From a virus (taxonomy: Duplodnaviria; Caudoviricetes), in the IMG/VR virus record IMGVR_UViG_3300026097_000024, positions 1 through 59,917 of that record: a stretch of 59,917 nucleotides of DNA; one strand, 5' to 3'. Below the pieces are notes generated by a model, which worked only from the letters and a program-made list of their open reading frames with translations, ran no database searches and had not been told where the DNA came from. Numbering within the stretch: the first letter of the stretch is position 1; each line of letters starts with the position of its first letter. Position numbers and translations under genes: made by a program. Positions 1-59,917 of the stretch are shown in pieces.

Positions 1-852
1 TAATGAACCGTCATCTGTCCATGGTGTGGGGGATAACTCTAATACATCTTTAATTTTAACTGTTCCTGTACCAGGACTTTCTAAAATTAAATCTTCATTG
101 CTGGATAATGTTGAAATAATATTATCTTGAATTCTAATTTCGCCAGTTTCAAACCTAGAATCATAAAAAGTTGCTACAACTGAGTTATCTACACCAATAT
201 CTACTCTGCTGGGATTACCTGTGACACTGAAATCTAAAGCTTCTACATATGTGTCGTCTTCTTCAATTCTAGACTGAAAAACATTTCCTATTGTAAAATC
301 AACATAATCAACTACTGCTTTAGTATTAGGAATTGTATCATCATCTATTACAGTGCCAAGATTATTTCCGCTTCCGTCATAAGCAAAAATTTTCTCTTCG
401 TAATCGGTTGTTCCAGTAACAGTAATTACACCTGCTCCGGTGCTGACATACAAGTTACCTCCTGCAACTATTCCAGGAGTTTTAATCGGTAGTGTCTGTG
501 ATCCTGCTTCAAAAGTAAATGTACCTGTGCCTATGGTGCCTCCAAGGCTCCAAGATATTTGTTCATCAAACACAAACCTAGCATCAGGTAACTGTCCTCT
601 AATAATTTCTATACCAGAACGGTAATTGAGACTTGCAGGTATGCCATTGGCAACATTTTCTGAATTCAAAACAATAATATTGTCTGCCACAGACATTATT
701 GTTGACTCTACAGTTGTTGTGTTTCCTCGGACTTCAAGGTTTCCTGTAATAACCGTAGTGCCATTATCCACACCTGTGTCAAGCGTGATTGTACCGCCGT
801 CTTGCACGGCAATTTTATAATCACTGTTTGATACCCTTACAACTTTTGACAT
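1..852 (-). CDS. Virion structural / fibre-like protein, 3' end truncated by the window edge (absent from the ORF track)
   Basis: ATG at 852-850 with an open frame to position 1 (MSKVVRVSNSDYKIAVQDGGTITLDTG...GNLEVRGNTTTVESTIMSVADNIIVLN...). The GNL.V.G.TT...ST...V.DN.I.L motif also occurs in the fibre at 44048-45949. Confidence 0.75.
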   Translation of the reverse strand, partial: MSKVVRVSNSDYKIAVQDGGTITLDTGVDNGTTVITGNLEVRGNTTTVESTIMSVADNIIVLNSENVANGIPASLNYRSGIEIIRGQLPDARFVFDEQISWSLGGTIGTGTFTFEAGSQTLPIKTPGIVAGGNLYVSTGAGVITVTGTTDYEEKIFAYDGSGNNLGTVIDDDTIPNTKAVVDYVDFTIGNVFQSRIEEDDTYVEALDFSVTGNPSRVDIGVDNSVVATFYDSRFETGEIRIQDNIISTLSSNEDLILESPGTGTVKIKDVLELSPTPWTDDGSL

Positions 853-863
853 TTATAAATCCT

Positions 864-887
864 AAAAACGGGGGAATACACCCCCTT
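864..887 (-). terminator. Rho-independent terminator after the 892-1371 gene
   Basis: Minus strand reads GGGGG-TGTATT-CCCCC followed by GTTTTT, just downstream of the stop codon. Confidence 0.7.
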
Positions 888-891
888 ATAA

Positions 892-1371
892 TTAGACTTC
901 AGTTAGTACAAGAACATTTCTTGACGAATCGTTGTCAATGTACCATGTGTAAATGTTGCCGTCAAAGTCATATGCTTTACTACCATTAATTTTTCTAATA
1001 GTAACTTGATTTCCTTGACCTACACCATTAACCCATCCTAGAATAACCATTTCTCCTTCGTCTAGGTCCGAGCTGTCATCCCAGTCTGCAAGTGTACACA
1101 CGCCGTCGCCGTCAGATGTGCTTACCTTAAATCTGTTAGGACCTTTCTGTGCTACAATGTATAGATTATCGTTTGGTGCATCGTCGCCACCTTCGTTAGC
1201 GCCGCCAGGTATGCGGGCCATAAACACCGGCATGTTCCAAGCATTTTCATTTAATTTAGGTGCAGTATTTGAGGTTACTGTGTATCCGTGAATGTTTGTT
1301 CCGTCTGCTGTAGGATCAGCAGTTGATCCACCTTGTGGACCAAAATATTTTCTTGATAGTGGGCGTCCCAT
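892..1371 (-). CDS. Hypothetical late (probably virion) protein, 159 aa
   Basis: ORF with SD AAGGAGA, downstream of the major capsid gene, with a late-promoter motif upstream. Confidence 0.6.
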   Translation of the reverse strand: MGRPLSRKYFGPQGGSTADPTADGTNIHGYTVTSNTAPKLNENAWNMPVFMARIPGGANEGGDDAPNDNLYIVAQKGPNRFKVSTSDGDGVCTLADWDDSSDLDEGEMVILGWVNGVGQGNQVTIRKINGSKAYDFDGNIYTWYIDNDSSRNVLVLTEV

Positions 1372-1472
1372 TTGTTTTCTCCTTGTTAGAAGTCCGATGC
1401 AGGTTCTAGCCTGCTACGCGGTGGGTACCGCATAAGTCCACCACTTTTAGGTGGCACACTTATAGACAAATG

Positions 1473-1480
1473 TATTTATC
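1473..1480 (-). promoter_or_regulatory. T4-type late promoter (GATAAATA)
   Basis: Matches the gp55-dependent TATAAATA consensus; lies just after the capsid gene terminator. Confidence 0.6.
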
Positions 1481-1486
1481 AAATAT

Positions 1487-1511
1487 AAAAAAAGGGCTCC
1501 GAAGAGCCCCT
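1487..1511 (-). terminator. Rho-independent terminator of the major capsid gene, with a UUCG tetraloop
   Basis: Minus strand reads GGGCTC-TTCG-GAGCCC-TTTTTTT. Confidence 0.9.
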
Positions 1512-1534
1512 TATCGTTGTTACCTAAATTACTA

Positions 1535-2701
1535 TTAGCTGAACGATACATTACCGTTAGTAATAGAAACTTCACCAAGGTAATCAGCAGCGTTACCAAG
1601 AGATGACGCTGTGTTAGTTAGTTCTACATAACCGTATCTGGTCATGAAGCTAACTACTGGCTCGAATGTTTCTGGATCCAGTACAACACCGCTTGACATC
1701 AATGGGATGTATGGGCAGTAGAATGCAGCTGCATCTGATTCGCTTGAACCTTTGTAACCTACCAATACTGGTGTGCTGTCTCCAGCATAGCTGTCTACAT
1801 AAACACGCATTGCATTGTTTAGTGTACCAACAAACTTGGTATTGGTTGGAGCTTCAAAAGCGCCTTCAGTTGTACGAGCGAACGCTGAAGTAGTTGCTGA
1901 CTGAAGAATTGTAAGCGCGAATGGCGATACAACTGCCCAGTTACCAGCACCACGACGTGTACGCTGTGCAATCAAGTTACTTACGCGGTTAATTTGAACT
2001 GCTAGTGCAGCATGCTCATCACCTACGAAAGTAGCAGTACCTGAAACTGACGCTTGGTCATATGTTTCATAAGCACTTGAAAGTGAACGAAGAGAATTTA
2101 GAATTTCTTGGTCAATTTCAGCGGTAATTTCTTGAGCTAGAGCAGCCATAATTTCTGCTTCAACATCAATACCGTGTTGTGCTTGTGCATCCTGTGCAGC
2201 TTCGAATGTCCAGCGTGCGCTGAGCTTACGAGTTTTAGCTTCTACAGTTTGCTTCAAGATTTGAATGCTCATCTTACGACCTGCTGAACCTTCAAGTGCG
2301 GCTGTTGCATTAGCTACGCCTGCTGGATCAGTACCAGTACCAGAATATGCAGTACCAATCTTGAATGGTGATAGTGCTTCATCACCTGCTGTAATGTTGT
2401 CGTTAGTCTCTGAATAACGAACACGCAATGTGTGGATTTGACCCACAGGACCAGTCATAGGTTGTACACCAACAATTTCATTTGCAATCACTGTTGGCAT
2501 TACACGTCTGATTACTGGAAGAATCACACGATTTAGTGTAGCTACGTTACCGGCAGAAGTAGCACCTGCTGTTGCGGATTCTTGAAGATGCTTACGAGTA
2601 TTTTCAAGAGTGCTTTCCATAACAGATTTCTTAGTGCCTTGAAGGCCTTCAAGAAGTGCGCTTTTAGTTTCCTGCCAGCGACCTGTTAATAGTTCTGACA
2701 T
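1535..2701 (-). CDS. gp23: Major capsid protein (T4 gp23 family)
   Basis: Motifs VIRRVMPTVIANEIVGVQPMTGPVGQI, EAKTRKLSARWTFEAAQD, AFYCPYIPL and FEPVVSFMTRYG; strong SD AAGGAG; follows the gp21-gp22 genes. Confidence 0.97.
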   Translation of the reverse strand: MSELLTGRWQETKSALLEGLQGTKKSVMESTLENTRKHLQESATAGATSAGNVATLNRVILPVIRRVMPTVIANEIVGVQPMTGPVGQIHTLRVRYSETNDNITAGDEALSPFKIGTAYSGTGTDPAGVANATAALEGSAGRKMSIQILKQTVEAKTRKLSARWTFEAAQDAQAQHGIDVEAEIMAALAQEITAEIDQEILNSLRSLSSAYETYDQASVSGTATFVGDEHAALAVQINRVSNLIAQRTRRGAGNWAVVSPFALTILQSATTSAFARTTEGAFEAPTNTKFVGTLNNAMRVYVDSYAGDSTPVLVGYKGSSESDAAAFYCPYIPLMSSGVVLDPETFEPVVSFMTRYGYVELTNTASSLGNAADYLGEVSITNGNVSFS

Positions 2702-2718
2702 TTTTAATATCTCCTTTA

Positions 2719-3810
2719 TTATAATCCAGCTAGACGACGAATGTCTACTACATTTTGTTCGTCTGCTTTGTCACTAACGTTAGTTGTTTCTCTGTTGCCT
2801 GTTACTTCTTTGCCTTCTGTGAGTTGTGCCTTCTGCTTCGCTGGACTTTTACCGTCGATTACTGCCGGTAAGTACTTGTCAAACGCTGAGCGTAGCTTAG
2901 GCGTTTGAACTGATTCCAGTAAGTCTACCATAATATCTCTTTGATCCCTGGATAAAGGAGCAACGAGTTCATTAATTGTTTCACTGCGTTCTGTTGTTTC
3001 TACAATCTTCTTAATTTCAGCATCTCTGCTTTCAACAAGTTTTTTAGTTTTTACAACAGCGGTTTTTGCTTCTGCTAACTGCTTGTCTTTAAGTTCTACA
3101 ACTTTCATTAACTTTGCAGTTTCAGATTTTTCATTTAGATAACTAGTCGAGTACTCTGAAGCAAAAGCTTCAAACAACTTGCGTCCAAAATCATTTCTGC
3201 GTGCTTCTTCGATGTCTTCTTTGAGTTGATCAATTTCACTGTTAAGTTTTTTGCCAACAGTTTCTGACACCAATGATGCGCTCTTTGCAACAAAATCTTT
3301 CTTGACTTGTGCAAATTTATCTTTAGCTTCTTTCACAAGTTTTACCTTGGTTTCAGCTAAATCTTTTTTGTCTTCATAGAATTCTGCAATCTCTTTTGCA
3401 AGTGCTTCTACAACGAACTCTTCTAGTTTGGCAAAATTTGTTGCCATAACTTTTTGATCTTCGTGTAATTCTCTAACTTCTTTAGCCAAAGATTCTGTAA
3501 CAAATCCTTTCAGCAGATTTGCGTTTTCACGCATAGCAACAGCATATTTTGCCTTTGCTTCTGCAAGTTGTTTGCGATCATCCGCAAATTCAGCTATTTC
3601 AGTTGAAAGTCTTTCTTCAAGCATCTGCTCAATAGCTTCGACCATTACATTCTTGTCATGTTCGTATTTTTGAGCAAATTCCTCACGAAGTTCAGCGGTG
3701 ACAGCTTGACGATTTTCTTTAATCTTAGCATTCCACGCTTCTTCAATTTCGTTGCGCACTTCTTCAGATACTACATCATTTTCAAAAAGTGTCTTTAGTG
3801 CATCCAACAT
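2719..3810 (-). CDS. gp22: Prohead core scaffolding protein (gp22-like)
   Basis: E/K/A-rich coiled coil between the protease and capsid genes. Start placed at ATG 3810 from the spacing of SD GGAG. Confidence 0.85.
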   Translation of the reverse strand: MLDALKTLFENDVVSEEVRNEIEEAWNAKIKENRQAVTAELREEFAQKYEHDKNVMVEAIEQMLEERLSTEIAEFADDRKQLAEAKAKYAVAMRENANLLKGFVTESLAKEVRELHEDQKVMATNFAKLEEFVVEALAKEIAEFYEDKKDLAETKVKLVKEAKDKFAQVKKDFVAKSASLVSETVGKKLNSEIDQLKEDIEEARRNDFGRKLFEAFASEYSTSYLNEKSETAKLMKVVELKDKQLAEAKTAVVKTKKLVESRDAEIKKIVETTERSETINELVAPLSRDQRDIMVDLLESVQTPKLRSAFDKYLPAVIDGKSPAKQKAQLTEGKEVTGNRETTNVSDKADEQNVVDIRRLAGL

Positions 3811-3823
3811 ATACATTCTCCCT

Positions 3824-4447
3824 TCATTGGAGTTTATTGATTATATTAATCAATGATTCTTTCAAATATTTCTGTGCCTTAGGATCTTCTTTGGTTGCCT
3901 GTGCCAGTTCATATGCCTTATACCCGCCTCGGGCATTCATTAGATGCTCGTAGATAGGCGTTGGATATGCGCCTGGAGCACTAGGTTGGGCGACAACGTC
4001 AACAGTGATAATTTCGAAATCTGAAACTTCACCGTTGCCGTCTTCGCTAACATTACCTGATCCCCTAGAGGAGACACCTAGTTTAACGTTGCTTTCCAGC
4101 ATTGTTTTTACTAATTGTCCCATAGGAGTTGGTAAAATTTTTAATTTACCGTAACCATTTGGGCCATCCATCCACATTTCTGTGATCATATGGCTTACAC
4201 GATCAAGGTTTATGTTAAGGCCTTCTGGATGATCAACTTCGCCGAGAGGGGTAAAACCGTTCATGCATTGATCGTTGAGAGTTTTGACAGCCCTGCCTAT
4301 TTCATTTACAGGATACACTCGCTGGTTTGCATTTCGAACACCACCCTGAATGCAAATACCTTTCATGTAAAGATCTTTGCCTTCATTTGTGCTTTCAAGC
4401 ACAATTTGTGCTTGATCAAATGTCAAATGCTCTCGTAAGTTTATCAT
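3824..4447 (-). CDS. gp21: Prohead maturation protease (gp21 family)
   Basis: Motifs GICIQGGVRNANQRVYP, LGEVDHP, LGVSSRGSG and DVVAQPSAPGAY. Confidence 0.95.
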   Translation of the reverse strand: MINLREHLTFDQAQIVLESTNEGKDLYMKGICIQGGVRNANQRVYPVNEIGRAVKTLNDQCMNGFTPLGEVDHPEGLNINLDRVSHMITEMWMDGPNGYGKLKILPTPMGQLVKTMLESNVKLGVSSRGSGNVSEDGNGEVSDFEIITVDVVAQPSAPGAYPTPIYEHLMNARGGYKAYELAQATKEDPKAQKYLKESLINIINKLQ

Positions 4448-4460
4448 TCAAACTTCCTTG

Positions 4461-5399
4461 TTAAGAGCCAATAGTTGACTTCTTGTTAGCTGCTGTTTCA
4501 CCAGCACCTTTCTTTTCTGCACCGTGACCTTTTGGCATGTTCTTCATTGACTTCGAAGCTTTGCCTCCTGGTACATTCACGTTGCCCATGTTATCTTCTG
4601 TGGGCTTGCCTTTAAATACGCCATTGCCTTTCAGTTCACCTTTGTTAGCTTCTACGCCATTTTCAGTGTCGTTGCGTGCAATATTTTGAGCTGTTCCACC
4701 CATGTCATTTTTCATATCGTCGATTGTTGACTTTGTGTTAGTACCACCTTGTTCTGTATTTGACGGTGCACCAACCTTTTCAACATATTCTCTCATAAGA
4801 TCGAGCTCATCTTGCTCTTCAACTTCTTCGTCGTCCTCTTCGAAAGCATATGATTCTTGTTCTTCGTCGTCCGTGTCGCCTTCTTCGTCGTCCATGTCGC
4901 CGTCCATGTCGCCTTCTTCGTCGTCCATGTCGCCGTCTTCATCTGACATCATTTTTTCAAACTCAGCTTTGAGTTCATCTAATGCATCTTCAAGATCTTC
5001 TACACGATCTTCTACATCGTCTTCACCTTCGTCATCCATGTCCATGTCCATGTCCATTTCATCGTCGGCGTCCATAGACACATCCATTTCTAAATCGTCA
5101 GTTTCGTCGCCGCCCATCATGTCGTCGTCAGCTTCTACTTCAAATTCCTCAAGATCGAATCCTTCGTCCATCTCTTCTTCTTCGTCGTCTTCATCTTTGG
5201 CTTCGTCGATTTCTTCTTCGTCGTCTTCATCTTTGGCTTCGTCAACTTCTTCGTCGTCTTCCAAATCAGACTCTAACAGATTTTCGTAAATTTTGCGTGA
5301 TTGTTCTACCACGATTTCATGGAAAAGCTCTTCAGCACCTTCCTTATCTTCATTGATAAGGCGCTCAAGCATTTCTTCAAACTTGTTGCGATCAGTCAT
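4461..5399 (-). CDS. Highly acidic prohead core-like protein (in the gp67/gp68 position)
   Basis: Long D/E/M low-complexity tract and basic C-terminus. SD CAGGAG precedes ATG 5399, which is a better start than the 5432 in the ORF track. Located between portal and protease. Confidence 0.7.
   Translation of the reverse strand: MTDRNKFEEMLERLINEDKEGAEELFHEIVVEQSRKIYENLLESDLEDDEEVDEAKDEDDEEEIDEAKDEDDEEEEMDEGFDLEEFEVEADDDMMGGDETDDLEMDVSMDADDEMDMDMDMDDEGEDDVEDRVEDLEDALDELKAEFEKMMSDEDGDMDDEEGDMDGDMDDEEGDTDDEEQESYAFEEDDEEVEEQDELDLMREYVEKVGAPSNTEQGGTNTKSTIDDMKNDMGGTAQNIARNDTENGVEANKGELKGNGVFKGKPTEDNMGNVNVPGGKASKSMKNMPKGHGAEKKGAGETAANKKSTIGS
5175..5243. repeat. 33-bp direct repeat, 36-bp period, inside the acidic protein gene
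   Basis: TTCTTCTTCGTCGTCTTCATCTTTGGCTTCGTC at 5175-5207 and 5211-5243 (encodes DEAKDEDDEEE twice). Confidence 0.9.
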
Positions 5400-5512
5400 G
5401 ATTTTCTCCTGTAAATAATCTTTCTTACACAAGGTAAGGCTGTCATTTTTATTTACAAGATTACAGAAAAACTACGCTCAAACAGGCGTTTTTTGAAGAG
5501 ATTTGAGACAAA

Positions 5513-6226
5513 TTACAAAAAATCGAATGTTTTTTGAAATTCATCTACGGTGATTGTTGTTAAATTGTCAAATTTATTTAGTTCGTCGGGGCAGTAATTA
5601 TCTGGTGCTATAACTCTGTAAAACTGAATTTCTGGATGTTCTTTAACAACAGAGCAGGTCTGCCTTAGCCAGTTTCCAAAGAAGGTTGCGCCATCGTTTG
5701 ACTTTTTATAATTCACAGTATCTGCATACAGATTATTAAGTTTCTTACCATCGTTTAAACCTCTATAATCAAATCCTAAAATAAAAATTTTTTCATATTG
5801 ATGTTTAGAAGCTAACCACAAGGCAGTTGGTCCACTGCTCCATCCTTTAGAAGGATTGAAAAAATTTAGGTTTTTAATTTTTTGATACGATTTGTTAGGA
5901 TTAGTCCATACTTGGTTGCGATTTTGATATCCTGCTTTGTTTATTTCTAATATCATCTTAACATCAACAGCTACTAGATAATCCGGAGAGAATGTTCTAT
6001 ACAATGCATTGCATCCATATACTGTGCCATATGTTTGCAGATCTTTTGGATTGATAGGTTTACGACTGGTACCGTTTCCTAAAACAAATGCTATCTTTTG
6101 ATTGGTTGATACCCTAAGGTTTGACGATTGCTCTGTGATTTGTTTTGCATTTTTTTCAGCCCGGCGGGCATTACGAATTTTTTGCCATTCTTCTTTTGTT
6201 AATTGAGATTTGTCTATTTTCGGCAT
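5513..6226 (-). CDS. DUF115/Maf/GT42-sialyltransferase-like protein
   Basis: Motifs AFVLGNGTSR, YGCNALYR, PDYLVAVD, SSGPTALWLA and IFILGFDY are typical of this Rossmann-like family. Confidence 0.65.
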   Translation of the reverse strand: MPKIDKSQLTKEEWQKIRNARRAEKNAKQITEQSSNLRVSTNQKIAFVLGNGTSRKPINPKDLQTYGTVYGCNALYRTFSPDYLVAVDVKMILEINKAGYQNRNQVWTNPNKSYQKIKNLNFFNPSKGWSSGPTALWLASKHQYEKIFILGFDYRGLNDGKKLNNLYADTVNYKKSNDGATFFGNWLRQTCSVVKEHPEIQFYRVIAPDNYCPDELNKFDNLTTITVDEFQKTFDFL

Positions 6227-6474
6227 TACACACCTTGGGCTTCAGCTTGTGCTGCCATTCCATACATTTGACGAACAAAGTCTATTTCTTCTTGTTGTTC
6301 TTTTTTGTGTAATTCAGCGGCTTTTCTAGCGCGATTTATTTGATCAAGTGTAAGACGAGTTTTTCTAACATCACTGGATTGCACAATAGATTGATCGTAA
6401 TCAGGATTATAACGATCATTTTCCACTGGTTCTAGTGTTTCTTTGTCAAAGTAAAAAAGTTCTCTTAAGATCAT
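6226..6474 (-). CDS. Small hypothetical head-module protein, 82 aa
   Basis: ORF immediately after the portal, preceded by TATAAATA. Confidence 0.65.
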   Translation of the reverse strand: MILRELFYFDKETLEPVENDRYNPDYDQSIVQSSDVRKTRLTLDQINRARKAAELHKKEQQEEIDFVRQMYGMAAQAEAQGV

Positions 6475-6479
6475 AAAAG

Positions 6480-6487
6480 TATTTATA
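6480..6487 (-). promoter_or_regulatory. T4-type late promoter TATAAATA
   Basis: Perfect consensus overlapping the portal stop codon. Confidence 0.65.
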
Positions 6488-8228
6488 TAGTTTGTTCACC
6501 AGGTGCTTCTGTCGGTCCAGGCTGTTGCTCGGTAGCAGTTTCTGGAGGTGTAGCTTCTGGTCCTTCTTCCGTTGGAGTGTCTATGTCAGCTATGTCTTCT
6601 GCACCGCTTATGTCAGAACTTATTCCTGCAGAACTGATGCCAACTCCTCGCATTTCACCTGCCGCGTCGCTTGGCTGAGGACTTAAATCTTCGTCATTTT
6701 CTTCTCGCCACAGTCGTTCATTCTCTGCAATTTCTTCAGCACTCAGCCCAAGATATCTTGACATTGCAAATCTGTTAGATATAAATGGTATCTGCTGAAT
6801 CTGAGAAAATGTAGGGATCCGCGCATTGTCTAATTCGCTTTGTCTGTATGCTGCAAAATTCTGAGGGACTTCAAATTTTAGATCAAACATTGAAGTATCA
6901 ATGTTAACACCTTTTTCTAATAGATAGCGTTTAAATTCTTGGTCAAAATCTTCTGCTATTAATCCTTGTAGTCTTTCGCAGTAATTGTTAAATCGCAGTT
7001 CTTGAATATATGCTGTACCTACTCTGCCGTCATTGTAGCTAGTTGCTCCATCATCAGCTCCGGTAGGCAGATATGAGCTCGGGATTCGTAAGCCGCGTAC
7101 AAGCTTATTAGTAAAGTATCTAAGATCATCAATTTCTCCAAGGTTTGTGCCTCCTGGCAGTGTTTCAACTTTTGATCCGCGCCCTTCTGCGGTTTGTGGA
7201 AAGAAGTAGTCTTCGTTGATTGACAAAGGATTATACGCCGAGTCTATAACATTCTGTCCACCGCCTGTTGCTGATGGAATCCTTCTTTGATGGATTTCAG
7301 TTTTTACCCGTTCAACAAATTGCATTGCAAGATGCGAAGGCATATTTCCTACATCAACATAAAATACTCTGCGTTCTGGTGCTCTTTGCACACGATAGAT
7401 AATAATAGCATCTTCTAAAAGTTCTTTTTGCTTGTAAACTTTGAATACACTTTCTAAAAGTGAATTACCAAAAGGATAATTATTGTCTAAACCTTCTGAT
7501 AAACTAAGATGCACAACATGCTCAGCATCAACGGCTACTTCACCTTCTTCAAGACTGAATCGGCTTCCGCTCATGGATGGGTAATTTCCTACCATCCCGC
7601 GAACACCACCTTCTGTATATCCGCTGCCACCTCCTGTTACATTTCCGTTAGTAACATGGGGTGTGGTTGCTACCATTTCTTTGAAGTTAAAAGAAATATC
7701 TTTGACAATGTATTGCTCTGGCTTTTTTCCTTCCGATTCATTTACAATAATTCGATTTACTTTTGCAGGATCTACATGAAACCATTTTTTTGTTTCTGGA
7801 TCTCTGATAAAAATAGAATCTCCATATTTGAAAGTGTTACGAAAAACACGAAACATTCTAGTTTCAAAATCATTAAGTTTACACCATTGTTTAAGATATT
7901 GACTGAGAATAGTTACTTCTGTGTTTGTTGCTTTTTTATGAAAATTAAATTTGAAATTTGTGCCGTTTTCTTCATTGATTTGTGTACAGAATTCTGCAAG
8001 AATATCAAGAGCAGCATTAACCTCTGAATCTAAATCCATTGTGTTGTACTGGCCATATCTTTCTATGCGGTTTGGAGAACCTACATACACATCAGGCAAA
8101 TAAGAGTTATAATTAGCCCTTGCAGGACCTGCTTGATTTCCTCCCGCGCGGCGCCCGTTAATTGGGCTATAACTACCTGACACATTATCTCCTGTGGGTA
8201 CAGGAGTGAAGTACTTTTTCCAGCTCAT
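6483..8228 (-). CDS. gp20: Portal vertex protein (T4 gp20 family)
   Basis: Motifs LLEDAIIIYRVQRAPERRVFYVDVGNMP, EDYFFPQTAEGRGSKVETLPGG and LRIPSSYL. Confidence 0.97.
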   Translation of the reverse strand: MSWKKYFTPVPTGDNVSGSYSPINGRRAGGNQAGPARANYNSYLPDVYVGSPNRIERYGQYNTMDLDSEVNAALDILAEFCTQINEENGTNFKFNFHKKATNTEVTILSQYLKQWCKLNDFETRMFRVFRNTFKYGDSIFIRDPETKKWFHVDPAKVNRIIVNESEGKKPEQYIVKDISFNFKEMVATTPHVTNGNVTGGGSGYTEGGVRGMVGNYPSMSGSRFSLEEGEVAVDAEHVVHLSLSEGLDNNYPFGNSLLESVFKVYKQKELLEDAIIIYRVQRAPERRVFYVDVGNMPSHLAMQFVERVKTEIHQRRIPSATGGGQNVIDSAYNPLSINEDYFFPQTAEGRGSKVETLPGGTNLGEIDDLRYFTNKLVRGLRIPSSYLPTGADDGATSYNDGRVGTAYIQELRFNNYCERLQGLIAEDFDQEFKRYLLEKGVNIDTSMFDLKFEVPQNFAAYRQSELDNARIPTFSQIQQIPFISNRFAMSRYLGLSAEEIAENERLWREENDEDLSPQPSDAAGEMRGVGISSAGISSDISGAEDIADIDTPTEEGPEATPPETATEQQPGPTEAPGEQTI

Positions 8229-8231
8229 TTA

Positions 8232-10502
8232 TTATCCTATACCAGAGAAGACATCTCGTCCATTCGCTCTGGTCTGTTTGTATTGCTTTTCGCCAACTTG
8301 GTGCTGTTTGTTATTTATCGCTACCAATTCTTGCATGCTTTGATTTAGGTGCTCCAGTTTATCCACCATATTTTTCTGTCCTTCCGGTGAATCATTAGAA
8401 GTTGATAGTTGGGCCGTAAGTTCCTGTATGCTTGCTCCTAGTTGGTCTATTTGTGGAGACATGTTATCTGTGCCAGTGACAGACAGTTTATCAACTTTAG
8501 GAGTCATGTTTGAAACCACCATATTGGAAAATTCAGGCTGCACAGGTGTTGATTGAACTTTAGATACATTTATTCCAAGATCAGCATTGTTTGCTGTAAT
8601 AGTATCAAAAGAACCAGTGTTAGCTGTAATTGCATTAATTTTAGAGGTGCCGCTTGCAGAAGTATTCACTTTTTTATCATCAAACAGTTTTGTTAATGGA
8701 TCAAAAAAATCACCTATAGTTTCACCAACCCTATCTAAGAAGCTTCTGTCGTCATTTCTAGGGCCGCCGCCTTCTTGTTCTACTTTTTCTGCAGTTTCTC
8801 GCCTTGTATCTAATTGATCAACCGCTTGCTGTATTGAAGTGCCTAGATTCATTGTTTCTAATTCTTTCATAGCCGCGGTTCTTTCTGATGCTGTTTTTGT
8901 TACATCCTCAAATACTGCTGCTAATTTGCTTGCTTTTTCAGCTGTTGCTTCGTCTATTGTTCCTTGTTCACGGGCAATATCAATTTGTTTACTGATTTGA
9001 TCACCAAAACCTATACTGCTTAAACTTTCTTCGACTATATTGCCTAGATCCTGTATACCTTGACTTTGCGGTCCTAATCGCTGTTCTAATGTATCTGCAA
9101 TTTGAGAAAACGCACCAGTTAATCGTTGACTTGTACTGACATTTTCTCCAATGATTTGCGCAATTTCACTGTTTGCGTTAGCAATTGCTTGTCTTGATTC
9201 ATTTACTAATTGCTGTGCATCTTGTCCTGCTAACTGACCTGCTATTTGATCAGTTTGTGTAGCGGATAAATCAGCTAACATGTCTCTGAATACTTCGGCA
9301 TGCGTTACAGTATCCCCTAAAACTTCTCCCATTTGATCAGCTCGTGCTTGAATGGCATCAATTAGAGGAGCTGTTTCTTCTAGCACATTAGCTTGTGTGG
9401 CGGCTACTTCACTTACGCCTGACAGAGTTGCCAATGTTAAACCTTGTCTACTACTGGCTTGCTCGGCTGCCGCAGCTGTGGCTTCAGCGGCTAACCTTTC
9501 TGCTTCTTCAGTGTCACCTCTGTCTAAGGCAGCCTTAGCTTGTTTTGCTAAGTCAAATGCCGCAGCATTTGTGGCAGCAAAGTTTTTTGTGGCTTCTGTC
9601 ATTGGGACGCCTGTTTGAACAATTTCGTCAAACAAGTCTCTTAAAACTTTAGGACCAGATGCTAATTCGCTTTGTGCAGCATTGTATGCTTCTTGCGCAC
9701 CAGTTACACCTTCCATTTCTAACAAACGAAGTCTAGCTTGGGTGGCACCAGCTCGTTGTCTTGCTACCAATTCATCCCTCTGTTGTTTAGCACTGCGTCC
9801 TGTTAATTTTGCTACAATGTCAAATTGTTTTGCTAGTTCCTGAGCTGCCGCTACTTCTTGTGCCGCTGTCATATTTTGCAGTCTAGATTGTCTTCGAATA
9901 AGAGCAGTGTTTTCAACTAAAAATTCATTAGCTTCTTCAATAGAGTATCCAAGATTCATAAATCCGTCTATGGCGCCTGTTTCAAACATAGCATTGCCTA
10001 ACTGTGCGGCTCTTTTTGCACCTTCTTCCACGCCGCCTGCAAACCCTGCAAGTTCCTCTGCGTTGTTAGCAACAATATTAGCAAAAGCATCTAAAGGCAA
10101 TCTAGCTTGGGCTGCAGTAGCTCGCAATGCTCCTAGGTCACCGTTCAATCCTGCACCAACTTTGGATATGCCTTGAAATACATCAGCTGTGTCGTCAAGG
10201 TACTGGGCGGCATTTGCTAAATCGCTTACTAATCCTCCCATATTTGTTATGTTGTCTGCAAATCCTTTGATGCTTGAACTTAGCGTTTCTCCGCTTAGAC
10301 CGATTGCGGCTTTTGCAGTGTCGGCAACATCGGAGATTAATCCGTCTTTGCTGCCTTTGGGAATTTTAACATTTATACCTGTGCCAGTTCCTCCGCCGCT
10401 AGGACTATCGCCAGATGGTGCTCTTGTTTGTATGCTTTTTGCAATCTTATCAGGAAGTGCATTAAGTGCGTTGAGAAGTGCTTCTGTGTCTACTTCTGCC
10501 AA
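8232..10502 (-). CDS. Tape-measure-like / baseplate hub protein (gp29-like)
   Basis: ~756 aa A/Q/E-rich, predicted helical; adjacent to the gp26-like gene. TTG start at 10502 fits SD GGAGA (10508 is the alternative). Confidence 0.6.
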   Translation of the reverse strand: MAEVDTEALLNALNALPDKIAKSIQTRAPSGDSPSGGGTGTGINVKIPKGSKDGLISDVADTAKAAIGLSGETLSSSIKGFADNITNMGGLVSDLANAAQYLDDTADVFQGISKVGAGLNGDLGALRATAAQARLPLDAFANIVANNAEELAGFAGGVEEGAKRAAQLGNAMFETGAIDGFMNLGYSIEEANEFLVENTALIRRQSRLQNMTAAQEVAAAQELAKQFDIVAKLTGRSAKQQRDELVARQRAGATQARLRLLEMEGVTGAQEAYNAAQSELASGPKVLRDLFDEIVQTGVPMTEATKNFAATNAAAFDLAKQAKAALDRGDTEEAERLAAEATAAAAEQASSRQGLTLATLSGVSEVAATQANVLEETAPLIDAIQARADQMGEVLGDTVTHAEVFRDMLADLSATQTDQIAGQLAGQDAQQLVNESRQAIANANSEIAQIIGENVSTSQRLTGAFSQIADTLEQRLGPQSQGIQDLGNIVEESLSSIGFGDQISKQIDIAREQGTIDEATAEKASKLAAVFEDVTKTASERTAAMKELETMNLGTSIQQAVDQLDTRRETAEKVEQEGGGPRNDDRSFLDRVGETIGDFFDPLTKLFDDKKVNTSASGTSKINAITANTGSFDTITANNADLGINVSKVQSTPVQPEFSNMVVSNMTPKVDKLSVTGTDNMSPQIDQLGASIQELTAQLSTSNDSPEGQKNMVDKLEHLNQSMQELVAINNKQHQVGEKQYKQTRANGRDVFSGIG

Positions 10503-10527
10503 TTTCAAATCTCCAGATTTTATGGAT

Positions 10528-10555
10528 TATAAATAGTTTTATTAAAATATTTATC
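10528..10555. promoter_or_regulatory. Pair of opposed late promoters: TATAAATA (+, 10528-10535) and GATAAATA (-, 10548-10555)
   Basis: Both match the gp55 consensus and lie in the short intergenic gap between divergent genes. Confidence 0.65.
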
Positions 10556-10565
10556 CGGACACAAT

Positions 10566-11429
10566 ATGACCAGTTTTTTAGAAAAATACAAAAGACAACC
10601 TAAAATATATGTGGATTTACCTAGCAAAGGTGAATTTTATAACGAAACTGTACTTGAAGATGAACAATTCATCCAGATGCCCGTGTTTGGTATGACCGCA
10701 ATGGATGAAATAATGCTGAAAACACCAGATGCGTTGTTTTCAGGAGAAGCCACATCTCAGGTTATACAAAGTTGTGTGCCATATGTGAAAAATCCCTGGG
10801 CTATTGTTGGTTACGATCTAGATTTTTTGTTGATTGCAATTCGAATTGCCACATACGGAGAAGAGTTGCCTGTGGACACTACCTGTCCGCATTGTTCACA
10901 CACAACTAAAAGTGCTATAAATCTAAATACTTTACTGGAGAATTTTTCGCAATATCCTACCACCGCACAGTTTACCATGGGAGATCTAACTGTAAAACTT
11001 CGTCCTATGGATTATAGAACCACAACTGAATTCAACACGAAGCAGTATAAGCTGGAAAAAACAATGGCTAATCTAAATCAAAGTGATTTAACCAGTGACG
11101 AAAAAGATGCTAAAATTACTGAACTGTTATTCGAGAGCAGCAAATTAAATTTGTTAATTGCAGTTTCACATATTGTGTCTATTGAAGCAGACGGAGAAGC
11201 AGAAAGCAATCCAGAAGTAATTTATAATTTTATCAGTGAAAACGATTCTGAATTTTATAATTCTCTGAGAGAAAATATCAAAACACTCACAGACAGATGG
11301 AAATTACCTAACATTGATGTTCAGTGTGCAAACGAAGAATGTCAAATTCTTTATCCCACTAAGCTGAATATGGACTATTCGAGTTTTTTCGGTCTACCCT
11401 CCTCGCGCTCTCGGACTCTGAAATTTTAG
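10566..11429 (+). CDS. gp26: Baseplate hub assembly chaperone (T4 gp26-like)
   Basis: Motifs PKIYVDLPSKG, MTAMDEIMLK, DLDFLLIAIRIATYGE, CPHC and C-x4-C, with a near-terminal SFF. Confidence 0.8.
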   Translation: MTSFLEKYKRQPKIYVDLPSKGEFYNETVLEDEQFIQMPVFGMTAMDEIMLKTPDALFSGEATSQVIQSCVPYVKNPWAIVGYDLDFLLIAIRIATYGEELPVDTTCPHCSHTTKSAINLNTLLENFSQYPTTAQFTMGDLTVKLRPMDYRTTTEFNTKQYKLEKTMANLNQSDLTSDEKDAKITELLFESSKLNLLIAVSHIVSIEADGEAESNPEVIYNFISENDSEFYNSLRENIKTLTDRWKLPNIDVQCANEECQILYPTKLNMDYSSFFGLPSSRSRTLKF

Positions 11430-11623
11430 ATCTAGTCAGACAGTACGAAAATGAATCTAAACAAATCAAAGACGATGTGTATCGCATAGGTTGGTATATG
11501 CGAGGATCATTCACATATGACGATCTCATGTTTAGAATATCTCACGAAGACAGGGAAATTATCAGTAGAATTATCAAAGACAACATCGAAAGGGTCAACG
11601 ATACTAAGATGCCTTTGCTTTAG
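11390..11623 (+). CDS. gp51-like small hub assembly ORF in the -1 frame, probably expressed as a frameshift fusion with the gp26-like ORF
   Basis: 77 open codons RSTLLALSDSEILDLVRQYENESKQIKDDVYRIGWYMRGSFTYDDLMFRISHEDREIISRIIKDNIERVNDTKMPLL*. No start codon in the first 29 codons. Begins at the T-TTT-TTC heptamer (11384-11390). Confidence 0.65.
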   Translation, partial: RSTLLALSDSEILDLVRQYENESKQIKDDVYRIGWYMRGSFTYDDLMFRISHEDREIISRIIKDNIERVNDTKMPLL

Positions 11624-12452
11624 ATTTTTTTTGGGCCTGTTTGACAATTTTTTTCAATTTTGGATCTTGTAAAATATTTTTCTTAACTTGCTTAACATAC
11701 TTGTTTACAGGTAATTTTTTCGGCAGTGTATCTTCTGCTTCACCTATGTTACAGTTTGCAAAACTTATTTTAGCCAGAACAGTCGGGCCGAACATAGTAT
11801 TCATTAAAGCATTTGACAAACCTTTTACAAAGTCAGTATCTTGAGATAATTTTCCTAACAGATATGCTATGTAACCACCAGTGGCAACTCCTAATATTCC
11901 TGCCAACCATCCAAACCCGGGAACTGCGCCTAGCAGTCTACTGAAAAGGGCTATAGATGCTGCAGTTGTTCCTACTGTCGATAAAAACCCCACTAGCATA
12001 CCAGATATTTCATCAACTAAATTTACCTGTGCCGCAACTACATATCTATCTCTAGGATTACACCCGCTTGCTTCATATGCATCGCCATATCTGTCCAAGG
12101 CATCTAGTAAATCGTCAGCGGAAAAAATTAGGAAAAATATTTTACCTACTATAGTTTGAGCAGCAAATTTTGCTATACTAGCGCCTAAACTTTTTGTCTT
12201 GTCAAGTAATCCACTTTTGGTTTTTTTCTTATCATCATCTGTGTCCGCATCAGATGTTTTTGGAGTTCTATCTGGATTATTTGCTGAAAGTTTTGCATTT
12301 GCAGACTTTGCTACTTGATTGGCTTTGCCCTTGATAGGATACACACCCTTTTCCGCTCCAGTTGTAGGATCCACAACTTTCCAGCCTTTTTTAAGACCAT
12401 AGTCAGTAGGAACAACTTCAAACTGTTCGTGTATGATTTCAGATACCTTCAT
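11604..12452 (-). CDS. Hypothetical late protein with hydrophobic helices; possible internal/ejected virion protein
   Basis: N-terminus MKVSEIIHE, a Gly-rich hydrophobic hairpin (AASIALFSRLLGAVPGFGWLAGILGVATGGYIAYLLG), and a late-promoter-like CTAAATA upstream. Confidence 0.55.
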   Translation of the reverse strand: MKVSEIIHEQFEVVPTDYGLKKGWKVVDPTTGAEKGVYPIKGKANQVAKSANAKLSANNPDRTPKTSDADTDDDKKKTKSGLLDKTKSLGASIAKFAAQTIVGKIFFLIFSADDLLDALDRYGDAYEASGCNPRDRYVVAAQVNLVDEISGMLVGFLSTVGTTAASIALFSRLLGAVPGFGWLAGILGVATGGYIAYLLGKLSQDTDFVKGLSNALMNTMFGPTVLAKISFANCNIGEAEDTLPKKLPVNKYVKQVKKNILQDPKLKKIVKQAQKKSKAKAS

Positions 12453-12469
12453 AAAAGTATTTAGTAGAG

Positions 12470-12888
12470 AAATGAGCTTACGCTCATTTAGTTTTCGCTT
12501 TCGCTCAAACTTGTTGATTTGTTTAAAGCAACGAGTGATAACGAAGTTGCTTATATTTCATGTAGATTGTTTCAGTCAGACGGAACCTGTTGTTGGGTTC
12601 CATCATCTCGAAAACTTCATGTGAGTTTTATCCAGCCGAGATCGGAAGTAGGTATTTGACTATGCTACTGGGCTCTGACCTTTCCCAACCTACGTCGACA
12701 TCAAAATATAGCTTATAAGCAATAATTTTTAAATTATAGCTAATATATAGCTAATACACTATATTTTTACCTCCCGCTTCGTTCCTGTGCTAAGGAGTTT
12801 TTGTAGCATACAGCCTGTGAGACACATCGCTTCCATCGGCAACGAGCATTACCTCGGCTGAATTGCGATGGATCGAGCCTCCTCGATC
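12470..12888 (-). ncRNA. Candidate large structured non-coding RNA
   Basis: ~420 nt with no credible ORF and at least 9 complementary segment pairs, including long-range and crossing helices (see findings). Confidence 0.55.
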
Positions 12889-13324
12889 AAACAGAGTCTT
12901 TATAGCCTTTGAGAGCCTCTATTAATGTTTTTGATCCGCCTACTCGGACATTTATAATGCCATTGTAGTAGTCGTCACTTTCTAACACACGACGATCAAA
13001 CTGTTCTCTTGCCTCTATGTATGACATCTCTGCCCTACTTTTGCAGAAGTATAATATTTCTCTTGTGAACTTGTCTTCGCCTAGTGCAGAAACATCAGCT
13101 TGTAGTTTGTCTGAGCTACCCCAGTATTCACGCCAGTCTGATTCCTTGTGTCCGCGTCTTTTGTTTTTTCGGCCTTTGAGAGGTGGTTTAGTGGTTTTAA
13201 ACTTAGCTAGTTTTTTGCCTATATATTTGCGCCCGTTGGTGAGATTGGTTATCAAGTAGACAAATCCTTCGTAATGGTCGGATATACTGTCTACGGGTTT
13301 GCCTTGATAAGTCCATGTGCTCAT
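12887..13324 (-). CDS. GIY-YIG family endonuclease (Seg-like, catalytic domain only)
   Basis: Motifs GFVYLITNLTNGRKYIGKK, YWGSS, FTREIL, catalytic-type E (YIEAREQ) and YYN. Confidence 0.85.
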   Translation of the reverse strand: MSTWTYQGKPVDSISDHYEGFVYLITNLTNGRKYIGKKLAKFKTTKPPLKGRKNKRRGHKESDWREYWGSSDKLQADVSALGEDKFTREILYFCKSRAEMSYIEAREQFDRRVLESDDYYNGIINVRVGGSKTLIEALKGYKDSV

Positions 13325-13339
13325 GAACTTATATAGTGC

Positions 13340-13543
13340 CTATTTTTTGTTTCTGTTATGAATCTGATCGAAAAGCGTTTTGTTTTCTTTCTGTTTGGCC
13401 TTTGATAATTTTTGTATTTCTCTTAATTTTTGTTGAGTGGTATAGTAAGTCCTCACGGACCTTCTGGTTTCCCACTTTTCATTAGCTTTGTAATATTCTA
13501 TATAAGCCTTGGTCAATTTATCATGAGTATCGTCTTCTATCAT
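13340..13543 (-). CDS. Hypothetical protein, 67 aa
   Basis: ORF coupled to gp46 through a 4-nt start/stop overlap. Confidence 0.6.
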   Translation of the reverse strand: MIEDDTHDKLTKAYIEYYKANEKWETRRSVRTYYTTQQKLREIQKLSKAKQKENKTLFDQIHNRNKK

Positions 13544-15312
13544 TCTACTACATCTAAATCATTCTCATATGATGTAAATCCGTTTTCCTTTACTACTTTT
13601 AGGATATGATTTACACGCCCAACCAATTCATCCTTGTGCGAAATAAGGAATATATTTTTATCTCGTTCTCTGCCTATCTTTTTCAACACACTGAGAGAAT
13701 TTTCCACGCCTGCCGTGTCCATGCCTGAGTCTATTAATTCGTCGATAAACAGCAGATTAATGTTTTGATACAGACTTTCCCATACATCTCTGAATGCAAA
13801 GCTCAGTCCAAGTATCAGCCTGTTGCGTTCACCCCTGCTTAAATTATCAAAATCTAAATCTTGTCCTAGCTGTGTTATTTCCACGCTGAGATCATTTTGG
13901 AACTGAACCTGGTGAGGCAGTCCTAGACGATCCAGATAGTACGATAATCGGTTGTTTAAGTATGCCAGATTCTGATCAATAATCTTCTTGCGAATAAAGC
14001 TGTCTTTGTTGGTCAACAATTTCAGCAAGAACTCCTGATGTTCCTTAACATTTGTTAGTTCGTTAACTGTTGACCAGTCTACTGCTTGTATTGCTTCTTG
14101 ATTTAGCTCATCAATCTGTGATTGGTAAGGATCTTGTTCTTGCTTTTTACTTATCAGCATTTGACGCAAGTTATCTACATTGTTTCTGTGTTCATAGGCT
14201 TCTTTCACTGTGTCATAGTATGTAACGGGTTTTGCATCCAGGTCGCCTAGATCAGCAAGTCCTTTCAGCACTTCAGACAACTTAGCGTCAACCTCGGCTT
14301 GGTATGCCACAGCATCTTCAAGTTCTTTGGCTTTTTCGCTAAGAATTTCCTGCTTTTTGTCTTCGTGAATAGCTTGTCCACAGGTATAACAGGTTGCATC
14401 TTCGAGCTCCAACACATCTTTTTCAATTTTTTTCACTCGTTTGTCTGCCTGTATCAGCGCAGAGTCCAAGGTGCTTTTCTCTTTGTTCAGCACTGTGATT
14501 GCGTTGTTCATTTCACTCCAATTAGCAAGCTTGTCGTGTGCCAGCAGTTCTGAATCAATGTCCAAATGCTCCAGCTCTTGGATGCTGGCTTCTAGCTTTT
14601 CACAGTCTCGGTGTTGTTTTGACACCCAAGCTCGCTGTGTTCCTTTGAGATTGTCAATGGTTGATTGGATTTTTTCATTGGCTGTTTGTATAGCATTGAT
14701 ACGGGCCGTTTCTTCTTGAATAGCATCTTTGCTTTGTTTTACCTGATCTTTGAGATTTTCTGCTTTTTCAGAAAGAATAGTAATGCCCAGTAGTTGTTCA
14801 ATGATTGCTCGCTGATCATTTTGTCGCATGCTGAGGAAAGGTTCCGAGTATGTGTTCAGCGCAACAATGTGTTTGAACATGTCATGGCTCATGCCCAATA
14901 GATCGTTAACAAAATCCTGTGTTTTGCGGCTGTCGCCCTGCGACTCGTCGGTCATTTCTTGTTCTTGCTCGTCAACAAAAAATTTAAACACATTAGGAGA
15001 GCGACCTCGCTCAATCCTATAGTCTACGCCGGCTTTTTCGAAGTGTAAGGTGACCAACATCCCCTTAGAATTAGTCTTATTAATAAGATTATTCCGTTTG
15101 ATGTTGGTCAGTGCTTGGCCGTACAAAGCATAACTAAGAGCATTAATGATCGTAGTTTTACCAGTACCATTGCGCGATCCTGAATCGTCACCTCCTTGGT
15201 CTAAATTTTCACCAAGCACTAGAGTTAATTTTTCTTTGTTGAAATCCACAGCTTGGGTCTGATTCCCTACACTCATGAAATTCTTTACTGTTAAATCCTT
15301 GATGCGTATCAT
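13540..15312 (-). CDS. gp46: Recombination endonuclease ATPase subunit (gp46, Rad50/SbcC-like)
   Basis: KNFMSVGN, Walker A NGTGKTT, zinc hook CYTC, signature LSRGE, Walker B LLFIDE and H-loop ISH. Confidence 0.95.
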   Translation of the reverse strand: MIRIKDLTVKNFMSVGNQTQAVDFNKEKLTLVLGENLDQGGDDSGSRNGTGKTTIINALSYALYGQALTNIKRNNLINKTNSKGMLVTLHFEKAGVDYRIERGRSPNVFKFFVDEQEQEMTDESQGDSRKTQDFVNDLLGMSHDMFKHIVALNTYSEPFLSMRQNDQRAIIEQLLGITILSEKAENLKDQVKQSKDAIQEETARINAIQTANEKIQSTIDNLKGTQRAWVSKQHRDCEKLEASIQELEHLDIDSELLAHDKLANWSEMNNAITVLNKEKSTLDSALIQADKRVKKIEKDVLELEDATCYTCGQAIHEDKKQEILSEKAKELEDAVAYQAEVDAKLSEVLKGLADLGDLDAKPVTYYDTVKEAYEHRNNVDNLRQMLISKKQEQDPYQSQIDELNQEAIQAVDWSTVNELTNVKEHQEFLLKLLTNKDSFIRKKIIDQNLAYLNNRLSYYLDRLGLPHQVQFQNDLSVEITQLGQDLDFDNLSRGERNRLILGLSFAFRDVWESLYQNINLLFIDELIDSGMDTAGVENSLSVLKKIGRERDKNIFLISHKDELVGRVNHILKVVKENGFTSYENDLDVVE

Positions 15313-16319
15313 AGTTCGTTGTAAATGTCCAATAAAAGTTTTTTGTTAAAAGAGTCTGATTCAATTGCGGATATTTCTTTGTTTACAATTTGATCAACAC
15401 TTTCAAATGCAGAAATATCAACTTCCGTGGTAATTTCTTCAATTTGTTTTTGCGGAATCAGTGTGATTTCTCTACAGCCATGCTGACTAATGTAAGTTTC
15501 CTTGATAAATTGTGCTTCTTCATAAGAAATAGGCAAATCAAGTGTAACACGCAGATACATTTTGCTTTTGATAATTTCGTCTGCTTGGTCCAATAGCTCT
15601 GACAGTTTAATTGTGCGATACTTTGGACAATTTGGCCAGTTAATATACTGTGGTTCGCTGTTGTTTTCGCGATCGATTATCATCATGCCGCGTTCGTCAT
15701 CCCAGGCATCCGCATAGTTATGGGGAAAAGCATTGCCAATATAATGAATATTGCCTTTTACTTGACGCTTGTGGAAGTGACCTGAAAACACATAATCTTG
15801 GTTTTGAAAATGTTCTGCTTTCAAATCACCATGATCTGGCATCTGTACCATTGCGTTCATGTAAAAATGCGGAAGCTCAAAGTGTCCAAACATGTATTTG
15901 GATTTAGATTTTTGAATCTTTCGCCACTCGTCGCCTACCAACCAAGGTACAAGACACACATCATCCTGCTCGGTGATTTCATTCACCACGGTGATGCCTG
16001 GAACATGCTTGCCAAATTCCACACTGTGTACATCACGCTTGTCCTTGTAGTATAAATCATGATTGCCCGGGAAGTAAAAGAATTGCTCGAATGCAGAACC
16101 CAGCTTTTCAAGACTTCGCAGTGTTGCATCCATTGTGGTAATGTTTAGACTGTTGCGATTGTGATGCCAATCGCCACAAAAGATTCCTGTTTCGCAACCG
16201 TTTTCCTTTGCTTGCGCAATAAACCAATCCACAAATTCTTCACAATCTTCATTGTGAACTTTACTATTGCCCTTAAGGCCAAAGTGTATGTCCGTAAAGA
16301 CTGCCGCTTTTTTAAACAA
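15309..16319 (-). CDS. gp47: Recombination endonuclease nuclease subunit (gp47, Mre11/SbcD-like)
   Basis: Metallophosphoesterase motifs DIHFG, GDW, GNHD, GHF and SGHFH; TTG start with SD GGAGG. Confidence 0.95.
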   Translation of the reverse strand: MFKKAAVFTDIHFGLKGNSKVHNEDCEEFVDWFIAQAKENGCETGIFCGDWHHNRNSLNITTMDATLRSLEKLGSAFEQFFYFPGNHDLYYKDKRDVHSVEFGKHVPGITVVNEITEQDDVCLVPWLVGDEWRKIQKSKSKYMFGHFELPHFYMNAMVQMPDHGDLKAEHFQNQDYVFSGHFHKRQVKGNIHYIGNAFPHNYADAWDDERGMMIIDRENNSEPQYINWPNCPKYRTIKLSELLDQADEIIKSKMYLRVTLDLPISYEEAQFIKETYISQHGCREITLIPQKQIEEITTEVDISAFESVDQIVNKEISAIESDSFNKKLLLDIYNEL

Positions 16320-16339
16320 TGTATAGTACCTCCGTACTT

Positions 16340-16369
16340 AGTATAACAAAATTTGTGCTACCGTGTCAA
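16340..16369 (-). promoter_or_regulatory. Sigma70-type promoter for gp47-gp46
   Basis: TTGACA-18 nt-TATACT with an extended -10 TG. Confidence 0.7.
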
Positions 16370-16422
16370 TGTATTTTTACCGCTCTGCGGCTTTTCTGCG
16401 AAATGCGTTTTCCGCAAGCGGC

Positions 16423-17247
16423 TTAATCATCGCTTTCCGCTTCGCGCTTGAGGGCTGCTTCCCATTCACCTGCGTGTTGACGAGTGTAACTAGGATTCAT
16501 GTCGTTCATTTCTAAAATATCGTCTCGAATGTTCTGGTTGCGCTTTTCTATGTTGATTACACGCACAAAACTGTTTGTAACTGCAGCTGTGTAGTAAGCA
16601 AACGGATTATTTGATTTAGATTCGTCAAACTGAAGTCCTATCTGTGCCAATTGCAAGATTGCTTGACCGCGCATTTCGTCATTGTAGGTATATCCTCGAA
16701 CATTTCCTCTTGTGGCATATCGTTCGCACAATTTAATCCACATTAAAGCTAACTTATCTGTGGCCTTTCCGTGATCCAAACAAAATTCACCTGTTTCGAT
16801 ATCTCCCTTCCAATGACTTTTACCAACGCATATTAGTTCATCATTTTCATCAAACTTATAATGTTTAAACGGAGGAAAATTTAATTTTACCTTTGTGTCA
16901 GCAATTGTTTTAGGATTCTTTTTCCTGCCAGGTTCGTCCGGAATGTGTTCGAATGTCATCACTCGAAAGATCAGTTCTTCTTTGGTAATTTTTTTATAAT
17001 CGACCTCGCAGTCGGCTTGTTTTACTTTTTCGCCTGCTTGTTTTTTTGTTTGATAATCGATATCGCCTATGCGCTTTGCTTTATTTCTTTTTGCTTCTGC
17101 AATAGTGCGAATATTAATTTTATCTAAACTTTCTAGAATAATGTCGTATCGGTCATATTCTGGACTCGAATAACTACAAAAAGTGTTTTTTGACTTGTGT
17201 ATTTCTGCAAGTATGTCCTTGTTGTTTAAATAGTTTACTTTTTTCAT
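16423..17247 (-). CDS. gp55: Late-transcription sigma factor (T4 gp55-like)
   Basis: N-terminal NYLNNKD, plus GYTYNDEM and FDESKSNNPFAYYT motifs; upstream of gp47/gp46 as in T4-like phages. Confidence 0.88.
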   Translation of the reverse strand: MKKVNYLNNKDILAEIHKSKNTFCSYSSPEYDRYDIILESLDKINIRTIAEAKRNKAKRIGDIDYQTKKQAGEKVKQADCEVDYKKITKEELIFRVMTFEHIPDEPGRKKNPKTIADTKVKLNFPPFKHYKFDENDELICVGKSHWKGDIETGEFCLDHGKATDKLALMWIKLCERYATRGNVRGYTYNDEMRGQAILQLAQIGLQFDESKSNNPFAYYTAAVTNSFVRVINIEKRNQNIRDDILEMNDMNPSYTRQHAGEWEAALKREAESDD

Positions 17248-17269
17248 GAAGGCTCCAATTTATAGTGTC

Positions 17270-17304
17270 ATTATAATATACGCAGTTTATAAAGTCAATA
17301 AATA
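17270..17304. promoter_or_regulatory. Sigma70 promoter for gp55 (minus, TTGACT-17-TATAAT) overlapping a divergent late promoter AATAAATA (+, 17297-17304)
   Basis: -35 at 17293-17298, -10 at 17270-17275; the late motif precedes the baseplate operon. Confidence 0.7.
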
Positions 17305-17324
17305 CTTTACCGTAGGAGATTTAC

Positions 17325-18140
17325 ATGGCAACACGCAATCCTCAAGAATCAGTTCAGCAATTCCTTGGATCTGCTTTCAAAGCAGGAGAAAATGCTATAA
17401 CTTCTATTGCTGGAAAAGTTAAACAAGATGTTAGTGACTTTTTTACAGACACAGGATTTGGCAAGGCATTACGGTCTTCTAATTTGCTCACAGGTGCACA
17501 ACCCCAAGGAATTTCATTTGAAGAAGCTAACTGGGGCACTTCAAATAATTTAGACTGGAGAGTTAGATTAAGTGTTCCTGAAAATTTCAAAGACAGTCCC
17601 CTTATACAGCCGTTAGTTGCACAAACAAACGGTCTGGTATGGCCGTATACTCCGCAGGTTATGATAGAACAATCTGCTTCTTACAGCGCAATGACACCAG
17701 TGCATAGTAATTATCCATACTATTCGTATCAGAACTCACAAGTGAGTGCCATTAATATCATGGGAGAATACTACATAGAAAATGCTCTGGAGGGTGAATA
17801 TTGGATAGCTGCTATACATTATCTTAGAAGCGTAACAAAAATGGCCTATGGAGGAAACACAAGCAATCAAGGCGCACCTCCACCAGTAGTAAGACTTAAT
17901 GGATACGGTGATTATGTTTTTAAAAATGTTCCTGTGATAATACAAAGCTTCACAGTTGAATTGCCTAGCGATGTTGACTATATTCAGGTAGGATTAGGAG
18001 CCAACGGCAACTGGGTACCTACTAGATCTACTATAAATGTTTCTATGACACCAATATACAGTCGCAGGTCTACTACAGAATTCAATCTAGATGCATTTGT
18101 AAGAGGAGACTATGTCATTAATGGAAAAGGATATTTGTAA
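17325..18140 (+). CDS. Baseplate tail-tube initiator/cap protein (gp48/gp54-like)
   Basis: Tube-fold-like motifs (WPYTPQV, YLRSVTKM, PPPVVRLNGYG, VPVIIQSFTVE); first gene of the baseplate cluster. Confidence 0.65.
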   Translation: MATRNPQESVQQFLGSAFKAGENAITSIAGKVKQDVSDFFTDTGFGKALRSSNLLTGAQPQGISFEEANWGTSNNLDWRVRLSVPENFKDSPLIQPLVAQTNGLVWPYTPQVMIEQSASYSAMTPVHSNYPYYSYQNSQVSAINIMGEYYIENALEGEYWIAAIHYLRSVTKMAYGGNTSNQGAPPPVVRLNGYGDYVFKNVPVIIQSFTVELPSDVDYIQVGLGANGNWVPTRSTINVSMTPIYSRRSTTEFNLDAFVRGDYVINGKGYL

Positions 18141-18442
18141 TGGCATCCTATGAATCAACCAGTCCTTGGCATAACACTCCTATTGTGAAAGGCCAATATC
18201 TTGATATTTTAACAATTCGTCCTGTACCAGCAGAACCAGATGATATTTTATATAAAATAGAACCGCAATACACTTATAGACCTGATCTGTTAGCTTATGA
18301 TCTATATGGAAGTGAAAAATTATGGTGGGTATTTGCACAGAGAAACATGGACGTCATCAAAGATCCTGTTTATGACATGATACCAGGCACAGAAATATAT
18401 CTTCCTAAAGGAAACAGTTTAAATCAGTTGCTAGGAATTTAA
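18140..18442 (+). CDS. gp53: Baseplate wedge protein, LysM-like (gp53-like)
   Basis: YRPDLLAYDLYGSEKLWWVF...N...DP...PGTEIYLP motif. Confidence 0.85.
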   Translation: MASYESTSPWHNTPIVKGQYLDILTIRPVPAEPDDILYKIEPQYTYRPDLLAYDLYGSEKLWWVFAQRNMDVIKDPVYDMIPGTEIYLPKGNSLNQLLGI

Positions 18443-20845
18443 ATGGCTAATTTTAATCCACAAAATTTAGCACAAAGGGCCCAACGTCTTGGAAGAGATT
18501 TAGAACAAAGATCAAACCAATTCATTGCGGACATAAGAAATTCGTCAAATATAAATGTTAATGGAGTTTTGAATGCTGTTGAAGGCACTGCACAAGAACT
18601 TCTAGGTGCAACATCTAATCCTAAACTACCTAGAATCTCAGCAACAAACAATGCAGCATCGTCTCCTACAATTCCAGTTGATAACGCACCTCCGTGGACC
18701 AATGAGCTTGAGAGATTTGCCAGTTTTAACTATATTTTTACCTTGGCTTGTCTTAATGACGACGAAATAAACAATCCTGATTCAACATACAGGATAAAAC
18801 AACCTCAAAATATCATACTAAGATCAGGCGGAACAGGTCAAAACAAGGTCAAAACAATTTACGAAAAAAACGGAGCAGTTGAGTATTACATAGATGATGC
18901 TGAAATCTCATCAATAATAGTGCCTAATCCTAAAACCAAACAAACAAACGCAACATCTTTGCGATTTACTGTGTTTGAACCATACAGTATGGGCATGTTT
19001 TTGCAGACACTACAAATAGCCGCAGTATCTGCAGGACATAAAAATTATATCGAAGCACCATATTTACTAACAGTAGAATTTAAGGGCTACGACGATAATG
19101 GTAATATTGTGCCTGCACCTAACACACGAAGACTGTTTCCTTTAAAATTTACAAATGTAACATTCAATGTATCTGAAGGTGGTAGTCAGTATACTGTGGA
19201 AGCAATTCCGTGGCACGAGTCTGCGTTTTCCGATCAAGTCCAAACAATAAAAACAGATGTTCAATTGTCTGGAAGGAATTTACAAGAAGTTTTACAATCA
19301 GGAGGATCGAGCCTTGCAAGTATACTGAATGAAAGACTGTTGAAAAATCAAGAAGCAGGACAAATTTCCACTGCTGATCAGTATGTAATCATGTTTCCCT
19401 CCGACGATAACACAGCAGAAGAACGAATTCTAGGAATAGCAGAAAACAACAATGGAGCAACTTCTAGCAGCGGAAGTCAACGACAGTTAGATCAAGACAC
19501 CCAACAACTAATATATGAAACAATCACAGGAATTGAAAATGGAAAAATACCTGCAGATTTTGATTCAAAACTATCGGAACTTTTTGGTGTTGTAATACGA
19601 AGATCCGAAATAGGTGAAAATATTAGAAATGTTGCGGAAGACACAGAAAAGGTTAACAAAATTGGAAACAGCAAGATTGTAAAGACCTATCTAGATGGCG
19701 GCAAGGTACCATTTGGTGAGGCGAGATTTACAGAAGTAGAAGGCAGTCCAGGAGTTTTTCAACGAGGAAAATTACAAATCAGTGATGAAGGCAGAATCTT
19801 AACTTTTACTGCTGGAATGAAAATTCAAGATATCATAGAAGAACTTATCTTAATAAGTGATTACGGAAGGCAGATTGCAAATGTCGAGCCAGATGAATTT
19901 AATATGGTTCCTTGGTTCAAAATTGAAACACAGGTTTATAATGTAAGTGACAATGAAGCAGTGCAACAAATAGGAAGAAAACCTAAAGTCTATGTTTATA
20001 GGGTAGTTCCATATATGGTAAGCGCCAGCCGATTTAGTAATCCCAGCAAGCCTTCTCCTAAAGTTAAAAATGTTAAAGCACAAGCGGCCAAAGAATATAA
20101 TTATATCTATACTGGGCAAAACAAAGACATCTTAAATTTTGATATACAAATTGATGCGGCATTTTTTGTCGCCTTGAATCCTATGCGCGGGCAAGCCAGC
20201 AGTGATTCAAAACAAGGATCAAAAAACGAACTAGCTGCTGGAAATGAAGACCCGGTTACAAAAACTGGCGAAGGAGATACTGAAGCCACAAGTTCCGCTG
20301 GACAAAAAAGAGTAGAAGAACGGTACAATCAAACCACAGGAAATCAAAGCAGCCCGGGAAAAGAGCATGTAGAAACACAGGTAGCTCGAGATGTAAATGA
20401 TGCAATTGTTAACAGCCCAACAGATTTAGTAATGGTAGAAATGGAAATAATGGGGGATCCTTTTTACATTGCTGATAGCGGAATGGGTAATTACAATGCT
20501 GCCAAAGACCCACAATTTATAAACATTACCAGAGATGGCAGTATGGATTATCAAACATCAGAGGTAGATGTTATTATAAATTTTAAGACACCGTTAGATT
20601 ATCAAGGCAACGGATATATGGAATTTCCGGGTGGCGGAATTGCACCTGTAGGTGCATTCACAGGCTTATACCAAGTTACTTTTGTAGACCACAAGTTTAG
20701 TGGTGGCCAGTTCACCCAGGTACTGAAAATGATTAGAAGACCTTTACAAGATTCTGAAACAACAGTTAAACCTACCACAACAGATAATAAATTTGTCGAA
20801 GAAGGAACCAAAGAAAACAAAATTGATGACGGATGGGGCGAATAA
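18443..20845 (+). CDS. Baseplate hub protein (gp27/gpD-like), 800 aa
   Basis: Located between gp53 and gp5; C-terminal MEIMGDP and GLYQVTFVDHKFSGGQFTQVLKMIR typical of hub proteins. Confidence 0.65.
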   Translation: MANFNPQNLAQRAQRLGRDLEQRSNQFIADIRNSSNINVNGVLNAVEGTAQELLGATSNPKLPRISATNNAASSPTIPVDNAPPWTNELERFASFNYIFTLACLNDDEINNPDSTYRIKQPQNIILRSGGTGQNKVKTIYEKNGAVEYYIDDAEISSIIVPNPKTKQTNATSLRFTVFEPYSMGMFLQTLQIAAVSAGHKNYIEAPYLLTVEFKGYDDNGNIVPAPNTRRLFPLKFTNVTFNVSEGGSQYTVEAIPWHESAFSDQVQTIKTDVQLSGRNLQEVLQSGGSSLASILNERLLKNQEAGQISTADQYVIMFPSDDNTAEERILGIAENNNGATSSSGSQRQLDQDTQQLIYETITGIENGKIPADFDSKLSELFGVVIRRSEIGENIRNVAEDTEKVNKIGNSKIVKTYLDGGKVPFGEARFTEVEGSPGVFQRGKLQISDEGRILTFTAGMKIQDIIEELILISDYGRQIANVEPDEFNMVPWFKIETQVYNVSDNEAVQQIGRKPKVYVYRVVPYMVSASRFSNPSKPSPKVKNVKAQAAKEYNYIYTGQNKDILNFDIQIDAAFFVALNPMRGQASSDSKQGSKNELAAGNEDPVTKTGEGDTEATSSAGQKRVEERYNQTTGNQSSPGKEHVETQVARDVNDAIVNSPTDLVMVEMEIMGDPFYIADSGMGNYNAAKDPQFINITRDGSMDYQTSEVDVIINFKTPLDYQGNGYMEFPGGGIAPVGAFTGLYQVTFVDHKFSGGQFTQVLKMIRRPLQDSETTVKPTTTDNKFVEEGTKENKIDDGWGE

Positions 20846-22287
20846 TGAATAGAGATCAACGCACTCCTAGCATTAATTTAAAAGGTAATCCGGGTCCTTA
20901 TCTAGCTGTTGTAGTAAGTCACTTAGATCCAAAATACATGGGAAGCATTGAAGTAGAGCTTCTCAAAGCAACGGACAGCGGAAACCTAACTGCTAGAACA
21001 GGGCAATTAGCACAAGTAAAGTATTTGAGTCCATTTTACGGTGTAACTCCTTATAAAGACACTACCAAAAATCAAGGATATGCATTCACACAAAAATCTT
21101 ATGGAATGTGGATGGTGCCGCCCGACATAGGTACGAATGTACTTGTGATTTTTGCTGAAGGAAATGCGGCCAACGGATACTGGATAGGATGCATACAAGA
21201 TGAGTACATGAACTTTATGGTTCCCGGTTATGCATCAACAACATATAATGAAAAAGACAGATCCAAAAAACTTCCAGTTGGAGAATACAACAAAAGAGTA
21301 GAAACAGCAAAGGGCAGAGATCCTACGCAATATGTAAAACCTGCTTATGATGATTATATTAACATTTTGCAAGAACAAGGTTTAGCAGAAGATTCATCTA
21401 GAGGAACTTCAACATCTAGTGCAAGACGAGAAACACCTTCAATGGTTTTTGGAATAAGCACTCCTGGACCATACGATCGTCGTCCTGGGTCACCCAAAAG
21501 TGAGTACGGCACCGCTGGAGCAATCAGCAATGTGCCATTCAACAGACTGGGCGGATCTAGTTTTGTTATGGACGACGGTGATGCATCCCTGCTAAGGAAA
21601 CAGCCAGCATCTGAAGGGCCTTCTGAATATGCAAATTTTGAAGCAGGCGAAACTGACGGTGATCCAACAATACCGCACAATGAATTAATTAGATTAAGGA
21701 CTAGAACAGGCCATCAGATTTTATTGCACAATTCAGAAGATTTAATTTATATAGGTAATGCAAAAGGCACAACCTGGATAGAATTAACTTCTAATGGAAA
21801 AATAGATATCTATGCAAAAGACAGTGTAAGCCTGCATACTGAACAGGATCTTAATATTACTGCTGACAGAGACATAAACATGCACGCCGGAAGAGATTTC
21901 AATGTTAAAGCAAATAACAATGTTAATCTCCAAAGTGTTAAAGATTGGCAAATACATGTAGGCGGTGATAATAAAATAACCACAATAGGAAATATAGATA
22001 TCAACAGTGGTGGCAATCATACTGAAACTGCTACTAGAATCGACATGAATGGGCCTGTTGCGGTAAAAGCCGTACCATTAAAAACTTTTGAATTATCAGG
22101 AGATTCTACTACCGCCAAAGAATCACTGCATAAAAGACTACCTCAGCATGAACCTTGGCCCCAACATGAAAATTTAAATCCTCAAAATTTTGTATTTGAA
22201 AAGACTGATATCAAAACCGCAGAATCTCCAAAAGAAGTTGATTTAGCAAGTCTTATAGTTCCTGACACTTTCCGTAAATCAACCTAG
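20845..22287 (+). CDS. gp5: Baseplate central spike (gp5/VgrG-like; OB fold plus beta-helix, no lysozyme domain evident)
   Basis: DPKYMGSIEV, GMWMVPPDIGTNVLVIFAEG..GYWIGC, RTRTGHQILLHNSE and short beta-helix repeats. Start placed at ATG 20845, coupled to the upstream stop. Confidence 0.8.
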   Translation: MNRDQRTPSINLKGNPGPYLAVVVSHLDPKYMGSIEVELLKATDSGNLTARTGQLAQVKYLSPFYGVTPYKDTTKNQGYAFTQKSYGMWMVPPDIGTNVLVIFAEGNAANGYWIGCIQDEYMNFMVPGYASTTYNEKDRSKKLPVGEYNKRVETAKGRDPTQYVKPAYDDYINILQEQGLAEDSSRGTSTSSARRETPSMVFGISTPGPYDRRPGSPKSEYGTAGAISNVPFNRLGGSSFVMDDGDASLLRKQPASEGPSEYANFEAGETDGDPTIPHNELIRLRTRTGHQILLHNSEDLIYIGNAKGTTWIELTSNGKIDIYAKDSVSLHTEQDLNITADRDINMHAGRDFNVKANNNVNLQSVKDWQIHVGGDNKITTIGNIDINSGGNHTETATRIDMNGPVAVKAVPLKTFELSGDSTTAKESLHKRLPQHEPWPQHENLNPQNFVFEKTDIKTAESPKEVDLASLIVPDTFRKST

Positions 22288-22299
22288 GTAAATATTACT

Positions 22300-22746
22300 A
22301 TGAGTTCTAGAGAAAAAAGTTTATACAAACAGATAACTGTTAAAGGCAATAGCAAAGTCGAAGTTGCCTCTGGAAGCCGTGCTTACCGCGGAATCAGCAC
22401 AGTCAATCCTGATAACACAAGTTGGGTTTTGTATGACATTGCTCTTATCAAGCAAGACCTCATTAATCATTTCCATATAAGGCAAGGAGAAAAATTAAGC
22501 GACCCTGAGTTCGGCACAATCATATGGGATGTAATTTTTGAACCCTTAACAGACAATCTTCGCGAAGCTATCATACTAAATGTGCAAAGAATTGTAAATT
22601 ATGATCCTAGAGTACAGGTAGAGCAAATCACTGTTGATAGTTACGAAAGTGGTATACAAATTGAATGCCGACTTGTGTACTTGCCTTATAATATTTCTGA
22701 ACAATTGAGATTAACATTCGATGAAAGTGCGGGTATCATAAACTAA
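22300..22746 (+). CDS. gp25: Baseplate wedge / sheath initiator (gp25 family)
   Basis: IKQDLINHFHIRQGEKLSDPEFGTIIWDVIFEP and YDPRV motifs. Confidence 0.92.
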   Translation: MSSREKSLYKQITVKGNSKVEVASGSRAYRGISTVNPDNTSWVLYDIALIKQDLINHFHIRQGEKLSDPEFGTIIWDVIFEPLTDNLREAIILNVQRIVNYDPRVQVEQITVDSYESGIQIECRLVYLPYNISEQLRLTFDESAGIIN

Positions 22747-22770
22747 TTATATACGCAGTTAATCTAATCA

Positions 22771-22778
22771 AATAAATA
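22771..22778 (+). promoter_or_regulatory. Late promoter AATAAATA upstream of gp6
   Basis: Matches the late consensus; preceded by the shared 12-mer at 22749-22760. Confidence 0.6.
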
Positions 22779-22801
22779 CTTTGTAATATAGGAAAGCGTA
22801 T

Positions 22802-25800
22802 ATGTCATCTACAGATAGACAAAATAGACTTCTGCTTGCAGAAGATTGGAAGAGAGTTTATCAAACCTTCCGCAACGCAGATTTTCAAAGTTATGATTTC
22901 GATAATCTTCGTCGAACCATGATTAACTATCTGCGCCAGAATTATCCTGAAGACTTTAATGATTATATTGAAAGTTCTGAATATCTTGCTCTCATAGATC
23001 TAATGGCTTACCTTGGCCAAAATATAGCTTTTCGTATTGATTTAAATGCCAGAGAAAATTATCTAGAACTGGCAGAACGCAGAGAGAGTGTGCTGAGATT
23101 AGCTCGTTTGCTTTCTTATAATCCCAAAAGGGTTCAAGCTGCAAATGGACTTTTAAAATTAGAAAGTATCAGAACCACAGAAGAAATAAGAGATTCCAAT
23201 AATCTAAATTTAGAAAATCAAACCATTATTTGGAATGATCCTAGTAATCCAGACTGGTACGAACAATTTATCAAAGTGCTTAACACAGCATTGCCAGTTA
23301 ATGGAACATTTGGTAGGCCGTCTAAAAGTGATAATGTAAACGGAGTGCCTACAGAACAATACAGATTGAATTCTAATAATTCAGAAGTTCCTGTTTACAG
23401 TTTTTCTAAAACAGTTGATGGCCGTAGCACAAGGTTTGAAATCACATCCACAGATATAGTTGACGGTGTTATACAAGAAGAGTCTCCGTTTCCTGGCAAC
23501 AATTTTGCACTGCTATACAGAGACGATGGTCGAGGACCAGCAAGTTCTAATTCTGGATTTTTCAGTCATTTTAGACAAGGTAGTTTAGATCAAGGCGTAT
23601 TTAATGTTACAAATCCTAGCACAAATCAAGTCATTGCTGTGGATGCTACTAATGTAAACAACAGTGATATCTGGTTATACAAATTAGATAGTTTAGGAAA
23701 TGAAGAAGAACAATGGACTCGAGTAGATGCTGTTGAAGGCAACAACATAATTTACAACAGTCTTAATAAGTCAATCAGGAACATATATTCTGTGCTAACC
23801 AGAGCAGAAGATAGAATATCTTTGGTTTTTGCAGACGGCACTTTCGGTAACTTACCCAAAGGTACATTTCGTGTATATTATAGAACAAGCCGGAAAGAGC
23901 GTGTTATAGTTACACCTGATGATATGCGAGGCATTTCAGTAACTATTCCATATATTACCAGAACCGGTAAAGTTGAAGATTTAACAATGTCCTTCGAACT
24001 AAAATACACAGTGGACAACAGTTCGACATCAGAAACGAACGCCAGTATCAAGCGTAACGCACCTTCTACATACTACACTCAAAATAGAATGATTACTGCT
24101 GAAGATTATCAGGTAGCACCTCTAAATATCAGTCAAGAAATTATCAAAATAAAAAGTGTTAACCGAACTGCAAGTGGCATAAGCAGATATTTTGATTTGA
24201 TAGATGCTACAGGAAAATACTCTAAAACTAATTTGTTTGGCACTGACGGCGTTTTATACAAAGAATTTTTATCCCCAAAAACATCTTTTACATTTAACAC
24301 CAGAACAGATGTAGAAGGCGCTGTAGCTAATACCATTACACCTATTTTAAATGATATAAAAATTAGAAACTATTATTATAATAGTTTTCCAAAGGTTTTA
24401 GTAGGAGATTTACAGGTATCTTGGACCCAGTTGAGTGCAGAAACAAATTTAAACACAGGATATTTTCAAAATCGTGATGGCATTATTTCAGAATTAGGAA
24501 CATTCACCGGAAGTATTTTAAGTTTAGTAGTTCCGGGTACACTTTGTAAGTTTGTGCCACCTCAAGGATTTTATTTCACAGAAAACGGAGAGCTTACTAC
24601 TGAAAATGTCAAAGGTTCAGTTTTATACAAGTGGGTAAAAGTGTTAAGTGTTGACGGCGCAGGAACTTCAATTCAAGACAATGAATCAGGTCCAGTCGCT
24701 TTAAATGATAACATACCAAGTTCTGCGATACTGACAGAAATAAGGACCAGTTTACCAAATGCCTTAGAAGATGATGTTGCAACACAAGTTATAGATCAAA
24801 TTTTTGCCTATAAGACATTTGGACTTAGATACTCACAAACTCAACAAGCTTGGAGATTAATTACCGACAATAATTTAAACATTGAAAGTGAGTTCAGCAC
24901 AGGAAAAACTGGTGATACAACTAATCAACAACTAGATGCTAGTTGGCTATTATTGTTTGAAACAGACGGAGAAACATATACGATTACAAATCGTGCAATG
25001 AGATATGTGTTTGAGAGCAATGAAGAAATAAGATTTTACTATGACAGCGGTGACAAAATTTATAATAACTTAACAGGAAAAATTGTAAAAGATAAAATCA
25101 CAGTTTTAAACATTAACACACAACCCGATGATATTGTTCCTTTTACAGTGGATTTTGACTGGGAGGTAGTAGAAGAATATCGTGATGCAGAAGGCTATGT
25201 TGACAGTAAAAAAATACAGATAAGTTTTTTTGATGAAGATGACGACGGTGTAGTTGATAATCCCCAGTTGTTCGAAGATATTGTAAATGAAGAAGTCTCC
25301 CCTCTATCAAAATATGTGTTTTTAGAAAAGATTATTACATCTGATGGAGTTGAAGATTTTCGATTTATAAGCAAAACCGATTTGAATCTCAAAATTAAAC
25401 AAAATAAAAACAGTCAAATTATAATAAGTCAAGAAGAAGACGGACAACTATTTTATTTTGCAGATGAAGATATTTTTCAAACATTGGATAAAGGCACGGG
25501 CACATTTACAACCATTGATAATTATCGTGCAAGATTAGGCAGAGAACAGATTAAATTCCAATATATTCATGCAGCTGATCCTAATTCAAGAATCGATCCT
25601 AGTGCTAGTAATATAATTGATATGTATGTTCTCACCAAAACATATGATACTCAATTCAGACAATGGTTAGACGGTACAATAACAAATCCTCCATTTCCAC
25701 CTAGTAGTGATAATTTGTTTACAAGTTACGGATCACAATTGAATCAAATAAAATCTTTAAGTGATGAGATCATTTATCATCCTGTTAAATATAAGACATT

Positions 25801-26212
25801 ATTTGGTTCAAAAGCTGACACTGACTTGCAAGCATTATTTAAAATTGTAAAAAATCCTGATTTGGTTCTAAATGACAATGATGTGAAATCTCGTGTTATT
25901 TCTGCAATAAATGAATTCTTTGCATTGGAAAATTGGGATTTTGGAGATAAATTCTACTTTAGTGAATTAAGCAGTTATGTGATGAATGAGCTGTCACCTG
26001 ATCTGGTTACATTTGTAATAGTGCCAACACAAGAATCACAAAGCTTTGGTAGTTTGTTCGAAATTAAATCAGAATCAGATGAAATTTTTATCAGCGGAGC
26101 CACAGTAGATGATGTAGAAATAATTGATGCAATCACTGCTACAAGATTAAAATCGTCTGGTACTGTGGTGACAACAAGCACCACATCAAATGTAGGCATA
26201 CAGAGTTCGTAA
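22802..26212 (+). CDS. gp6: Baseplate wedge protein (gp6-like), 1136 aa
   Basis: DFDNLRRTMINYL, AERRESVLRLARLLSYNPKR, FADGTFGNLP and QNRMITAEDY motifs; follows gp25. Confidence 0.88.
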   Translation: MSSTDRQNRLLLAEDWKRVYQTFRNADFQSYDFDNLRRTMINYLRQNYPEDFNDYIESSEYLALIDLMAYLGQNIAFRIDLNARENYLELAERRESVLRLARLLSYNPKRVQAANGLLKLESIRTTEEIRDSNNLNLENQTIIWNDPSNPDWYEQFIKVLNTALPVNGTFGRPSKSDNVNGVPTEQYRLNSNNSEVPVYSFSKTVDGRSTRFEITSTDIVDGVIQEESPFPGNNFALLYRDDGRGPASSNSGFFSHFRQGSLDQGVFNVTNPSTNQVIAVDATNVNNSDIWLYKLDSLGNEEEQWTRVDAVEGNNIIYNSLNKSIRNIYSVLTRAEDRISLVFADGTFGNLPKGTFRVYYRTSRKERVIVTPDDMRGISVTIPYITRTGKVEDLTMSFELKYTVDNSSTSETNASIKRNAPSTYYTQNRMITAEDYQVAPLNISQEIIKIKSVNRTASGISRYFDLIDATGKYSKTNLFGTDGVLYKEFLSPKTSFTFNTRTDVEGAVANTITPILNDIKIRNYYYNSFPKVLVGDLQVSWTQLSAETNLNTGYFQNRDGIISELGTFTGSILSLVVPGTLCKFVPPQGFYFTENGELTTENVKGSVLYKWVKVLSVDGAGTSIQDNESGPVALNDNIPSSAILTEIRTSLPNALEDDVATQVIDQIFAYKTFGLRYSQTQQAWRLITDNNLNIESEFSTGKTGDTTNQQLDASWLLLFETDGETYTITNRAMRYVFESNEEIRFYYDSGDKIYNNLTGKIVKDKITVLNINTQPDDIVPFTVDFDWEVVEEYRDAEGYVDSKKIQISFFDEDDDGVVDNPQLFEDIVNEEVSPLSKYVFLEKIITSDGVEDFRFISKTDLNLKIKQNKNSQIIISQEEDGQLFYFADEDIFQTLDKGTGTFTTIDNYRARLGREQIKFQYIHAADPNSRIDPSASNIIDMYVLTKTYDTQFRQWLDGTITNPPFPPSSDNLFTSYGSQLNQIKSLSDEIIYHPVKYKTLFGSKADTDLQALFKIVKNPDLVLNDNDVKSRVISAINEFFALENWDFGDKFYFSELSSYVMNELSPDLVTFVIVPTQESQSFGSLFEIKSESDEIFISGATVDDVEIIDAITATRLKSSGTVVTTSTTSNVGIQSS

Positions 26213-26227
26213 AAAAGGGTAAACTTA

Positions 26228-29200
26228 ATGGCATATGAAAACGATCAAAATGAATTTCCTTTACCAGCAAATGGTGATAGTAATCGTCGTTCAGAAAAGC
26301 ATCTACCTAGATATTTTAGGACTCAGGTAAACAGCAAATTTCTATCTAGCACATTTGATCAACTAATACAACCTGGTGTAGCAGAAAAGATCAATTCATA
26401 TATCGGCAGAGAAGTAGCTAAAGCTTATCAACAAGATGATACCTACCTAACTGATGTAAGCATTGATAGAAAAAATTATCAGTTAGAACCTGCTTCTGTA
26501 ATTACAGATGAATTAGGTAATGTAGAATTTTACAAAGATTATAATGATTATATAAACCAAATTAAAAACTTTAATGGTAATACTGTAGACCACAGTAGGT
26601 TAAATGAGCAAGAATATTATGCATGGAACCCGCACATTGATTGGGACAAATTTACTAATTTCCGAGAGTATTATTGGTTGCCTAACGGGCCTCAAACTGT
26701 TAACATCGTAGGTCAGAACACAGACATAGTCAGTACATATACTGTGAGATTGTCAGATAATTTAGATAATTACGGATATGTTTTTACGCCAGACGGTCTA
26801 ACACAAAATCCTACCTTAAAACTATATAGAGGAGTGAAATATCGTTTTGATATCAACACGCCTGGCTTACCTATCACTTTCAAAACAAAAAGAACACTAG
26901 ACGAAGATTTCTTGATCGATGAAGGCATATCAATTCAGTCTGTAGAAAACGGTGTTATAGAAATAGAATTTTCGTCAGAAGTTCCTAATAATATCTATTA
27001 TGTGGCAGAAAACGACATAAATGCATCTGGATTAATCAAAGTAGCCAACATAGAAGAAGCTAGTTTTATAGATGTAGAATCAGAAATTATTGGCAAAAAA
27101 ACCTATACATCCAGCACCGGAGTTGCCTTATCTAATGGAATGAAGATTAAATTCCAAGGAGAAGTTGTGCCAGCAATATATCAGAACACTGAATGGTATG
27201 TTGAAGGTGTAGGTGATAAGATACAATTAATTAACGAAAGTTCTCTAAATGTCGCCAGCGTTTTTGCAAGCACTTTACCTATTGAATTCGATACAGAAGG
27301 TTTTGATAGATCTCCATTTGATGAAGCAATTGGGTTTCCTGCCGCAAAGGATTATTTTGTTATAAACAGAGCTTCAAAAGATGGTAATTTGTGGAGTAGA
27401 TATAACAGGTGGTTTCATAGAAGTGTAATAGAAAAAAGTGCAGAAATTAACAATCAGCAGATCAGTATTGATCAAAGCCAAAGAGCAAAAAGACCAATCA
27501 TAGAATTTGATGCTGGGCTTAAACTTGCCAATTTTGGAACATTTGCCAAGACTGATGTAGATCTTGTAGATAATTTTACAATTGACATATTTTCCACTAT
27601 AGAAGGCTCAGCTGGATATAACATTGACGGAGTGGACATTACTGATGGAATGCGGATTTTGTTCACTGCAGATACAGATATATTGGTAAGAAATAGGATA
27701 TTTGAAGTTCAGTTTATTACCTTTGCAAGCGGTTCGATTGATAATAGACAAATAACATTAGTTGATGTGACTGACACACACCCTGTTGAAAATGAAACTG
27801 TATTAGTCAGACAAGGAAATACTTTTGGCGGCACGATACTCCATTATAATGACAACAAATGGATTTTGTCACAGTCTAAGGTAAGTGTAAATCAAGCACC
27901 GTTATTTGATGTTTTTGATGAAAACGGAAACAGCTATCTTGATTCTAGTTTTTATCAAGCTTCTACTTTTACTGGTACAAAAGTTTTTAGTTATAAACAA
28001 GGTGTAGGGCCTGTAGATTCAGAATTAGGAATACCTTTAAGTTACAGAACAATAGAAAATGTAGGAGACATTACTTTTTCCTTTGATTTGTTGCAAGATT
28101 CTTTCAGTTATCAGATTGAAAATGAATCATTTACCAAAGGAACAAACATAGGGTTTGTGAGAACATATTCTAATATTGACAATTTTGATACAAAAAGTGC
28201 TTGGATAAAAGCAGAAGATCTAAGCAGTCAGCCTGTAATAAGGCAATATGTGTTTGACAATACTTTTACTTCATTTGACATAGATGTTTATGACAATAGT
28301 GCTGAAATTAACGACCTATGGATAAAAGTTTATGTAAACAACGAGTTAAAATTCCAAGACATAGATTATACTATACAAACTACACCTAATAACAATAGCA
28401 CAATATCTTTTACTAATGATTTGAACATAGGCGACATAATTGTTATAAAAACAAAAAGTTCTGCACCTAAAAACAACAACGGATATTATGAAATAGCAAG
28501 CAATTTAGAAAAAAATCCACTGAATAACGATCTTAATGAATTTACATTAGGAGAAGTGAATGATCATGTATCTAGTATTGTTGAAGAGACAGATAGCTTT
28601 AACGGGTTATTTCCTGGTGTTAGTAATTTACGAGATGCCGGGCCTATAAGCAAATACGGTAAGAAATTTATCAAGCACAGTTCTCCTTTAAATTTAGCTT
28701 TATATCATATGGTTGATAAAGAAGCAAATATTGTAAAGTCTTTGAGATATGCTCGCAGAGAATACGGAAAGTTCAAAAGATTATTTCTGCAGACAGCAAA
28801 CGAACTTGGATATGATGGCCCGGTAAAGGAGCATGTAGATAGAATTCTACAAGAAATTGTGAAAGACAAAACTGATTCAATGCCTTTTTATTTTTCCGAT
28901 ATGATTCCACTTGGTGCATCTAAAAGAATCACAATTGAAATTGAAGATGCAGACAGTCAGAATTTCTTTGGACTAAGTGAGATATTTGATTTAAGCATTC
29001 CAAGTAGGAAAGCAGTTCAGGTCTATCTTAATGGAGTACAGTTAACACATCAAAAAGATTATACATTTAACAGTGACGGATTCGTTGTGTTAACCGCATC
29101 CAAACAAATAGGTGATATAGTAGACATATATGAATATGAAACAACAAATGGAAGTTATGTACCACCTACTCCGACAAAATTAGGACTGTATCCTAAATAC

Positions 29201-32200
29201 GAACCCGTTTTATACAATGACAATACCTATTTAGAATCAACAAATGTAATACAAGGACATGATGGAAGCATAATCATAGCATACAATGATTTCAGAGATG
29301 AATTATTGCTAGAGCTAGAGCGCAGAATCTATAACAATATAAAGATAGATTACGACGTTAATTACATTGATATCCACGAGTTTAGAAACGGAGAGTATCG
29401 TAATAGTGGATTTAATAACACCGAAATCAACAATGCAATTTTAGCAGATTTTGTTCAATGGACACAATTGATTGAAGAGGATTACGCTGAAAACAACTCA
29501 TTTGAAAGATCTAATTCTTTTACTTGGAACTATAGTTCTATGACTGACAGCCAAGGACAATCTTTGCCAGGCTTTTGGCGAGCAGTATACAAACATGCAT
29601 ATGACACAGATCGTCCACACACACATCCTTGGGAAATGCTAGGCTTTTCAATAAAGCCGACTTGGTGGGACAGTCAATATGGACCTGCTCCGTATACCAG
29701 CGATAATTTGTTGCTATGGGAAGACTTAGAAAAGGGTGTAATTAGAAATCCAGGGCAAAGATTTTTGCTAGATAAAAAATATCAAAGACCTGGTCTTACT
29801 TCTCATCTTCCAGTAGACAATCAAGGAAATCTTTTAAGTCCAGCCGCATCTGGATATGCAAAAAATTATATCACAACCAATATTGATAACAGCTTTGAAT
29901 TTGGAGATGAATCGCCTGTAGAAACTGCTTGGAGAAGAAGTTCAGAATATCCATTTGCTTTTATTACAGCATGGGCATTGACTCAGCCTAGTAAATTGTT
30001 TGGTGCAGGATTTGATAGATTTAGACAGGTAAGGAATATTGCCGGAGAGCTAATTTATACTCCTACACAAACTCATATTAGGTTAGAAGATTTAATTTTT
30101 CCAAACACAGAAAATGAGTCGGAACAGAGATTTACAAGTGGATTGGTAAATTACATCGCTGGTTATATGACAGCAAACATCACAACTCCTTTTGAAAACT
30201 ATCAAGATAAAATTAAAAAAATAGGCAATCAAATTGGTTTTAAACTTGGCGGGTTTACAGATAAGAGTAAATTTAATCTTATTTTAGACAGCAGGACTCC
30301 ACTAAATCAGGGTAATGTTTTCGTCCCTGAAGAAAACTATAAAGTATTTCTGAACACTAGCACTCCTATAGATACTATAAACTATAGTGGAGTAATAATA
30401 GAAAAACAACCAGGCGGCTATGTGGTTAGAGGATATGATCAAGAACAGCCCGTTTTTAAAGTTTATCCTACAATAGCTTTAGAAAATGACCCTGTGATAA
30501 CTGTAGGAGGCATATCAGAATCTTTTGTTACTTGGGATAGCAATAAAACCTACACCATTGGACAAAATGTAGAATATGAAGGATCTTATTACAGAGTAGC
30601 AGAACAGCATACAAGCAGTCCTAGTTTTGATATAGACAAGTTTTCTAAATTACCCTCACTACCTCTCATAGGTGGTAGAAGTGCAGTGTTTAGAAGGAAG
30701 TTTTTTGAAAACAAAGTATCAGAAATTCCTTATGGCACTTTGTTTCGCACTGTACAGGATGTTGTAGATTTTTTACTAGGTTATGAGCGATATCTTGAAA
30801 CATCTGGATTTATATTTGACTACTTTGACGAAGAAGATGAAACAGTAAACGATTGGAAGAAATCAGCCAAAGAGTTTATGTTTTGGACTACGCAAAATTG
30901 GGCTGCTGGATCGGTAATAAGTTTAAGTCCTGGTGCCAAACAAATTAAATTAGTTTCAGAATATTCAACAGTTGACAATATATTTGATAGTTTCTATGGT
31001 TATACATTATACAAAGCTGACGGTAAAAAATTAGTAGAAGAATTTTCGAGTCTGAGTAGACAAAATCCAAACGAATTCATTTTGAAACCAAAAAACACAG
31101 CAGATGGCATCTATGCAATAAAACTGCCTTTAGTTCAAAAAGAACATGTGGTGCTGTTAGATAATAGAACTGTTTTTGGAGATATTATATATGATCTAGA
31201 ACCAGGATATAGACAAGAACGAATAAGAGCTTTAGGTTATAGAACGGCTGACTGGGACGGCAGTTTGAACATTCCTGGTTTTATATACGATGATGCACCT
31301 GTAACTGAATGGGAACCCTGGAAAGACTATGCAATCGGGGATCTTGTTAAGCACAAAGAATTTTACTATGCTGCAGATAATAAAATAGCAGGAAAAGAAT
31401 CTTTTGACAGTTCAGAGTGGAATAGATTACCAAAAGAACCAGCGCCTGTCCTGTTAACCAATTTCGATTATAAAATTAATCAGTTTGCAGATTTTTATGA
31501 TCTAGACAGTGATAATTTTGATATCGAACAGCAAAGATTTGCACAACACTTAATAGGATATCAAAATAGAAACTATCTCGCAAATATTATTAATGACGAT
31601 GTTAGTCAATATAAGTTTTATCAAGGTTTCATTCAGGACAAAGGAACAAAAAACTCTTTAACAAAGCTATTCGATGTGTTAGGTAACACAAACAAAGACA
31701 GTCTAGAATTTTACGAAGAGTGGGCAATAAAATCAGGTCAATATGGTGCGGCAGATGGATTTGACGAAGTAGAATTTTTACTAGATGAAGAAAAATTTAG
31801 GCTTACTCCGCAACCTATTGAATTAGTGCAAACAGTTTCTGGCGAAGAAACTGACTTAATTTATAGGATAAGACCTTTCGAAGTATATCAAAAACCAGAA
31901 AACTATAATCACGCTCCGTTCCCTACTGTTTATATTAACGACGGGTACACAAAAAATAGTGGATATGTGAACCCGGAAGATGTTCAACATGTTGTATCTG
32001 ATTATGATGCTATATTGAATATAAATTTTAAAGATTGTAAAAATAATGATTATGTTTGGGTAGGAAATGAAAAATTATCCTGGAATGTTTACAAACATTC
32101 TCGCACAAACCTCAATATTGAAAGCTTAATTCAAGGCGAATCGGAATTTACCATTGTTTTAGATTCTACACCTAGAGATATACAAGTCGGAGAAATACTA

Positions 32201-35200
32201 GGTGTGTATGATCTAATTACTACAGAAATTACACCAGAAGACAGCACATATCAATCGATTACCCAGACTACAGCGGCTATAGGTAATTTTTACAAGGTGA
32301 AAGATGTAATTGTAAACAAAATCATCTTAGAAACAAACGAACCAATCGACGATATAGAAAAATGTAAAGGCAAAATTAGTAGATTCATAAGTGCAAGAAA
32401 AGCCGATTTATCAACTGCAAATAGTTATGCTGAAAGTGGTTTAGAAAACAATGACATTATATGGATCGACGATGCAGGTAACAATCAATGGACAGTGTTA
32501 CAGAAAAATAGCGGATTCAACGAACTAGAAACAATATCAAATCATGAGGGTGACAGCACTGACCATGATTATGCACAAACCGTATCGGCAAATAATTCTA
32601 ACACAGTTATTGCTGTAGGAGCTCCAAATAACCAAAACGGAAAGGTATACATTTATTACAGAGGAAGTAATTCGTCAAACTGGAAACTTACACAAACACT
32701 GGAACCAAGTGAGGTAGCTGATCCTGGCCAAAGATACGGCGAATCTGTATCAATTTCACCAGATGGTAAGTATCTGGTTGTAGGATCTCCTGACGCATCT
32801 AATGTGAAAACAAATTACAAGCAAAACTATGTAACCACAAATGATTACGCCGCAGGAGATATTGTAAAATTTCAAGAAGTTCTCTGGCAAGCCGTGGTAG
32901 ATGTTGAAGGAGCAGAGTCTAATATTCAATTTGGAAGTTTTGACGGAGTAGCACAATCTATAGAACGGTTGAATATTGGCACATCGTCGTCGCAAAAAGT
33001 TAACACTATTCTTACAGGAAATTATCCATTTACTAATCAAACAACTGACCATTTAATAATACGAGCACCAGAAGATATGTATGAAGGATCTGCCATCGGC
33101 GATCAAATTAAGTTAAAATGGAATCTCTTGACTTTTGCAAATCAAGACCAAACAGAAATCGAGGCAAGACAACCGTTTGACAACGAAATCGCTGGAATTA
33201 ATGGTGCATTTTTGACAGACAAACACGAAATAAGATTCAAAATTGATGCAATTTTATATATCGATGCTTCTACAAATGTTCCAAATATAGGAGATAGAGT
33301 AGAGGTAGAAAACGCTTTTGGCACAGTTGAATATACCTACCTTGAAGGTGCAAGATTAACAATTTATCTAAAAGATGTAAATGGACAATTCCCTGTAGCA
33401 GATAGTTTGTTTACTTCTGAAGGAGACTTTGTAGGCGAATATGAAAGAGCTGCTCCTGCAGAGACAATAGATACATCAGATGTATATGGCGGATTTTGGG
33501 CTATAACTGTCCCAGACTACAATGTAAACACAAACACGGAAGATGAAGGTAGAGGCTTGGTTTATGTTGATTTTATTCCAAACAATCAAGCTGATACAAA
33601 TAGATTTTATTATAACATATTAGATTTTGAAACATCGACAATTAACAGTGAAAATACAATTAACAGTTATATACAGGCACTATCCTATCAATCGCCTGCA
33701 GGAGGTGCTGGCGGCAGCACCGATGCTTTCTTATCTGATTTATTTGTAGTACGAGCACCAAAAGTTCTAACTGATAATTTAAATATAGTCAGTGAAGGAA
33801 ATCAAAACAATGATGAAATTGATTTGCATATGCCATTGCTGCCGAGATTCTATGTAGATTTATCACAACCACTAGATAATAATGTAGAATATTTTGTTAT
33901 TCTAAATGGAGTAAGAATAGACGATCCTTTCTTTGGAACCACATTACAGACTAATCCAAATGCTGAAACATCAACAATAATCGGCGACGGTGCAACCACA
34001 AGAATCTTCTTTGATGACTTAGGTATAGAATTTGCGCCTACTGATCTATTGCAAATACAAAGAAGTGGAACATTAGTAAATGTAGTATCTGTGAATCCAT
34101 TTGGTACTGTTTTACAAGATATAAATCTTAGCTATGCTTCATTTAATCGTAGACACACTATCTACGATCTATGGGACGGTTATATAAACTTTGATTTTAC
34201 CGTTTTTAACCCAGCCACTGGAGAACCATTCGAGCCTAGAGTAGGTGATACTGTTGTTGATGTAACAACAGATGCGGAAGCGGTTGTTACTTTTTATCAG
34301 AGAAACGGGTCTAATGTTACAATATTTGTAAAAGCAGTTACAGGAAATTGGAGCCTAGGAAATCAATTTGGAGATAATGCAGAAATTAAATATCTAGGAA
34401 CACCTGGAGATCCCGATCCTGCGTATCGTAATGATCAAGTTATGGGTCAAACACAGTTTACAAGTCTTGGTTTTGATTCTGCAGGAATAGGCAAATTAAT
34501 TGTCTTAAGCAATGTAGAAAATATACCTGTTTCAAATCAATCTGTGATTATTGATAATGAATATTGGCTCTACAGAGAAGGAAATGTTTTAGGTATACCT
34601 AGATCAGCTAGTATCCCAAGTTTAGATAACAATGACTGGCAAAGAACATTTAACATACCAGCAACAAGTACCGGCACCGTCAGCGGATTGGTAAAAGAAG
34701 GACTTTATTCAGTTTACATTGCAGAAGGCAGCGGCAGATTTAGTTTGGTTAATGATTTTTCAGTACCAGAAAAACAAAATAATTTTAGATTAGGTGCAAA
34801 AGTAAAATTACGCGAATTTAATGATTTGTATAGATTATTTGTTCAAGCCACAGGTGATCAAAATTTAACAGGTAACGACGAGGATTTCACATCTTGGGGT
34901 AGAATATATTTTGTTAATCAAGGCATTGACAATTTCAGCAATAGGTGGAATTGGGATTTTGCAAGAAACAAAAGATTTATAGGTCAGTTTGTAACATCAG
35001 TTTCTTATGTTGAAAACGATATAGTATTTCATAACGGTGAATTGTATGTAGCTACTACAAATATCGCGCCTGGATCTTTCAATGCTAATGACTGGCGACT
35101 GATACCAGATGAAGACCGCACAGAATTTGTAGGTTACATACCTAACGATACTGATTTGGTGTTAGGAGAAGATTCTAGCTCTATTTTGTCTGCCACTGAA

Positions 35201-38200
35201 GATTTACTCGTTTTTGCAAAAGATTTTGATACATCAGAAAACGGAGAAGTACTGGTAGTTTCTAATAATAACAGAACCAGTGCTCCTAACGAAGTTCTAA
35301 TTTATAGGTCATTCAACGGCAACTACTTAAAATCTCAAGTGATCGAAGCTCCTAATAATTTTGTAGGATTTGGAGATGTGGTTAGTATAAGCTCAGATGG
35401 TACTGTTATTGCAATAGGTTTACCGTTTGACGATACTTCTAAACTAGACCAAGGACAAGTTAATATATACCAGCAAGTTGATGGTAGTTTTGTACAAACA
35501 CAGACTCTAAATAGCCCTAATAATGAAAGTGCCGAAATGTTTGGCAGATACCTTGATTTTGATAATAACACTTTAATAGTCACAGGAAAAAATGCAGACA
35601 GTTCAGAAATTACTACTTTCGACACAAATACTACAATTTTTGACAATGGGTTTACAAAATATAAAAATTATGACAACGACAGCGGTGTAGTGTATGTATA
35701 TGAAAGGATTAATAATACATTAGTTTATGCACAAACTTTATCTTACAATGACAATGCTGTAGATTATTTTGGTAGAAATATCACAATAAAAAATAATCAT
35801 ATATATGTTGGCTTGCCTAGATATCAAAGCGAATTAGGTAGACAAGGATCTTTAGTAGATTATAGTCGGAATCAAAATATTACGGTTTTGGAGCAAATAA
35901 GGAATCCTAAATTCACAGTCAATCTAGAAAAGATCAAAAAAGTAATTTTATACGATACAAAAGAAAATGAATTACTTACATATCTTGATTATATTGATCC
36001 TATCCAAGGTAAGATAGCAGGCCCTGCCGAACAAGAAATAAGTTTTAAAACCTATCTTGATCCTGCTACTTATACAATAGGCACTATAGACCTAAATGTA
36101 AACAACACTAATAGTTGGGGACCTGAGCAAGTAGGTCGAGTTTGGTGGGACTTGACGAATGCTAAATTCATTAATCCTTATCAAGGAAATGTTATTTTCA
36201 GTGCAAATAATTGGAATACTTTATTCGATTCGAACACCATAGATATTTACGAATGGGTAGAAAGTAATATTTTGCCTAATGAATGGGACGAAATATCTGA
36301 TACCGAAGAAGGAATTTCTCGTGGAATAAGCGGTAAAAGCAGATATGGCAATTTAGTTTATGTTCAAAAACAGGTTTATGACGAAGTAGCTCAGAGTTTT
36401 TCCAATAAATTTTATTTTTGGGTAAAAGGCAAAACCACCGTTCCTAATGTAGAATGGAGAACTATATCTATAGATAATGTTGCAAAATTAATTTCTGATC
36501 CTGCCTCCCAAGGTTATAGGCATGTGAATTTTATAAATGAAAACAGTTTTGTTTTACATAATTGTGATAATTTTATAAAAAACAAAGATGTATCACTAAG
36601 CGTACAATATTGGACAATAGACGATCAAGAAAATAATATTCATAACCAGTACCAAATTGTCACTGAAGGTTTAGCAACCAGCATACCTAAGCGGGATATA
36701 GAAAGGAAATGGTTTGATAGTTTGATAGGATATGATGAGCAGTTCAGGAATGTTCCTGATCCTAACTTATCTATAAAACAAAAATATGGAATACTGAACA
36801 GACCTAGACAAAGTTGGTTTGTAAATAGATTTGAAGCACTAAAACAAGTTATTGAAAGAGTTAACACTGTATTACTGCAAAATTTAATTATCGACGACAA
36901 AGATATATCTCCTTTATTGGAAAGCGACCCTCCTCCGTCTAGTCTTACCAATCTCTATGATACAACTGTAGATACAGTAGCAGATTTAGATTTTGTAGGC
37001 GTTGCAAGGGCGCAAAGGGCTGTTCTAACTCCTGTGATAGAAAACGGAAAAGTTACAAGAGTTATAATTGAAAATGCAGGAAGGGGTTATTTAGTTCCTC
37101 CTACAGTTACCATAGCGGGTCAAGGATCTGATGCAGTTATTGAAACAACAATAGATTCTTTGGGTAAAATTGATAGTATTACAATTCTAAATCAAGGATT
37201 TAATTATGACAGCAATACAGTGTTATCGGTAAGAAGATTTACTGCTTTAGTAACCAACGACGAAACTATACAAGGTAAATGGGCTCTATATGAAAGAAAC
37301 AGCGATACTAGGGAGTGGTTAAGGATTGAAAGTCAGTCTTATAGTGTGCCTTTATATTGGGAATACGCAGATTGGTATGCTAAAGGATTGAGTGAATTTA
37401 CAAATATTGATTATCTAATCGAAGAAAGTTTCCAATTGCAAAGCCTCGAAGATAATATAGGTGATATTGTAAAAATTTCTAATATAGGCACAGGAGGATG
37501 GCTGTTATTGGAAAAAATCGATAATCAAAACACTCCTGATTATACCGTAAACTATAAGACTGTAGGTAGGCAAAACGGTACCATTCAATTTAAAGATAGT
37601 CTGTTTGATAACAAAGTAAGTCTGGTTGGGTTCGACAGTATAAGTTACGATACAAAATTCTTTGATGCTCAACCCACTATAGAAACTCGTAAAATTCTCA
37701 ATGCAATAAAAAACAATTTATTAATTGATGAACTGTCCATTGAATACAATGCTTTATTTTTTGCAAGCATAAGATATGTTTTCGCTGAGCAAGGATATGT
37801 CGATTGGGCATTTAAAACAAGTTTTGTAAAAGCAAAACATAATGTCGGTGATTTAAGAGAAGATATTACATTTAATAACGATAATTTGCCTAGCTACGAG
37901 CAATACTTAAATGAAGTAAAACCATATAAGACAAAATTAAGAGAATATTTAAGCAGTTACGAAAAAATAGATAACACACAATCTGTTACCACCGACTTTG
38001 ATTTGTCGCCGACTTATAATGAAGATTTAAAACAGATCTTACCGCAAATCGTCAGAGTAGAAAATAATAATATCATAGGAACCAATGCTGATTTCGAAAC
38101 ATATCCAAATAGACATTGGCTTGAAAATGTTGGATACGAAGTAACAAGTATTGAAATAGCAGACGGGGGATCGGGGTATACATTCCCGCCCGTGATAACG

Positions 38201-41200
38201 CTCGAAGGCGGCGGCGGTTCAGGCGCAGAAGCAAGAGCATTATTAGGCAACAATGGAGTTATTACCAGTGTTGTAGTCACAAATAGTGGACAAGGTTATA
38301 TAAGTGCCCCTAGTGTACAAATTGAAGGCACCCAAACTGAAGACGGCACTCCTGCAAGATTGTCTGTGGTAATCGGTAATGGTCTTGTAAGAAGCATGCA
38401 TACTGCTCTGAAATTTGACAGAGTCAGCGGAATTTTTCAAATTACAAAACTTGCAGAAACTGAAACTTTCACAGGATCAGGTTCCCAATATATATTTCAA
38501 CTCACATGGCCAATGGACCTACGGAACACAACGATAGAAGTGGTTGTTGACGGAAATCTTGCTTTGAGTAGTGAATATCGATACTATAATAAGAAAGATA
38601 CAAGCAAAGGATATGACAGAAACTTTGGCACAATAGAATTTACTAATCCGCCTCGATCTGATGCGAATATTTCAATTAGTTACAGGAAATCTATTGACCT
38701 GTTGTCCGCACAAGATAGAATAAATTTGTTTTATGATCCTGCAACAGGGCAGTATGGTAAAGATCTTAGCCAATTAATGGATGGAATTGATTATGGCGGT
38801 GTTGAAGTAAAAAGCTTTGAATTTAGTGGAATATCTGGATGGGACACAGACGATTGGTACAATGGTATATGGGATACTTACGATACCACATTTGATGACG
38901 AAATTTTTGAGCTTGATGGTTCGACACTTGCATTAGATCTTGCTCAGCCGTTAGCACTAGGAGTGACCTATAACATCTATAAAAATAATGTGCGAATAGA
39001 CGATCCGTTGTTCGGAACAGGAAACGAAACTAATCCTAATGCTCAGATTCCTAGCTTTGTAGGCGACGGACAGGTACAAACTATCAATTTAGGAGATTAT
39101 GATATCTCTGCAAATGCAGGTGATATTTTTGTGGTGAGAAAGATAGACAGTGACGGAAGTTTCCTACCAAGTCCAGATACATATGATACAATTGTACAAG
39201 GTGGTAACCTGGCATATTCCACAGCCACCGGTCTGAATGCAGAAGACATTAACATAGATGGCGACGGGTTCGTCACTCCAACTACTTCAAAAGGTCCAGA
39301 AGAAATTGTGCCAGGACAGTTGTTAGATACTGTGGATATTCAAGTTTACGAGCAACCAACTCAAGGTAGTAGTTTAATTACCATGCGCAACTATATTGGT
39401 AATGGAAATAACAAAACATTCAATCTAGGTACAATGCCACTCACCGAAGAATCTCTGTTTGTAAAAGTAGATTATTCTATTATATCCAAAAACGATTATG
39501 TTATCGATTACGACAATAATACTGTTACTTTTGATACTGCTCCGGCGAATGATACTAGAATTACTATATTGATTCTAGGAACATCAGGAAACCGTGTTTT
39601 GGATATAGATTCATTCATAGGTGACGGGTCTACAAATGACTTTTTAACAAATGTAAGGTGGAGAGAAGACATAAATTATTTTGCAACTGCAAACGGAAAA
39701 TCACTTCCTAGCATATTAGTTGAATCGGATGATGCTTTTGAAGTATCTGGAAATGTCGTAATAAGATTTGCTGAACCGCCTGCAGAAGATGCAGAGATAA
39801 ATTTTGCAATATTCGAAGGAGATCAACAAAGTTATAGCACAGTAGTAATTGATGAATTTGAAGCAGACGGCAGTACAACTGCTTTTGACTTAAGCCAACC
39901 TCTGTTTGGAAGCAGTCCTGGAAACTTTTATACCATAGTAAAAGTAAACGATAAAGTATTAAATGCAGGGTACAATGAGATATTTGAAGTGTCTTCTCTG
40001 AGAGAATACCAACTTAAATTATATCAAATACCTACTGGCACTGTAAACGCAGGGGAAGTAGAAGTATATTTGAACAACGAAAAACTTAATTTCTTACAAG
40101 ATTGGAGTTTTGAAGGCGCAGGAGCATTTGATCCTTCGGTGTCACTAGACACTCAGGCAGGGAGCACAATTATTCTCAGCGAGAATATAGGATTAATCGG
40201 CGACAAATTGAGAGTTTTTATAATAAGCAATGGCGAATATCGATTTGGGTATTTTGAAGATTCTACAACTGACGATTATGAATCATTTGTGTCTACTCCT
40301 GGTACTTTGCATCTTGACGATCCTTACAACCACGGTGATAATATAACAGTTTATCAATTTAGTAATGACATACCTCAAGGAATAGATAGACAAAACTACG
40401 ACATAATAGAAAGGACACCGTTAACATTCCAATCAGAAGATTATTACGAATTACGACAACTTCGTACAGGATTGATACCACTTCGCAGTGAAACTTTAGA
40501 TGCACAGTATGTGTGGGTTGTTAAAAATGGAAGTTTACTCAATCCGAGTGTTGATTATGATGTCACAGAAAACCGTAGATATGTGAAACTTGTAGACCAA
40601 TTGAACGAAAATGATGTTATTGAAACAATACATTTTGCAAATGTTCAGCTAAAAAACAAGTTTGGATGGCGTCAATTTAAAGATATGTTAAATAGAACTG
40701 CTTATTATAGGATTGACAATACCACAGAAAATATTTTAACAAAGGAACTCCGTTGGTACGATAGAACTATAATACTAGATCGCGCAGATAACTTACCTAA
40801 TCCAACCAGTACACTGCCAGGAGTAGTTTTTATTAATGGAGAAAGAATAGAATACTTTGTTAAAGATGGAAATGAATTAAAACAATTGAGACGCGGCACT
40901 TTAGGCACAGGAGTACCAGAAGTTCACCAAGTGGGTTCAGATGTACAGGATCAAAGCAGAAATACTATAATGCCTTACAGAGACGAAACAGTAACACTTA
41001 TTTTTGATGGCGACGAAACAACTAATACATTCGAACTTGATTTTATTCCTTTGAGAGTAGACGAATTTGAAGTTTTTGTAGCTGGACGCAGGCTCAGAAA
41101 AAATATGATCGATTCTTATCAATTTGAATATACTCAAAACGGGGAAGTGGTATCAGCAATTGCACAAGATTCTCCAGAGGGTGATGTGGTTCTTCCACCT

Positions 41201-41377
41201 GAATATACGGTGGAAAATAATATTCTTACATTGTTAGAGTCCCCAGGTGTAAATCAAAAAGTAATGGTTGTGCGCAAAATTGGAAAACTGTGGACAGATC
41301 CTGGAACACCTCTTAGCGACGCAGACACAGACATTGGAAGATTTTTAAGAGCAAAAACAGTTGAATTACCTCGATAA
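26228..41377 (+). CDS. Giant multidomain baseplate/virion protein (in the gp7 position), 5049 aa
   Basis: Uninterrupted 15.15-kb ORF after gp6; N-terminal HLPRYFRT; contains FG-GAP-like, G.GY...P.V and F.GDG.T..F repeats. Confidence 0.8.
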   Translation: MAYENDQNEFPLPANGDSNRRSEKHLPRYFRTQVNSKFLSSTFDQLIQPGVAEKINSYIGREVAKAYQQDDTYLTDVSIDRKNYQLEPASVITDELGNVEFYKDYNDYINQIKNFNGNTVDHSRLNEQEYYAWNPHIDWDKFTNFREYYWLPNGPQTVNIVGQNTDIVSTYTVRLSDNLDNYGYVFTPDGLTQNPTLKLYRGVKYRFDINTPGLPITFKTKRTLDEDFLIDEGISIQSVENGVIEIEFSSEVPNNIYYVAENDINASGLIKVANIEEASFIDVESEIIGKKTYTSSTGVALSNGMKIKFQGEVVPAIYQNTEWYVEGVGDKIQLINESSLNVASVFASTLPIEFDTEGFDRSPFDEAIGFPAAKDYFVINRASKDGNLWSRYNRWFHRSVIEKSAEINNQQISIDQSQRAKRPIIEFDAGLKLANFGTFAKTDVDLVDNFTIDIFSTIEGSAGYNIDGVDITDGMRILFTADTDILVRNRIFEVQFITFASGSIDNRQITLVDVTDTHPVENETVLVRQGNTFGGTILHYNDNKWILSQSKVSVNQAPLFDVFDENGNSYLDSSFYQASTFTGTKVFSYKQGVGPVDSELGIPLSYRTIENVGDITFSFDLLQDSFSYQIENESFTKGTNIGFVRTYSNIDNFDTKSAWIKAEDLSSQPVIRQYVFDNTFTSFDIDVYDNSAEINDLWIKVYVNNELKFQDIDYTIQTTPNNNSTISFTNDLNIGDIIVIKTKSSAPKNNNGYYEIASNLEKNPLNNDLNEFTLGEVNDHVSSIVEETDSFNGLFPGVSNLRDAGPISKYGKKFIKHSSPLNLALYHMVDKEANIVKSLRYARREYGKFKRLFLQTANELGYDGPVKEHVDRILQEIVKDKTDSMPFYFSDMIPLGASKRITIEIEDADSQNFFGLSEIFDLSIPSRKAVQVYLNGVQLTHQKDYTFNSDGFVVLTASKQIGDIVDIYEYETTNGSYVPPTPTKLGLYPKYEPVLYNDNTYLESTNVIQGHDGSIIIAYNDFRDELLLELERRIYNNIKIDYDVNYIDIHEFRNGEYRNSGFNNTEINNAILADFVQWTQLIEEDYAENNSFERSNSFTWNYSSMTDSQGQSLPGFWRAVYKHAYDTDRPHTHPWEMLGFSIKPTWWDSQYGPAPYTSDNLLLWEDLEKGVIRNPGQRFLLDKKYQRPGLTSHLPVDNQGNLLSPAASGYAKNYITTNIDNSFEFGDESPVETAWRRSSEYPFAFITAWALTQPSKLFGAGFDRFRQVRNIAGELIYTPTQTHIRLEDLIFPNTENESEQRFTSGLVNYIAGYMTANITTPFENYQDKIKKIGNQIGFKLGGFTDKSKFNLILDSRTPLNQGNVFVPEENYKVFLNTSTPIDTINYSGVIIEKQPGGYVVRGYDQEQPVFKVYPTIALENDPVITVGGISESFVTWDSNKTYTIGQNVEYEGSYYRVAEQHTSSPSFDIDKFSKLPSLPLIGGRSAVFRRKFFENKVSEIPYGTLFRTVQDVVDFLLGYERYLETSGFIFDYFDEEDETVNDWKKSAKEFMFWTTQNWAAGSVISLSPGAKQIKLVSEYSTVDNIFDSFYGYTLYKADGKKLVEEFSSLSRQNPNEFILKPKNTADGIYAIKLPLVQKEHVVLLDNRTVFGDIIYDLEPGYRQERIRALGYRTADWDGSLNIPGFIYDDAPVTEWEPWKDYAIGDLVKHKEFYYAADNKIAGKESFDSSEWNRLPKEPAPVLLTNFDYKINQFADFYDLDSDNFDIEQQRFAQHLIGYQNRNYLANIINDDVSQYKFYQGFIQDKGTKNSLTKLFDVLGNTNKDSLEFYEEWAIKSGQYGAADGFDEVEFLLDEEKFRLTPQPIELVQTVSGEETDLIYRIRPFEVYQKPENYNHAPFPTVYINDGYTKNSGYVNPEDVQHVVSDYDAILNINFKDCKNNDYVWVGNEKLSWNVYKHSRTNLNIESLIQGESEFTIVLDSTPRDIQVGEILGVYDLITTEITPEDSTYQSITQTTAAIGNFYKVKDVIVNKIILETNEPIDDIEKCKGKISRFISARKADLSTANSYAESGLENNDIIWIDDAGNNQWTVLQKNSGFNELETISNHEGDSTDHDYAQTVSANNSNTVIAVGAPNNQNGKVYIYYRGSNSSNWKLTQTLEPSEVADPGQRYGESVSISPDGKYLVVGSPDASNVKTNYKQNYVTTNDYAAGDIVKFQEVLWQAVVDVEGAESNIQFGSFDGVAQSIERLNIGTSSSQKVNTILTGNYPFTNQTTDHLIIRAPEDMYEGSAIGDQIKLKWNLLTFANQDQTEIEARQPFDNEIAGINGAFLTDKHEIRFKIDAILYIDASTNVPNIGDRVEVENAFGTVEYTYLEGARLTIYLKDVNGQFPVADSLFTSEGDFVGEYERAAPAETIDTSDVYGGFWAITVPDYNVNTNTEDEGRGLVYVDFIPNNQADTNRFYYNILDFETSTINSENTINSYIQALSYQSPAGGAGGSTDAFLSDLFVVRAPKVLTDNLNIVSEGNQNNDEIDLHMPLLPRFYVDLSQPLDNNVEYFVILNGVRIDDPFFGTTLQTNPNAETSTIIGDGATTRIFFDDLGIEFAPTDLLQIQRSGTLVNVVSVNPFGTVLQDINLSYASFNRRHTIYDLWDGYINFDFTVFNPATGEPFEPRVGDTVVDVTTDAEAVVTFYQRNGSNVTIFVKAVTGNWSLGNQFGDNAEIKYLGTPGDPDPAYRNDQVMGQTQFTSLGFDSAGIGKLIVLSNVENIPVSNQSVIIDNEYWLYREGNVLGIPRSASIPSLDNNDWQRTFNIPATSTGTVSGLVKEGLYSVYIAEGSGRFSLVNDFSVPEKQNNFRLGAKVKLREFNDLYRLFVQATGDQNLTGNDEDFTSWGRIYFVNQGIDNFSNRWNWDFARNKRFIGQFVTSVSYVENDIVFHNGELYVATTNIAPGSFNANDWRLIPDEDRTEFVGYIPNDTDLVLGEDSSSILSATEDLLVFAKDFDTSENGEVLVVSNNNRTSAPNEVLIYRSFNGNYLKSQVIEAPNNFVGFGDVVSISSDGTVIAIGLPFDDTSKLDQGQVNIYQQVDGSFVQTQTLNSPNNESAEMFGRYLDFDNNTLIVTGKNADSSEITTFDTNTTIFDNGFTKYKNYDNDSGVVYVYERINNTLVYAQTLSYNDNAVDYFGRNITIKNNHIYVGLPRYQSELGRQGSLVDYSRNQNITVLEQIRNPKFTVNLEKIKKVILYDTKENELLTYLDYIDPIQGKIAGPAEQEISFKTYLDPATYTIGTIDLNVNNTNSWGPEQVGRVWWDLTNAKFINPYQGNVIFSANNWNTLFDSNTIDIYEWVESNILPNEWDEISDTEEGISRGISGKSRYGNLVYVQKQVYDEVAQSFSNKFYFWVKGKTTVPNVEWRTISIDNVAKLISDPASQGYRHVNFINENSFVLHNCDNFIKNKDVSLSVQYWTIDDQENNIHNQYQIVTEGLATSIPKRDIERKWFDSLIGYDEQFRNVPDPNLSIKQKYGILNRPRQSWFVNRFEALKQVIERVNTVLLQNLIIDDKDISPLLESDPPPSSLTNLYDTTVDTVADLDFVGVARAQRAVLTPVIENGKVTRVIIENAGRGYLVPPTVTIAGQGSDAVIETTIDSLGKIDSITILNQGFNYDSNTVLSVRRFTALVTNDETIQGKWALYERNSDTREWLRIESQSYSVPLYWEYADWYAKGLSEFTNIDYLIEESFQLQSLEDNIGDIVKISNIGTGGWLLLEKIDNQNTPDYTVNYKTVGRQNGTIQFKDSLFDNKVSLVGFDSISYDTKFFDAQPTIETRKILNAIKNNLLIDELSIEYNALFFASIRYVFAEQGYVDWAFKTSFVKAKHNVGDLREDITFNNDNLPSYEQYLNEVKPYKTKLREYLSSYEKIDNTQSVTTDFDLSPTYNEDLKQILPQIVRVENNNIIGTNADFETYPNRHWLENVGYEVTSIEIADGGSGYTFPPVITLEGGGGSGAEARALLGNNGVITSVVVTNSGQGYISAPSVQIEGTQTEDGTPARLSVVIGNGLVRSMHTALKFDRVSGIFQITKLAETETFTGSGSQYIFQLTWPMDLRNTTIEVVVDGNLALSSEYRYYNKKDTSKGYDRNFGTIEFTNPPRSDANISISYRKSIDLLSAQDRINLFYDPATGQYGKDLSQLMDGIDYGGVEVKSFEFSGISGWDTDDWYNGIWDTYDTTFDDEIFELDGSTLALDLAQPLALGVTYNIYKNNVRIDDPLFGTGNETNPNAQIPSFVGDGQVQTINLGDYDISANAGDIFVVRKIDSDGSFLPSPDTYDTIVQGGNLAYSTATGLNAEDINIDGDGFVTPTTSKGPEEIVPGQLLDTVDIQVYEQPTQGSSLITMRNYIGNGNNKTFNLGTMPLTEESLFVKVDYSIISKNDYVIDYDNNTVTFDTAPANDTRITILILGTSGNRVLDIDSFIGDGSTNDFLTNVRWREDINYFATANGKSLPSILVESDDAFEVSGNVVIRFAEPPAEDAEINFAIFEGDQQSYSTVVIDEFEADGSTTAFDLSQPLFGSSPGNFYTIVKVNDKVLNAGYNEIFEVSSLREYQLKLYQIPTGTVNAGEVEVYLNNEKLNFLQDWSFEGAGAFDPSVSLDTQAGSTIILSENIGLIGDKLRVFIISNGEYRFGYFEDSTTDDYESFVSTPGTLHLDDPYNHGDNITVYQFSNDIPQGIDRQNYDIIERTPLTFQSEDYYELRQLRTGLIPLRSETLDAQYVWVVKNGSLLNPSVDYDVTENRRYVKLVDQLNENDVIETIHFANVQLKNKFGWRQFKDMLNRTAYYRIDNTTENILTKELRWYDRTIILDRADNLPNPTSTLPGVVFINGERIEYFVKDGNELKQLRRGTLGTGVPEVHQVGSDVQDQSRNTIMPYRDETVTLIFDGDETTNTFELDFIPLRVDEFEVFVAGRRLRKNMIDSYQFEYTQNGEVVSAIAQDSPEGDVVLPPEYTVENNILTLLESPGVNQKVMVVRKIGKLWTDPGTPLSDADTDIGRFLRAKTVELPR

Positions 41378-41380
41378 ATA
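41373..41380 (+). promoter_or_regulatory. Late promoter GATAAATA
   Basis: Consensus match overlapping the stop codon of the giant gene. Confidence 0.55.
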
Positions 41381-41398
41381 CATTAGCAGGAAAACAAA

Positions 41399-42013
41399 AT
41401 GACAGATAGATTTAATGACATGAACGGCGTTTTATTACAAGGACACATTAAAATACATGATCCCAATTCTGGTGAAGTTTTAATAGATAAAAGAAACGCA
41501 ATTCATTATGAAAATATGAGTATTAGCCTTGCAGAAAGTCTAGGTAATGGAGGCCAAGGTTGGATCTATGAAATGGCGCTAGGAAATGGTGGAACTTCTG
41601 TTGATCCAACCGGCATCATAACCTATCTTACCCCGAATTCAACCGGAACAAATGCTAGTTTGTATAATCAAACTTTTTCTAAAGTTGTTGATGATAGATC
41701 TGTTAACAATGTAGACCCTGTTAGAAACAAAATAGAAACTCGACATGTAAGTGGTACAAATTACACAGATATATTAGTGACATGCTTGTTAGATTATGGT
41801 GAACCAGCAGGTCAAGATGCATTTGACAATGCCACTGATATTGATAGTTTATATGTTTTTGATGAACTAGGATTAAGATCTTACAGCGATGCTGGCACAG
41901 GTAGATTGTTAACACATGTTGTTTTTCATCCTGTGCAAAAATCGCTGAACAGATTAATACAAATTGATTATACTGTTAGGGTACAAAGTTTAACAGGTTT
42001 TAATGAGGGGTAA
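41399..42013 (+). CDS. Baseplate/fibre-attachment structural protein
   Basis: Beta-rich 204 aa with EMALGNGG, FDELGL and HPVQKSLNRLIQIDYTVRV; located between the baseplate and fibre genes. Confidence 0.6.
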   Translation: MTDRFNDMNGVLLQGHIKIHDPNSGEVLIDKRNAIHYENMSISLAESLGNGGQGWIYEMALGNGGTSVDPTGIITYLTPNSTGTNASLYNQTFSKVVDDRSVNNVDPVRNKIETRHVSGTNYTDILVTCLLDYGEPAGQDAFDNATDIDSLYVFDELGLRSYSDAGTGRLLTHVVFHPVQKSLNRLIQIDYTVRVQSLTGFNEG

Positions 42014-42017
42014 TTGA

Positions 42018-44048
42018 ATGGCATACGAAATATCATATACTGATCGAGCCAATAAAGGCACAATTACCATTGAAGATGGAGTTCTTAATCAGGAAACCAG
42101 TTTAAATATTCCAGGAAGAAATACAACCGCCTACGGAACAGCCATCGGCGAAAATTTTTTACATCTGTTAGAAAGTTTTGCAAATAACACAGAACCTGAT
42201 CGTCCAGTAGAAGGACAACTTTGGTACGATACATCCCTAGGTGCGGAACAATTAAAAGTCTATGATGGCACTAATTGGGTACCTGCCGGCGGGATTATAC
42301 GAGCAACAACAGAACCTGATGCAGTAAATAGTCAAATTGGGGATCTTTGGGCAGATACCGATAACCAACAACTATACTTATTCACAGGATCAGGATGGAT
42401 TCTAGTAGGTCCCCAATTCAGTGCGGGATTAGCAACAGGAGCAACGCCTACTAACATAATAGGCACTGACAATAATGAATACACTGCAATTATTGTTGAA
42501 GTATCGGCACAACCAGTTGCAATAATATCTAGCCAAACATTTACTCCTAAAACTACCATTCCGGGATTTACAACGATTAATCCAGGCATAAATTTGTCCA
42601 CACGAAATATTTCAGGCGACGGCGAACCGAAATACTATGGAACTGCACAAAAGGCAGAAAGCTTGATTGTAGCGGGCGAAACTGTCGATGCAGGTCAGTT
42701 TGTGAGAAAAGATGTTACAGGAACAACCTTATTTCCAATCAATATACAAAACAACCAAGGAATAAACTACGGTGTAAATGCAGAACTTAATATAGGTGTA
42801 GAAGGAACAGCTGGCATTATTCAGCATCAAATTGAAGGGTCTAATATTGATATTCGAGTACGCAATTCGGGTACAACACAAACTGTAATGCGAGTAGACT
42901 CTAGCCTAAGAGTAGGAATTAACAATGAAGCACCTGACGAAGCTTTAGATGTTACAGGTAATGTGCAAACTAGCGGAAAAATACTCCTTAATGACACTAC
43001 CGAAAGTAATACATTTGGTACAGGTAGTCTAATAGTCAAAGGCGGAGTAGGTATTGCTAAAAATTTAAATGTTGCAGGTGATGTTCAATTCACTAATTTA
43101 ACAACTACACAGAACATTGTGCCTGACACAAACAACACCCGCAGTTTAGGCACTGCATCTGCAAAATGGCGGGAAGTAAATGCTACAACTTTCAAAGGAA
43201 ATTTAGAAGGTAATGTAAGCGGCACGATTACAGGCAGAGCGGGTTCTGCTGATAAAATTACATCGGCAACTACTTTTAGAATGACAGGAGATGTTATCGC
43301 AGATGACTTTATCTTCGACGGACAAACCGGCGGAAGCACCAAGACTTTCACGACCACAATAAGTAACCAAATAATTGCAGCTAAAGATCCTGTTCTAAGT
43401 TCTCAAGTAGATGACGAAATTTTATTAAACAGGGTTTCAGGAAATACCGGATTATTTAAAATCAGTAGAAGAAATTTTTTGTCCGCGGTACCTACAAATC
43501 CACCCGGAGTAATATTGCCTTTTGGAGGTAACGCAGCTCCTTCTGGATGGCTACTTTGCGATGGTAGCCAGTACAGGATTGCAGATTATCAAGCTCTATT
43601 TGATATAATTGGATATAATTTTGGTGGGCGGTCTTCGTTGCCAACTGGCGTGTTTAAAGTACCAGATTTAAGAGGCAGGATGCCATTAGGAGCAGATAAT
43701 ATGGGAGGCACCAGTGCTAATACAAACACTGCACCTTCTGCAGATGTAATTGGCGCTACTGATGGATCAGAAACAAATAACATTCTTGTTGAGAATTTGC
43801 CAGAGCACAAACATAATCTAAGAGGCGACAGCGGAGATCAGTATTATGCAATTCGTGATGTAAGTGGTACACCTAATGACGATGAAGCAATTGTTTATGA
43901 TGCGCCTACAGCCACAGGAAATGGACAAGCTTTATCAGACAGCGGCGGCGTTATTACCGGCATAGGAGAAACACTTGGAACTCCTTTAAACATAATGAAT
44001 CCAACAGTGACTTTAAATTATATAATTTATACAGGTAGGAGTTCTTAA
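42018..44048 (+). CDS. Tail fibre with a phage tail-collar domain (short-fibre-like)
   Basis: C-terminal PPGVILPFGGNAAPSGWLLCDG...FKVPDLRGRMPLG, then ENLPEHKH and LNYIIY. Confidence 0.85.
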   Translation: MAYEISYTDRANKGTITIEDGVLNQETSLNIPGRNTTAYGTAIGENFLHLLESFANNTEPDRPVEGQLWYDTSLGAEQLKVYDGTNWVPAGGIIRATTEPDAVNSQIGDLWADTDNQQLYLFTGSGWILVGPQFSAGLATGATPTNIIGTDNNEYTAIIVEVSAQPVAIISSQTFTPKTTIPGFTTINPGINLSTRNISGDGEPKYYGTAQKAESLIVAGETVDAGQFVRKDVTGTTLFPINIQNNQGINYGVNAELNIGVEGTAGIIQHQIEGSNIDIRVRNSGTTQTVMRVDSSLRVGINNEAPDEALDVTGNVQTSGKILLNDTTESNTFGTGSLIVKGGVGIAKNLNVAGDVQFTNLTTTQNIVPDTNNTRSLGTASAKWREVNATTFKGNLEGNVSGTITGRAGSADKITSATTFRMTGDVIADDFIFDGQTGGSTKTFTTTISNQIIAAKDPVLSSQVDDEILLNRVSGNTGLFKISRRNFLSAVPTNPPGVILPFGGNAAPSGWLLCDGSQYRIADYQALFDIIGYNFGGRSSLPTGVFKVPDLRGRMPLGADNMGGTSANTNTAPSADVIGATDGSETNNILVENLPEHKHNLRGDSGDQYYAIRDVSGTPNDDEAIVYDAPTATGNGQALSDSGGVITGIGETLGTPLNIMNPTVTLNYIIYTGRSS

Positions 44049-45949
44049 TGACTTATAGACTAAACAAAACCAATGGAGATCTATTGGTAGATCTAGTAGA
44101 CGGGCAAATTGATAATTCTACCACGGACATAACCCTTGTAGGCAGAAATTATAAAGGTTTTGGTGAGTTTATTAATGAAAATTACATCAAACTACTAGAA
44201 AACTTTTCTAGTACAAGTGCTCCTAGTAATCCACTAGCAGGACAATTATGGTGGGACACCAGTGATCAACGATTAAAAATATACGATGGAGCGACATTCA
44301 AAGCCGCAGGCGGCCCTATAGTTAGCAATCAACAACCCCAAATGGTCGCAGGTGACTTATGGATAGATAACGAAAATAATAAACTGTATTTCTTTGACGG
44401 CACTGACTTGGTTTTAGTAGGCCCGGAATATAATGCTGCGCAAGGTAAGACAGGTTTTGAAGTAATTTCAGCAATTGATTCTACAAGTGTTGATCGAACA
44501 TTATTAATGCTCTACATAGGTGGAACGCTACAAGGAATTTTTGCAAATGCAACTTTTTATTTGCAACCACAGACTATTCCAGGATATCCTGCAGATCCAA
44601 ATGATACAGCGAGTCCAAACAGGCAATTGATACAGGAAGGTTTTAATCCTGTCAGTGCATCTGATTTTAATTTTAGAGGAATATCAGATTCCGCTAGAGC
44701 ATTAGTTGACGATGCAGGTTTAGAAAAAACAGCAGCTAATTTTATTCCATCTGATGCAAATGGTTTTACTACCGGCAGTCTCAAGGTACAAAATAGTGCA
44801 GGTCTAAGTGTCGGAGTAGGCGACACTGAATATGTTATATTAAAAGTAATTGGAAATACTAGCATTTTAGAAAATCAAATTTCTGAATCTGACATGCAAT
44901 TTAGAGTACGACTAGGTAACACCTTTTATCCTAGCATGTATGTAGATACTAGTGAATTAAAATTAGGAATATGGAATACTACTCCGTCTGCGGAATTAGA
45001 TGTTACAGGTGCAGGCAAGTTCAGCGGCGATTTAACTGTAGGCGGTAACTTGCTGGTACAAGGTAATGCAACATATTTGAATGTTTCGACTTTAACAGTA
45101 CAAGATAAAAATATAGAACTAGGACTTTTAGATGACAGCACAGAAGGAAATGATGCCGCTATAGACGGAGCAGGAATAATAGTAAGGTCTACTGACGGAA
45201 GTAAAGATTTTACCTGGGAGCAAACTACCGGTAATTGGACATCAAATCAAAACATTGATATATTGAGCGGCAGATCTTATAGAATATCCGACAACTTAGT
45301 TTTAGATTCTACAACACTAGGCCCAACTGTTACCAACAGTAGTTTAACTAGTTTGGGAGTTCTAACAGATTTAACAGTTGATGACCTATATATCGACGGA
45401 GCATCAATAGAAAGAATAAACGGCACCGGAATAAACATTGTAGCAAAAGGTGATATTTTAGTTGACAGTCAAAAAATTAACGGTGTAGTTACTCCCGATA
45501 GAGGAACAAGGCAGGGAGACTTTACATACAGTGGTGGCGATTCTGGTAATTATATTACAACCAAGTCATATGTTGACACTGCTTTAGAAAACGAGCCAAT
45601 TGTTATGGCTTTAGACACAACAGGGTTAAGTGTTCCTAGCGCCGGCAATCCGTACACTGATGTTGCAGGTATTTTAGAATCTTTATATCCTGCAATAGCT
45701 AAAGCAGGTTCCGTTGCAAAAGTACATTGTACATCTTATGCCGGCGCTACTGTTTCAGGTATTGATGTCCAATCCGCAATGACTAAAAGTTATATAAGTG
45801 TTGATAAAGACAACAATTTATCTAGTGAATCAGTTGTTCAAGATGTAAATTTTGCATCTGCTAGTGGTTCGGCGTCATTATCGCCAACTAGATCACTTAT
45901 GACATTTACTTCAAATGGCGGCTCCTGGGTTTGGCAAAACACAGTATGA
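44048..45949 (+). CDS. Tail fibre protein (paralog)
   Basis: Shares the N-terminal anchor domain with the flanking fibres; G/T/S-rich shaft repeats. Confidence 0.78.
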   Translation: MTYRLNKTNGDLLVDLVDGQIDNSTTDITLVGRNYKGFGEFINENYIKLLENFSSTSAPSNPLAGQLWWDTSDQRLKIYDGATFKAAGGPIVSNQQPQMVAGDLWIDNENNKLYFFDGTDLVLVGPEYNAAQGKTGFEVISAIDSTSVDRTLLMLYIGGTLQGIFANATFYLQPQTIPGYPADPNDTASPNRQLIQEGFNPVSASDFNFRGISDSARALVDDAGLEKTAANFIPSDANGFTTGSLKVQNSAGLSVGVGDTEYVILKVIGNTSILENQISESDMQFRVRLGNTFYPSMYVDTSELKLGIWNTTPSAELDVTGAGKFSGDLTVGGNLLVQGNATYLNVSTLTVQDKNIELGLLDDSTEGNDAAIDGAGIIVRSTDGSKDFTWEQTTGNWTSNQNIDILSGRSYRISDNLVLDSTTLGPTVTNSSLTSLGVLTDLTVDDLYIDGASIERINGTGINIVAKGDILVDSQKINGVVTPDRGTRQGDFTYSGGDSGNYITTKSYVDTALENEPIVMALDTTGLSVPSAGNPYTDVAGILESLYPAIAKAGSVAKVHCTSYAGATVSGIDVQSAMTKSYISVDKDNNLSSESVVQDVNFASASGSASLSPTRSLMTFTSNGGSWVWQNTV

Positions 45950-45959
45950 GCACATATAC

Positions 45960-45967
45960 GATAAATA
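45960..45967 (+). promoter_or_regulatory. Late promoter GATAAATA
   Basis: Intergenic consensus match upstream of the third fibre gene. Confidence 0.6.
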
Positions 45968-45990
45968 TAATATATTAGAGGGGTTCGCAA

Positions 45991-47478
45991 ATGGCGTATA
46001 CTATTGATAGATACAATAACACACTGTTAACGGTTGTAGAAGACGGAACAATCGATCAAACTACCGATCTAAAACTAGTAGGAAAAAACTATGCTGGATA
46101 CGGTGAAATTCAGAATGAAAATTTTGTATTTTTGTTAGAGAACTTTAATGGTGCTAATCCACCTCCTAAGGCAGTAAGCGGTCAAGTTTGGTTTGATAGT
46201 GGTACTAAAAAATTAAAATTCTATGACGGTAGTAAATTCCGTACAACAGGGGGTGCAGAAGTCAGTGATTCTATACCTAGCGGACTTACAGAAGGCGATT
46301 TTTGGTGGGATACTGCAAACGAGCAACTATATGCCTATAATGGTACAGATTTTATTCTTGTAGGACCGCAAGATGCAGGAGATGGTGTTACACAGATGCA
46401 ATCCCGCACTGTCCGCGACACTCAAGGCACAACAAGATCTGTAATTGTTTCTCTTGTTAACGATGAAATTATACATGTAATAAGCTCTCAGCAGTTTACA
46501 ATAGATAGTTCTGATGCAGAAAACGCTATTCCTGGGTTTGATGTAATAAGACAAGGTTTAACACTTAAGAATACAATTAACTCTACAGGCGGCGCAACTA
46601 GCACGAATCATCGTTTTTGGGGCACAGCGTCTAATGCGGATAAATTAGGCGGCATCAGCGCATCTAACTATGTGCAGTCAGGAAATGCAAGTTTTGCATC
46701 TTTAGTAAGTTTTGCTGACGCTGGAATAGCAGTCGGCGATTCGAACGATCTAAAAATCAAAATAGAAAACGATAATCAAGCAGTTATAGCAAATGAAGTA
46801 GGCACTTTGATAAGTTTTAGAGCAAAGGACGGCCTTGGCAACATAAAAAATTCGCTGAGAATTGAAGCAAACAGTGTAATTCCGGGATTGCAAGCAGACG
46901 GTGTAACTACAGAAGTAGTAACACTAGGGTCAGCTTCTAGACAGTTTAATAATGTTTTTGCAACTACATTTACAGGCACTGCGACAACAACCAACACTTT
47001 AAAGGTATCCGGAAACGAAAGATCAGGATCAACAAGCGCGACTGCAAATACAGTAGCAGTTAGAGATTCAAATGCAGATATTTTTGCTAATTTATTCAGA
47101 GGAACAGCAACCAGTGCTAGATATGCAGATTTAGCAGAAAAATACACAACTGATCAAGAATATGTTGTTGGTACTGTTATGGCAGTATGCAGTCACAACG
47201 ATCACGAAATGGAGTTAGCGAACGCATCTGATGTAGTAGCAGGTGTTATATCAGAAAATCCTGCTTATTTGATGAATGCAGAAGCAAACGGCCAACCAGT
47301 TGCACTTAAAGGACGAGTACCTGTGCGAGTGTATGGTCCAGTGGAAAAGGGTGACAAAGTTTTTGTAGAACAAGACGGTGTTGCAAGTGTATTAGGTAAT
47401 GGCGACCTAGTAGGTATAGCACTAGAAACTAATTTAACTCAAGAAGAAAAATCTGTAGAATGCTTCTTAAAGGTATAA
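45991..47478 (+). CDS. Tail fibre protein with a C-terminal intramolecular-chaperone-like domain
   Basis: Shared N-terminal anchor domain; C-terminal ARYADLAEKY...GVISENPAYLMN...VALKGRVPVRV.GPVEKGD resembles autocleaving chaperone (peptidase G2/S74-like) domains. Confidence 0.75.
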   Translation: MAYTIDRYNNTLLTVVEDGTIDQTTDLKLVGKNYAGYGEIQNENFVFLLENFNGANPPPKAVSGQVWFDSGTKKLKFYDGSKFRTTGGAEVSDSIPSGLTEGDFWWDTANEQLYAYNGTDFILVGPQDAGDGVTQMQSRTVRDTQGTTRSVIVSLVNDEIIHVISSQQFTIDSSDAENAIPGFDVIRQGLTLKNTINSTGGATSTNHRFWGTASNADKLGGISASNYVQSGNASFASLVSFADAGIAVGDSNDLKIKIENDNQAVIANEVGTLISFRAKDGLGNIKNSLRIEANSVIPGLQADGVTTEVVTLGSASRQFNNVFATTFTGTATTTNTLKVSGNERSGSTSATANTVAVRDSNADIFANLFRGTATSARYADLAEKYTTDQEYVVGTVMAVCSHNDHEMELANASDVVAGVISENPAYLMNAEANGQPVALKGRVPVRVYGPVEKGDKVFVEQDGVASVLGNGDLVGIALETNLTQEEKSVECFLKV

Positions 47479-47481
47479 ATA
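47474..47481 (+). promoter_or_regulatory. Late promoter TATAAATA
   Basis: Perfect consensus overlapping the upstream stop codon. Confidence 0.65.
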
Positions 47482-47509
47482 ACTGCGTATATAACTTGAG
47501 GTTAAAAAT

Positions 47510-48451
47510 ATGAGTGTAAATTCTGGCGGTGATATCAATGCCGCAGACTACAATGGATTGCAAAGCAGAATAGCTAATATATTAGGTAATGGTTCTGGAA
47601 CTTCCGGGTACGGACAAAGTCTTTCAAGTTCTCAAGTCACTGCAAATGTGTCTGATGTTACTGCTGCAAGGATGGATCAGTTAAGAATAGACATGAATAA
47701 GGCTTATGCGCATCAAGAAAACACTAATTCAACATTGGGTAATATACAAGTAGGAAATATTATTGGTGCTGATGCAAGTAATACCGGGTCTACTGCTGGT
47801 GTAGGCACAAGTAATATGACAGATTCCAACAAAGGGATGAATGATTATTTTTCTTTAATGACAACTATCGAAAATAATAAATTTAAAATTGATCCAAATC
47901 AAGCTTCTGTCGAACCTGCAATTACTAGCCAACGCACTACAGCTTGGAACGGAACTATTACCCATTCATTTACTGTTACTTTTAATAATGCTGATCATCG
48001 TAGGCATTTTTTTAATGCTGGGGGAGAAATAAGATTTACTGCAAACATTTCAGGAGGCAGCGGTTCTAAGACCAATGACTGGAGAACAATGTTATCTAAT
48101 ATGGGTATCATAAAATTTAATTATACCAGTACAGTTTCAACAGGCACAGGCACAGGATCTACAATTGGCAATTATGATCTGGATGGTACTTATACACAAA
48201 TATTTCAAAAAACTGGTAGCGGTGTCTATGCTGAAAACGATTATATTGTTAACGCACGGGCTAATTCAACAAGTCAAATAGAGTTTGAAGTAAGATTTCA
48301 AGATGATGATACTGGAGATCAAACTGGTTCAGGTCCTCCTGTAGATGAAAATGTAAACGGAACAATAACTAGCACTATTCAGCAGTTTCGTGCAACTGGG
48401 GCAAATGTTGAAGTAGCAAGTCCTAGCTATTCAAATACCTCCACGCTCTAA
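47510..48451 (+). CDS. Virion structural protein (G/S/T/N-rich), 313 aa
   Basis: Late promoter, SD GAGG, composition typical of virion proteins, RRHFFNAGGEIRF motif. Confidence 0.6.
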   Translation: MSVNSGGDINAADYNGLQSRIANILGNGSGTSGYGQSLSSSQVTANVSDVTAARMDQLRIDMNKAYAHQENTNSTLGNIQVGNIIGADASNTGSTAGVGTSNMTDSNKGMNDYFSLMTTIENNKFKIDPNQASVEPAITSQRTTAWNGTITHSFTVTFNNADHRRHFFNAGGEIRFTANISGGSGSKTNDWRTMLSNMGIIKFNYTSTVSTGTGTGSTIGNYDLDGTYTQIFQKTGSGVYAENDYIVNARANSTSQIEFEVRFQDDDTGDQTGSGPPVDENVNGTITSTIQQFRATGANVEVASPSYSNTSTL

Positions 48452-48458
48452 ATATTCT

Positions 48459-48487
48459 TTGACTTTCTTTTATTTTTCATATATAAT
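48459..48487 (+). promoter_or_regulatory. Sigma70-type promoter at the head of the enzyme cluster
   Basis: TTGACT-17 nt-TATAAT followed by SD AGGAGG. Confidence 0.75.
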
Positions 48488-48504
48488 ATGATTAGGAGGT
48501 TCTT

Positions 48505-48855
48505 ATGGACGAAAGACTTAAAAAAGCTCTTGATTTTTCCAACTACATGGTTACTTTAAATAATCAAAAAAGAGTATTACAGGAAACATTTTATCAAGAT
48601 AGTATTTTGTATTACAAAGGTGGTCAATTCACTGTAAATAAGGAACTAATATGTTTTTGTCGAACAATGTTAGATTCAAATCAAGATCGAATAGTTATAG
48701 TAGATGATAATGACATACCTATTGAAATAGAAGATTTAGAGTCTTTTATGGAAGAAGTGTATGAAACTTACTTTTCTGCATCCAACAAATTTCTTATAGA
48801 ATATAACAAACTTAAAAAAAATAGAAGCGTGGAAAAATTGATTGAACATGAGTAA
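48505..48855 (+). CDS. Hypothetical protein, 116 aa
   Basis: ORF with SD AGGAGG. Confidence 0.7.
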   Translation: MDERLKKALDFSNYMVTLNNQKRVLQETFYQDSILYYKGGQFTVNKELICFCRTMLDSNQDRIVIVDDNDIPIEIEDLESFMEEVYETYFSASNKFLIEYNKLKKNRSVEKLIEHE

Positions 48856-49741
48856 GGGTATTCTAGTATTTGCTAGAAACAACAGTCAAGTTGATTATGT
48901 GAAACAAGCTTATTTTCTAGCAAAACAAGCAAAATCAATTTTAAATCTTCCAACAACTGTTGTTACAGACAGCATAGAATACCTTGTTTCTGCCTATCCA
49001 GATTATACAGAAGTATTTGATAAAATTATAAGCATTGTTTGGAAAGAAGAAGAGTTGAATGAAAACACAACTTTGAGTAAAACAGAAGAACATACCTGGA
49101 AAAATTATTTTGACGGAGTATTTTCTCAAAAAAAACTAGAGTTTAAAAATGAAACACGAACTCTAGCTTACGAATTAACTCCATATGAACAAACACTATT
49201 GCTTGACAGCGATGTAGTGTTAATAGATGATAGTTACCTATATTGTTTTGAACAAAAACAAAATTTTTTAATTTATGACACTGCTTATGATTTAGCTGGA
49301 TTCAGAGATTATTCAGAATTTGATTTTGTAAGCGATACAGGTGTAAAGTTTTATTGGGCAACCTGTGTATTTTTTAGGAAAACTATTGAAAATAAAATAT
49401 TTTTCGATTTATTGCAACACATACAAGAAAATTGGAGGCATTATAATTCTATCTTTCAAATAAATCGCAGTGTGTATCGCAACGATCATGCATTCAGTAT
49501 AGCAATACATATTATGAATGGATATCAAGATGGTAATTTTGCAGGATCTATGCCTGGTAAATTGTTTTATACAACAGACAAAGATATATGTTGGCAAATT
49601 AAGGATGATGAAATTCTAATGTTATTAGAAAAACAAAATCATCTAGGTGAATACACTATGTGCAAATGGAAGGGTAAAACATTGCATGTGATGAACAAAT
49701 TTAGTCTTAACAGATGCATAGATGAGATTATAAATGACTAA
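48848..49741 (+). CDS. GT-A fold glycosyltransferase (GT8/mannosyltransferase-like)
   Basis: KGILVFA, YVKQAY, YELTPYEQTLLLDSD (DxD) and RNDHAFSIA. Confidence 0.7.
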   Translation: MSKGILVFARNNSQVDYVKQAYFLAKQAKSILNLPTTVVTDSIEYLVSAYPDYTEVFDKIISIVWKEEELNENTTLSKTEEHTWKNYFDGVFSQKKLEFKNETRTLAYELTPYEQTLLLDSDVVLIDDSYLYCFEQKQNFLIYDTAYDLAGFRDYSEFDFVSDTGVKFYWATCVFFRKTIENKIFFDLLQHIQENWRHYNSIFQINRSVYRNDHAFSIAIHIMNGYQDGNFAGSMPGKLFYTTDKDICWQIKDDEILMLLEKQNHLGEYTMCKWKGKTLHVMNKFSLNRCIDEIIND

Positions 49742-50564
49742 GGGATTTGTATTATTTGCTGTTGGAAAAGAATATGTAAAACAAGCATATTTGTGTGCAA
49801 TGAGTATTCGTGCTACGGGAAATGAATATCCCATTAGTTTGATCACTTCAGATAGTGTTGTACCAAAATACAGTTCGATATTCGACAAAATTATAGATAT
49901 ACCATGGTACAAAGAAGATAACAGTAGATTTCAAATCGAGCACCGATGGAAAATCTATCATGCTAGTCCTTATGATCAAACCATAGTGCTAGATACAGAT
50001 GTATTGGTCCTACAAAGTCTTGATGTCTGGTGGAAATTTTTAGATAATTATGACTTATATTATCTCGATAAAGCCTATACATATAGAAAACAGCGCATAA
50101 CTACAGACTACTACCGCAAAGCATTTACAGCAAATAAATTGCCAAATATTTATAATGGAATTCATTATTTTAAAAAAAGCGAATTTGCACATAACTTTTA
50201 TAAATGGTTAGAACTTATAGCAAATAATTGGGAACTATTTTACGGACAATATTGTAAAGAACATTATCCAAAAACTCCTAGCATGGATATATCGGTTGCT
50301 ATTGCTAGTAAAATAATGGATTGCGATCATAAAATTACTAATAAAAATAATGAATTTCCTATGTTTATTCATATGAAACCTCATGCACAAAACTGGCATA
50401 ATGTAAGTGAATCATGGCAAAATAAAGTAGGAGTTTATCTCACTGATGACTTGCAATTAAAAATAGGGAATTATCTGCAAAATACTGTGTTTCATTATAC
50501 AGAAAATTCGTTTGTTACTGATAAAATTGTGCAACAATATGAAAAATTTTTAGGTAGAAATTAG
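49734..50564 (+). CDS. GT-A fold glycosyltransferase (paralog of the preceding gene)
   Basis: KGFVLFA, YVKQAY, YHASPYDQTIVLDTD (DxD) and FIHMK. Confidence 0.72.
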   Translation: MTKGFVLFAVGKEYVKQAYLCAMSIRATGNEYPISLITSDSVVPKYSSIFDKIIDIPWYKEDNSRFQIEHRWKIYHASPYDQTIVLDTDVLVLQSLDVWWKFLDNYDLYYLDKAYTYRKQRITTDYYRKAFTANKLPNIYNGIHYFKKSEFAHNFYKWLELIANNWELFYGQYCKEHYPKTPSMDISVAIASKIMDCDHKITNKNNEFPMFIHMKPHAQNWHNVSESWQNKVGVYLTDDLQLKIGNYLQNTVFHYTENSFVTDKIVQQYEKFLGRN

Positions 50565-50565
50565 T

Positions 50566-51141
50566 ATGAATAAGATGTATGTGTGTTTTGATTATAATAC
50601 AGGTGAAATTACACGAATTACAAACAAAGTAGAGCAAAATGAAAATTATGTAGAAGTCGATAGTGAGGATGTGAGGCCATTACAAACAGGCGAAGAATTA
50701 ACATCCTCATACATTGTAAAATATAATTTAAAAGATAATATCTATGAATTTAAAGCCAAAGATAATTTTGAAGTTGATAGTCTAGATATAAACGACATAA
50801 TTTATAAGATTCCAGAAGATACTGTTCCTGATGCTGATTTAACAATAATACAAGATTTTGAAAATACATGTTGGAAATTTTACATAGGTAAAAATTTTAA
50901 AAAAAATATTACTAATCAAGTGGTAAATCTAAATAGAAAATTACACTTTAGCATTACTGCAAAAGACGATCCTAATGTTTTATACAAAACATTTATTTTA
51001 GATTTTGCAGAAACAGTAAGACAACATTATGCGGTTTTGCCTTTTACAGAGTTGTTCGAATACGAACCAGTAGATATAAGCATCTATACAACCAAAAAAT
51101 TTAATACATACCAATTTAAAAGGATTAAGGATGGCAAATAA
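50566..51141 (+). CDS. Hypothetical protein, 191 aa
   Basis: Tightly packed ORF within the operon. Confidence 0.6.
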   Translation: MNKMYVCFDYNTGEITRITNKVEQNENYVEVDSEDVRPLQTGEELTSSYIVKYNLKDNIYEFKAKDNFEVDSLDINDIIYKIPEDTVPDADLTIIQDFENTCWKFYIGKNFKKNITNQVVNLNRKLHFSITAKDDPNVLYKTFILDFAETVRQHYAVLPFTELFEYEPVDISIYTTKKFNTYQFKRIKDGK

Positions 51142-52066
51142 ATTTAGAGTAACAGACTGCGACATAATTTACCTTAGCTATGATGAACCTAACGCAGAAA
51201 AAAATTATTCAGATCTTTGTCAAAAGGTTCCATGGGCGAAGCGTGTACATGGTGTAAAAGGATCTGATTCAGCACACAAAGCATGTGCTGAGATATCAGA
51301 AACAGATAGATTTATAACTGTAGACGGTGACAACATTATAGATCCTGAATTTTTAAATCAAGAATTAGACTTTACTGATCATGCAGACTTAGAACATAAT
51401 GTTATAAGCTGGTGTGGACGAAATGTAGTAAATAGCTTGATGTACGGAAATGGTGGCGTGAAATGTTGGCCAAAGAACTATGTGCTAAACATGCGAACGC
51501 ACGAAAATGCTGATCCAAATAATCTCCATGCACAAGTAGATTTTTGTTGGGATGCAAAATATATTCAAATGAATAGTTGTTATAGCACAATTTACAATAA
51601 CGCAACTCCCCAGCAAGCATGGAGAGCAGGGTTTCGTGAAGGTGTAAAACTTGTGCTAGACAGGGGCGTCAGGTTAGAAAAGACAAATTTTTTACAAAAT
51701 GCACATTGGAAAAATTTACATATGTTATATGTATGGTGCATGGTAGGTGCAGATGTTGAAAACGGACTCTGGGCAATTTACGGAGCACGAAAGGGATTGT
51801 TCTTAACAATGTGTACAGATTGGGATTATGTTCAGGTAAGAGATTTTGATTATTTAAACGATTACTGGGAAAAAACTACAAAAACTATAGCAGAAAAAAA
51901 TCTTATGGAAGAAATACACAAGCTAGGCGAACTTTTAAAGTGTAACTTGAATCTTTCTATAGCTAAAAATCCGTTAGACGGAGAACAAAACAAATTCTTT
52001 AAAAGTTTGTATCAAAATCCTAAAAGAAATCACAGATTAAAACAATTAATTATAGATCCAGAATGA
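51131..52066 (+). CDS. Glycosyltransferase-like protein (GT-A/GT2-like)
   Basis: IIYLSYDEPNA, RVHGVKGSDSAHKA, FITVDGD (DxD), YGNGGVK and AWRAGFREGVKL. Confidence 0.6.
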   Translation: MANKFRVTDCDIIYLSYDEPNAEKNYSDLCQKVPWAKRVHGVKGSDSAHKACAEISETDRFITVDGDNIIDPEFLNQELDFTDHADLEHNVISWCGRNVVNSLMYGNGGVKCWPKNYVLNMRTHENADPNNLHAQVDFCWDAKYIQMNSCYSTIYNNATPQQAWRAGFREGVKLVLDRGVRLEKTNFLQNAHWKNLHMLYVWCMVGADVENGLWAIYGARKGLFLTMCTDWDYVQVRDFDYLNDYWEKTTKTIAEKNLMEEIHKLGELLKCNLNLSIAKNPLDGEQNKFFKSLYQNPKRNHRLKQLIIDPE

Positions 52067-53445
52067 CAAACGAAGAAAGAATTAAGATACTTGAGGATAA
52101 AAGAAAAAAAATAAACAGTATTAGTACGAGTTTTTGTACGGCGAAATGGCTTCAAACTACTCTATATCTACAGAATGGGTATAATCATAGTTGTCACCAT
52201 CCTGCTCCGCACAAAATTCCACTAAAAGAAATAGAAGCAGACCCTGCAGCATTACACAACAGTCAGTATAAAAAAGAACAAAGATTAAAAATGCTAACAG
52301 GAGAACGACCTAGTGAATGTAGCTATTGCTGGAAAATAGAAGATTTAGGCAAAGATTACTTTAGTGATAGGCATTACAAAACAAGCGATACATGGGCCTG
52401 GAATAGGATTGACGAAATTGCCACAAGTGATCCCGCAAAAAATGTATATCCTAGTTACTTAGAAGTATCATTTTCAAATGCATGTAACTTTGCATGTGCT
52501 TATTGTAGTCCAGAGATTAGTTCGAAATGGATGGAAGATATTAAAACGCACGGCCCGTATCCAACTAAACACGGAGCTCATCATTTAGACTATCTAGAAA
52601 AGTCAGGCAAAATGCCTTATAAGAATCGAGATCACAATCCTTATGTAGAAGCATTTTGGAAATGGTTTCCGGACGCATTGCCGCATCTTAAAGTGTTGCG
52701 AATTACGGGCGGCGAACCTACAATGAGCAAAGATACCTGGCGACTATTAGATTATCTAATTGAGAATCCGCACCCAGATTTAGATGTTGCTATCAATACC
52801 AATGCGTGTGTTGAGGAAAAATTAATTGATCGGTTGATTCAAAAAATTAGCGCACTAAAACAAGTTGGTACTAAGGTAGATGTTTATACAAGTTTAGAAA
52901 GCACAGGTAAACAGGCAGAATACGCAAGAGACGGCATGGATTTTTACCAGTGGAAAATTAATGTACATCGCTTGTTAAAAGAAACAGATACTACTGTAGC
53001 AATCATGACCACAATAAATATTTTAAGTTTACCTAGTTTTACAGATTTCTTAGAAACTGTAATGCAATACAGGAAACTTTATAATAAAGCTTTTGAAAAC
53101 AATCGCATCCCTATAAGTATAAACATAATGCATTGGCCACCGCATCTGCAATGCTCATTGTTAAATCGAGAGACCAGACTACAATACGCAGATGTAATTG
53201 AATCATTCGGAAAAAGTTGGCTTAAATATTATTCGCCAGATAAGTATGCACGCATATACCTAGAGGAATTTAACCAAATACAAAGATTTTGTGATTATTT
53301 GCGCAACACAGAATCAGTTTATGATCATAGATCCGATTTTGTAAGATACATACAAGCATACGATAAAAGAAGAAATAAAAATTTTGCCGCAATTTTTCCT
53401 GAATATTGCCATTTAATCGAGGAATGGAATGCCAAAGAAATCTAA
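52063..53445 (+). CDS. Radical SAM protein with an N-terminal auxiliary Cys/His domain
   Basis: CNFACAYC (CxxxCxxC) and ITGGEP; N-terminal CTAKW..SCHHP..ECSYCW. Confidence 0.9.
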   Translation: MTNEERIKILEDKRKKINSISTSFCTAKWLQTTLYLQNGYNHSCHHPAPHKIPLKEIEADPAALHNSQYKKEQRLKMLTGERPSECSYCWKIEDLGKDYFSDRHYKTSDTWAWNRIDEIATSDPAKNVYPSYLEVSFSNACNFACAYCSPEISSKWMEDIKTHGPYPTKHGAHHLDYLEKSGKMPYKNRDHNPYVEAFWKWFPDALPHLKVLRITGGEPTMSKDTWRLLDYLIENPHPDLDVAINTNACVEEKLIDRLIQKISALKQVGTKVDVYTSLESTGKQAEYARDGMDFYQWKINVHRLLKETDTTVAIMTTINILSLPSFTDFLETVMQYRKLYNKAFENNRIPISINIMHWPPHLQCSLLNRETRLQYADVIESFGKSWLKYYSPDKYARIYLEEFNQIQRFCDYLRNTESVYDHRSDFVRYIQAYDKRRNKNFAAIFPEYCHLIEEWNAKEI

Positions 53446-54874
53446 CGAAAGCCTACAACAATATCAGTCTAGAGTTTTAGACAGCAAAAGCAAAAGTTTT
53501 TGCGGCGCTAAGTGGTATAACGCAACTACATGGTTAGGCAGCGGTACAACAGCAAGTTGTCATCATCCTCCTGCACACAAAATTCCCTTAGTAGAAATAG
53601 AAGAAGACTATACAGCTATTCATAATACTAAACACAAAAAAGAAATGCGGCGCATGATGCAAAACGGAGATCGTCCTAGTGAGTGCGAATATTGTTGGAA
53701 AATGGAAGATATGGGCAAAGATTCTGTGAGTGACAGAACCTTTAAAAGTATTATTTACTCTGAAGCAGAATTGCACGAAGCATACGAAACAGATCCAAAT
53801 CAAAGTGTTAATCTAAAAACATTAGAAATTGCATTCGATAGAGTATGCAATCTTGCATGTAGTTATTGCAATGCTAGTTTCTCTACCACATGGGCTAAAG
53901 ATATTAAACAGAACGGTCCATATCAAAATCTAGTAAGCGACGGAGCAGGTGCATTTCACCAAAATGGTGACTGGGCACAGCCGTACAACAACGATGAAGA
54001 CAATCCATACATTCAAGCGTTTTGGAAATGGTGGGATAACGGACTAAACAATAGTTTAGAAGAATTACGCATCACTGGCGGCGAGCCTTTGATGAGTGGT
54101 AATACTTGGAAATTATTTGATTGGTTTAACAAACAAAATACTGATATGCGGTTTGCTATAAACACTAATCTTATTGCAAAAAAGAATATCATAGACGAAC
54201 TAATTAAAAAATCAAAAAATATTAAAAACTTTCACATTTATACAAGTTGCGAAGCAGTACACGATCAAGCAGAATATATTCGTGATGGTTTAGATTATAA
54301 TCTATGGTTAGAGAATGTGAAGAGAATCTTAAATGAAACAGATGCAGAATTACATGTAATGATGACTATCAATAGTTTATGTTTGTTTAGCATTACAGAC
54401 TTTCTTGACCAAATATATGAATTAAAAAAAATAAAAAAAAGCAAAACTCCCACAGTAAGTTTAAACTTATTGCGTTTTCCTAGCTTTCAATCTCCACTAG
54501 TTTTGCCTAATTATATCAAAGATTATCTCCATGCTAGATTAGAATATTGGTATAGTAAAAATAAAAATAAAGAACTTTGGCAAGAACACGAACAGGCCAG
54601 TATAGAACGCTTAATGGATTATCTTGTAACTGTGGATGCTCCACATCGCAGAACAAGTAACCCTATTACTCTTTGGCGAGATTTTAAAACATTCTATAAC
54701 CAGTATGATATGCGTAGGAATAAAAGCATTTATGTTTTTCCTAAGATATTGACTGATTGGATGGATAATATTCCTAATACAGATACAGAAATAAAGGAAC
54801 TAGCAGAAAAAGAAGGATGGATTTTAAAACCAGATCCAGAAAATATTGACGATGCACTTTCATCCTACGATTAG
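53429..54874 (+). CDS. Radical SAM protein (paralog of the preceding gene)
   Basis: CNLACSYC and ITGGEP; N-terminal CGAKW..SCHHP..ECEYCW. Confidence 0.9.
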   Translation: MPKKSNESLQQYQSRVLDSKSKSFCGAKWYNATTWLGSGTTASCHHPPAHKIPLVEIEEDYTAIHNTKHKKEMRRMMQNGDRPSECEYCWKMEDMGKDSVSDRTFKSIIYSEAELHEAYETDPNQSVNLKTLEIAFDRVCNLACSYCNASFSTTWAKDIKQNGPYQNLVSDGAGAFHQNGDWAQPYNNDEDNPYIQAFWKWWDNGLNNSLEELRITGGEPLMSGNTWKLFDWFNKQNTDMRFAINTNLIAKKNIIDELIKKSKNIKNFHIYTSCEAVHDQAEYIRDGLDYNLWLENVKRILNETDAELHVMMTINSLCLFSITDFLDQIYELKKIKKSKTPTVSLNLLRFPSFQSPLVLPNYIKDYLHARLEYWYSKNKNKELWQEHEQASIERLMDYLVTVDAPHRRTSNPITLWRDFKTFYNQYDMRRNKSIYVFPKILTDWMDNIPNTDTEIKELAEKEGWILKPDPENIDDALSSYD

Positions 54875-54888
54875 CAAAAAATTTAAAC

Positions 54889-56154
54889 ATGACGATACAT
54901 TTTAAAGATTCAAATAATTTTTGTGTAGCACCGTGGATGCATCTACATGTGATTAATGATGGGAGAGCATTTGCTTGCTGTCAGACTCCTTTGACTGACG
55001 AGAATAGTTTTGGCAATATTAAGCATCAAACCCTTTTCGAAGTTGTAAATAGTAACCGTGCAAAAAACATGCGCAAAGACATGCTAGAAGGTAACCCTCT
55101 TCCAAGTTCATGTGAGCGTTGTGTTGCAAAACAAAATCATAACATGAATACAATGCGTACAGGATTAAACAGCAAGTGGTTTGACGAAACAGCAGACCTC
55201 ATTGCAAGTACAGCCGATGACGGAACAATACCAGAGCTACAATTAAAATATTGGGATTTTCGTTTCAGTAACTATTGCAATCTCGCTTGTACAACGTGTA
55301 GTCCGTTGTTTAGTACACAGTGGAGTAAAGATTTTAAAAAATTACATCCAGGTGCTGACAAGTACAGCGAAACACGCTTGATTGATTTAAAAGAGGCAAA
55401 CAAATTTTGGGATGATATAGAATATAATCTTGATGCTATGAGCGAGATACACTTTGCAGGAGGTGAACCTTTAATTATGCCAGAGCATTGGCGTATTTTG
55501 GATCTACTTGTTGAGCGTGGAAAATTTAATGTCAATCTAAGGTACAGCACAAACGGCACAACACTTGGAACTAAGAAACAGAATGTCTTAGAGTACTGGA
55601 AGAAGTTTAAGTATGTACATCTAAGTTTAAGCATCGACGGCGCAGGCGATGCATTCGAACACATTAGGTACAAAGGCAAATGGGCATCTACACTTGAAAA
55701 TCTTAAAAAGATTCGATACAGTGGAGCAGTAGACTTTTGGTATCATCCTACCGTTAGTGTGCTTAATATTTTCCGTATTACAGAACTTCACGAAGAATTG
55801 CACAAGAAAGATCTTATCCCTCTAGAAAGTGTACATCCTGAAAGAAGATTTTGTATGGAAAATTATTGGGTAGATAGATTTCATATAAATCCATTGTTTA
55901 CACCGGATTATTATGCTATTACTGTAATGCCTGAAATACTAAAAGAACAAGCAGCAGAAAAATTGACCAAGTATGGTAAAAAATTAGAAGCAGATACGGG
56001 TATTCCATTTCATGGTTGGCAAGGTATCATAGACTTTATGTACCAAGCAGACAATAGTCATTTGTGGCAACAGTTTAAATTGAAATCAAAAAAAATTGAC
56101 TATGTAAGAAACACAAATGTGTTCAAGATAAGTCCGGAATTGCTTTATGAGTAG
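54889..56154 (+). CDS. Radical SAM protein with an N-terminal SPASM/twitch-like domain
   Basis: CNLACTTC, FAGGEP and LSIDG; N-terminal CVAPWMHL...ACC...GNI...CERC. Confidence 0.9.
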   Translation: MTIHFKDSNNFCVAPWMHLHVINDGRAFACCQTPLTDENSFGNIKHQTLFEVVNSNRAKNMRKDMLEGNPLPSSCERCVAKQNHNMNTMRTGLNSKWFDETADLIASTADDGTIPELQLKYWDFRFSNYCNLACTTCSPLFSTQWSKDFKKLHPGADKYSETRLIDLKEANKFWDDIEYNLDAMSEIHFAGGEPLIMPEHWRILDLLVERGKFNVNLRYSTNGTTLGTKKQNVLEYWKKFKYVHLSLSIDGAGDAFEHIRYKGKWASTLENLKKIRYSGAVDFWYHPTVSVLNIFRITELHEELHKKDLIPLESVHPERRFCMENYWVDRFHINPLFTPDYYAITVMPEILKEQAAEKLTKYGKKLEADTGIPFHGWQGIIDFMYQADNSHLWQQFKLKSKKIDYVRNTNVFKISPELLYE

Positions 56155-56983
56155 CATACCAAAACAAACATTGTCTAATTGGTCGCGATTGACACCTGCA
56201 AATGTGAATACATTGGAGGATTTAAAACCTTTCGGCGCACTAGACCTAAAAATATTTAATCAGGTAATAAAAGAACAATCTATACCGCCCTATCAAATAA
56301 AAATTTTGCAACCCCGAGAAAGTAAATTCTGGAAGAAAAATCCATGGCAGTATACCATAAATGAATACAATTTTCGTGATGTATGGGATTTCGAAGATAC
56401 TAGAAAACGCATAGGCTTTTTTGGTTGCAGTTTTACTGCAGGAGAAGGTATAGAATCGTCTGATTTACATGTGAACATAGTGGCCAAACATTTTAATCTA
56501 AATGTTTTTAACTTCGGAGCAGGAGGGGCAAGCATTGAACGGGTTGCAAGAACCTTTAGTGCAGTCAATGGTTTGTTAGATTTAGATTATGCCGTTGTAA
56601 CTTTACCTACATGGTATAGACAATTGCACATTGATGAATTAGGTAATATGGTAAATCTAATTCCTTCTTGGATTTGCCAAGGATATAAAAAATTAGGAAG
56701 AATAATGACATCTTTAGATGAAGATTATTATGCCATTAGAGCAGCATCTAATATAAATTGGATTTATGATATTGCTAAACATAAAGGTATAAAAATATTA
56801 TTCAGTTCTTGGGATCACACTACTAATGAATTTTGCAAACACATTGCCACAGATTATACCATTAATCCTTTTCCTAATATAGATGACAAAAAAGCAAGAG
56901 ACAGGTTACACCCGGGAGTAAAATCGCAACAGGCACATGCAGATCAAATAATAAAGGGAATAAATGATAGAGCTTGGATTTAG
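56147..56983 (+). CDS. SGNH/GDSL-like hydrolase or acyltransferase
   Basis: FFGCSFTAG (block I), NFGAGGAS (block II) and DRLHPG (block V DxxH). Confidence 0.7.
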   Translation: MSSIPKQTLSNWSRLTPANVNTLEDLKPFGALDLKIFNQVIKEQSIPPYQIKILQPRESKFWKKNPWQYTINEYNFRDVWDFEDTRKRIGFFGCSFTAGEGIESSDLHVNIVAKHFNLNVFNFGAGGASIERVARTFSAVNGLLDLDYAVVTLPTWYRQLHIDELGNMVNLIPSWICQGYKKLGRIMTSLDEDYYAIRAASNINWIYDIAKHKGIKILFSSWDHTTNEFCKHIATDYTINPFPNIDDKKARDRLHPGVKSQQAHADQIIKGINDRAWI

Positions 56984-57929
56984 AAATATTGAAAATGATG
57001 TTAAATTTATCTATATAGAGCCATACAAAACAGAGTTAGCAAATGTTTGGCTTAGCCAGCTTGACAGATTGTTAGAAACACACAGCGAAAAGATATTTCA
57101 AAAAAATTTTAGTCTTTTGGGATTTCACAACAATTATAGAACTATAGAACACATTTGTGATGATCTTGAGCGCAGCATTGCTGTCATAAACAAATATTCC
57201 GATTATAAAATTTTACAAGATTTTTCTCCGCTAAGATATGGTTACAATCAAGAACTACTTAATCTTTTACATCATCATTTCGAAGTTACTCAAGGACAAT
57301 TATGGAATCCGGGTAGTGTAATAGCTCAATCAAACGGGGCAACTAGATTATCGATCTGTTATCTCAACCATTGTTGTCACGAACTTGAAGCGTGGTATGA
57401 CACCGCCGCCTTAAAAAATACAAAATGTTTTAACGGTTATTTTTATTATAATCTTTTAGGAATACAAGAGCGCATAGAGTTAGACCCTAAATTTAAATCG
57501 CAATTCGTAAAAAACATTGAGGACGGGCTAGTATATTTGCACTATGCACAAACAGGAAAGACTTGGTATGAAGCATATTTAGACAACGATGATATTGTGG
57601 GAACTGATGGTATATCAGAACACCGAGTAATAAGCGGAGAATTTAACTGTTATTTTGGCACAGGTTATGAATTACCTACAGACGAAAAATTTACCATTTG
57701 GTTAGAAAGTAAAGGAGTAGATCCAAACGATCAACAACTTGCACTTGGTTATGCGCCTATAGGACAAATAAAAAATTGTCCCCACGATGAAGCCCAAGAC
57801 TTTTTTAAAGAATTTACAGACTTTTACAGTATACGATATAATAATCGTACAATTGAATATGATTTTAGGCATACAGACGAAATTTACATAAAACTTCTTA
57901 CAGACTTATGGAGTAAATGGGGCCAATAA
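56964..57929 (+). CDS. Hypothetical protein with His-rich motifs, 321 aa
   Basis: ORF overlapping the upstream gene; motifs LNLLHHHFE and LNHCCHELE. Confidence 0.6.
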   Translation: MIELGFRNIENDVKFIYIEPYKTELANVWLSQLDRLLETHSEKIFQKNFSLLGFHNNYRTIEHICDDLERSIAVINKYSDYKILQDFSPLRYGYNQELLNLLHHHFEVTQGQLWNPGSVIAQSNGATRLSICYLNHCCHELEAWYDTAALKNTKCFNGYFYYNLLGIQERIELDPKFKSQFVKNIEDGLVYLHYAQTGKTWYEAYLDNDDIVGTDGISEHRVISGEFNCYFGTGYELPTDEKFTIWLESKGVDPNDQQLALGYAPIGQIKNCPHDEAQDFFKEFTDFYSIRYNNRTIEYDFRHTDEIYIKLLTDLWSKWGQ

Positions 57930-57973
57930 ATATTCCTTAAAAATAAAAGGACTTTTGTAATTACAAAAATTTG

Positions 57974-58002
57974 TTGACTAGTGTGTTAATATATGTTAGA
58001 AT
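57974..58002 (+). promoter_or_regulatory. Sigma70-type promoter, probably producing a leaderless mRNA
   Basis: TTGACT-17 nt-TAGAAT with an extended -10 TG; the ATG begins 7 nt after the -10 box. Confidence 0.65.
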
Positions 58003-58008
58003 AATATT

Positions 58009-58692
58009 ATGTATGATTTAGTTTTTATTTCTTATAATGAGCCTAATGCTGAAGAAAACTACAATAATCTTAAACAGAGGTTTCCTACAGTTAAACGTGT
58101 AGACGGTGTGCGGGGAATACATCAAGCACATATTGCCGCAGCTAAAAAATGCTTTACCAAAATGTTCTGGGCAATCGATGGCGATGCAAAAATTTTAGAG
58201 TCTTTTGATTTTAATTATAAAACACAAGATTATAATATAAAAACAGTCCATGTATGGCATAGTATAAATCCAATAAATGGATTAGTATATGGCTATGGCG
58301 GGGTAAAATTATTGCCTAGACAGCTCACTTTATCCATAGATATTTCAAAACCTGACATGACTACTAGTATTTCAAAAAGTTTTAAAACAATGCCTGAAAT
58401 ATCAAATATAACAGCATTCGATACTGATCCTTTTAACGTTTGGAAAAGTGCATTTCGCGAGTGTGTAAAACTTTCAAGTAAAACAATTCAAGGTCAAGTA
58501 GACAAAGAAACAGACCAGAGACTAGAAACTTGGTGTACAAAAGGTATCGAAAAACCATTAGGAAAATTTGCTATAGCAGGTGCCAATGAAGGACGGAAAT
58601 ACGGAAAAGAAAATGCAGGAAACGAAAACGCACTTAGTTCGATTAATGATTTTGACTGGTTGCAAGAATTGTTCCAGCAACAACAAATCTAA
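58009..58692 (+). CDS. Glycosyltransferase-like protein (paralog of 51131-52066)
   Basis: FISYNEPNA, RVDGVRGIHQAH, WAIDGD, YGYGGVK and WKSAFRECVKL. Confidence 0.65.
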   Translation: MYDLVFISYNEPNAEENYNNLKQRFPTVKRVDGVRGIHQAHIAAAKKCFTKMFWAIDGDAKILESFDFNYKTQDYNIKTVHVWHSINPINGLVYGYGGVKLLPRQLTLSIDISKPDMTTSISKSFKTMPEISNITAFDTDPFNVWKSAFRECVKLSSKTIQGQVDKETDQRLETWCTKGIEKPLGKFAIAGANEGRKYGKENAGNENALSSINDFDWLQELFQQQQI

Positions 58693-59260
58693 TTCCACGC
58701 TCGTCTGTGATTTCGTCTTCTGATAAAACGATTGAGTTTGCCGGAAGTTGAGATTTTAAATCTGTCATCGAATTTACACAATTCACATGTCCTTCAATAT
58801 CATGCATGTTGTTAGAAGTAAACACAAAGTTTGTGTTTTTCGGCCAATACGGCCAAGTGTTCATCGGAGGCATGTGTTCGCATGAAGTGTTTATGAAAAG
58901 ATCTGTGTCGTGATATCTTTTTAAATCTAAATTAAAAACATTGCCAGGAATATATTCTACATTATCTATATCGGGGAACAATCTGTTTTTGGCTATCTTT
59001 AAAACCTGTTCGTCCAAGTCAATGCAACTTATGCGTTTCACCTTGTCACACAGCCCTGGAATAAGAATGCTACCATACCAACTTCCGAAAATAATGACTT
59101 CAGAATCCGTGTTTACAAAGTGATTCCCTTCAACAAGTTCTAGCACCCGCGATTTAGATTTGAACTGGTTGTCGCTGAATGAATCTATAATATCTAAACC
59201 ATACTTGGGTTTTTCTTTAATGGTTTTTAAAGCATTTCTAAAAATAGTTTCTGTGATCAT
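58643..59260 (-). CDS. Class I SAM-dependent methyltransferase-like protein
   Basis: Motif I-like VIIFGSWYG, acidic CIDLDE, and INTSCEHM. Confidence 0.7.
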   Translation of the reverse strand: MITETIFRNALKTIKEKPKYGLDIIDSFSDNQFKSKSRVLELVEGNHFVNTDSEVIIFGSWYGSILIPGLCDKVKRISCIDLDEQVLKIAKNRLFPDIDNVEYIPGNVFNLDLKRYHDTDLFINTSCEHMPPMNTWPYWPKNTNFVFTSNNMHDIEGHVNCVNSMTDLKSQLPANSIVLSEDEITDERGIRFVVAGTILATSQNH

Positions 59261-59917
59261 TTTTTTTTCACCACCCAGTTACCAATGACTAGAATATCTA
59301 GTCCGGACTTTTTAAATGTTGCAACAGCATCCGCGGGAGTTTCCACAACGGGCTCCTGACAGTTGAAGCTGGTGTTTAGCAACATAGGAATACCTGTTTG
59401 CCTGTAAAACTCACTGATTAGATCATAGTATCGTTGATTCTGTTCTCTGGTTATCGTTTGTATTCTAGCCGTGCCGTCGACGTGAGTGACACCTGGAATC
59501 GCATCGCTGATCACGGGCACTATTCGACTCATGAAAGGAGATGGCTGATTGGTGTTAAAATAATCTTGATAATGTTCTTCTAGCACACTGGGTGCAAATG
59601 GACGAAAGTCTTCTCTCATCTTGACGCGGTTGTTTATGATGTCTTTTATGTCAGGATTTCTAGGATCAGCTAGAATACTGCGATTGCCTAACGCTCTATT
59701 ACCACTTTCTGAACGACCCTGATACCAGCCCACAATCTTGCCAACCGCAATGGCTTCTGCTACTCTTTTATACAACTCGTCGTCGTCAAGCCGTTCGTTA
59801 TGTAATCCTTCTAACACATCAAGTTCAAAATCATGTTCTTGTCCTGCATATACGGTCGGCTCGTGGATGTTTTTGTTAATCACATAATCTGCATGCATGT
59901 AGACCCCTAATGCCTGT
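59257..59917 (-). CDS. Carbamoyltransferase (CmcH/NodU/TobZ family), C-terminal part; 5' end lies beyond the window
   Basis: GWYQGRSESGNRALGNRSILADP, KMREDFRPFAPSV, THVDGTARIQT and LLNTSFN; frame open to the window edge (QALGVYMHA...). Confidence 0.93.
   Translation of the reverse strand, partial: QALGVYMHADYVINKNIHEPTVYAGQEHDFELDVLEGLHNERLDDDELYKRVAEAIAVGKIVGWYQGRSESGNRALGNRSILADPRNPDIKDIINNRVKMREDFRPFAPSVLEEHYQDYFNTNQPSPFMSRIVPVISDAIPGVTHVDGTARIQTITREQNQRYYDLISEFYRQTGIPMLLNTSFNCQEPVVETPADAVATFKKSGLDILVIGNWVVKKK

What the first reader, a model, noticed from the sequence alone, without database searches (positions are those of the whole stretch)
12470..12888. Large, apparently pseudoknotted RNA encoded directly downstream of a stand-alone GIY-YIG nuclease
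Seen (plus-strand coordinates): this is the only long ORF-free gap in a densely coding window, and it is full of complementary segments. A long-range helix pairs 12630-12640 with 12853-12863; it has a C-A mismatch on the plus strand but a G-U wobble on the minus strand, which points to a minus-strand RNA. TATGCTAC 12661-68 pairs with GTAGCATA 12803-10, and GTAGGT 12648-53 pairs with ACCTAC 12688-93, crossing the previous helix (pseudoknot). CATCGC 12825-30 with GCGATG 12865-70 is a second possible crossing helix. Local stems lie at 12669-87, 12703-67 (AT-rich, insertion-like), 12771-97, 12582-601, 12611-29, 12526-52, 12470-89 and 12871-88. The element starts at the stop codon of a 145-aa GIY-YIG protein that lacks the long DNA-recognition tail of I-TevI/Seg enzymes but has a basic insert (KTTKPPLKGRKNKRRGHK). 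Inference: an undescribed phage ncRNA or ribozyme, possibly an RNP partner of the nuclease by analogy with HEARO/omegaRNA-IscB. A replication origin or an intron remnant are alternatives. I could not recognise group I intron, RNase P or tmRNA consensus elements.
Basis: partly seen in the sequence, partly recalled or inferred. Interest (0 to 1): 0.85.

Follow-up and report, generated by a model that had tools for sequence, protein, structure and literature searches.

The report
Twin-box knotted RNA beside phage nuclease
The gene-free stretch behind a small DNA-cutting enzyme gene of this uncultured marine giant phage encodes a real, intricately knotted RNA that shows the same seven-letter word twice. 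The RNA is common in such phages, barely catalogued and not tied to the enzyme, and its job is still unknown.

Summary
Window 12470-12888 is the largest ORF-free gap (434 nt). On the minus strand it encodes a multi-domain, pseudoknotted RNA. A covariance model built from 56 other loci hits 12554-12810(-) at 173 bits, against 10 bits on the plus strand. On 95 distinct homologues, 25 of 42 core pairs change on both sides. This includes two pseudoknot helices that were not part of the model. The 3' module has 14 of 15 such pairs.

Two identical 7-nt words (ACAUGAA; 12616-22 and 12557-63) flank a conserved hairpin. They stay identical in 118 of 120 type A relatives across 12 different words. No complementary partner was found in cis or nearby.

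The nuclease-RNP idea is not supported, because RNA and GIY-YIG gene each occur without the other.

Rfam has no match for the window. In two relatives the 5' domain is RF01718, Polynucleobacter-1.

This scan has reported the same "twin-box" family many times on other DNA. Function remains inferred.

The parts
12470..12888 (-). Whole structured RNA element (5' at 12888, 3' near 12470). True transcript ends are unknown.
   Evidence: ORF-free. Conserved in all 50 unique loci that have at least 450 nt after the nuclease gene. Fold z -4.08.
12554..12810 (-). Core matched by covariance model R1, which was built from 56 other loci
   Evidence: 173 bits, E 1.6e-39, model positions 1-211 of 211. Best plus-strand hit here is 10.3 bits.
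12871..12888 (-). 5' hairpin hp1 (GAUCGAG/CUCGAUC). It overlaps the nuclease stop codon.
   Evidence: Variants GAUCUAG/CUAGAUC and GUCGAG/CUCGAC occur in relatives (read by eye).
12865..12870 (-). Helix P5b, 5' strand (CAUCGC)
   Evidence: Pairs with 12825-30. Relatives show CGCU/AGCG, CACC/GGUG, CUCC/GGAG, CGUCA/UGACG, GCCA/UGGU and CGCUA/UAGCG (read by eye).
12825..12830 (-). Helix P5b, 3' strand (GCGAUG)
   Evidence: As above.
12839..12858 (-). Local bulged hairpin hp2 (GCCGAG...CUCGuuGC), followed by GAUGGAA at 12831-37
   Evidence: Other relatives carry hairpins of different sequence at the same place. The layout resembles hairpin 2 plus GAUGGAA of RF01718 (by eye).
12803..12810 (-). Long-range helix LR1, 5' strand (UAUGCUAC)
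   Evidence: 4 of 4 modelled pairs change on both sides. Cognate duplex -11.2 against non-cognate -6.7 kcal/mol on 100 sequences.
12661..12668 (-). LR1, 3' strand (GUAGCAUA). It lies inside helix H3, so the two form a pseudoknot.
12771..12797 (-). Hairpin H1 with a conserved loop (..AGGAACGAAGC)
   Evidence: 7 of 7 pairs change on both sides (helices 2 and 3).
12699..12770 (-). Hairpin H2. Length varies between relatives; here it is long and AT-rich.
   Evidence: 3 of 3 base pairs change on both sides. Relatives have a short GNRA-capped hairpin.
12694..12696 (-). Pseudoknot PK2, 5' strand (GAC)
   Evidence: Pairs with GUC at 12677-79. 3 of 3 pairs change on both sides, 99.6% paired, and the helix was not part of the model.
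12677..12679 (-). PK2, 3' strand (GUC), in the loop of H3a
   Evidence: Coordinates.
12688..12693 (-). Helix H3, 5' strand (GUAGGU)
   Evidence: 99.3% paired, 2 of 6 pairs change on both sides, not part of the model.
12648..12653 (-). Helix H3, 3' strand (ACCUAC)
12669..12687 (-). Hairpin H3a (UGGG-AAAGGUCAGAG-CCCA)
   Evidence: 99.2% paired, 2 of 4 pairs change on both sides.
12632..12647 (-). Conserved segment UUCC..UCUCGGCUGG with no supported pairing partner
Evidence: Nearly invariant. The candidate helix with CGAGA is only 52% paired.
12616..12622 (-). Twin box 1 (ACAUGAA, preceded by ACUC)
12579..12604 (-). Hairpin H5 (GAUGGAACC/GGUUCCGUC) between the two boxes
   Evidence: 96.4% paired with many G-U/A-U/C-G exchanges. 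Type B relatives have UUCGCCC/GGGCGAA here.
12557..12563 (-). Twin box 2 (ACAUGAA, preceded by AUCU)
   Evidence: The strongest mutual-information partner is the matching box-2 position for 5 of the 7 word positions; of the other two, one is invariant and one nearly so.
12526..12552 (-). Hairpin after box 2
   Evidence: Relatives have hairpins of other sequence here, mostly UUCG-capped (by eye). Not counted.
12490..12511 (-). Hairpin AGUUU-GAGC-GAAA-GCGA-AAACU with a putative tandem G-A motif and a GNNA loop
   Evidence: 5 of 5 outer pairs and 1 of 2 inner pairs change on both sides.
12470..12489 (-). Terminal hairpin (AAAUGAGC-GUAA-GCUCAUUU)
   Evidence: 8 of 8 pairs change on both sides.
12457..12464 (-). 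CUAAAUAC, resembling a T4-type late promoter, just before the next gene (ATG at 12452)
   Evidence: TAAATA is conserved before the next gene's start in most loci (by eye). The T4 late-promoter consensus is recalled.
12887..13324 (-). Stand-alone SegE-type GIY-YIG nuclease gene, 145 aa. A frequent neighbour, not part of the RNA.
   Evidence: PF19835 E 1.4e-35. phrog_447 E 1.4e-38.

Best explanation
Window 12470-12888 (minus strand) is the gene for a large, independent, non-coding RNA of about 420 nt. It belongs to the 'twin-box' family of uncultured aquatic T4-like giant phages.

Shown:
- The RNA folds into a 5' domain (hp1, P5b, hp2).
- It has a core locked by two pseudoknots: LR1 crossing H3, and a 3-bp helix PK2 between the H3 lead-in and the H3a loop.
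- It has a 3' module of two or three hairpins.
- The core displays the same single-stranded 7-nt word twice (ACAUGAA here), 59 nt apart, on either side of a conserved hairpin.

Inferred:
- It is made as the tail of the gp47-gp46-orf67-GIY-YIG transcript. It ends at the 3' hairpins, just before the late promoter of the next gene.
- The two boxes are one recognition surface used twice. Either each pairs with a copy of one complementary sequence carried in trans, or one partner toggles between them. That would explain why both copies must change together.
- The GIY-YIG gene is a homing-type nuclease parked beside a highly conserved RNA gene and is not the RNA's partner. T4 SegB sits in the tRNA cluster in the same way (recalled).
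For: - Model R1, built without the window, scores 173 bits on the minus strand.
- Core covariation on 95 distinct sequences: 89.1% of cells paired against 80.5% in shuffles. 25 of 42 pairs change on both sides. Covariation score is 0.278 against 0.138 (0 of 500 shuffles reach it). Slid controls score at most 0.083.
- The unfitted alignment A1 gives the same picture: 0.275 against 0.153.
- PK2 and H3 were not in the model and are 99.6% and 99.3% paired.
- LR1: cognate strands are more stable than non-cognate strands by 4.5 kcal/mol.
- 3' module: 14 of 15 pairs change on both sides.
- Frequent G-U pairs fix the strand, for example UG:63 at pair 282/306.
- Twin boxes are identical in 118 of 120 parsed type A sequences over 12 words, and in 9 of 10 type B sequences.
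- For 5 of the 7 word positions, the strongest mutual-information partner of the box-1 position is the same position of box 2. Of the other two, one is invariant and one nearly so.
- One copy per phage record in 9 of 9 records searched.
- Independence from the nuclease gene.
Against: - No transcript evidence of any kind. No RNA run was listed, so strand and ends rest on sequence alone.
- No trans partner was found. There is no consistent complement within -430..+200 nt or within about 3 kb either side. Cognate complements are not enriched in 1.1 Mb of flanks.
- No homologous site tracks the word across five partial genomes, 425 kb in all. Of 11 site clusters per orientation, 1 tracks, and that one is the RNA's own box.
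- A protein dimer, a tertiary motif or a copying mechanism could equally demand two identical words.
- The sequences were gathered with an exact pattern in H5 and box 2, and they are related to one another. The shuffle controls therefore overstate significance.
Confidence: 0.5

Rival explanations
1. The RNA is the guide or scaffold of an RNP formed with the neighbouring stand-alone GIY-YIG nuclease, which lacks a DNA-binding domain. The boxes would supply target recognition.
For: - The two genes are adjacent and on the same strand in 95 of 119 pattern-found loci. All 50 unique nuclease loci with enough downstream sequence have the RNA.
- The nuclease is only 145 aa, a catalytic domain alone.
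- The RNA's first hairpin overlaps the nuclease stop codon.
Against: - Seven real RNA loci have no nuclease gene within 1.1 kb or more upstream. Their upstream genes include a PDDEXK endonuclease, a class II aldolase and unknowns. Two loci have the order reversed.
- Melnitz carries the nuclease (71% identity) without the RNA.
- The short nuclease family occurs in 604 cultured-phage records, while the RNA matched none of them.
- The box words do not pair with the nuclease gene's start region.
Confidence: 0.1
2. It is a cis-acting part of the mRNA: a structured 3' end that stabilises, processes or insulates the early/middle gp46-GIY-YIG transcript from the late transcription unit that follows.
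For: - It always sits between the end of one unit and a TAAATA late-promoter-like motif.
- It ends in strongly covarying hairpins.
- No promoter-like site stands out between the nuclease stop and the RNA.
Against: - About 420 nt with two pseudoknots, invariant single-stranded segments and twin boxes is far more than a 3' stabiliser needs.
- In loci without the nuclease gene it follows a terminator-like hairpin and a TAAATA motif of its own, which suggests a separate unit (by eye).
Confidence: 0.12
3. It is an origin transcript. The structured RNA would form a persistent hybrid or primer for DNA replication beside the recombination genes gp46/gp47, as ColE1 RNA II or the T4 oriF/oriG transcripts do (recalled).
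For: - It lies next to gp47-gp46 in most loci.
- Many contigs break inside it.
- Twin identical words could serve as realignment or priming sites.
Against: - Nothing tested points to DNA-level function.
- Conservation follows RNA pairing rules, G-U pairs included.
- Contig breaks are also expected for any segment that is highly conserved between co-occurring phages and borders a variable region.
- I ran no composition-skew analysis.
Confidence: 0.1
4. It is a self-assembling ornate RNA in the manner of GOLLD and ROOL. Those RNAs are carried by phages and prophages and form RNA-only multimers.
For: - It has the size, the many tetraloops and pseudoknots, and the phage carriage.
- GOLLD, ROOL and OLE were reported to form RNA-only complexes (bioRxiv 10.1101/2024.12.08.627333; abstract seen in the listings only).
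Against: - No Rfam match to GOLLD or ROOL.
- No complementary loop pairs were found.
- Identical words, as opposed to complementary ones, do not by themselves make a kissing contact.
Confidence: 0.1
5. It is a ribozyme, or the remnant of a self-splicing intron that once carried the nuclease gene.
For: GIY-YIG genes often live in group I introns (recalled). The core is pseudoknotted.
Against: - No group I or group II hit even at E up to 10.
- The flanking genes are complete, separate ORFs.
- The downstream gene differs between loci.
Confidence: 0.03

Closest known systems
Rfam RF01718, Polynucleobacter-1 RNA (Weinberg et al. 2010, PMC2864571)
   Same: In relatives L044 and L065 the 141-nt motif is matched end to end, at 71.8 and 67.4 bits against a threshold of 37. 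It lies directly after the nuclease stop codon, so it is the 5' domain of those twin-box RNAs. The window's 5' domain has a similar order of parts: hairpin, linker, bulged hairpin, GAUGGAA (by eye).
   Different: The window gives no RF01718 hit even at E up to 10. Neither do 19 other loci at the gathering score. The motif covers only the 5' domain and not the pseudoknotted twin-box core or the 3' module. The paper's table lists it as a possible cis-regulatory motif of Burkholderiales and fresh water, with no function. It is the only paper in the library that names it.
GOLLD (RF01998) and ROOL (RF03087), large ornate RNAs of phages and prophages
   Same: The same kind of object: a large, ornate, phage-borne RNA of unknown function, defined by covariation.
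   Different: No sequence or structure match. This RNA is smaller, and twin identical words are not a described feature of those RNAs (recalled).
T4 SegB in the tRNA / stable-RNA gene cluster (recalled; not read here)
   Same: A free-standing GIY-YIG homing-type nuclease gene lodged next to conserved RNA genes, which offer conserved DNA for homing.
   Different: Here the nuclease is a 145-aa catalytic domain without a recognisable DNA-binding tail. The RNA is one large pseudoknotted molecule, and no tRNA is present in the window.
HEARO / omega-RNA with IscB; bridge RNAs of IS110
   Same: A structured RNA encoded beside a nuclease or recombinase gene. Bridge RNAs also present two recognition loops (recalled).
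   Different: No HEARO hit. The RNA and the nuclease gene are separable. The two words are identical to each other, and no target was found.
Two-piece tmRNA of Melnitz-like phages (PMC9004378, passages read)
   Same: A structured RNA gene carried by the nearest cultured relatives.
   Different: ARAGORN and Rfam find no tmRNA here. In Melnitz the tmRNA lies at another locus, upstream of the transcription coactivator gene.

Membership tests
   173 bits, E 1.6e-39, full length, minus strand.
Twin-box RNA | Two identical 7-nt words flanking the conserved hairpin H5 | tested here: met
   ACAUGAA at 12616-22 and 12557-63. The family rule holds in 118 of 120 sequences.
Twin-box RNA | Pseudoknots LR1 crossing H3, and PK2 | tested here: met
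   All three helices are present in the window and covary in the family.
Rfam RF01718 Polynucleobacter-1 | Model score of at least 37 bits (gathering score) | tested here: not met
   No hit in the window at the gathering score, nor at E up to 10 in 12300-13100.
Rfam RF01718 Polynucleobacter-1 | Order of elements: hairpin 1, linker, bulged hairpin 2, GAUGGAA | tested here: inconclusive
   A similar order was seen by eye when comparing. No alignment statistic was computed.
Group I intron (RF00028) | Model match, and a host gene split into two exons | tested here: not met
   No hit at E up to 10. The neighbouring genes are whole ORFs, and the downstream gene varies between loci.
Nuclease-guide RNP (HEARO/omega-RNA type) | Obligate co-occurrence of the RNA with its nuclease gene | tested here: not met
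   Seven RNA loci lack the gene and two have it in reversed order. Melnitz has the gene without the RNA.
Nuclease-guide RNP (HEARO/omega-RNA type) | Physical binding of the RNA and the nuclease | not testable with these tools
   Needs co-purification or an in vitro assay.
tmRNA (one- or two-piece) | tRNA-like domain and tag reading frame | tested here: not met
   ARAGORN finds 0 genes in the window. No tmRNA family in Rfam scans.
GOLLD / ROOL | Rfam model match | tested here: not met
SegE-type GIY-YIG nuclease (protein, PF19835) | Domain match with GIY..YIG motifs | tested here: met
   E 1.4e-35, 122.6 bits against a cut-off of 25. GFVY...KYIG is visible in the translation. Assignment of catalytic residues is by recall of I-TevI.
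Seg / I-TevI homing endonucleases (full length) | C-terminal DNA-binding domain | tested here: not met
   The protein is 145 aa. It matches only the N-terminal part of homing-endonuclease PHROGs whose profiles are 254-574 positions long. It matches a 148-position stand-alone family end to end.

The most novel reading that the evidence does not exclude
The twin boxes may be a programmable, bivalent guide. The RNA would pair with two copies of a 7-nt or longer word on DNA or RNA of the host or of a competing phage. It would thereby recruit or position recombination or nuclease machinery, with gp46/gp47 and the GIY-YIG enzyme as usual neighbours. That would make it an RNA-directed homing or bridging system in giant marine phages. 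A related reading is that the two identical words are realignment sites that let a polymerase copy the 48-68-nt unit between them repeatedly, as telomerase and DRT-type reverse transcriptases do with repeated template ends. Neither reading is excluded. No partner was found in the roughly 17-32% of each genome available, and no polymerase candidate was looked for.
Probability: 0.07. Interest if true: 0.9.

Novelty: new variant of a known kind. Interest (0 to 1): 0.62.

Why it matters
Large, intricately folded RNAs of unknown function are rare, and each one solved so far has revealed new biochemistry. It sits in a lineage of uncultured marine T4-like phages with estimated genomes of about 350 kb. 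It carries an unusual, easily testable signature: two words that must stay identical while their sequence is free to change. That signature points to a sequence-programmable interaction. The work also shows that Polynucleobacter-1, an Rfam motif orphaned for 16 years, is the 5' domain of some members of a much larger RNA. For the scan, it settles that the attractive 'GIY-YIG nuclease plus guide RNA' reading is probably wrong.

Tried and rejected
- **Rfam.** The whole window at gathering scores gave only freshwater-2 at 1369-1454. Region 12300-13100 at E up to 10 gave six snoRNA-type chance hits, E 0.98-9.2. Nineteen further loci gave none.
- **tRNA/tmRNA.** None found.
- **Cultured phages.** blastn of the element gave no match at E up to 0.01.
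- **Expression.** No RNA holder was listed for 11600-13600.
- **Helix UCUCG/CGAGA.** Only 51-52% paired. Rejected.
Not conserved.
- **Stem closing box 1 or box 2.** Cognate no better than non-cognate.
- **Cis partner of the boxes.** The best bin held 21 of 123 sequences. No column outside the boxes covaries with them. No site within about 3 kb either side.
- **Pairing of the boxes with the nuclease gene's start codon region.** The -3..-1 bases do not follow the word.
- **Complement in the window.** Only chance-level near matches.
- **Complement enrichment in 1.1 Mb of flanks.** 0.044 per kb for cognate words against 0.053 per kb for non-cognate words.
- **Two complements close together in five records.** Only the RNA gene itself, plus one unmatched site in G004.
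- **Homologous sites tracking the word across five partial genomes.** 1 of 11 clusters per orientation, and that one is the RNA's own box.
- **Anticodon-loop reading of the boxes.** In type A the complement keeps U at position 33 and a purine at position 37. However, G37 next to a CAU or UAU anticodon is not natural (recalled), and type B words have a pyrimidine there. Rejected.
- **Repeat-unit coding (a DRT2-like gene).** Unit lengths of 48-68 nt show no multiple-of-3 preference (34/36/53), and few concatemer frames are open. Rejected.
- **Mini-ORFs starting at the AUG inside the boxes.** Several words lack AUG.
- **RNAalifold.** On the 5' domains it predicted nothing because the alignment is poor. 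Those helices rest on my reading of the rows.
- **PDB search with the nuclease.** Only a chance hit, E 0.33.
- **Bacterial genomes.** 3 hits in 185,579 species genomes, all in MAGs. Two of them carry the phage synteny and are phage contigs.
- **Literature.**
  - GIY-YIG / noncoding RNA / phage / covariation: 96 papers, and none of the 20 listed is relevant by title or abstract.
  - Pelagimyophage/Melnitz papers, passages read: no mention of this RNA.
  - 'Polynucleobacter-1': one paper.
  - PMC10690425, a catalogue of more than 10,000 candidate structured RNAs in phages: passages read, 0 mentions of GIY-YIG.
Full report
**What is there.**
- The stretch 12453-12886 is the largest part of the window without an ORF of 100 aa or more: 434 nt, with the next largest at 256 nt.
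- It lies between a 145-aa SegE-type GIY-YIG gene at 12887-13324(-) (PF19835, E 1.4e-35) and a 282-aa ORF of no known family at 11604-12452(-).
- The minus strand folds at -117.3 kcal/mol, z -4.08 against shuffles. The plus strand folds at z -3.14.

**Where it comes from.**
- The window is 17% of a virus record by CheckV's estimate.
- Related records of 115-236 kb are rated 31-66% complete. The phages therefore have genomes of roughly 350 kb.
- The flanking genes are T4-like: gp47, gp46 and a baseplate protein.
- The nearest cultured relative of the nuclease is Methylophilales phage Melnitz, at 71% identity.
- The synteny gp47-gp46-orf67-GIY-YIG, then 450-800 nt without an ORF shared between loci, then a variable gene, holds in the IMG/VR loci.

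**Conservation.**
- All 50 unique loci with at least 450 nt after the nuclease gene carry the element. Forty are type A, like the window, and ten are type B.
- In 185,579 species genomes a stricter pattern found three MAG contigs. Two of them have the phage synteny.
- No cultured phage matched.

**Structure.**
- I aligned 56 diverse cores (A1), wrote down the helices, counted them and built model R1.
- R1 hits the window, which was not in the alignment, at 12554-12810(-) with 173 bits. The plus strand gives 10 bits.
- On 100 hits (95 distinct; A2), 89.1% of cells pair and 25 of 42 pairs change on both sides. The covariation score is 0.278 against 0.138 for shuffles (0 of 500 reach it) and at most 0.083 for slid partners.
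- A2 is fitted to the nested helices. H3 (99.3% paired) and the 3-bp PK2 (99.6% paired, 3 of 3 pairs changing on both sides) were not in the model.
- LR1 (12803-10 with 12661-68) crosses H3 (12688-93 with 12648-53). Its cognate strands pair 4.5 kcal/mol better than non-cognate ones on 100 sequences.
- The 3' module consists of a hairpin with a putative tandem G-A motif and a GNNA loop, followed by a terminal hairpin. It has 14 of 15 pairs changing on both sides.
I only read these from the rows.
- Two caveats apply. The sequences were collected with an exact pattern in H5 and the box-2 lead, so that strand is invariant by selection. They are also related, so the shuffle counts are not probabilities.

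**What does not hold.**
- In 6 of the 11 5' domains shown, that hairpin is replaced by hairpins of other sequence, while the supposed partner UCUCGGCUG stays the same.
- The stem 12611-29 is peculiar to this window.
- A helix UCUCG/CGAGA that I proposed myself is only about 52% paired.

**The twin boxes.**
- ACAUGAA occurs at 12616-22 (after ACUC) and at 12557-63 (after AUCU), 59 nt apart, either side of hairpin H5.
- Among 123 unique type A sequences, 120 could be parsed. In 118 of these the two 7-nt words are identical, although 12 different words occur.
- In type B, 9 of 10 are identical, with other words.
- For 5 of the 7 word positions, the best mutual-information partner of the box-1 position is the same position of box 2. 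Of the other two, one is invariant and one nearly so. No other column stands out.
- I found no complement anywhere I could look: in the element, within about 3 kb, at the nuclease gene's start, in 1.1 Mb of flanks, as a close pair in five records, or as a site tracking the word in five partial genomes.
- The genomes searched are only 17-32% complete, so a partner elsewhere in the phage or in the host is not excluded.

**Relation to the nuclease.**
- Of the 119 pattern-found loci, 95 have the GIY-YIG gene upstream, 2 have it downstream, and 14 are too short to tell.
- Eight have no nuclease gene within 1.1 kb or more. One of these (L172) is a chance match that R1 does not hit. The other seven are scored by R1 at 84-157 bits or are identical to one that is.
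- The genes upstream of those seven include a PDDEXK endonuclease, a class II aldolase and unknowns.
- Melnitz has the nuclease in another context, with a 148-nt gap after it and no R1 hit.
- The nuclease matches a 148-position stand-alone PHROG end to end and occurs in 604 cultured-phage records.
- The two genes are habitual neighbours, not an obligate pair.

**Known families.**
- Rfam has nothing for the window.
- Following a lead in this scan's earlier notes, I scanned relatives. In L044 and L065 the first 141 nt after the nuclease stop are a full-length RF01718 (Polynucleobacter-1) match at 71.8 and 67.4 bits.
- Seven other true elements in that call and 19 further loci have no such match.
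- RF01718 is therefore one of at least three interchangeable 5' domains of this family.
- The 2010 paper lists it only in a table, as a possible cis-regulatory motif. No other paper in the library names it.
- A 2023 catalogue of phage RNA candidates does not mention GIY-YIG in its text.

**How it most likely works.**
- Shown: a conserved, single-copy RNA gene on the minus strand, with a knotted core that holds two identical words.
- Inferred: it is transcribed with the upstream genes and ends before the late promoter-like TAAATA of the next gene.
- Inferred: the boxes bind one kind of complementary partner twice, or alternately, which is the simplest reason for two sites to change together.
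- I give this 0.5 overall. Nearly all of the doubt lies in the functional half.
- The rivals are a nuclease RNP (0.1), a cis 3' element (0.12), an origin transcript (0.1), a self-assembling RNA (0.1) and a ribozyme or intron remnant (0.03).

**Verdict.**
- It is a genuine, abundant, essentially uncatalogued large RNA with an unusual signature. This scan has already met it many times on other DNA. Interest 0.62.

Noticed in passing
window 1369-1454 (-): Full-length match to Rfam RF02980, freshwater-2 RNA (72.1 bits against a threshold of 49.9). It is the only Rfam hit in the window.
   Followed up: no
loci L001-L081 and L084-L202: Contigs break inside or just after the RNA. 24 of the 80 nuclease loci end 5-380 nt after the nuclease stop, and L059 ends inside the gene. 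14 of 119 pattern loci have less than 1.1 kb upstream of the RNA core, and 7 cores are cut at the contig's 5' end. The likely cause is a highly conserved segment shared by co-occurring phages next to a variable region.
   Followed up: partly
window as a whole; G001-G010: CheckV completeness implies genomes of about 350 kb: 59.9 kb = 17%, 236 kb = 66%. That is far larger than Melnitz at 141.5 kb.
   Followed up: no
window 13325-13340 and homologous loci: The nuclease gene has no Shine-Dalgarno-like sequence. A conserved TATAAGT / GTAAGTA motif sits a few bases (about 3-5) before its ATG in most loci. It could be a promoter for a near-leaderless mRNA.
   Followed up: no
L085, L136, L153, L155 (upstream of the RNA): Where no nuclease gene precedes the RNA, the RNA follows a terminator-like hairpin (L085, L136, L153) and a TAAATA late-promoter-like motif (L085, L136, L153). 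In these three loci and in L155 a lead-in of about 100 nt carries three or four AGGCA-like repeats (by eye).
   Followed up: no
window 12831-12837 and 12598-12604 (-): GAUGGAA occurs twice, once in the 5' domain and once as the 5' strand of H5. The same heptamer is conserved in RF01718.
   Followed up: no
L204, L205 (MAG of Candidatus Neomarinimicrobiota, contigs of 335 and 153 kb): Both carry the nuclease gene beside the RNA; the gp47-gp46-orf67-nuclease-RNA run was seen in L205 (L204 starts at the nuclease gene). They look like giant-phage contigs binned into a bacterial MAG.
   Followed up: partly
G004:C1:68084-68104 (+): TTCATGT occurs twice, 7 nt apart. It is the complement of this phage's box word, on the strand opposite the RNA gene. 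This was seen in 1 of 5 records and is about what chance allows.
   Followed up: no
window 7770-7783 (+): ATCTACATGAAACC matches 12 of the 14 letters of box 2 with its flanks. This is within chance expectation.
   Followed up: no
cultured-phage records: Many cyanophage and rhizobiophage homologues of this GIY-YIG protein are annotated 'NAD synthetase', as is phrog_447. The Pfam match suggests that name is an annotation error being passed on.
   Followed up: no
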